Assembly: GCF_964204645.1 (NCBI RefSeq) | Contig: NC_134029.1 | Span: 6,014,001 to 6,078,000, forward strand | Direction of reading: 5' to 3' | DNA length: 64,000 nt | Source: Tubulanus polymorphus | Taxonomy: Eukaryota; Animalia; Nemertea | Position numbers and translations under genes: made by a program | In this document: positions 1 to 64,000 of the stretch, piece by piece | How positions within the stretch are numbered: position 1 is the first letter of the stretch | Layout of the letters: every line of letters starts with the position of its first letter | The notes under the pieces: generated by a model | Databases searched by the model: none | The model's input: the letters and a program-made list of their open reading frames with translations, nothing else | What the model was told of the DNA's origin: nothing

Positions 1-88
<88 letters not shown>
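1..88. repeat. (TA)n microsatellite, truncated by window start
   Basis: Pure AT dinucleotide run. Confidence 0.99.
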
Positions 89-91
<3 letters not shown>

Positions 92-2153
92 CTGATTTTA
101 ACGGTCAAGTTATGGCATTTCGAATTAAAAGTAATCTTATTCTACATACTGAACTAAATTTGCCATTTAGTTTTAATTAAACGAGTTTAAGAAAGTGCAT
201 TCCGCTGGCTCGCTATAGAATTCGTGTTTGTAATTATGACAATTTCGAAATGGCAACGCCGCACGCTGAGTTTTAATGTATGCCAGGCTGTAATTTTCTC
301 CAAGGCGGATGAAATCTCGCTTTTCGCGTACAACAGTTGCAAGGCAGTTTCAGGGGGTGAACAGTTGTTCGCTAATATCAACCGTGAAGAAATTCTTTCG
401 GACACGTTGTGTATCATTAGCGGTAACGATGTTGTTACCCGAGCTGGAAAATTAGCAGTGTTGTTGCGCAATATAAAAAATATCTCTTATTTTACGTGAT
501 ATACAATACTCGTTTCCAGAATGGGAGACAACTATGTTAGATATATCCAAATGTTTATTAGACGGAGCCTTTAGGTTTCTGTTGTTATCTTTAATCTACA
601 CACCCACACGCTGTAAAGAAACCCATTTTTCCCTGTTTTACGGCCAGAACACAAACCTCAAAATTTACCCTTACGTATTCGTTCTTATTTTACGTTAAAA
701 AACCTTAAATCTAAACAAATCTGATATTTTAGTTCTTCTGCATTGTGTATGAGCATGGACGTATAAACTAGAGTAGTTTTTACGTCCATGGTATGAGCAT
801 GTTGGGCCCAATCCATAGCTGTATGGTAGGCACAATGATAATTGGCTAGGGAAAGGTGATTATTTTCGAAATTGTCAAGTACGGCATCTGCAAAGTGTAC
901 AGCAGCGCGTAATTTTAGCAGCATCGATGAAGCCGGCCACGTATAGTTTTCGTACACAATAACTTACCGCAAACCGTATTAATTGTCTCCCTCGGTTGTG
1001 GCATTATTAAACTATTGAGTGCCGAGTTTGATAATGCCGGGGCCAAACGCTGCAAGCAAGCGGTTACAAAATGTCACACAATAGCCTGTATCAGTATTCG
1101 ATTGTGACGAGTATTACTATATTATAGTCGCAGTTTATATTCGCACGATTAATTGCCTCGTGCGCCCCCCTGTCACAGCTGCTCGCTACGTTCGCTTTCA
1201 TTTCCACACGATCCCCTTTCATCGGAAATGTTCTCCTTTGATTTTTAATCGGATATGTTTGTCAGATTATCAATTTCCAACGCGCTAAAACAACTGAAAT
1301 ATGTGCGCGTAGCGGGTCGATATTTGGTGACGTGAAATTCTAGCCAACTGAACGCCTCGACCTGACCGCATTTTCAAACCTAACATTTCAATGGTGTATG
1401 ACACTTTTTGCGATTTGATATTTTATATTGTGCATCGAATGGGTACTTCAAATAAGTGAACAATATTATACTACAAAATACTAGTTTCGATTTCACATTG
1501 CAATCGATCGGTTGAGACCGCGACAAAAATCGCGAAGCTTTCACATGTTATTGAAATAGAATGGCAGCAAAAGTTCAAAAGGATATGTCCTTAATTTATG
1601 CCGACATCTTTTCTCTAACGAATTCAGCATCGATCTGTTACGGAAGAGGTGAATCAAAGTGAATCTAAATTTGATTAAAATGTCATCGGGAGTTTTCTGT
1701 CTGTTACACGTATTTGATCATTTTACCGTTGACATTTATTACGTATTCGTGCATACGCAGCAATTATAGTCCGTTATTCTTAAATTTCGTCCGGCTCACT
1801 AACACCGCCTTTTATTCCAATCCGGCACGTTCGCCACGGATCCACCATTGTATTTTGGGCAACCGTCATCTTCGAAAAGAAAAAATCCCGATCAGTGGCA
1901 ATGGGAAGCTGTAACACTAGTTATTCCGCCAGTTGGCGTTACGAGCGCGCCTAACGTTGCCAACATCAATTCAATATCAATGAACTGAATCCTTATGCTC
2001 CCGAATCAATACATAATCACAGGACCCGCCAAATATTCTTTAAATTCATTTTCCCCATTCAGTGATTGCAAAAGTTTTCATTGATAATTGATTCGTTTTA
2101 TTCAAGAGAAAAGTTCATTAAATTTCAACTTAAATGTAGAAGTTATTGAGCGC

Positions 2154-2736
2154 AACCTGGCGGATCCTTGCTTGCCATGAGCGGAATTCTCGATTGCTAC
2201 AATAGCGCTGGTAGCTCCCTATTCTATTTCAGTCTTTTCAAATCGTTGAAAAAATCTAAAATCCACGACATAATACAATTCATCTAGATGGATAATACGC
2301 GTTTAAATATGCATGGCAAGGGCGCAGCTTGCATCGTACTTTGTTAGGTAAATTGATTCATGTATACACGTGCTGTTCTGAATTTTCAAAGCTCCATCTA
2401 CTTGTTTTGTTTCTTTTTGACCAACACCGAACCAACAAAACGACGTTATGAACGAAATTCTCAATAACGTTGTAAAATTTCCATTCAATTCTAAATATTT
2501 CTATTTTGATTTCCACGTGATTTCATTGCTCTTCAGATTAAGATGCCTGGTTGCCGGTTTCTATTCCAATAGGGAACCGCAATACCACGATGTATCTAAT
2601 TAGATGGCGTAACTACTAGAGAACCTGGTGGATCCTCGCCTGCCATAAGTGGAACCCACGATTGCCACAGGAGGTCGTTGGTTCCCAATCAGATTCTGAC
2701 TGCAGGTGGTACAGAATTAGCCAGGCAACCAGTCTA
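2154..2736. repeat. Degenerate MITE-like element and local duplication
   Basis: ~70 bp segment AACCTGG..GGATCCT.GC.TGCCAT.AG.GGAA occurs at 2154 and 2622; inverted repeats CTGGTTGCC (2547-2555) and GGCAACCAG (2724-2732). A similar end motif recurs near 11403, 16405 and 16915. Confidence 0.6.
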
Positions 2737-4256
2737 AGATTATATACCGATACTGGGGTTTTGGCAAAGGGCGGATGCTAGAAAATCCATATACGATCAA
2801 TGTAACTAATTTCTATTTTCTCTGCTGCTTCACTTCGAAATTAAATGCTACCCCGTTACGGTTTATATTTGAGGAATTGCCCCGAGGAATAGAAATCTGT
2901 CAAACAATGTAAATACGTGTCGCGCGCTATAGAGCTATTTACAAATATGTCTAGCATTTCTAATAATCAGAGACAGACCTGATGATTTATACATATTGTA
3001 TAAGTGCGCGTTTAGGGTATATAGTATTATTTGCAACGGCTGATTTTCGATTTGATTATAACTACGTAGCCCGAAGACACCGAAGCATTATATATCAGTT
3101 GACTTATCGATTTACATATATACCTAATGAAAGGCGATGATAAATGGTGCATTTTGTCCAAAAGAACGCGACGAACTCAAAGAACTTCACCAATTACATC
3201 CTTTAAAAGATCCGAATGCCACAAAGAATAAAACCTTTTAACGAAAATTTCAAGACCTAGCTCAGTATATAGGATTTTATGCACACCTTCATTATCGAGT
3301 GTCGTAGCTTTTTTGCACTTCATTTTTTTACGCGGAAGTGGCTGATTCTCCGCATTGACGCACCGACCGAACTAGGATAGCGATATACCAACGACACTGG
3401 GCCTTCTCCGCGAGATATTTCGACACGTATCTGAAAATACATATGTAGTATATTACGCAGAGCCTTTTCTTGTTTTAACGTCTGAAATAAGGCTCAGTAG
3501 CTAAACTTCTAATTCTAAACTGTATGATCCAGTCTCCGCGACAATATCGTAGAGTGATTAACCACTGGGGTGCTGACCGTCTATATGTAAGAGAGGTTGG
3601 AGATCACTCTTGGTGATACGTGGACTAACCACTGACCCTTCAATACAGTAACTAATGACGCGCAAAATGATGTTTCCATCATCGTCGTCGAGGAACAAGA
3701 CGGAACGGTGATGTCGAACTCTTGTGCTCTAATTGAGGTAAATGGACAAAGTAGCGCTACGATGATTTGGCTACATCAAAGCTTGTTCTGTGGCAGTCTT
3801 TTCTCGATTGTTTCACGTTTGACACGGTTTTTCTAATGAAGCATGTTCGCGGAAATATCCCCCATTCAGAGATAGCCCACGTTTTCGTATAACACTTTTC
3901 GTAGACACGAGGACCATCGAATGAGTAGTCTATGAATATACCAGAACTCTGTAATTGCTATGCTGCGTAAAGCGTATACGTATATATTCGAGTGTGTTTT
4001 TTTACCGATGCCATTTTCTAAATAGATATATACAAATATAGATAGGTGTATGTACGCGGAGACATTTTACATTCTATTGAGGTTTTGATGTTTTTCGTCG
4101 ACGATAGAAATCGATCGCACCCTCGGCTCAAAATAGACCTGTGCATTGAGAATGCGCAAGCTGTTTTGCTTTCTGTTTGACCTATGAATGCGAAGAGGAA
4201 CGAGTTGATATCTGCGGAAAGATGACTCAAAATATTGATCAGTTCGAAAGACAGAA

Positions 4257-4826
4257 TCATCCCCGCGTTGCCATCGGTTGAAAAAGCTTTCGGCATCTTC
4301 CAAATGAATGCTCAAACACTTGCTCTATAAGTAAACCGCCTGTAGCCTTTCATATAGATACGAGCTTCATTGAAAATAAATTTCTAAAAAGTAGCCCGAG
4401 GTCGCAGATATGGAATTCCGATATGAGCGTGTTAAGAAATAATGATGAACGTCTCCAAACGAATCGATAACAACAGTTACCATGGAAGTTTTCAGACGAC
4501 ACGACTTCTTTACTTCTCGTATTTTGTAAAGCATTTTCTATATGGATCTGTATTGCACAATTTCACGTGTGTTTATGATATATATACCGAATATAGGCAA
4601 TAACCTTTGTGTGTAATTGATTTATGAATAGAATAAATTCGATATCTATTTTCGATAACATCGACATTTAAATACGCTCTGTAGTCAGCTGCAATTATAT
4701 ATTTACTTGCACGCACAATTTCATGAAATTTTCCATATCTATTTTTTCTAATCTCGTTGTATTTGTTGTGCCATCCGCGTACGTTTCAAATTCTACGTCA
4801 AGCGAGCGCAGGGAAGTTTTTCTCAT
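4257..4826 (-). CDS. Candidate small spliced gene with EF-hand-like spacing (~84 aa), unverified
   Basis: Three phase-compatible GT-AG exons 4826-4707, 4547-4481, 4324-4257 give MRKTSLRSLDVEFETYADGTTNTTRLEKIDMENFMKLCVQ|IHIENALQNTRSKEVVSSENFH|EQVFEHSFGRCRKLFQPMATRG*. No firm homology recognised. Confidence 0.35.
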
Positions 4827-5916
4827 GCCGACTCGTTTTGCGTGGACAAGCTTGGCATCACTGAATCTCAGACGAAAGGGCATTCATCTTGAAAATGGCC
4901 GAAAACATCATCGAAAGTGCGATTCGCATGGCGCCTTTAGGAGCATATTCTGAGCATCATGCGAATATTTGAGACGAAGATGAATCTGAATCCATAAGCC
5001 CAGCGGTGATTGACGCGCAGACGAAATAAAAATTTAAAGTCAGGATGTTTCTTCGATTCATATTTCATGCATGACTACTGGCTTGGTGCGCTCAGCAAAC
5101 CTTGAGTTTTCTTGAACATATCGTAGTCGTGCAAAGGTATGGTGATAACAAAGTTTATGAAGGATTGGTTAGCTTTGACTAAAGGTCCACGTCAAGTATC
5201 AGTTTTATACGAAAGAGGCAATGGCTCCAAGATGAAATAGTTGGTGGCTTTTGATTCGGCACTTTCTCCCAAAATTTCCCAAAAATCGAAACCGAAAATA
5301 AACTTTACATTTTAGCGTGTTCGCTGGGATGAAACTGGGCTGAGATTTGTGATTTTTCAACTTTCATCCCAACGAAATACCCGTACATATTTGATAAGTT
5401 TAACGGAAACAATTGACTCACGCCCGCAGTCGTCGTCTGAGCCGAAGGAATAGTGTTTATCTGAACTCTTATTTTATTAGCGAACATCCGCAGGGATTCA
5501 TCCACTTAACGGTGATTTACTTAGGCAATGCAAATTACTAAATCCGTTCACATGCGACAAGGGGAAACCGGTGGAGTTAACGAGCCGCTTATACCATTAC
5601 ATGAATAAAATACCACAACCGGCAAGAGCAGGAATCGCCGTTGAGAATTATTAATCGACATACGCTCGCGATTTTTCGTGTATACCGAGACCCCGGTCCT
5701 TATGAAAAATGAATATTTGCTCAAATCTATGCATGTTTTTTGTCAAATTTTTCACCGGCCGTGTAACAAAACGATCTTTTTGTATTCCTAGAAGCGACGG
5801 AAATCTTCTTCACGCTGATTGGCTGGATGAGTCCATGTCTTGGCTATTTGTGAAATCACACAATTCATGGACGTATAAACTATGTCCGTGGATAAATCTT
5901 TTTTCTATCTTAAAGT

Positions 5917-6178
5917 AGGGATTGACCTGGTTATTTGATTGGTAGATTTCGTTTGATTTGATTTGGTGTCCCTTACAAACCCACCACACCTACCGGGAAC
6001 GAAACAGGGGGTTTCATTTTGATATCAGAAATCGAAGTACAGATATAGTTGTGTGATCAGCGGTCGAATTCACAGAAAGTTTTTCTTTTTTAAATCGAAG
6101 CACATAATTGGAAATTTCGGTTACGGTTCATTCAAACAATCGTCCAACCAGCCTGAACCGGCAAGCGACTGATTGGGG
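5917..6178 (+). repeat. Dispersed repeat family A, copy 1 (~260 bp)
   Basis: Shares GTCCCTTAC..CACCACACCT.CCG..ACGAAACAGGGGGTT..GCGGTCGAATT.ACAGAA..CCAACCAG.CTGAACCG with 7995-8243 and, inverted, 35083-35345. Confidence 0.9.
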
Positions 6179-7994
6179 AACCCATTTGTGGCAGCGATGG
6201 AATATAAATAGCTTAACCCGTAATGGCAGACGTCACGTCTACACCACAGGGCAGGATACCTACCTGCACACCCATGGAATCCACTGTCGTAAACTTCGAT
6301 CGGAGAACATCAGTTCTTGGGGGAAAGATAAGAGCCAGCGTAGCATTTAAAAATACGCCCGGAGACCAACGATTGTATCTGCAAGCAAAGTTCAAAGGTT
6401 TAGGATACGACATTATTCGTCACTCAATGCATCACGTGCTTTCTTTCGTTGTGAATTTTTGTGTTGGTAAATCTGAGATTTTGATGTAAGGCTTACCTAA
6501 TCGTGAGGCATACGCGCTGCTCGTTGTAGTTAGCGCATTTATACCGATTAAACAATATGGCCATCGTATGTTTACGCAAGCGAATAGAATCCCTTGGCCT
6601 ATGTTAAAGATGTTGAGCAAACAGCGCGCCACAGCCGCGGCACGGGAGTTTAGCGACGGGTACTTAAGTTGCTGGTTTACGCGCTGACAAAAGTAATTAC
6701 GAATCTGTGCTTCTTTCACGGCGAAGATTAAATATTGTCGTACTGCCAGCGTCAGGACAAGACGAGGACGAGGCGATGAATAAAAGGAGACATCACGTTG
6801 AACATCCGGTTAATTAGCTTACTGGTCTAAACTGCATGGCTGTTCATCAGCTAAGTCTTCCAACGGATAAATACCGACTAACAGGTTTTCGTTAAATACG
6901 AAGAGAACTTTCTTATCGACGGAAAAGGCGGAAAGTTCAACGAAGCTGTCTCATACGTCTTATTGATTTAACTGATGACCGTAATGAAATTTGTATCCGC
7001 GTTTTTCGTCTATTTCGTCGACGATGCGCGCGACAGGGTTACGTAAATACAGTTAGATCTCGATCTTGAACGTGGCACTAACAGCCAATATAATGATGTT
7101 GCCGCTAATCTAAGCATCATTACGACTGTTGAGTAGAAATGAAATTTGGGATACGAATTGTTTGCCAAAGACTATATATTTAAGCTACATTCCCGAATAT
7201 TTAAGCGTTGCAATATAGCAGTTATGGGATAGTAGTGAAAGTAATCGGAATCGAAATATAATGACCGCTAATGTTATGTAAAGGTGTTTCATTCCGGCAT
7301 TCCTGCAGATAAAGCGTTAATAGAGTTTTGGGAAAATATTAGGAGAATCCCACAATAATAACGAAAAACAAAGTCCGAAAATGCACCCTAGAGCTAGTGT
7401 TTATTCAACGCTTCGACTATATTCTAATAGTCATCTTCAGGAATACTGTAAACTACTATCTCTAGGAAGCATTTTCGGACCATGCTTCTCGGTATTATTG
7501 TGGAATTCTCCTATCGCCAATACACGGACATTACGTAATGTCTTATTTGATCGAGAATTCTGGGATAGTGGAATAACCATTGGACAGTGTTCCGACTTTC
7601 TCCGTATTCCCCTCACGAATCAATGAGTTTAATTGAGAGAAAGACGGCCGAAAACTTGTCTAGTTGATTGAATTAGTTTCATACGTAACAAATTAACCAG
7701 TTTCCATCGTTGTCGAACGTTTCGATTCTGTGTAAACACATTCGTGTACTTAAAAGCGTTCTGGAGAAATTTGTGTTCCGGTATTTGCCGATAATTGCAC
7801 GCGCGCAGACTATCCGTCTAGAAAATAAACAGGAATTTCCTTCATGCACGCTTGTAGAGGCGTGATACCGCCCGACCAAACTCATTCGTCCACGCGTTTT
7901 AAAACTCGTTATAGGCCTTGCGTTAGTTATCATTGATACATGAGGAATTGTTTGTTTGAAAATTGCAAAACGCAGATTCTTTAAAATCTTGAAA

Positions 7995-8243
7995 TAGGGA
8001 TTGATACTGTTATTTAATTGATTGGTAGATTTTTTGATTTGGGGTCCCTTACCAACTCACCACACCTGCCGCGGACGAAACAGGGGGTTAGATTTTGAAA
8101 TCGGAAATCGAAGTACGGGTATAGTAAGTGTGATCGGCGGTCGAATTGACAGAATTTTTTGTCTAAATCGAAGTACGTAAATCGGGAAATTCGGTTCCGG
8201 TTCATTCATCTTCCAACCAGTCTGAACCGACAAGAACGAACTG
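7995..8243 (+). repeat. Dispersed repeat family A, copy 2
   Basis: Colinear similarity to 5917-6178. Confidence 0.9.
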
Positions 8244-11162
8244 CGAGACGAGTATATTTAATTATTTATCTTAATTCGCTGTCATTGTTAACGGCTTAAT
8301 TCGTTGCGAATAAACATTCCCATAAGCGGATGGCTGATTGAAAAATCAGCGATCGTTTTTCATCTATAAATAATAACGAGAGCACGGAAATTAAGAAACT
8401 CTTGTTCTCCTGTAAATCGTCTACGGAACCATCGCTGCGTACATGCATCATATTTTTGACGCAGCCTACCCTGAAGGGAATTACGTCGAGTCATTACATG
8501 TACCTGGCAATTATTAACGGATTCGGATAGGTAGTTTTCCCGGAGTAGATTTACAACGCATTAACAGCTGGTTCAGTCCCAGCAATATTCTCTTATTCCT
8601 TGTCGTCGTTCTGTCGTTCTTGTAATTTAGGATGAGTGGCCGCGAATGTTGGTCGCCTTGTTTCAATTAGCGAACCAATGCGTGACTTACTTCCAAAGCT
8701 GCAACTATAACCCGGTGTTGACAAAAAAAAACTGACGGTAGTCGAGAAGGAAAAAGCGAACGATAAAGCATTTTCTTTTCGCTCAGCCGTGTCGTACGCT
8801 ACAGAGCGTTGACGGTATCAGGCAAAATTCGACTATTTACAAATCTTCCAAACCCTACTCGCACGTCACAAATGGGACATCATTTTTTGTCTCTGGTGAC
8901 GCGATTTCCGCGACCGATTATGCATGCAAGCGCGTCGGGCTCGGTCGCAATTTATGCATCCTCGCAGAAATCTGGTGACGGACGTGCACACACAGAGAGC
9001 CGAACCCAGAGATAAATCGCGCACATGAGAAGTGTGCCTTAATTTAATAGAATTGTCGGTCTATTAGTTTTTCCGACGACTGATCTTCGCTTTCGGATGT
9101 TCTGTTGAAATGTGACCGGAGTACATGAGCATTTGAATGCTTTCCGCGTCCATGTTATTGACAGTGACGTATTGGGTATAGCCATAACTGTTCTGTAGTT
9201 TGCATACCGTATGTTGCTCTACCGGCGAGGAACGCGTTTATATACCGCTTTAGGGTTGTCCGAGTAGCCGCGCACATTTTTCAGCAGCATTATCATTCAT
9301 ACCACATCCATCAAGCCTTTATCTGTAATTTCCTTCTTTTATTACTTAAATCTAAAAAATAATAAGTGGCAAATTTGCGTGTCGAATGTAGATTCTTTTC
9401 AGCGTCACTAGTTGCCGCAGGGTCTTCGTGTAAAAGATCAGATGGAATAAAAGCGAGTTCATATATTTCATGAGCTTTTAACTTTCTGGATTATATTCTA
9501 TCGAACGCCGGCATCACTGGCAAACGAAACAGCGCTTTAAAAACTACGACCGCGGTGTCAATGTATCGTTGATGACTAAATATCAGGCCACACTGTCTAA
9601 GTATTTTCTGATGATTCTGAAAACCCGATATGTATCATAGATAACACAGTTTTGACTGCTTACCCCTTGCGTATGTATATAACAGATATCATCGGTGAAC
9701 GAAGGGACGCGGTTAATGTAATTGAACAAAGTCATTCACTTTCCACAAATCTTACTTTTCCACAAGTCTCAAATATGGAATCCCTATAATGATGTCAGAA
9801 TTTTCTGACGAAAGTAGCGGATGCAGTATATGAATTGCTTTTATTAGGATGTAGTAACGCAGCGACCGAGAGTGTACATTTTTTTACACAGGACAAAATA
9901 TTTGGTCAATGCTATTCTAGTTTAGCTAAACTGAGAAGTATAGTCGACTCAGCTCTAGTTGGACCTTTTGGGCCCGTAAAAATGTGGCCGACTTGATATT
10001 CGAGTTGGATGCTATGTATTTCTTAAAGAGTGTCACAAAAATATATTTTTAGAAACGTCTTGAACGGTTATCCGGGTTGATCGGACCCGACTCGACAGGA
10101 GTCTATTGTAGTGTATACTACTTGATGAGGGATTTGATAGAAAAATCGCCCTCCTAGTATCAGTATATATTCTCAGTACTGAGTTATCGTTCGTATAATT
10201 TGCACTGGTCATCGTGCATAATTAACAAGCGAGACATAGAGAGACACGTCATTAAGCACTAAATATGATACGACAAAGATATGGAAATGGACATCCGGCT
10301 AATGATAAATTTATGGCGAATGTTCGCAAAGCTAACCGGTGACGACACGCCCAGAGGACAGTTATTGTTTCTTATCCTCTCCAGATTTACGATAACTTGT
10401 TTACTTACGAAATATGGAGTGAAGCTTTATTTTCACGTTAAAAAATGAATACATAACTACAATGTATTTCATTTGGAAAATTAGTGTCATTCTTATTGTT
10501 TGTATTTCGATCGTTAGTGTCAAATACATCAGCTAGGCCTACGCGTGTATATTCGTACGAATTTACGATAAATGTATTAAGAAAAGGTGACATTACTTTT
10601 CGAATTACTAATCGTTGTTATATAAATCATCCGAGTAAAGTAGATGTTCATTGAAATTGATGGATAGCATATAAGTCTAAACATTAGTTAGCCATAAAGT
10701 TTCGGCATATGCGCCATGCACTCCATTTTTAAAACGCTCACGACAAAATGCTCAATCATCACGCTCGGTTATTTTGCAACCTTGTCGGAAGTATCATCTG
10801 CTAAATAATTCATTTCGGTTTTCTCATTTTGGTGACGAATAATCGTTAGAGCCGGACATCTCGTATCATTCAACTCGCGTAATAGTCCCTTGTTTGCGTT
10901 CGTTACGACCCGCAATCGTATGCTACGTACGAACTAGTAAGTCGTCTACCCGACGAAACATCTGGATGTATTTTTTTAGCGCAAATATAGATTATTGAAA
11001 TAACACGACCATTGATTAGCTATTAGAGCAATAATGCTAGTTGTGGAACTGGCTGAATTACATACGGTGATTACATAGGGTGAAATATAGCCTCAGTGTT
11101 CGTGATGAAACATCTACTTCTTCTGGGACAAGACGATTTTTCTTTTTGGACACCGTAAAAAC

Positions 11163-11444
11163 CGTTTCGATAGTGTTTATACACATTGATCCCTAGCATG
11201 CGTTATCCAAGGGGTTCTGCGCGAGTCGAAGTGCACTACGTCATCAATATTGGCGTTTCAAAATAACATTTACAATTGTGAATTTTGGTGTTTAATTTGT
11301 AAATAAGCATATTCTATATAACTCATATTCTATTATTGATAAAAATCTAATAGTCATTTCTGATAGAATACGCTCTACGTCACTAATAAAATCGGCGCTA
11401 AGCTGGTTGCCTGTCAATTCAATTCAATAATCGATATGTTCAAA
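11163..11444 (-). repeat. Dispersed repeat family B, inverted copy (~280 bp)
   Basis: Reverse complement of 16378-16617 (e.g. GTGCACTACGTCATCAATATTGGCGTTTCAAAATAACA vs TGTTATTTTGAAACGCCAATATTGATGACGTAGTGCAC). Confidence 0.9.
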
Positions 11445-14400
11445 TCCAAAATAATTTCCTACCCGGTATATTTTTGTCGACAGTATCAAGCTTTATTTGC
11501 ATTATTTTTAAGGTGTCATTAGACTTTCAAATTAGTTTTCTTAGTTCAATAATTAATTCTTTTATCATTTGACAACCAGTAATTAAGATACGGTTGTCCC
11601 AAATTTTTGATATTTTTTAAAAATTGAATTTTGTATAATATTGATAGATGCAATGGAGATATACATGATAGTGTGAAAATTGGCCATCAAGCCAAGAAAC
11701 TTCATATGTTGATACGTCAAACTGAATATAGATATCTGTGAAACAGTAATGATGAATGCTGACAGCAGTTTTTACTGAAAAAATATTCGAAATTACAAAA
11801 CGGTGCTGGCAATTTCATATCGAAACTGACAATCGCCGCAGCATTGGAAAAGTCAATAAATATATTTGATGTAGTGATGTCGTGACAATGAACTTGTCAA
11901 TCACTTGACGTTGAAAATCACAAGTGGTATCTAGTGACAGGTGCACCTAATGACAGATGAACCAGTCAATATCAATGGTTTATATACATTATGTATTGTC
12001 TATCGTCTTTCGATAAAATTTCCTATCTAAAATCTAATTTGTTGGCAAAACGTCGCTTAGGACGAACAGTCGTAGTAGTAAAGACACTACTAACCGTATA
12101 AATCCTATAAATTTTACTTAAGCTTTATTGTCAGTTAAGAAAGTTTTTACACATTCATAAAGATGGTAGCAACACTTTACAGTCGAATCAACAGCACACG
12201 ATATCATACAGCTAATAATCGAGTTGTCCTCAGGATTTCCATAACTTAAAAATCTAGAAATGTTTTGAACATAATTTTCTAAACAAATGGGGTAATTTTC
12301 GGAAATATTTAAGAATGAGCTTAGGTGAAAACTTATCAGAAGTTGCTCAATGGGTTGACGTAATTGAAATCATTCTGATTCTTTTAAACGTTTCGCTTTA
12401 ACCATTTATATTGATTTGGTGGTTGTATTTGATTCTAGCAATTTGTCCACATGCTCGTCAGCATTCAGCAATGGATTCCTGGTTATTTGGTCGAATCTAT
12501 CAGAAATCCTGGGATCGTAATAACCAAGAATACGCAATTACATCATCGTAAATCTGTAAAGGTGCTAGATAAGCCTGATGAAACTCCGGGATAAGATATG
12601 TTCGTTCTAATTCGCCGGATGTTTCGTTTGATTGTTACCGTAGCATGTTCCTTAATTCTCGTGTCAGAGATAAAACTCGTAAGATCATTACGGTAATTAT
12701 CAAGGAAAAGAGAAACATGTGCATTCTCTTTACTATCCCCTCTTTAGAGGTCTATACTTACAGTGTGTGCAAGAGAGAGTGGTGTTAGTCAGCGCTCACC
12801 AGCTGGACGTATAACCTTCAACACCTTCAAGACAACGCACGTATATACCAATTCACCCCTGCGCCCCCTTAATTGACTGGCATTTATGTTAGGGTTTCTT
12901 AAATATTCAATTTCAAATATTTAGAATCAGCATAACATATTTGGTTAGATAATGGGTCGTATGCAACCGCAGCACGAAAGATTTGTCGATGTTAAAATCT
13001 TCGGTTTCTAATGAACTGCATGTATACGTATCTTTTCATTACGTTATTGTGTTCAACTATATTTATTGGATTAGATTGTTTTTCACCGAATGTTCGTAGC
13101 AAATCACTACTTTCCTCTTTCGAATCCACGTCATGCGCAGCGCGCATAGTCGGCGAATTTCTCGTATAAACAGCCAAAATAATCACTTCAATTCGACGCT
13201 AACTGTGCACTCGACCAATAACCAACATAACTACCACTAGACGATGCTGCCGGGATGCAAAGATTAGCTTAGATTAGTCCGGAGTCTTATACTGCTACTG
13301 ATAGTTCAGTAGGATATGTAAGCATTAGCCCCATTTGCGTCATGCGAGCACTATTCGTTTCGTAATAGAGTGTCTTGACAAACTCCTTCATTGCCATATA
13401 TCGCTTTCAACTACCTGATGGACGTCTTTCATTCGGTATCAATCTGTACAATGGCTGAGTGTTCGGTCTAGCGAGACACAACTCAATAGTTAGTTTGAAA
13501 TCTTGAGATTGGTCTATTAAGTTGTTATAATCAATTGCTCGATTGGCTATTGAAACATGATAGGTTTAGACTGGTCTTAAAGTCTAAGCTTTGACTGGAA
13601 CTGGACCGAGAGTCCAACTCTGTAGTGAATTCACCCCAGAGATGGTTTTAGACTCGCCCTAAATTCAAGTCTTGGCTGTGTAACTTCTGGGATCGTACTT
13701 ATACCTCGTGCATGTAATAGGATATTCAGATGTATCCCTTTTCGTGAACGATAGTCTTGGAATGGTTAAAGATCATACAAACATTTGTCTAATGACATTT
13801 GTCTAAACATTTGTCTAATGACATTTGATAAATATCTAATAAGAATGAAAGAATGATATTGAATTAATGCACTGGTAGCCTCGTACAAAATATTCTTAAC
13901 GAATAGATGGAAAAAGAGCAGTCGTCAATCGCGATCTAACTCTCTGAAATTAATGAGAGTACTTCAACATATAATCGGTCAAAGCGAATCGATATCTATG
14001 TAAAATGCCATACTATCGGATTTGTTGACCTGAAAATTTCGATGATCAATTAAACTCGATCTTTATACTTGTGCCGAATTCACATTTGAAATTAACGATC
14101 ACGCACAACATCTGCGTGCATATAGTACTGTTATGAATTACGGAAACGATTTCACAAGGGCAGAAAATCTCAGATATCGTTTGAAATAGTATATTTTTTG
14201 AATATTATCATATCTCAGACTAGATATACGTGGCAAAACTAATGAAATGCTATACTTCATAGCTCAAACACGCAGGAAAGTAGCTCGATTTTCTGTTGCA
14301 AAACGGACGAGTTGTGTTGATAGTGCGTCCGCCGCGGCACTGCCCTCCGTTAGGAGAGTTCAGCACCGTGTCGGTACGGCACTTTCTATAGGGAGTCATT

Positions 14401-16377
14401 CGTGGCTTTCTGACGATCAGCCGTTCTGTATCTTGAGATGCAATCAGTCCATACACACCGAATGATCTCAATTGATTCATCTATGACATAGCTAATACCG
14501 GTAACGATGTCAATTCGTCCTTTATAATTGCCATCAGGAAATAGATATATCATACGTACTACATAACTCCGCACTTCCTCTAGTTGTGGGGCGCGTACGT
14601 ATTTATTTAGCACTCGGTAAATAAGTCAAGAACTCGAGAATTTAATCAAATATTCTTCGGTTACATGGTCGATTAAAAACAAAAATGGTATATCAAATCG
14701 AATCATAAGTACGTACATTAATAATGAATAGTACATGGGAAGTACATAGGTTTTCGTATGGTGGCTGATTCGGGCCATACTAAAAAAACTATCTACGGCT
14801 AGAGGCACGATTATGTAACAATTGTGTTTTTTATTGTGCTTTTAGCGGTACAGACATTTTCTTTAGTATGGCCCGAATCAGCCGCCATAGTTGTCATGTA
14901 ATTCTATTTCAACGAAACTGACTAAATTGCATTTCGCTCGTTGTTTAGTTACGTTTTTAAAAGCCGTTCTTCTTTCGTACGGCAGCAGGCGGATCACCAA
15001 GAAGCACTTTCCAGGTGCTGGTTTACGCGCGATCGATGATATTTTCCAAAGGAAATATAGATGAATCCTCTGCACCGGCGCGGTATTGTATTGCCAATTA
15101 CAGGTTTGCGACGTTGGAGCGAAACATATACAATTTTACGCCGAAAAAGTCGATTAATGTTTCTGCTAATATCTCATCCAATAATCCACCAAATAGAAGC
15201 CCGTGGCTGCGTTTATTGAATGCATTTTATACCGTTTCTTAATATCGTGTAATAATGGATCCCCGTTTGCATAAATTATATACTTTCTTTATCAAAGAAC
15301 GTCGATATAGCAACAGCGGCATTGTTACACGCCGTTTTGTTCTTTTTCGTCAGACGGTAAAGACTTTACCGGAGCTTTTAGTATCTGTTGAAAGGTTTTG
15401 CAAAAATCGCTAAAACGCATACGCGTCCAAATCCCAAAGTTTTCCCGAATAAGAAGCGCATGCCAAAGCGCACGAAAGGCTGAATAGAAAACATGACATC
15501 ACAGACATCGAAAAAATGATATCATCACCAGTGTAGAGTGCCAGTGTTTAATGCATTTTATATCTGCATTGACTTTCAACGAGTCTAGTAATATCCGTTG
15601 TCCTGAAATTGGTTCAAGGGGGACACCTGGCAATTTAGTCAAAACAAATATGGATAATCAGAATTTTTATTTGTGTCATGTTACTCATATTCATACCATA
15701 TATAATTTCTACGTACATATTTAAGGCATAACAAATGTTAATTAAAATGGCTATGTCAATGGCTATGTTTCCGGAGAAATCATTATCTTGACGTGAAAAG
15801 ATTAGACACCAAAAGTAAAGTAGTAGATATAAATGGTTCCATGGGAGAGTAGAGAAACTGGGCGCGTAGGAACTGTTTCAACCATTTTTTCTGACTTATC
15901 GAATTTGCAGATCAGGTAAGACGAAAAAAGTCTTAGCGATACAGGCGCGGGAAGCATACGTCATTAGCATATACAGGATAGATAAGCCACGTCTGAGTTT
16001 ACGATAAACTGATCCACAAGCCCCGTCTTAATTGACTCATTAAAGCTGCTATTCGCTCTGGTTTTATTAGATCACGATACCCGTCATCGTGTGTAATTTT
16101 CGGATTCGGCTTTAGTCGTGTTTCGCCATTCACCGAACGGTTTAATTCGATTAAGTCGACGGAGAGGTCGCAGACGAGGTGACGCGCATATCAAACAGCC
16201 CTATACCGCCCGAAAAGATCGTGCTGGCTTCGAACCTTCTTTTGGCTTTAGAGTAATGAGAAAACTCACTTGTGTATTTATTGATGCTTTGAATAAAAAT
16301 AAAACTTACATATGTTACCTAATATTATCGATGATGAATAAGATAGTATGATATTAAGATCAATAAATTATTTCTAA

Positions 16378-17154
16378 TTTGAATATATCGACAATCGAAA
16401 TGAATTGACCAGCAACCAGTAACATCCACTCAAAACTCATTATAAAAAAGACTTGAAAATTCATTAGATAAATGAGAGCCATGCAAAATGAACGCGAAAA
16501 TTCACAAATGTAATTGTTATTTTGAAACGCCAATATTGATGACGTAGTGCACATCGACTTAAACCGTACTCTTAGATAACCCAAGTAGCTGTCAATGTAT
16601 AAAACATAATCGCAACGATTTTACGGCGTCATAAATGTATTGGGTTATTGGCGTGACATTGTATACGTTTCAACTATACTATGATGTGTCACAGTTGACA
16701 ACCAGGATGACGCGTGTAACGTGTCTACTACCAAGACGTCGATGCAAAACTTCATAGAAACAAGAAATCTTAGTTTGAAGTTTATTGGCGCCTTAAAAAA
16801 TGTGACACAAATATATTGCTTTATATTGTTGATAATAAATAAAATAATATGAATTGTATAATTTCAAGGATCGATGAAGTTATTTTGCATTTGAATATAT
16901 CGATAATTGAATTGACCGGCAACTAGTCCAGCCTCAATATATTGATGACGTAGTGAACCTCCTCTCAAAAATGATCATTAAAATCTATCATAAATGAATG
17001 AAATAAGAGTTATGAAATATATCAAATTACAAAATAAACGCTGAAATTCACAATTGTAATTGTCATTTCGAAACGCACATAGTGATGACGTAGCGCACAT
17101 CGACCCCTTGAATAACGCACACTAGGTATCAATGTATATAAACATTATTGTCAA
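16378..17154 (+). repeat. Dispersed repeat family B, two nearby direct copies (16378-16617, 16890-17154)
   Basis: Both start TTGAATATATCGA..GAATTGACC.GCAAC.AGT and contain AAATTCACAA.TGTAATTGT.ATTT.GAAACGC..TGATGACGTAG.GCACATCGAC. Confidence 0.9.
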
Positions 17155-18455
17155 AAGAGATGATAGTTACGCTGATGATTAGGGCTTTTATTTTCAGAAA
17201 CCATTTGGATACCACTTTGTGACTTGCTAATTTATTTACAGTACCGATATTACGGTCCAGGAATGTACGTCATATCATATACTGGAACAAAACAAACTTG
17301 TAACAATCAACGACAAAATATCCCGACGTTTCAGGTCAAATATTGGAATTTGACGACTGTCGAAAGGAAGCCAAGTATTGCAGCATGTACTTAAAGATGG
17401 CTGTTAGCCCAGACACTTAAACGAGTATATGTAAATAGATGTTCGGATGTGAGCGCATTCTAATTGATTTGTTATCATCGCCTTGTATATAAAGAATCTT
17501 CATCGATATCAAATATCGATTTTCTTGAATTTCTTTAAAGTGTCAATTCTAAAAAATATAGCAACAGAAAGAGAATCCCAGATGAAAAAAGTCAGAAAAT
17601 GTTTCCTTGAGTTTCGAGTTTAATAGTTACCTTTAGGGATACTAGATGACTATTTGGATATAGTCGAAACGTTGAATAAACTACCAGCTCAAGGAATCAT
17701 TTCGGACTTTGATTTTTCGTCATTATTGTCGGATTCTCTTTATATGATCATCGCAACACTGATAAAGTGTCTTATCAATCATGATTTAAATATTGTAATT
17801 TACATGAACTATCCTTACACCACGAAGTGTTCCCGAAAATTAGGAAGGTCTCGACGACAACAGTAGTCGGAAAGTACGTTCAATCATAGCGAAAACTGCG
17901 ACAGACGTCGGTTCATTAGCGCCTGGATTCGTCGATGTAATGTCTCAAGTGCGCGAAAAAAAACAACTCTCAGAGAGCGTGCATCGATTGTCGAGAGAGA
18001 CAAGAAACAAAGAAAAACGTTTCACAATCACAGTACCGTTTCCATTAAAAAGTACAGTTATAAGCATAATAACCGGTTGGAAGAGAAAAAGTCATCCGCG
18101 TAGCTAGAGACAAGAGAAATTGGATACCCGATGAAATACACTCTCTTACAAGTCTTTTACGATGACGGTAAGCCTATTCCCTTACCGGATGCTTATTTCA
18201 CTTTTTCTCCACTGGCTAATGGAGCGACGTATAATCCTCTGTTATTTGCTAACAAAGAGGATTTAAAACTTTCTTCAAAATACTTCGCGATAAAGCTTTT
18301 ACGATGCATTGCCACTAAACGGTCTGCTGATTTTTCGTGTTATTTTGATATAGCTTTGCTTTGGGATTGTGATTTTCGATTCCTTTTTCGTCGTCGAGAT
18401 CGGCGTTTGCGACATCTGGGGGAGGAGCGATTGATGATATTCAATGATACAAGAG

Positions 18456-18599
18456 TAGGGCCGTATTTAGCGGGGGCGGGGTGTGATTGCCGATATTTTA
18501 GGAAAGTGCACTTTTTGCAAATATCATTGTTTTATCCTATAGCGCTGCCCTTTTTCGGGTTTCTCTGCCCCCAAATATCATAAGATAGATATGGCCCTG
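18456..18599. mobile_element. MITE-like element (CAGGGCCGTA-type ends)
   Basis: Ends AGGGCCGTATTTAG / TAGATATGGCCCTG are imperfect inverted repeats; interior resembles 53704-53830. Confidence 0.7.
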
Positions 18600-21595
18600 A
18601 TTTTCCACCTTCCCGTAGATTTCATATCTACAAATGATGGTATTTTCGAGATGGTATTTTCAGACATGATCATGTTGCTTAATTACCTCACCAACTTTAA
18701 TGGATCATTCGTCAGCTGTATACGCATAATATCCGTATCTTACAATGTTGTGAATCAGGGGAAAATAAAAAATGGATAAATTTCCTTGAGTTGACTGGTA
18801 CACGATACGTGTACCTGTATGGAAGTGTATTTCAATAAACGCTCTCCCTTCCCTGTTCAGTAGAATCAATAAACCACGAGAATATACTCATGGAAATTAA
18901 TTTTATACCTAATAAATACTTGAATACTTGTATTCAAGCTTTCCGTAGAATGAACTTACGATGCTCTCGGTGGTATTTTACGGTGTACAATACTAGCGGA
19001 AAATCACACTGAATTACTCATGACGGTATCATATTCAGTAAAATTTCATGAATTCTATCGAATGTGATAGTACACGAGCAGGCGGCCCAATCAGCGACGG
19101 AGATGTATCTACCGAAAGCATCTTGGCGTTAAGATATTTTGTCTTGTGCGAAGCCCGTAACGAAATATTTTCCGATTGCAGACGATTTCCATATGAACGG
19201 AATAATAAACAACGACGCAGAACGTTTTTACTCTCATTTGCCGCCGACCGAATATCCTTTAAGCGTAGCTGAAGAGGTTTTCAGGAGACATTCAGCATCG
19301 AAATCAATTCATACACGTACTTCTGAATTATATGGAAGGGATCGTACTGCGACGCGACGCACATATTAGAAATAATTGACGAGCCGAAAACCGTTCTCAC
19401 TGCGGGGAATGTTACGAGGACTATTCATTTACATTTCACAAGCCCATCTGGCATGTTCTGCGTATACACGAGTCTAGAACTTATAGTTTTGAGTTGATGG
19501 TAAATATATGCGTATATATCAAGGTTATGGGATGAAATGGTGTCCACTAGGAATAGCCAGCTAGTTAGTTCTGCTTGTTGAACTGAAATTACATTACGCC
19601 CACTACTCGCCCCAATTTTGCCCAGACTCTGTGGTCGCAGCAAATACCAAAGACTCACGTACTTTAAGATCGCCTGTGTATGTTGTAACGACGTCCGCTG
19701 AACGGCAGATTGTTCCTAATTGCAACTTCATTAATCGTCTTTAGTAATTTGCATCGACTAAATAGGTTCGGACGTTTCGATGGCCGGAATAATTCGGGCT
19801 AATTGATTCTCATTCGGGATTCATTTCAAGGTCTGAAGAATGTCTAATCTTGTTCATAATGATGTCGTAATACTCGATTTACTACCGCGCGAGATGCATA
19901 ATTCCTGATATCTACGCGCTGATGATATTCGAAAGTGACGCTTCTCCTACAAAACTGTGATATAGGTTTAGACAACAGGCGAGAAATCGATGTTTAACAT
20001 TAATTATCGGTTATTAAACAGAAAACACGCCGATGTTTTTCAAATAGCTGCCATCCTGTTTATACACTTCCATTATACTCGCATGGCTCAGTATCATTTG
20101 ATTAGGCAACATTCTCACTGGATTATACGATCGGGGAGACTATTCATCAAACCTCTTGGATGTTCTGTAAATAGGAATGGTTCAATCGAAATTGAACTCA
20201 TTAATTTGTGTATAGCTAAACGGACTATTGCTTGTTAAATTCAATTTCACACGAGGTTAAAGTTCAATGTATTTTGTGATGTGGCATATATCAGGCATTA
20301 CAGCATGCGATGACGCCGCGGCTTCGATAGGTTATAGCAGTACCAATTGTGCGTTGCCCTCTCGGTGATTGCTGCCCGACGGGACAGAACTAAATTATAT
20401 CGACAGACGATTCTCATGGTAAACAGAACGAGTTCATCCCTCGCTCACAACTCTTCACGGTCTGTGGTCGACTAATCCGTTTGAAAAACAGCGGATCACA
20501 AACATTTGATCCGTAGATGTGGTTCGTCACTCAGTTTGGTCTCAGCGTCGCGACGGTCTCCAACTAGTGGGTCTATCTATTTGTGTGCGCGTGTGTATAA
20601 AAATATATCAATTATCGGGAATTCGTCTCAGATGCAATAATTGCTTTTGACTAATGGTACGTCGTGATAAGGAGCAAGATTCCCGAAAATGAAGTATATA
20701 TAAACAATTTAAGCAGCGATGCGTTTTGCATTAAGTGACGCTGGCTTTACATAGAATCAACAAATCATTCCGGTCTCAATACTTCTTCGTATTACTTTTC
20801 TGTCACGACGATATTCATTCGGGGATGTTACTTTTTTAACCATTTTCAGAATCTTTCACCGAACCGAAATATGGAGAAGATAATCTTAATGGCAAAAATC
20901 GATCGTTTGTATGATCATATACTGCGATTATTTTTCGCGCACTTCACGTGTTCTGTATAATCGTCTGCGAAATTCATATTCGCGTCACGACTCCACGCAT
21001 CTGCGTGCGTCGCAAGGTGAAGATTACGTTACCACCCGACACTCTTCCGATCGCTCTATTCATCGGGTATATGGGTAACAATCTAGTAATTGGAGGTGTC
21101 GGATTGAATGCTATAACCTGACGTTGTCAATAATACTTCAACTACTCGGGTGCTCAGCGGTAAAACGACATCGAATAGGCCTCTTCGATCCTGTTAACGC
21201 GATCTGTGCATGGAAAGAATGCCTGGATCAATACGAGAAACTGGTGATTTAACAATTTCCCCTAAGCTTCCGGATTATTTGCTTTATACACAATCTAATT
21301 CTGGCTAGATTTCACCGTGTCATCCATTTACCCGGCGCGGAGCTCAGTCTCTCGCGCGTGCGCATTTTCTGATTCATGCGGTTTGAATTAGGCGTTTGAC
21401 CGTGTGACATTTCAACGCAATAATGTGCCGTCAAAGGTTTAATGTTAACAATTGTTAATATCTGACATTTTTGAGTGACTGGATGCTGGATTTAGAACAT
21501 TTATATTCATTTCTTTCATAGAGAAGTTTTTTCCTAACGACTCCTTACGTATTTTGGTGGATGCAGTGGAGATGGTGCTGATGGTATCCACTCAA

Positions 21596-21895
21596 CCAGT
21601 TGACCAGTCGTTCAGTCACCCAGTCGACTAGTCAACTAGCCAACTAGTCGATGAGTGTCCAGTCCTCTAGTCGGCCAGCCGACGAGTCGTCCAGTCATCC
21701 AGTTGGCTAGTCATGAGTCGTCCAGTCATCCAGTCGGCTAGTCGATGAGTCGTCCAGTCATCCAGTCGGCTAGTCGATGAGTCGTCCAGTCATCCAGTCG
21801 GCTAGTCGACGAGTCGTCCAATCATCCAGTCGGCTAGTCGACGAGTTGTCCAGTCATCCAGTTGTCCAATCGTCCATTTTACCCAGTCGCCCAGT
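21596..21895. repeat. Minisatellite, 32-bp unit built from ~8-bp subunits
   Basis: Unit GAGTCGTCCAGTCATCCAGTCGGCTAGTCGAT, near-perfect in the centre and degenerate at the edges. Confidence 0.95.
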
Positions 21896-24800
21896 ATATC
21901 TTGTTGTCGTGCAGCAGGCACCCCGAGTTTTCAACCGTAAATATACGTTAACGAATAAAACTCTGGAATTGCGATGCACGATCAAAAGAGAACGCGAAAC
22001 GTGTACATAAGAACATTTCCATGTGAGCAACAATGGATCCCAAATCAAACACAAAGCGTATTTGTAAAATACAGCGCCGGCGCAGTCGTTCAATATTGAC
22101 TGATGGTAACTATTAACAGCGTGGCCGCCGTCACGTTGCGGGTAACTGCCGTATATTGGCAGCTCTTTATTTATTCCCAAAGCATGCTTTGATTTTTATG
22201 TACTAGGACATTACATGCAATTACTGCAGCCGAAATTCGCATTACATTCTACACTTGAGTCGGTTCGAACGATGTAATATATTACTCCTTGAATTACAAA
22301 TTGTATTTTCCGACCGTGTATAGACGAGCACAGACGACTTGGCTGATAGATAAATCACTAACTACTCAACGAAAAGGCTCGTCAGTGCTTCTCGAGGAGT
22401 GCATTCGTATAGACATTTAAAAGAAAATGTATTACATTCGTTAAGTCAATATTACCCACTCATTGCGGATAATTGTCTGTTTTCTGGGATTGTAAACACT
22501 CATTTATCCTACACATTCTAATATGCGTCACAGTTCCTGGTGATGATGTAGGAGATTTGAGCTGCGCCGTAAGCCGAATATAGTCATTGTGCCAGGACTG
22601 GAAATGTCATGAAAAATAATTAGCTAACTGCGCGGCCAAATTGGTGCACAATAAGCACTGATCTTCGATGAAAATTAAAGATAGGTCTTAGAGATTGATG
22701 CAGCCTTAAGAGAAGCTACTAACGATTTTACAACCTGTACTCACTCGGAATCTAGAAAATAAACGATAAATATGATCCAGCTGTGATTCGGAGACAAAAC
22801 CTTTAGTTTATTCGGCCAAAAGCTGAATTAAAAACTGACCCGAATGCTGGTCAAAGGATCTACCTATATACTGTATATTTGCACTAGGATATGACTGTAT
22901 GGGTCCTATGGTTTGAAATCGGTTATCCACTCATTTGCACATTTTCGTGGAATTGCGGGTGCGTCGTGTCCGCAATGATCGTGCTCGTACTCGTTGTAAC
23001 GCCGATAGTTACATTTCTCGCGGGATCTCTTGAATACACACACTGGAGACAGCACTGCTTTATAGTATCGGTCAGAATATACAAGTTATAGCCGCCCCTT
23101 GTGGTTTCTCCATCCGCTGTCTACGTCACGTATATCACTGAATTCGTCTCAGTAGAGTCAATAATTACTATCAGTTTGACAATGACTGATTTGCCGAAAC
23201 GATGATTCAAAGATGACTCTGCGTTCTTCATTCTTTTGTGGGCGTGACGACTATCGCTGTTCGCAAATGTACCTAGCGAACGTGTTCGGAGAATGGAGGC
23301 CATCGTTATCCTTGCTGAAAAACATCTTGGGCAACATGATAGTGTACATGAATAAGTCGATATGGAAGTCAACAAGTTCGGAATTCATGAAATGTCATTT
23401 CCCATGTGATAGGTTACTTTCACTGGTTAAAGCGCGCGAATACTATTATAGACATCCGCCGCCTCATACGATAGCTGCTGATGATGATGCGTAATTGTTT
23501 GTAAAATTTGAAGATTATATCGTCCTCACTAGTCTCGGAAACCGTCTGCGGTCCTCGCTTCCTATCGCGTTTACCGTGCAAGTCAGTAATTGATTTGAAA
23601 ATCTGAGTTAAGTGGCTTTTATCATCAGTTCTACCACTAATAGAATGCCACTCAAGACCTGATGGAAATATTCACTCCACGCAAAGTCACCAACACACGA
23701 AAATATTGGATGTTGTTATGAGAATTCTCCTTGAGGGCCCTTTTGTGTCGGTCGATACGGATATCCCCCATCTTCGGAAAACTTATCCACCAAAAGTTTG
23801 CGAAATGATCTTATGTAGAATTTTCCGAGTTATACTTAGATGATATACGACCCAATTTCTCATTTGATTACTAGGTGAATTAAATATAGGGCTCGCTGCG
23901 ACCGCTGAAACCCCCTGGTGTAGCAGGGAGATTGCTGTGCACAATGACCCGAAGTGGGGCCGTGGTCACTGGCGATCACTCCCGGCCGCAATCACCGAGA
24001 TAAATTAATTCAGCGACACCCGACCACGCCATTCATCAATCATGACGACAGAGATCAATATATGTTTGGTTCTAATTGATCATTTTCCCCATTCTTGCGA
24101 CGATATAAACCCAGCCTCCGACTGCGATAACTACAGATTTCTATTTGCTTCTCTTTTTTTGCGTCAGCCTTCCCTTTAACATTTCATTTCATTGAGCATA
24201 ATGCCTATTCTATATGTAAAATCTGTATGCCCTATGGATGAAATTGGCTTCTTATCCTTGATTTGTATTCCTTCGCCTTAGTGCCATGAATTCGTTGACT
24301 GCTCTTGATATTTTTGTTAAGTCGAACGGAAAATTTCTGCCATAAACTTTATCAACTGAATAACGTCATCGTAAAGTCGTAATTGATGTCATTACAATAT
24401 AGCCATTAAGTCGTAAGGTGTCAGTCAATGGGAATTACTGTCAGGCATGGAAACCGCGCGTCGATTTCACAATTAAAATGTAAATCGAATCTTTGTGTGA
24501 CGTGAACGTAATGGGCCGCTTATATTCTATCTGTTTTGTGCAATTCTCGCGTGTTTTCCTCGCGAAGCCTTAGGCAACTATTTGAAATGAATACCGTGCG
24601 AGTGCGTACGATGCGGCTACAACAGTCCTGACAAAACTGCGTTTCCAACATCTGTGTTATTCGTGCATATTTCGCCACGAAAGCATTTTAATGTGAAATA
24701 AATCTATAATTTCTCGTAATTGTTACTATTGAGTGTACGGCTCAGCCGCCATTACCGTGTCCTTCGTCGTGTTTTCTTCTCGCACGTTCCTGTCGAGCAA

Positions 24801-25652
24801 AACGAGCAGATCTATCAATGTCATACGCCCTCGCAGGGATTCGAACCTGATGGCGGCATCCCAAGAGGGGCATCATGTCAATATTCTGACGACAATGTGT
24901 AGATATATAGGTTTTTTTCTCTCTGAAAAACTGGAAAACGTATCTACACTCTGCTGATGTAGTAAAAACGAAGCCATATGTGATTTTGAGATATTCGGCG
25001 TCGACAACTCAGACTTATGGCGTTCGCGTATAGATGTATGTAACAGGAAAGCTTTATGAATTCGATTTCCTAACAATCCGGATATCCGTCTGTCGATACG
25101 ACTTATTATTCCAGTTCCCATGACGGTAATATCGCCGATTGAAAAAAGCACCACCACATACTCGACTTGTCAACCGGCATTTGATATTATTAACAATAGG
25201 CGCGCGACTGGCGAAGGGAAGCCGAATAACGGATAATTCAAATGCAACCGACGTGATGAGTTATGCCATTTGACTTTTTCTCGTTGACGGCCTTGTCCGG
25301 CTGTGATTGAAAATATTTCACCCCGTGGTATTTTATGGTCGAATCGAAGGTAATTGAGGAGATACTTATGGAGCACATAATGTCTAGTGATCGTATTCGC
25401 AATGTTAACAACAGCTCCACCTATTTTTCATGTATATGTTACCTCATTAAAAACCACTTCCGGTTGCAGAAGCATCCATCATTCGTCTCATTTGCCGCTA
25501 ATTCGCCCATCGCAATTCTAAAAGTTTCTATCATTTCGATCTGAGATAATCGGACCTAAATTATATATATCTTTACGAAATATGTTTACCAAAATGATGG
25601 TACTCTTTACAAATATAATCGTAACCGAACGAATCCACGTGAATGGCAGGGA

Positions 25653-25816
25653 CAGGGGTGGATACAGCATTTTGAAAGGGGGAGGGCGCAAATAAAAGCA
25701 ATAACCCACTATAAATTGCGCAGTTAACTAGTTTATTGCATATTATAGCGTCTTGAAAATATTCTTCGCTCGGCATAAATAGGGATAGAGGCACACACCG
25801 TCTGGATCCGCCCTTG
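25653..25816. mobile_element. MITE-like element (CAGGGGCGGATCCAG-type TIRs)
   Basis: CAGGGGTGGATACAG ... CTGGATCCGCCCTTG inverted ends. Confidence 0.75.
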
Positions 25817-28800
25817 AGGGAGATAGGTTCTCTTGTCTACTAATGTTGGAGGCATCACTACGAGAAGGAAAACTGAGACACGGTGTATGAGATATAGAGA
25901 AAGCTGATGCTAGTTTAGCTGGCTAACACCACACGGGAGTCGCGCATCAAGCCCACCAGTTTTTATTGGACCGTTCCGCAGCTCGACTCGTATCTCGTAA
26001 CTCGGCGGTGTTCATTGATTCGTGCCGTTTGATAAATGTAATTAGATCGACGATGCTCGTCGTTCTCTTGCTAAACTCCAGTTTTCCATTTGTCTTCCTT
26101 GACTTGTTTGATTTTGTGAAACTGGCTGTGGAGAAATTCATTCTGCGATAAGAGACGACACAATCGATCGATAGCGAGTTGCAAACTGCGGAAAGAATCT
26201 TAGTTTTTAATCGCCGTCTTATTCCAGCGGTGTATGCGTACGCATTCAAACATTCCAAGAATTGCAAACATTGAAAAAAGAACTGCTCTGTGTCGCCAGC
26301 TTAGCCGATCCAACGCGGGTGGAACCCCACGCATTCTGGCAGGCATCTCCCGCCAGCCTTCATTGAACATTGGCGAGAAACGAGAAAAAACTGATAGCAA
26401 AAAACATTCAACAACTTTTACCGAATATGACACGACTGTATCTCGTCTCCTCGAAACAAATGTCAAAGTTCCAATCGCATAAATTTCTGCTTTTTTCCCT
26501 CAATAACGAAACGCATCAGGTTCAGGGAAAATGTCTATTCGGGGACACAGTAAATATTCGTACACATATTTATCAACCTTGTTTTTTTTCTATCTGCGTG
26601 CTCGCTTCAGCGGCCTTGCTTAGTCGTCAGAGAAATTAGAAAATGATCAACGTACTCCAAATTTATGTTCCCTAATACATCGTATACGTTTGAATTGAAT
26701 AAAACTTTGTCCAAATAGACTGTATTTTAATTAATACTTTGTACATATCTTTTTCTTTTCTTAAATTAACTTGAACTGGAGGTCACCTCTTTTGTAGTAG
26801 GATACGTGGCTGTTTGTTTCTCTGTCCGGTAAATTGATTCGACCAATCAACAAGGGCGTATTATGAGGCGCTATATGAACTAAGATGAACCGATGATTCA
26901 ATGTCTTATTGTCGCACGAACGCGCAGGAAATACACTTGTGTCAACAACGACGAAAAGTTCATTTGCAACTTAGTTCATTTTTCAAACAACCGTCGTTGA
27001 GACGCTATTGTGTAACGGTATTCCTCATCAAGCTTTCAAGTACTTCCATACGCCAGATTCATTCTCATTTCGAAATGGATGCCATCTTTTTCGCGATCTA
27101 CTCAATGTTTAACAGTTGTTTCGGATACCATCGACGAAATGTCTTTTTCCGTTTTAATGAACGCTGATCGATGTTTATAACGAAAAAAGTTTCGTCTTCC
27201 ATCTCAGAATATAGATTCACTTTTGTAGGCGATTATGTTGTTTATTCACTCGGGTTCCAGCTGTTTTTAAAATCATTATTTTCTAAAGGAACTCATAATT
27301 ACTCGCCAATGGCAATATGCGGTGACACAGTATAATTAATAGTTGATAAGGTATCAAAGCAGTATGCGTTATGTCGATGGAATAGAAGCTAGGGTTTATA
27401 GATTGAGATTTTGTTTTCTATATTACGAAAATCCACGCCTGATTGGTCTCAGACACGGCATCTCTCCAATCAACCAATCGGAACTGATGTCGAATGTGAG
27501 CTGGCTCGCAATCGACCAATCAGGTGATCGGTAGTGAATTGAAAATGCTATCTAGGCTCAAGGACGTGTAACCTAGTTGCGTCCGTGTTAAGGCTCCATC
27601 ATGTTAATCCCGAAATAGCGTCGTATGAAATATGCTTTGATCAACTCTCAGTGTTGAGAGTGTTCTTAGTGCAAATGATTCTATCATTTGCACTGTGTCT
27701 CTAATGAAGGTTTAATTAATAACATACAGCAGAGATACCGTCGCACCTGTTGCATCATCGTGAATCGTGTCGCAGGTGTTCGGGTTCGAGCGAGATGGGC
27801 GATATCCTTAATGACTTTCCTTGGCTATCTCCTTCGCGTTCCGATGCAGCTATACGATAGCCAAGAGATGGACATTAATTCAGCACGACAAGGACAATCG
27901 GACATCGGATCGACGTGCATTCAATGTCAAGCGAATTCCAGGCTTTATTCACGCCGAAGCTTCTATCAAACACGACGCTGGCTTGTTATTAAAAACATCC
28001 CGCATTTTGTGTCGTGCTCGCGGCAGTTCTCATTAATAAACCATCTCTACAGCTGCAGAGAAGCTCCGTGTTATTCATCGTCTTTCGAATTGTATATCTC
28101 GGTTTTCTTCTCATATATACGTGATCGAAACGATACTCACCATGGTCTCCTATTTCATTATTCACCTATGTTACGTTATCCTGAAATCCGGCGCCGCGAG
28201 TCCGAGAATCATGAAAACGGCGATGTATATTCAGCACCATGCCGCTTGTTGTCTTGCGAACATATTTCCACAGCCATCAACATTAGCCGAAGCAAATATT
28301 GGCAATATTTCAGTCAGTGGACAATAATTGCGTGTGCCTGTTACGCTATTTATGAAAACATACCGCGTACGGTGGCATTTTGTAAGTGGAGGTTGATATT
28401 GATAATTAACAGTATCCGTAACGATGAAATACGATGAAATATTGAATAAGGTATCCCCGTATAACAGTTCTTACAGCCTATAATGAATCTGTTTTGTTTT
28501 TAGCCAATTTTTCCCCATACCAGCATACCAAAAAGCAATCGATTTCTTAGTGCATAAGAAAAATTTGGAGGATGGCGGGGATTGGTAAACCCATTTTTTA
28601 ATGGAGAAAGCAATTCCTCGGTAGCTGGTTGACCTTAGACTCTTCAAATACCTAGATCCCAATATCATGTACGCGACGAAAGAGATGCTGAACTGTTAAC
28701 GCCTCGAAATACCCGACACGTTTTATCGATGACCTCGGAAGCGAGTATAATCAACACAAATCATTCGGGTCCAGTTGAACGTGGTCGTCAAATGTCGCTA

Positions 28801-29209
28801 CACTGATTCTAGCCTGAAACCTAACCGGCGATCAACACCCTAGTCGCTACTTAAACGCGATCTTGGCCCATAATTATGTAGCCGTGCCGCGTATATTTAT
28901 GGCCAGTCGAAGTCATGTCACTCGGTACGTGCGAAATCGACGACGAGTTATTTTGTCTGGATGAATTATCACTGTTCGTTCGTTACTTCCGGCACTCCAA
29001 ACGACACTTTCTCTATATACTTGTAACTAGAACTGACCAATGGCGAGAAGCCACATTTCTACTAATATGTAACTGTGATAACAAACTTAAAATTCGAAAC
29101 TCTGAATCGAATCCTGTAAATGTGATGATGAATTATACATAAATGATTTTGACGTTGATGAGCATTTTAGGAAATTTGCCAAATGCACTAAATCAATCTA
29201 GGAATATGG

Positions 29210-29467
29210 CAGGGGTGGTTCCAAGCGGTGGGTGCAGGGATGCACACCCCCTCCTAAAGATATCAAATTGCCCTTACATTTTACGCGTGTATGGTTAATA
29301 GAAAATATCAAAGCTGATATACTTAGAAATATTCATGAGCTTGTTCGCTGTATTTCCAAGATGAGTAATATTTCTCACGAGCTTTCTTTTTCGATGCCCT
29401 TTTTATTATGTAATGCCCTCTTTTGGGGATGTACCTCGCCCTGAATCAGACCCTAGATCCGCTCCTG
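29210..29467. mobile_element. MITE-like element (same TIR type as 25653)
   Basis: CAGGGGTGGTTCCA ... TAGATCCGCTCCTG inverted ends with G-rich/C-rich subterminal tracts. Confidence 0.7.
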
Positions 29468-31169
29468 CTGCTTGCATAAGAAATGATCGAATCGCTATCG
29501 TACATACATAACACCTATGCCCGTAGAGCAAACACGCGAAATCAAAAGATGCTCAATATTCAGACATCGTCCGGCACAGCTGTGCTTCATATTCCCGTCG
29601 GACGATTCTCGAATTTGGACGTGATAACGGATGCGTCGATGAAATAGGATTTTCCCCCCATATCAATAATGTGTCGCTTATGAAATGTCCATGTAGGTCT
29701 GGCTATATTATTGTCGATGAAACATGGATGAGAGTAGAATATACTTGCACTAAAGATTGATAAATTTCATATGTACGAAAATGTTGAATAATACGCCCCC
29801 CTTATCAAAAGTGTTGATATTTTACAAAACGAACATTTGATAAAACGAAAAAATAGAATAATCTCGGAAATGACACAGTTTGTGAGTCACGTTCAATCGA
29901 TCGACGAACAAAATGACGTCGCGGCCGTAAGGAGAGGATGTTTAACCTCTCCCCGTGGAGTTCTGATTTACGAAGCGTTTCGAACGTTAACTTGTCAAAA
30001 CACGAAATGTACGTTTCGGCTTGAACGGTTTCGGTTTCATCGATCGTTATTACGGTGAATTTCGGATTTTCCGATTCGATTCCGGCACGTTCATTCCAAG
30101 TGTGTACGTCAACATAGCTCGATGAAGTTTACAAAATGATTTGAGACAAAAAAGGAAAAACAACCTAATTCGAGTGTGGGTCGTGAAAAGGCCCATTTAT
30201 TCAGCGCCAGTCTCGAGGGCTTTAATATCTTTTTCAGTGATTTTACCAAGAATCAAATTTAATCTTTTGAAATGGATCCTTGTTCCTATACTTGCATTTC
30301 TACTCAATCGAGTGCCGAATGAAGATAATAATCAGTAGTTCAATATTTCGAATGATTGGAATGTTTACGAACATTAGAAAAATCGTAGAAATTTGCGTCA
30401 TGCATTTTGTTGGAAGTGTGTGTTATTAGAAAATAATTCAAAGCCTCTGCGGGTGATCTATCATATTTTTTTGAAAAAGAAAAAAGGCGAATCGTTGTAG
30501 ACAACTGAGGTGGAAAATCGCTATTTAATAGATCGAATGAAAATCGCTTCATTTTTGTTATTGAATATCCTTTGTGTTGCGGCATCAACAGTTCGACAGA
30601 GAACGCGCCAAGTCGCAAATTTAATAAAGTGCTTATTCCTTCCGCCGTTAGTTTTATCATTTAGGCAATTTTGACACATTTGTGGCTGATACGATTGACT
30701 TTCGATATTTGCGCGGTTCGCCCCGGCGTACGCAGATCGTTTTTCTAATTTATCAGCTTCGATTCCGATCTATCATTCGTCTCGGCGGCAGTGGCGGCGC
30801 CGCGAGTTCAGAACGAACGAATCGACGGTTCGGTATCGACGATTGATGTCGCATTCACGATTTGTGATTTATGAACACCCGACAGCCGGGCTAATTTCTT
30901 TGCGCGGCCGCAACAATAAAATAACAACCAACAGTTACTCACCATCTATATCATCATCTATTATATCCACTGTGTTTGTACAGAAAACCTGTTTAGACCA
31001 ATTCCTATTACAAGTCAGTGTAAATCAATGTATATCAAATCAAAGTGTCAGTGTATATCAAATCATCGATACCACGTTACCTACATCGGTGTCTCTTAAA
31101 AATTTATAAAAATTCATATCATAAAATACGGTATTTAGTCGTTCTAACGAAACAAGCTACCGAATAGGG

Positions 31170-31350
31170 AGCCCAACGCACACGAAGTAGGACAACAGGG
31201 GAAACACGGAAATACAGAAACACGGAATCAAACAAGTTCAATTTCGGAAACATTGTTTCCCGGAACTACGTTTCTCGTAAACGCACACGATACAGGGAAA
31301 ATGTTTCTGTCTCCTGTTTCCGTATTTCCCTGTGTCGTCTGCATTTGGCT
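31170..31350. mobile_element. Foldback/MITE-like element
   Basis: AGCCCAACGCACACGA..ACAGGGGAAACACGGAAA is the inverted partner of TTTCCGTATTTCCCTGTGTCGTCTGCATTTGGCT; followed by a 20-bp tandem duplication (31352-31394). Confidence 0.7.
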
Positions 31351-32862
31351 TTACGATGGTTAGGTCCTATATACGATGGTTAGGTCCTATATACAATTTT
31401 TTGTTCTTCATATTTCATATCTTCTTCATATCGTTGTGAATTTGCTAATTTTCAAAATAACCCAGTCGTTCGCTGTTCTAATCGTATCTCAGAATAGAAA
31501 TGAAATGAAGGGTGAAAATCCTTACTAACTGTCATTCTGAGATTACGAGTTCCGTCTCCGTGATTTAACGATACCTAATTTGGCAGTAGTTTTTGAAGAT
31601 GTCTCGCGTATCTTATCCACTCAGCCTGTTTAATTTCGTCGAATATAAGAAAATCGATGAGACATCAAGAATCGTTGATATCGATAGTTGTTAATGACTT
31701 AACGCGTCTCAGGGTTTTCTGATGTCGATACCTCGTGTCCGTTGCGCTGGCTAAATAGACGAAACCAATGTGGCGAAATTAACGTACGGCTCATCGACAC
31801 GTTTTCAACCGCGTTATTCAAGATAGCTTATTTAGAAGGAAGGAGGTAACCGAAAAACTTTTGCCTATTTCTGATCGCCCAGTCACTTAAACTCTGTATA
31901 CGCAGTAACAATCAAGTAGTACTCCAGATTACTCTTTGTCGGTGTGTCTTTCTTGGAAGTAGCTGAAGGACAACATAATATAAATGTAAGCGATTACTTC
32001 GCTTCGGTAGGTAAAGCAGAACGATGAAACATATAGGGGTAGTCATGGCGATGTCGTATATTCTTCAATTTGTTTACAATAGAAAAAGTCTTATTTGGCT
32101 ACGATTTTCCCGATCGCTAAACGCTGACCGTCGTAAACATTCCAAGATTGTGAACCAATTAGCGCGTGAGCGACTGCGAAATGGCTTCGTTTACGGTAAT
32201 GCAGGAGGATCGAAACTCATGAAATGCTATAATGAAAATAAAAAGCGTCTGAAATGTTTGTTCTGCGTCCGCTACGAAATGACAGTGGTATACGCATTAA
32301 ATCTGACGCACAGTTCCGGTTACTGTTCGTCATTGCAGTTATTTCATCTCAATCCGATACTCGCCGCGCGGGAACCACAAAATGGACGCGGGCTCCTTCT
32401 CGTACGGAGCAATAAATCTTTCTTGTAAGTGTACCGGTGGGAATTGTGAACGTATGCACGATTGAAACTTATAATCACCCCGGTGACGAGTCACTTTTAC
32501 CGCGAGTAAATCAACTGGAATTTTCCTTTAGCGGGCTGTGTTTAGTAAATTCACTCGTGCTGAAACGAGAGTCCCTTCACTCGATTTCACATCGCCGTAG
32601 TTGAGGATTTTGTTATTGTGATTCGCCGGGTTTCGTTTTGCGGTAGTCGCAGAATATTGATGTGTTGTGCCGATGGTCGTCTTTCGACAGCCGCGTTTGC
32701 GAACGGAATGAACAAAAATCGACCATTGGAAAATTCGCGATACGCGTGTACATAAAAATCGTCTGCGCAGAAATTGGGTCTTTCTTTTGACCTTAAACGA
32801 TGAATTGAAAACTATCGACCTGTCATAATGAGAAGATAAAATTTACTACAAATAAATATAAT

Positions 32863-50844
<17,982 letters not shown>

Positions 50845-53122
50845 GCGTTTATTTATACGTCGTATATTGGATTCAATGTATCGGTAACCATTATATGGAT
50901 TGTGTACGTTCACTATGAGATAGATGCAATGTTTTAAGAGTAAACTGGCAGCGGCGAATTTCTCGTAACGTATAGTCGTCGAGTGAACGCGTTTGATTTC
51001 GTCGTATGGTTTGAACAACGTTGTGATATACGTATATGATGATAATGATGGGTGAGGATGGTAGTGTGGGAAAAATGAAGGAGTTTAAGTTCTTCTGATT
51101 CCGAAAAACTGGACTTGGATTATTTTTCAGTTCTATCGAAAAAGAGCGGAGTGTTCTACGTGTTGTACGAGTATTTTTACTTTTATCGGTGGAATCCACT
51201 GAAATAAGCTGCCTATATTAAGCATAGTGGCGCTTTATATAATATGAAATATCGATTGCATCAATGATATTATAGTTTAGACGCCCTCTTGTAAGAAGGG
51301 AGTGTTCTGAGATTTAAATCATATGAAATACGCACACTCCACTCGCAAATAGTTCAGATACTTAAAAGACTAACGATATCAGTTGACGTACTGTATAATA
51401 ATGATAATGACTGTGTTGTCGTGTTCTAAGAACTATAAACTGCGGAAAGACTGGACGCCGCCATGTTTTTACTAAAGCATACAGTTCTTTGATAGTTTTC
51501 CCCTGTAGTATATACTTCCCTAGGTAGTTTTCCATCTATCAAAAAAGAACAAGCAAAATCTGTCGGTACAGTTGGCTATAAAGTATAGTAGTATGTCTCG
51601 AATATTGGTGTCACATTGTAATGTATTGCATAATTGATATTGTTACACTTAACCGGTGTGTTATCTATCATTAAGAATAAGTTTGACGGTATAGATCGAT
51701 AATCTTCATATATATTCGCTTATTATGCTATGTGTAATATATGAATATGTGACTTAACACGTGGTGTGATTGATGATTAGGTTATTTGTTGATAAATTCG
51801 GTTAGATTTTCTATTGCAAACGACGGATGAAAGAAACTAAACTTGATTTCGGGGAACAAGTCAAAGTTATTGTGATCGCACCAGTGTTGCTGTATGGTCA
51901 TTCAGATAGACACGTGCCTTTTTAGATATTTTATATACATTCGGGTAAAAATGGCCACTCGTAGTGAAGATAATAACTGTATTTCAATAATTATGAGTTT
52001 ACTATTGTTCAGTGTTGGTGATATGGTGATTGTTTAAGTATATAACATAGATACATTGAAACAAACGTAGGAGAATAGTAGAGCTATACAATGGCTGTAC
52101 ATTGATAAAAATTGAAATACCACGGCGACCACATCCGTAATTTAACCGACGCAGACATGGTACAAAAGATCACACATGGTACAAAACAAGCGCCATCTAT
52201 TGCGTGCTTTGGGATGTTCTCATGTCATCATAACACGAATTTATTTCGGGTCTGGATGGGAAATCCAAATAATGTTAGGTCTACACCATTAAAGACATTA
52301 CTTGAATATTTGCCAAATTCGCTGTGTGTTTCAAAGTACGTACGTATTACAATATGACACTAAAATTAACTACTTCTATGGTGAAGACGTAATTAAACGT
52401 TTTAATCTTTTGACGGAATGTTTGTTTGTTCTTTTATGGTTTGTATTTTCATATTTTTTCTGTAAAGATCTGCGATCTCGGTGCATTATTTTGTGTTTGC
52501 TCAATCATGATGTCGCATTATAGTTCGCACTACATATACTGATGTACTCACTATCTTGCTGCTGGGGAAAGTGATATTTTTCGACATCATCGTTGCATAG
52601 AAAAAACCACAAATTCTAAAATCGAGACCGATCATGACATTGTGTTGCTTAAACCTTAAAAAAAAACTCCTCGTCACCTGGAATCCTGTTCTTTGTAATA
52701 TCATCATTATTTATTATCAATTCCATAATGCAAGAAAATTCCAATATGTCTCCCTTCAAAATTCCATTTCATTGCGTATATTTTCTATATTTTGCGTGAC
52801 GAGTTTTTAATTTACGAACTAAGCTACCGAGAAGCCGAAATAGATATAAGGGCTTCCAACCGCGTTGCTTCCCATGAAGACTTAACAATATGTAACGTTT
52901 ATATAAGCTTGATCTTCATTTACGCAGTAATTTCTTAGCGTATCCAGTCCAGCTTAATCGAATAATGATTTTATAACATATTTAGATGATTCTTAACTTA
53001 AAAACATTTATTATTTAATATACATCTATATTTTCTGTAAACAGAGGTCATATACGGAAATAGTGATGTTGATGTTAACCCCTGCCAAATAACCAATCAG
53101 ATATCGAATTCGAAAGAAAGGT

Positions 53123-53197
53123 ACCAAAATAAACAATTCAGTTAGATTGATTATAAAAGACCAAAATAAACAATTCAGTGAGATTGATCATGAAAGA
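53123..53197 (+). repeat. 37-bp tandem duplication carrying two AATAAA hexamers (candidate nAChR poly(A) signals)
   Basis: ACCAAAATAAACAATTCAGT.AGATTGAT.AT.AAAG twice; AATAAA at 53128 and 53165. Confidence 0.6.
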
Positions 53198-53703
53198 CTA
53201 GAACAAATTGATTTCAGTTTCATTTTGGCAAGAATTCAATTTTGTTACGAAAACGATATACTTTTTCCTGAGGCCTTATATATACATTTGGTCGCACAAG
53301 CAAGCAACAGTATTTTCTATTGTATTACTAGATTGAGGGCGAACTAGTTTTCTCCACTGCCATATCAGCGCAGCTTTTGGGACACCAGTTGATCTTAGAA
53401 TATATATATCTCACATTAGAATTTGTTTCATCGTAGTATATACATCATAACTTGGTTTTTGATTTTATTCATCGCTGTCTGATAGAGTATTGAAAATGCT
53501 GTATACGTAATGACTCGTTCATAACGGCCTCAAAAAATCGGAATCTACAAAATTAGAAAATTTAGTACAACCATATCTATTAGTTGTAAGATGAACAAAA
53601 CAATACTGCCAACAAGAGACATTTGATTTTAGCGATTTTATGGTGTTTTACAGTTTAGTAACTCAAAAACGATTTGAATTCCTGTACGTGTATGTGGCGA
53701 AAG

Positions 53704-53830
53704 CAGGGCCGTACCTAGAGGGGGAAGGGGCAGTCGACCCCCTAGAAAATTTAGAGAAGTGCCGTTTTTGCAAATATTGTTGTCATAACCGATAGAACTT
53801 CCCTTTTTTCGAGATTATCTACCCTCAAAT
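53704..53830 (+). mobile_element. Partial MITE-like element, family of 18456-18599
   Basis: CAGGGCCGTACCTAGAGGGGG end plus shared AAGTGC..TTTTTGCAAATAT interior. Confidence 0.6.
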
Positions 53831-54392
53831 CGCAAGATATATTATCAACATAGAATTTGAGTATGTTAAAACGAGTAACGGTTAAAACTTTAAACTACCG
53901 TACCGTATTTACCCATCCTATACCCCGTGTGATGTCATATGGTTCTATAGAGGTTTTGGTTTTGGATATTTCTAAGAGAGTTATTTATTGAAAATAATGG
54001 ATATAATAATCATGTGTTTATTAACTAACTACGTATGCTTATGAGAAACGAATGGTTGATGTATGATTTTGTTATTTCACAGTCATAACAATTGATTTAT
54101 TTTGTAACCGAATTTTCATTCAATAATGTTTTGATTTTCGTTGCACTCAAGTTAAATGTCACGTGCGTTACGTCACTCGTTGTTATGTTTGTCACGTGTC
54201 ATTATAAATGGTCACGAGGTACTTGTCCTTGTTCCTTTTGAATCAGTGACGTTCCTATTAAAATTGTCTTTTTCAACAAAACTGACCGCTTTCGTGTTGT
54301 CGATTTTTTCTCACTGCTGACGATAGGTTTTCGAGGGAGGCAATTTGGACTGCATGATTGCTGTGGTATCCCACACCGAAATCACTACATTA

Positions 54393-57300
54393 CTACGCTA
54401 TGCAGATTGTAGATAATTAGTGAATTAAAACCTAGACATTTTGATATATTGTTGCGATATAAAATCCCGATCAACGATAAAAACAGAGGATGTTTGACCG
54501 ATTTATTGCAGACATTTATTGGTCTGTTGCCTCTGAAAACAAAAATGCATTGTATTAAGAAAAAACGGTGTTTTTGAGTGATTAAATGATTTGACTTAGT
54601 CTCACCTCTACTGCAAATGATGAAATCTGATTGGAATTCACATGGCATAGGCAGCCATTTGCCAGCATTATCACCGCTAGTCCATCCAGCTATAACTGTG
54701 CACTTATCCCCGTTCCATTCATATTTTCCAAGCATTTTGTCACCTGGCCAACGTCCCCAATTTAAAAATGACCTGCAACCCGATTTTTAACCAAGGGAAC
54801 GTGATATTTTGCAGTTTATGTATTAGTAGTGAAATGATTCCTTACCTGCGCTCGTCGCTGTACACCTGAGTACCATCAAGCCATTGGAGCGCACCCCATA
54901 CAGCGCCGTTTGGACCGGGTACTGTCCAACGCACTCCGATGTGAGCTAACTTTTTATCGTCTGGACTTTTCGACCCTGTATTAAGCATTCTGAAACGTAG
55001 TTTCGTGCCGAAGGTTTATCGTACGCCAGGTTACGAAAATCGGTGGCAAACAAACAATAGCTTTTCGATACAGGCGATACATTACCTGAGAACAACATCA
55101 TTTTGTTTTTGGTTCATTATTTGCGCGGTAAGCCCGCCGCGAGCCTGGCAGAACAAATCAGTCATATATCCGTCAATGTTTCCGTTTCGAGGCCATCCTC
55201 TGTAGCAGAATTTACCTTCACGCGTCCAGCCAACAGGACAACCTAATCGAATACTGATTGCAATTAATCGATCAGATACCAACTACTTAGTATGCAATTT
55301 ACACAAAATAATCGCTCGTTACCGGATCTATCTGGCGTTGTGTCCGACTCCAGATCCTTTGTACAGAATGCCACATCAGCCAGCTGACATTTCTCGACTG
55401 ACCTTGGTTTTGATAGATACTTTTCACATTCACTATCTGGCAAATCCTTTAATGAAATCCGGATTTAACAAACATCAAATGTCACAAGAAGATGTGGATT
55501 TATTATACAATACATGCATACCTTATTTCCTTTAGCGCACTTAATCGTTCGTGTTTTTGTCGCTTCACCGCAGCAATCCGCCCATTTTCCAATGCGCCAC
55601 CTATTGTAATAAACGAACGGATTACTGGTTTCTCGTGATGATATTAGAGATAGTTATCTCTTGATATTCTACCTTGGATTGGATGCAATTTCTACTTTTT
55701 TCGTCGTCTTTTTGTCATCGTTCACACACGCACCGGAATTACAAACCTAAATGAAAGAGCATTTTGCACAACGAATCTGAGAACAAAATAAAGCAAATGC
55801 AGGAGTATACATAAGTCCAACGCAAATCCAACCCACTTTGTTGTTGGCACATAGTGAGCCTTCTAGAGCTGACATTCTACGATCGTGCGACTCGACGACT
55901 GTGTGCGGCCACGTTTTATCGCGACGTATACACCTGAGAGCTTGACAGATATCCGGTCTTTTCAAACTAGCGCTAAGAACGGCCTACAGCATAATGAAAA
56001 AATACGCGACATTATTCTTAGATCCTTTAGAGATAGAAAAATATTAGATATACCGTACATTAAACAAAGCTTCTTTTGGGCTTTGGTTGTAAAATTATAC
56101 AGGCTTTGGTCATGAAATTAGAATAGCCCATTCTCTACTGAGGAGTCCGTAAAATCTCGGTAAGATTAAATATTCGGTTATTGACGGAATGCGTGAGTGT
56201 TTGTTACCTCGAAATCGTTACCGTACGAGCTTCGACATTGCTCAATCGGATTGATCAGGTGACCGGGCTCCGCTTCAAAAATTGGACTCGCATCAATCTT
56301 AGGCTGATCTCGAATACAAGGCATTCTGTCTACTCTATATGAGATATCTATGTCCAATGAAACTGTATGAATATTTCTAAAGTTTTTGTTGTAACTCAAA
56401 TACTATTAATACCTGTCTATCCATTTCTTTACAAATTCAAGGGAACAGTCGGTCCAAAAATATTTAGGGACTTCGGTGTGACTCAACGCCCAGTGCTGAC
56501 CCATTATACTGCCTATCGTCGATGCGGCTTGGCATTTCATATTTTTCGATGTTTCGTCTTGTGGCATCCCGAACCTTAAACAGAAAGGTTATTCATTCCT
56601 ATTCGATAACTGTTCAGATTTAACATTTTAGCACCGTACGAAAAAGACAAATAACGTACGTAGCCGCAATCAAACTCGCCAACTCGACTGCGGATGCAAA
56701 TCCTTCGTCACGAATGACACCATTGCTGCTAGGACCACAAAGGAAGCCGTTTGCTTGCACATTATTCATTCTATGGCTAGAGTCAGAAAAATCTGCGTCG
56801 TAACATTTGCAATCTAACGAAGACCGAGTGTTCCAGATATTGCGATGGTTTACCGTGTTAAAAGGATAGCCGTATCGAAATGTTCGCTGGGTTTTTTATT
56901 TCTGCTTATATATTCATCGAAAGCCAGTTTCAATTCGTACGTCAGATCGAAAGATTGGATATCGAGATCCTTCTACAAAATTACATCGTAAAGCTGCTTA
57001 CTTATAATTACCATTTGAATATTTATAGCACAATTTCATTCACAAACGCCACAATTACAGTTCACGCAAATGCTTACTGGATTTTCCTTCATTATTTCAA
57101 TATTTGCCAATGCAATGTTGACGGGAAATCCAAGCTTTCCTTCCTCAAAGTGAGATTGTGTCTATATTTGTAAAATATTCATATACATAAATCATATACA
57201 ATCACGATAAAACGTAATATTTACCGAACCATCAAAATATCGGAAATACCTAAAACTATTAATACAGCTGTAATAAGCTGCTCGTAAATGCGATATGAAA

Positions 57301-57616
57301 TTATTTCATTCAAAAATAACGTTCACTCGAACGTTACTCACGGAATAGAACAATTCGACGATATATGACTGTAGTCGATCACCGTAGAAATCAAACATGG
57401 TTTTGTCAGCCACTAATTTCACTTCTACATGGATATTTCCAGCCGAAGAAAATATAACTACAATGGATTTTCATTTATAGGTTTCAGATATGCACAAAAA
57501 TGTCACACTAATCTTGAAGCTGCTGGTTTCAAAATTTCGAAAAGTAATTGTTAAAGTATCTTATTACCAGAAGTTGATAATGCCAGTAGGCATAACCGAG
57601 CGACAACAGGGAGCAT
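54393..57616 (-). CDS. Secreted ADAMTS-like pseudo-metalloprotease with disintegrin-like, TSP1 and C-type lectin domains, 15 exons, ~556 aa
   Basis: Exons 57616-57568, 57457-57342, 57161-57078, 56972-56854, 56776-56660, 56574-56413, 56334-56208, 55983-55837, 55746-55673, 55600-55522, 55446-55323, 55242-55086, 54989-54846, 54772-54606, 54397-54393; GT-AG, phase-consistent, total 1671 nt. Motifs HVEVKLVADKTM, HFDTAILLTR, SIMG Met-turn, PG..EQCRSSYG, ALEGSLC..VCNSGACV, WRIGKWADCCG, CPVGW..FCY..WLDGT..FLNW. The last micro-exon and the start codon (in-frame alternatives 57655, 57682) are less certain. Confidence 0.9.
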
Positions 57617-58151
57617 CTTTCCGACACGTACGAGTGACAAAGCACGATTTACCATTTCAGCATCGATGTCAACTTTAGTCATTGTATAAATATATATAAA
57701 TATATAACACTGCGATGAGTTCCCAAGAACAGAAAATATGATTGATTGTGCAAATATTTGGCCTGTTTTATCATTGGCATTGTTTGAAATTACAAATGTT
57801 GTCACGATGTGTGATGAGTATTAATCGATGTATGTGAACTCGACCTTGCGAACATGAAATTCGGTTGGATATTCGTTTCAAATAATTACCGATATAAAAG
57901 TGTATTCGTAGCAATTAGATTTTGAAATATATATCTTGCACCACGGGATATCGGGAATGTGACTAAATTTCTTTGCTTTAAGAGACTAATTTAGTTAATT
58001 AGTTGTATTTTGCTGAACTATAAGCGCCCTTCATTTGTACACTCTGCTCCACAAATCTGCATTTTCACGTATCTGTTATGTGAAACACTCTGAAACGCTG
58101 AATCCGACGACCTAGCAGACGTGAAAATCCATTCCGTAGTTCGTCTGCCGC

Positions 58152-58165
58152 GTAACTATGGAAAC
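58152..58165. promoter_or_regulatory. RFX X-box-like motif in the divergent promoter region
   Basis: GTAACTATGGAAAC fits GTHNYY-AT-RRNAAC; CCAAT at ~58221; strong donor G|GTAAGT at 58307/58308. Confidence 0.45.
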
Positions 58166-60960
58166 TGCATCCCGTACTGGTTTCATGTCATCAGCATATC
58201 GATGCGGCTGATTCATGTCACCAATAAAACGCTAAAATATGTACCAGGAGACACTGCGTCGTATACTAGTTAATATGTAAACGGCTCGGAGAGCAGGATT
58301 CTGATGGGTAAGTAATGTTATGATGTGCAGGTTTGGGTAAGGTTTATGTTATTTTGCAGACGTCTGACGCTGATGGTAAAGGAATGAGGATACGTAGACG
58401 CAGTTGGTGTCATTTCAATTTTAATCAGGATGAACTTCTGGGAAATTAGCTATTTCAGCAATCTGCAGCGCCTATTCTAAATCTTTCTTTATAAATGCCA
58501 ACAAAATCAACTAATTGAAGATTCAACTTCATTTTGACCATTACGAAATGTAGTACAAAGCGGCATTGGGAAGCGGCATTGTAAAGGTGGCATTGGAAGT
58601 AAACAACGCATGCAATTCAGGAGCAGAAGGTGCTATGTCGAATGCATGGATAGAACGGATAATAATTTGTCCTCATCTTATATTTTCCGGATACAAAAAC
58701 TACATTGTACCAAACGTTAGATTTAGCAGGGAGAAGATTAACGGCCTGTCATAAAGATTGTTGCGCATGGAATATTTTATGTTCATTAATGCAGTAGTAA
58801 TCAGATATATTGATCGGTAGGATCGATGACTTCGGATATCGTAATATCCTGATGAGCTTGTTAAGTCTGTTCTTATGTTGTTAGTTGGTCACCTTTCCCG
58901 CATACAATATTCCCGTTTTCGTCTGCTGATTCAAAGGAAACTACAACCAACCTACTCCCTCCCGTCAAAAAAAATAAACCCGACTGAAGCACTCTTAAAT
59001 CTTGAGAAAGTGGAAATCTATACGCCTAGCTCCATGGGTGTTAGCTCTTCCTAGATTCAGGAATAGCCGAAGCGATGACTGAAAATTTTCTTTCTTCAAA
59101 TGAATGGATTTTTAAAACCGCACGTATGACTCAGATGTTGAGTCTGGATCTATTGTTACCTGCTTACAGTAACCGGTTCTGCGATAGCGCATTGGTGATT
59201 TTCTCACCATCAGCTATAATACTAGAGTATAACTGCTGTACACGTTGCGCAGTCTAGTATGGATTCTGCCTTATATGGAAACCGGCAAGATGGACGCCCC
59301 GGCATTGCTGCGATGTAAGTAATTATTGCAATTTTCATTCATCAGGAACAATCATCTTACGAGGATGTATTTCGATGATACCACGTTTTAAATCTCATTA
59401 CTTAGATGAATGCCAAGAAGGTTGTTACGGATATTTGAATTAAGGTCAGGAGCAATGACATTTCATTTGTCCACACAACGAATACTCAACTATGTACACA
59501 TTTAGCACGAACAAGGTCTGCATTTAACAGGACTGCGAATGAAAGCAAGTTAATTCTCAAACAAATAAACATTTTATTGAGTATTTTCAAAGGATTAACT
59601 GCAATTCACACTTAATTTGGTGCTTTCAATTACTTTAGACGCAGAACTGTCAAATGTTTAATCTTAAAGACAGACAATAGACTATATTGTACTTGAAGGT
59701 CTATAAGTGATATAGCCAGAGATCACGTTTACGTTTATTTCAACATGAAAATCTTAGTTCTGATAAATCATAATTCATTTCTATAAATAGTAAATAATTT
59801 TACAACATGTAGCCTATACGACTGTACATGGTAATCGTTTCATCAGAGACTAACGCCTTATAAGCTCAGATAATCCAAACTCGGCGCTACACTGGGTTCG
59901 TTAAGCACCGATTTGAAAACGTAGCCAAACACACTCGGACAACACTTCAGTCTGAACGTATTTTGCTTGGAGAGCCACGCTCCTCCAAATTTGCTTGATA
60001 ATGATGTCGAAAATAATTATGTCAAGATGAACACGACATTCGAGTATTATTCCGTATGAAGTTCTGTAATTGAGCAATATTTTTTCGTACTGTTTAAATG
60101 TCATACCAGATATTTAGAATTCAAGGCACGCATTTTCTCCCTGTGTTTTCGCGTTTTTCAATCGGAATCTCAATTTCAATGTATTCTCTTACATTTCTAA
60201 ACTGTCGAAATTTACACCGACGCCTATATTTGCATACTTCATTCAAACGGCCTCGACAAAGGTAAGTGCTTTTAAAACGGACTAAACACTTATATTTGCA
60301 TCGATATACATAATATTACGGGGCACTTCGCGGCCTTACTTCGTCGCGCCGCGCAGGCTGACGCCGGCTCAGCTCTTTCTGGCTACAGTGAACAATTTTC
60401 GAAAAACGAATTAAATTTTCGCCGTGAACAGAAAACAACACGAGCTTTAACCAGATTATAGTTTATTCTAACGAGCATCGTATGCGTTTAATATGGAGAA
60501 GAGAGGTATTATGTATATATGATATAAAGTGGCGCAGATGTTAGGAGCAGTCAGGCTTACACTTCGTCAGCGCGTTCGAAACAACTATCAATATCGGCTC
60601 CTACTTATCAGCGAGGGTTAAAAACAACGAGACCGTTTGCCCGGATAACGAGTTCATAAGTTCAGTCGTTTATATCCCATGCACATATTATGTGCATTTT
60701 GCGTATTCTACGGATGGAACAATAGGCAGTTAACAGTAATTGTATATTCTACATCTCAAAATGGAACCGAAACCAAGGCAATCGTTATATTCAATAAGAT
60801 CGTGGTTGGAAACGGTAAGTCCTGGGAGAATAATGTAGCGCGAGGAATAGAAGAGACTCCGGTTTGGTGACGGCAAGGATTCATGTCTAATGTGCTATAT
60901 GAACTAGGGACTGGGTTCCAACTTAATTGTGGTTTTTCATGAATTTACTTCGATAATATT

Positions 60961-61210
60961 CAGGGGCGGATATTTGAGCAACGATGGCTTATCATGCGCA
61001 GTGTTTTCCCAAATATATTTTTTTCGTATTTCGATGAAAAATGCATTCGTAAAAATGTGTGCAGACAGTAATTTCTAGCAGGCACCGAAACAGCAATCAG
61101 TAAAGATTTGAAATGTGGTTAGTTTCATCATTAATATGATTGATATGACTATCAGAAAACTTTCGAACACGGAGCGGGGGTTCGAGACTCCCTAAACCCT
61201 ACCCCCCTAG
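60961..61210. mobile_element. Degenerate MITE-like remnant (CAGGGGCGGAT end)
   Basis: Starts CAGGGGCGGATA; C-rich tract CCCTACCCCCCTAG at the other end. Confidence 0.4.
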
Positions 61211-61683
61211 TTCTTGGGCGATAGTGTTTGTGCGGCTGCTCAAAGAAAACCAACCTATCTTATGCATTGTATATGTTAAATGCAATATATAGATATGTAG
61301 ACTAGAAGGGAATAATTGAAACATTGGCGTGACGCGTGTGTGTTTATGCTTATTACGGTATCTATCATGATATGTATTTATATATTCCGATATCATGAAA
61401 TTCATATTTGTTTTACAATTCTTGTCATGGAAACATTTAAAGGTCAATGATGGCCCAATCCAGTGGCAAATAAGCTTCAATTTACGGAAAACAATTAAAC
61501 GTTCTTAGAATGACTTGCTTCGAATACATTCTCGGAGTATAGCGTCGCATAAAGTTTTCGTACATGCTAGCTATACTTGAACTCTATAAATGAACATCCT
61601 TGTTTCCCATAAGAATACATAAGATACCGATTTATTCTCTTAGGGTATCAAATTTCATTTCATTGCAGATTACCGAATCAACG

Positions 61684-63897
61684 ATGGCTAATCAGAGCAA
61701 GTCAGATGCATCATTTTCTTCAAACTCGGCGACAAACACTTGCTTGAACTGTACTATTTGCTGCCAGACTTATAAAAGACCGAAAGTTCTTCCTTGCTTG
61801 CACACGTTCTGTGAACAGTGCTTGAACGACTACATTCCGGCGGAAAGTATTTCGGTCACTTGTCCGATTTGTAAGCACCAGTCGATCATACCGGTCGATG
61901 GGGTTTCCGCATTGCAGAGGAACAGCTACATCGAAGGCATAATGAACAGTATGGCTACTCAGCACAGCGACGAAAAGTCGACTTGTTCGACTTGCAAAGA
62001 ACAGGAAATCGTCACTCAGAAATGTGTTCAGTGCTCGACGACATTTTGCGATGGGTGTTCGTCTGCTCATAAACAAAACGAATTAACAAACACGCACGAT
62101 ATCGTAAATATTGATAACGGTCTAGTTGGAAATGGCAATGCTCCATCAGAGGATATCAAATGCCCTATGCACGATGGACAAGCGTTTCATTTCTATTGTA
62201 CATCTTGCGAAACGGCCATATGCGAAAGCTGTTCACAACTCGAACACCAAGAACACGCTTTTATCCCCCTGAAAGAGGCCATCGCAGAACACAAGGCGAC
62301 CTTGGAGTCGCTCTTAACTAATGCAAAGGCCAAAGCTCCTGCAATAAACGCTGCTATCGCAACTGTCGATAATATCTGTAAATCATTGACGAACTCGTTC
62401 AAAACTGCTGAAAACGATACCAACACGTGGTTTGATACGATGTCACAACTGCTTACGCAACGAAAAGCGATGTTGCTGGAAGACTTGAAGTCGGCGTACG
62501 GTGGAAAGGTCGCCGTGTTAAAAAATCAGAAAGACGATCTGTATAAGCTCCTGAATACGATAGACAGTTGTTGCGAGCTGACTACGAACGCTTTAGAACA
62601 CGGCAACGACACGGAAATTATCCTAATCAAAAAAGAAATGGCCGAAAAACTACAAATTTTGGCGACGTCGACCAACAAGAAATTCTTACCGGAGGAAAAT
62701 GATATGTTAATGTTTACCGACACGGATACCGATGACGTCAAGGCCAGTATATCGACGTTCGGTCGCGTGCAGACGAACAGCGCTGTAGCTTTCCAGACGA
62801 CGGCTAGCGGGGATGGGCTGAAACGTTGTTTTACAAATATACAAACGGTTATTACGGTAACAACGAAGGACCGAAACGGGACTTTAGTAGCCGACGGTAG
62901 TGCGGATATCGACGCTGAACTGGTGAGTAACAATGGGGACGTTGTTCCTATAGAAATTGCCGATAATTTGAATGGTACGTATGACATAACGTTTCGTACC
63001 AAAACGGATGGGCGATACCATTTGGATGTGAAATTGTTCGGCCAACCGATACGCGCTTCGCCGTTTAGAATTAAATCTATGCCAATACCGGAGGGTTACC
63101 AAAAAGATCGGTCACCGACTAAGATCCCGCGATCTAGTAGTAGCGTAGCTAAACGAAGTTCGAAAAGGATGTCCAGTTCTGGTCGTTCGCACGGCTCGAA
63201 CCATCGCAAGAGCAACCCGATCGAAGACGACCTCATCGACCGCATCGGTACGAAAGGTCGAAACAAGGGCGAGTTTACAAATCCGCAAGGACTTTGCGCA
63301 TCCGCTGGAAGAATTCTCGTAGCCGATAGTAATAACCAAAATATACAAGTATTCTGCAATAAGGGCGATTTCAAATTTCGTTTCGGTATAAGAGGCCGAA
63401 ACGCCGGTCAGATGCAAAGGCCAACGGGCGTGTTCGTTACTATGTATGGGAACTATGTAGTAGCCGATTACGACAATCGGTGGGTGAGTATTTATAGCCC
63501 GGACGGAAAATACCTAAACAAAATCGGTCAGGGAAAGCTGCTTGGACCTAAAGGAATAACGGTAGACAGGAATGGTCATATCATTGTCGTAGACAATAAA
63601 GCTAGTTGTATTTGCGTGTTCCAATCGAATGGAAAAATGCTGCATAAATTTGGGACGCGCGGCAATGGCGAAAGTCAACTGGCCGGACCACATTACGTAG
63701 CCGTCAATTCGAACAATGATATCATAGTATCTGACTTCCATAACCACTGCATAAAGGTATTCGACAGCGAAGGGAAATTTTTATTTAGTTTCGGTTCCAA
63801 TGGCGAAGGTAACGGTCAGTTCAATGCACCGACAGGGGTCGCTGTGGATTCGCATGGAAATATACTCGTTGCTGATTGGGGGAACTCTAGGATACAG
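61684..63897 (+). CDS. TRIM3: TRIM-NHL E3 ligase, TRIM2/TRIM3 type (RING, two B-boxes, coiled coil, filamin, NHL); 3' end outside window
   Basis: Acceptor TTGCAG| at 61668/61669, ATG 61684; RING CTICCQ..LPCLHTFCEQC..CPIC; NHL GTKGRNKGEFTNPQG, QRPTGV, VADYDNRWVS; donor after GNSRIQ (CAG|GTATC), so the ORF-track stop is intronic. TRIM2 vs TRIM3 is not resolvable. Confidence 0.95.
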
Positions 63898-64000
63898 GTA
63901 TCGTAAACATTAGTCGTTAATAAAAAAATCCATTAAATTTGGGTCTTGAAGAGGACTGCGGGTAGATAAATATTTTGATTTGTGTCATTTTAAGACAAAC

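Follow-up and report, generated by a model that had tools for sequence, protein, structure and literature searches.

The ribbon worm Tubulanus polymorphus carries, within the 64,000-nucleotide stretch of genomic DNA analysed here (the window), what is probably a genuine gene, both spliced and expressed, whose product is a pseudoprotease derived from ADAMTS, a predicted secreted protein likely to bind rather than to cleave. The position that reads HExxHxxGxxHD in related enzymes reads SLIAATFGMPQD in this protein, with the motif residues His, Glu, His and His changed to Ser, Leu, Ala and Gln, so that neither the catalytic glutamate nor any of the three zinc histidines is left. Judged by its sequence, the Tubulanus protein is a pseudoprotease; since the zinc-binding and catalytic residues are all replaced, it is therefore likely to be a binding protein rather than a protease. 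The inactive metalloproteinase domain is followed by a disintegrin-like domain, a single thrombospondin type 1 repeat (TSP1) and a divergent C-type lectin-like domain (CTLD).

Gene structure and transcript evidence

The gene lies on the minus strand in 15 exons, with its ATG at 57616 and its stop codon at 54518-54516 (Table 1). Its 560-aa product is identical to residues 23-582 of NCBI XP_074651305.1, to which RefSeq has given the automatic name "ADAMTS 8-like"; the NCBI model begins at an in-frame ATG further upstream (57682). All 14 introns are of the GT..AG type and preserve the reading frame, leaving 1683 nt open over the 15 exons. The original prediction had placed the low end of the gene at 54393 by reading through a donor; a 73-nt intron, supported by an RNA joint (54532/54606) and by the NCBI protein, moves the end of the coding sequence to 54516 and replaces the mistaken C-terminal tail with ...FIICSREATDQ. 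An AATAAA overlaps the stop codon, and a second AATAAA lies 10 nt further on. NCBI isoform X2 retains intron 13, which cuts the CTLD short.

Table 1. Features of the Tubulanus gene, in positions of the window.
Feature	Position	Strand	Remarks
Exon 1	57568..57616	-	ATG 57616 and start of predicted signal peptide, MLPVVARLCLLALSTS+G; ends in phase 1, donor GTAATA; no RNA contig support
Exon 2	57342..57457	-	End of signal peptide, first M12B-like strand and helix (NIHVEVKLVADKTMFDFYG...); X4 RNA contig depth 0
Exons 3-7	57161-57078, 56972-56854, 56776-56660, 56574-56413, 56334-56208	-	Remaining M12B-like domain and start of disintegrin-like domain
Introns 3-6	within 56208..57161	-	All seen as joints in X4 RNA contig
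Exon 3 acceptor	57162..57163	-	X4 RNA contig departs here from the window sequence into a leader of ~1355 nt
Degenerate zinc motif, SLIAATFGMPQD	56556..56676	-	Model aa 157-168, interrupted by intron 5; position of HExxHxxGxxHD in relatives
Met-turn Met	56502..56504	-	Model M186 = NCBI-model M208; alignment column invariant
ADAMTS disintegrin-like domain (Pfam ADAMTS_CR_2)	55723..56267	-	Exons 7-9; E 1.5e-9
Single ADAMTS-type TSP1	55381..55599	-	Exons 10-11 (55600-55522, 55446-55323); PF19030, E 2.5e-6
CTLD	54606..55242	-	Exons 12-14 (55242-55086, 54989-54846, 54772-54606), 468 nt
Exon 15, coding part	54516..54532	-	..EATDQ, stop 54518-54516; X5 joint 54532/54606 and NCBI C-terminus

Contig sets were classed by their behaviour. 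X4 and X5 are spliced and were treated as RNA, the contigs of X2 and X3 read through the introns and carry adapter-like loose ends, and X1 is colinear across 16.5 kb. An X1 joint at 51789/57299 and a loose end at 57319 were set aside as chance matches, with sides of only 21 letters. RNA contigs from two studies contain 12 of the 14 introns (introns 3-14) as joints, 11 being seen in X4 and 5 in X5, and the junction from TSP1 to CTLD (exon 11 to exon 12) in both, at 55240/55321. Two further joints, at 54989/55086 and 54770/54844, are internal to the CTLD. Because spliced RNA contigs span the TSP1-to-lectin junction in both studies, the lectin exons do not belong to a separate transcript, a concern raised with the original prediction.

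Exons 1 and 2 (57616-57568 and 57457-57342) are present in the NCBI model and are covered by none of the RNA contigs placed here; stretches without such cover (these two exons and, for X5, the region 5' of 55916) prove nothing by themselves. A deep X4 contig (depth 248, a figure unsuited to ranking genes) reaches the exon 3 acceptor from about 1355 nt that are absent in the window, and in this leader a TAA stands in frame, four codons upstream. If the form joining the leader to exon 3 were the main mRNA, the secreted protein could not be encoded by that mRNA. Allowing up to 3 mismatches, the 30-nt loose end of the leader matches nowhere in the window, and comparable loose ends are absent at the window's two other genes. 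A spliced leader is an unlikely source, the X4 leader being far longer than a spliced leader, and a literature search found no report of trans-splicing in Nemertea.

An ADAMTS-type body with a degenerate active site

The order first proposed for the protein, an M12B-like domain followed by a disintegrin-like domain and one ADAMTS-type TSP1, is borne out by Pfam, by PDB sequence search and by fold search. Pfam Reprolysin matches model aa 27-227 (E 1.8e-9; profile positions 3-200 of 200), and the PDB sequence search returns ADAMTS-5, -1 and -4 chains at E 1e-16, aligned from their residue 5-7. The AF2 model has a pLDDT of 80-96 over residues 45-340, and Foldseek with the predicted structure returns ADAMTS-1, -4 and -5 at E 1e-20 (TM 0.80-0.82). 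The disintegrin-like domain is of the ADAMTS_CR_2 family (Pfam E 1.5e-9), with no Pfam match to the ADAM-type Disintegrin or ADAM_CR families. The cysteine-rich and spacer modules are missing, as neither ADAMTS_CR_3 nor ADAMTS_spacer1 is matched in Pfam at E up to 1. M208, D138, D190 and nine cysteines (NCBI-model numbering) are invariant in a 10-sequence alignment, the domain keeping its conserved structural Asp, Glu and Cys columns. The mature part has an even number of cysteines, 22, of which only 10 belong to the M12B and disintegrin-like body, where ADAMTS proteases have 16.

The active site within this fold is degenerate. ADAMTS-5 HEIGHLLGLSHDD is aligned with SLIAATFGMPQDE in the PDB sequence search, and the columns E180, H183 and H189, at least 90% conserved in 66 aligned sequences, hold different residues in the Tubulanus protein. 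The full zinc motif is kept in 90 of 99 M12B-matching proteins, and no HExxH occurs anywhere in the Tubulanus protein. The Met-turn methionine M208 and Asp190, which follows the third ligand position, are retained. An active metalloprotease with non-canonical ligands would fit the retained fold, Met-turn and Asp190, and is nonetheless very improbable in view of the four replaced residues and the lack of another HExxH; moreover, no M12 enzyme listed in the available part of a pseudopeptidase review is active with such a motif (PMC11266112). The original prediction had included a binding protein among the possible functions, beside matrix, immune and mucus or venom-type roles that stay conjectural, and the replaced zinc histidines and catalytic glutamate, a ground it did not name, lend support to binding rather than cleaving at the level of sequence. 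The loss of the zinc motif, the main point, had been overlooked at that stage.

N-terminus and prodomain

A signal peptide running straight into the M12B-like domain had been proposed, and the N-terminus is indeed hydrophobic (MLPVVARLCLLALSTSVIFSSAG; mean Kyte-Doolittle value of 2.03 over the first 19 aa), with the Reprolysin match beginning 26 aa after the ATG, at aa 27; the part of this proposal that lies in exons 1 and 2 stands without RNA support. A candidate cleavage position is the small-residue site SSA|G, in an exon without RNA support. No furin site (R-X-[KR]-R) is present in the whole protein and Pep_M12B_propep has no Pfam match in it. Searches of the window with the N-terminal regions of 62 relatives found no prodomain-like coding sequence, the best hit having an E of 0.046 at an unrelated place. 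There are no hydrophobic 19-mers beyond the N-terminus, so the protein does not have the architecture of a single-pass membrane ADAM.

TSP1 and C-type lectin-like domain

The single TSP1 (TSP1_ADAMTS, PF19030, E 2.5e-6) is atypical, reading WRIGKWADCCGE without CSxTCG, and the CTLD follows it directly. Lectin_C was not reported in the Pfam search with the whole protein; the CTLD alone scores 22.2 bits against it (E 2.5e-4), just below the cut-off of 22.6. The terminal lectin-like domain of the original prediction is upheld by this near-cut-off score together with fold comparisons. Foldseek with the CTLD model gave 200 matches at E <=0.001, and among the matches listed all are CTLDs; the Atlas model of the CTLD part reaches TM 0.67-0.74 to Lectin_C clusters, and Lectin_C accounts for 28 of 30 feature matches. 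The AF2 model of the CTLD was built from a 4-row alignment and has a pLDDT of 51.7 (below 50 for the CTLD in the full-length model), and no detail of a lectin site is claimed from it. With only the CTLD as query, the PDB sequence search returned weak matches (best E 0.076); snaclecs are, though weakly, among the best sequence and fold matches. According to the models, a CTLD fold is present in divergent form.

Long-form CTLDs have a six-cysteine pattern with CPxGW...CY at the start and ...C near the end. This pattern is found in the Tubulanus CTLD, the six cysteines falling at model positions 401, 412, 431, 524, 544 and 553, in columns invariant against three nematode CTLD proteins. C-type lectins proper carry an EPN or QPD tripeptide and WND as motifs of Ca2+-dependent sugar binding. 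None of EPN, QPD, EPD, QPN, EPS or WND occurs in the CTLD, and by hand alignment the EPN/QPD and WND positions appear to read WPG and WLP. As first proposed, the CTLD starts after a phase-1 intron; the whole set of three exons (468 nt) is bounded by phase-1 introns on both sides, in agreement with the proposed origin by exon shuffling.

Relatives and architecture

The combination of M12B and CTLD occurs in 0 of the 117 nearest relatives. A search of 1.84 billion representatives gave a best non-self match at 30% identity, and no orthologue was found. A tblastn search of the window finds only the gene itself, and no paralogue above 30% identity is present in the 1.84 billion representatives. Word-based homologue searches returned only the protein's own cluster among 5216 candidates for the whole protein, and none of 3 candidates for the CTLD part against shorter proteins. 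The terminal branch of the Tubulanus protein is 2.68 long, against a median of 0.59. No description of an M12B-CTLD architecture was found in the literature. The early view of a lineage-specific protein with an architecture not yet characterised thus agrees with the identity, the branch length, the 117 relatives and the literature.

Five other ADAMTS-type M12B proteins have a broken zinc motif, as the Tubulanus protein does: one from Plakobranchus ocellatus (P0089, KEVAK..F), one from Physella acuta (P0081, HQIGH), the NCBI models P0014 (QEIGH) and P0021 (HHMAH), and the metagenomic P0066 (SEIGR). All five are uncharacterised automatic models at 20-25% identity to the Tubulanus protein, and none has a CTLD. 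P0089 and P0081 have a signal-like N-terminus leading directly into the M12B domain, while P0066 joins an ADAMTS-type module to a Ricin B lectin domain. The tree shows no clade of inactive ADAMTS proteins, its 4 broken-motif rows requiring 4 changes; P0081 and P0089 were excluded from it because their matches cover fewer than 230 residues. The tree joins the Tubulanus protein with P0033 by long branches, a placement that is unreliable.

Comparison with known systems

The best sequence and fold matches are ADAMTS proteases (human ADAMTS-1, -4, -5 and -8 type), which share with the Tubulanus protein the M12B fold, the ADAMTS disintegrin-like domain and the TSP1 that follows. Canonical ADAMTS proteases have a prodomain and cysteine-rich and spacer regions and no C-type lectin domain, whereas the Tubulanus protein lacks the prodomain, furin site, zinc motif, catalytic glutamate, cysteine-rich region and spacer, and has a C-terminal CTLD. 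The ADAMTSL proteins and papilin are secreted, non-catalytic, matrix-binding relatives of ADAMTS; they have TSP1, cysteine-rich and spacer modules and no protease domain, whereas the Tubulanus protein keeps an inactive protease domain and is without cysteine-rich and spacer modules.

An M12B module is also linked with C-type lectin-like modules in the snake-venom P-III/P-IIId metalloproteinases with snaclecs, as in Russell's viper factor X activator (PDB 2e3x). The lectin-like chains of the P-III proteins are separate polypeptides. These are active enzymes with an ADAM-type non-catalytic part, unlike the Tubulanus protein with its inactive site and ADAMTS-type body; 2e3x and snaclecs are among the fold matches, with a TM to P-III chains of only 0.40-0.44 over the full length. 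The sea urchin egg receptor for sperm, EBR1, is a very large ADAMTS-family protein with many TSP1/CUB repeats and is not known to carry a CTLD. Its likeness to the Tubulanus protein lies in an ADAMTS-family protein reported in recognition rather than in matrix turnover.

The M12 pseudopeptidases named in the available part of the review are the inactive ADAMs (ADAM2, 7, 11, 18, 22, 23, 29 and 32, and C. elegans unc-71), which work via protein-protein contacts; inactive ADAMTS members are not listed there, ADAMTS appearing as a family name only (PMC11266112). As described in that part, the inactive ADAMs have a degenerate HExGHxxGxxHD in the M12B domain and a retained Met-turn, features found in the Tubulanus protein too. 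Inactive ADAMs are membrane-anchored, with a prodomain and ADAM-type disintegrin, Cys-rich and EGF modules. The Tubulanus protein, in contrast, is ADAMTS-type, predicted to be soluble, and prodomain-less, with TSP1 and CTLD.

Interpretation

It is likely that the gene encodes a secreted, non-catalytic binding protein. After removal of the signal peptide, the inactive M12B and disintegrin-like body would serve as a protein-binding scaffold, by analogy with the inactive ADAMs, and TSP1 and the CTLD may provide extra contacts with proteins or matrix. The prodomain, which ensures latency of the active site, would have become dispensable after catalysis was lost, and the CTLD may have been gained as a set of exons with symmetric phase 1-1 borders. 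The uncovered exons 1 and 2, the deep contig that runs from the leader into exon 3, the near-cut-off CTLD score with its low-confidence models, and the lack of an orthologue in these searches count against this reading, and the very long branch would also fit relaxed constraint.

The alternative to be taken most seriously, unlikely as it is, would be a decaying or non-productive locus, in which the abundant RNA running from the leader through exons 3 to 14 offers neither a usable start nor a signal peptide, leaving the open frame as a relic. Such a locus could account for a leader with an in-frame stop and no counterpart in the window, the zero X4 depth over exon 2, the very long terminal branch, the lost catalytic site and the truncated CTLD of NCBI isoform X2. 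Decay is harder to reconcile with 1683 nt kept open over 15 exons and 14 canonical introns, or with the retained structural Cys, Met-turn and Asp columns in a fold predicted with high confidence; the contigs, for their part, may be chimeric or miss rare forms, and exons 1 and 2 are in the NCBI model.

Still less likely is a secreted mucus or proboscis toxin or defence component, a single-chain, non-enzymatic counterpart of snake-venom metalloproteinase plus snaclec directed against some protein of prey or predator. Studies of nemertean secretions, in the part available, report M12B proteins as well as C-type lectins, each as proteins of their own (PMC7460313), snaclecs weakly number among the best CTLD matches, and an RNA contig is deep, though depth cannot rank genes. 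However, the M12B and disintegrin-like part is of ADAMTS rather than venom or ADAM type, LOX-1 and CD23 match the CTLD at least as well as the snaclecs do, and toxins usually form multigene families, yet no paralogue was seen in the window or, above 30% identity, among the 1.84 billion representatives. An artefactual fusion of an adjoining ADAMTS-like gene and a lectin gene, which the separable CTLD exon set and the whole-protein Pfam result without Lectin_C might suggest, is hardly credible and is refuted by the spliced RNA contigs of two studies that cross 55240/55321 in a continuous frame in phase 1.

A bolder form of the binding-protein reading, which we regard as doubtful, would make this the first pseudoprotease of ADAMTS type for which a new architecture is defined. 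It would be a single-chain chimera of inactive metalloproteinase and lectin, convergent with the viper heavy chain and snaclec light chains, which the ribbon worm secretes to target prey or predator, or for self or gamete recognition, with prodomain loss accompanying loss of catalysis as in the two gastropod proteins P0089 and P0081. The ADAMs are well known for inactive members; the available part of the review lists none on the ADAMTS side (PMC11266112).

The finding leaves long-standing open questions untouched, and RefSeq already lists the gene, automatically named. Of ADAMTS, the protein retains the catalytic and disintegrin-like body together with its structural residues; the active site, prodomain and usual ancillary modules were lost, and a lectin-like module appears to have been gained by exon shuffling. 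Taken with the five broken-motif proteins, the Tubulanus protein suggests that invertebrates have repeatedly turned ADAMTS bodies into binding scaffolds. It offers a clean case in which to ask what inactive metzincin domains bind, and whether the loss of catalysis precedes the loss of the prodomain.

A single expressed transcript

The gene was assembled manually from open frames on the minus strand, in AT-rich animal sequence (38.6% GC), and a scripted check then gave 15 exons and 14 introns, each intron being GT..AG and 72-224 nt long, with a single frame kept throughout. The resulting protein is letter-identical to residues 23-582 of XP_074651305.1 (P0002, "ADAMTS 8-like"), and the gene is already in RefSeq, under an automatic name; its isoform X2 (P0001) was retrieved by a database search using exon 6 only. 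The NCBI model starts at an in-frame ATG at 57682, 66 nt upstream of the ATG at 57616. Because the upstream ATG directly adjoins a TATA-like run, the second is probably the likelier start.

Five public sequencing runs (X1-X5) cover the window, their kinds being judged from contig behaviour. An RNA-like X4 contig (2854 nt, depth 248, 0 mismatches) has splice sites corresponding exactly to introns 3-13, while X5, from another study, has contigs that lack introns 9-12 and an additional intron, 54533-54605 (intron 14); RNA contigs thus support 12 of the 14 introns. The joint 55240/55321, which links TSP1 exon 11 to the first lectin exon, exon 12, is present in both studies, and therefore the lectin exons do not belong to a separate transcript. 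The mRNA is expressed and correctly spliced, and encodes a dead ADAMTS body, a TSP1 repeat and a C-type lectin-like domain (CTLD).

The original prediction had extended the coding region down to 54393, but RNA and P0002 show intron 14, and this tail is a read-through of the donor G/GTGAGA. The protein truly ends in ...FIICSREATDQ, and two AATAAA signals come after it. Isoform X2 (522 aa) terminates where read-through of the intron 13 donor meets a stop (CGC AGG TAA), and is read as retention of intron 13 (54846-54772), leaving half a lectin domain; the intron is spliced out in the X4 contig.

Variation between individuals within the gene span was solely intronic in the contigs examined: a GAA insertion at 55634 in intron 9 (X2, X3) and A>G at 57496 in intron 1 (X1, X2, X3). 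No coding differences were seen in these contigs, the variants being too few for a constraint test.

Features of the window and domains of the encoded protein
Feature	Position	Strand	Support or content
ADAMTS-like/CTLD coding sequence	ATG 57616 to stop 54518-54516	minus	560 aa
Reprolysin (M12B)	P0002 49-249		Pfam E 1.8e-9; profile positions 3-200 of 200
ADAMTS_CR_2 (disintegrin-like)	P0002 261-337		Pfam E 1.5e-9
TSP1_ADAMTS	P0002 355-402		Pfam E 2.5e-6
Cys-loop ligand-gated ion channel gene	33131-50841, 3' UTR to ~54255	plus	Neur_chan_LBD and Neur_chan_memb exons
TRIM-NHL type open frame	61594-63903	plus	770 aa; RING, B-box, filamin, NHL repeats
Perfect (TA)115 microsatellite	44361-44591		intron of the ion channel receptor gene

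Neighbouring genes

Unspliced X4 contigs extend from 50406, in the last exon of the channel gene, to 53507, and then from 53542 to 54255. The channel gene and the ADAMTS-like gene are therefore convergent, and only a few hundred bases separate their 3' ends. The TRIM-NHL gene, whose coding part is apparently without introns, lies in divergent orientation to the ADAMTS-like gene, and an X4 contig exits it at 63897 into sequence beyond the window.

An ADAMTS-type body without a prodomain

Searches of PDB sequences returned the catalytic and disintegrin-like chains of ADAMTS-5, -1 and -4 (E 1e-16 to 1e-12), aligned starting at their own residue 5-7. An AlphaFold model built with 66 aligned relatives reached pLDDT 80-96 across residues 45-340 and matched ADAMTS-1/4/5 at E 1e-20 and TM 0.80-0.82. 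The mature part has 22 cysteines, and the sole hydrophobic 19-mer of the protein is its N-terminus. The motifs R-X-[KR]-R and HExxH and the N-glycosylation sequon are absent from the whole protein. When a prodomain was sought across the 64 kb with the N-terminal regions of 62 prodomain-bearing relatives, the best hit (E 0.046) fell in an unrelated place. For the genomic model, the proposal that a signal peptide, as predicted, runs directly into the M12B-like domain, without propeptide or furin site, is upheld.

The first two exons bear on secretion. The point where the X4 contig departs from the window is precisely the acceptor of exon 3 (57162-57163), and upstream of exon 3 the contig carries ~1355 nt (contig coordinates) that are not exon 1 or 2; X4 depth is 0 over exon 2 and about 0 over exon 1. 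X5 contigs stop short of both exons, and the DNA-like runs cross the region unspliced. The 30 letters beside the leader/exon 3 junction do not occur in the window, and a TAA four codons upstream in the exon 3 frame means that the leader is unable to extend the protein. It may be a non-coding leader, distal or alternative, or a read-through product of a gene outside the window, or the result of a chimeric contig. Trans-splicing is the least likely source, since the two other genes in the window show no common loose end and no literature on it was found for Nemertea. A secreted protein remains the best reading and is what is predicted, because exons 1-2 are part of the NCBI model and the strand encoded by exon 2 is truly the one with which the M12B fold begins.

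Loss of the active site

In the PDB alignment, ADAMTS-5 HEIGHLLGLSHDD lies opposite SLIAATFGMPQDE of this protein, and the motif loss is likewise evident against nine relatives. E180, H183 and H189, at least 90% conserved in the 66-sequence alignment, are altered, while the Met-turn methionine, Asp138, Asp190 and nine cysteines are invariant in the alignment with the nine relatives. Because the active site has been selectively lost while the scaffold is retained, the protease domain is, to judge from its sequence, catalytically dead, a pseudoenzyme. This was overlooked in the original prediction.

A survey of 119 proteins (117 non-self library matches and the two isoforms of this gene) included 99 with an M12B match, and HExxHxx[GNSA]xxH is present in 90 of them. 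The nine without it include both isoforms, two proteins whose matches end ahead of the motif (P0076, P0109) and five genuinely degenerate relatives: P0014 (QEIGH), P0021 (HHMAH), P0066 (SEIGR), P0081 (HQIGH) and P0089 (KEVAK). These five represent at least three lineages, and their ADAMTS names, where they have any, are automatic. In a tree built from 77 M12B and disintegrin-like regions, the four degenerate rows included require four changes; dead sites therefore had more than one origin. The terminal branch of the nemertean protein measures 2.68 (median 0.59), and its position is without support.

A divergent lectin-like domain, probably acquired by exon shuffling

Pfam did not report Lectin_C on the whole protein; on the CTLD alone it scored 22.2 bits (E 2.5e-4), a little below its cut-off of 22.6. 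In an exhaustive HMMER search, the multi-CTLD nematode proteins P0077 and P0115 matched exactly the CTLD part. The AlphaFold model of the CTLD alone is poor (pLDDT 51.7); Foldseek with this low-confidence model gave 200 matches at E <=0.001, the matches listed all being CTLDs (snaclecs, LOX-1, CD23, CLEC-2). An ESM Atlas model of the CTLD part matched Lectin_C clusters at TM 0.67-0.74, with Lectin_C in 28/30 feature matches. The domain has six cysteines in the long-form pattern, and is divergent yet real. EPN, QPD and WND, the motifs of sugar-binding C-type lectin domains, are all absent from it, their places apparently being taken by WPG and WLP in a hand alignment. The domain is thus predicted to be lectin-like without sugar binding.

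The three CTLD exons sum to 468 nt. The phase-1 intron at the start of the domain (intron 11), from which exon shuffling had been proposed, was borne out, and the intron after it (intron 14) is also phase 1. A symmetric 1-1 module is the expectation for a shuffled extracellular domain, and the pattern supports acquisition of the CTLD through exon shuffling.

Relatives of the fusion protein

HMMER against 1.84 billion representatives found 118 proteins at E <=0.001, with only the gene's own cluster scoring <1e-30. The best non-self match is a fragment from the annelid Capitella teleta (30% identity); the next matches are scattered over fish, insects, a myriapod, a cnidarian and molluscs, and none is therefore an obvious orthologue. 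Among the 117 non-self matches (Pfam at E <=1e-5 for 46 proteins and E <=1e-8 for 71), Lectin_C occurred only in the two nematode lectins and in no case together with Reprolysin or ADAMTS_CR_2; phmmer of the CTLD against all 119 (E <=10) agreed. Other C-terminal additions among relatives are GON, CUB, MAM, ShK and fn3, and the metagenomic P0066 combines Reprolysin and ADAMTS_CR_2 with a Ricin B lectin. The gastropod P0081 and P0089 are prodomain-less as well as degenerate in the alignment. A literature search found no description of an ADAMTS/C-type lectin fusion or an ADAMTS-type pseudoprotease, and the M12 pseudopeptidases in the available text of a review are only ADAMs (PMC11266112). The observation behind the original prediction, a prodomain-less ADAMTS-type module fused to TSP1 and a C-type lectin, largely stands, and its interpretation is supported in part, exon shuffling and the single transcript being among the supported points.

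A possible role

By analogy with inactive ADAMs, the protein, if secreted as predicted, would bind partners or serve as a scaffold, without catalysis. The prodomain may have been lost once catalysis was gone, since latency would then be pointless. M12B proteins and C-type lectins have both been reported from nemertean secretions, according to the available text of one study (PMC7460313), and the protein is a possible secretion or toxin component.
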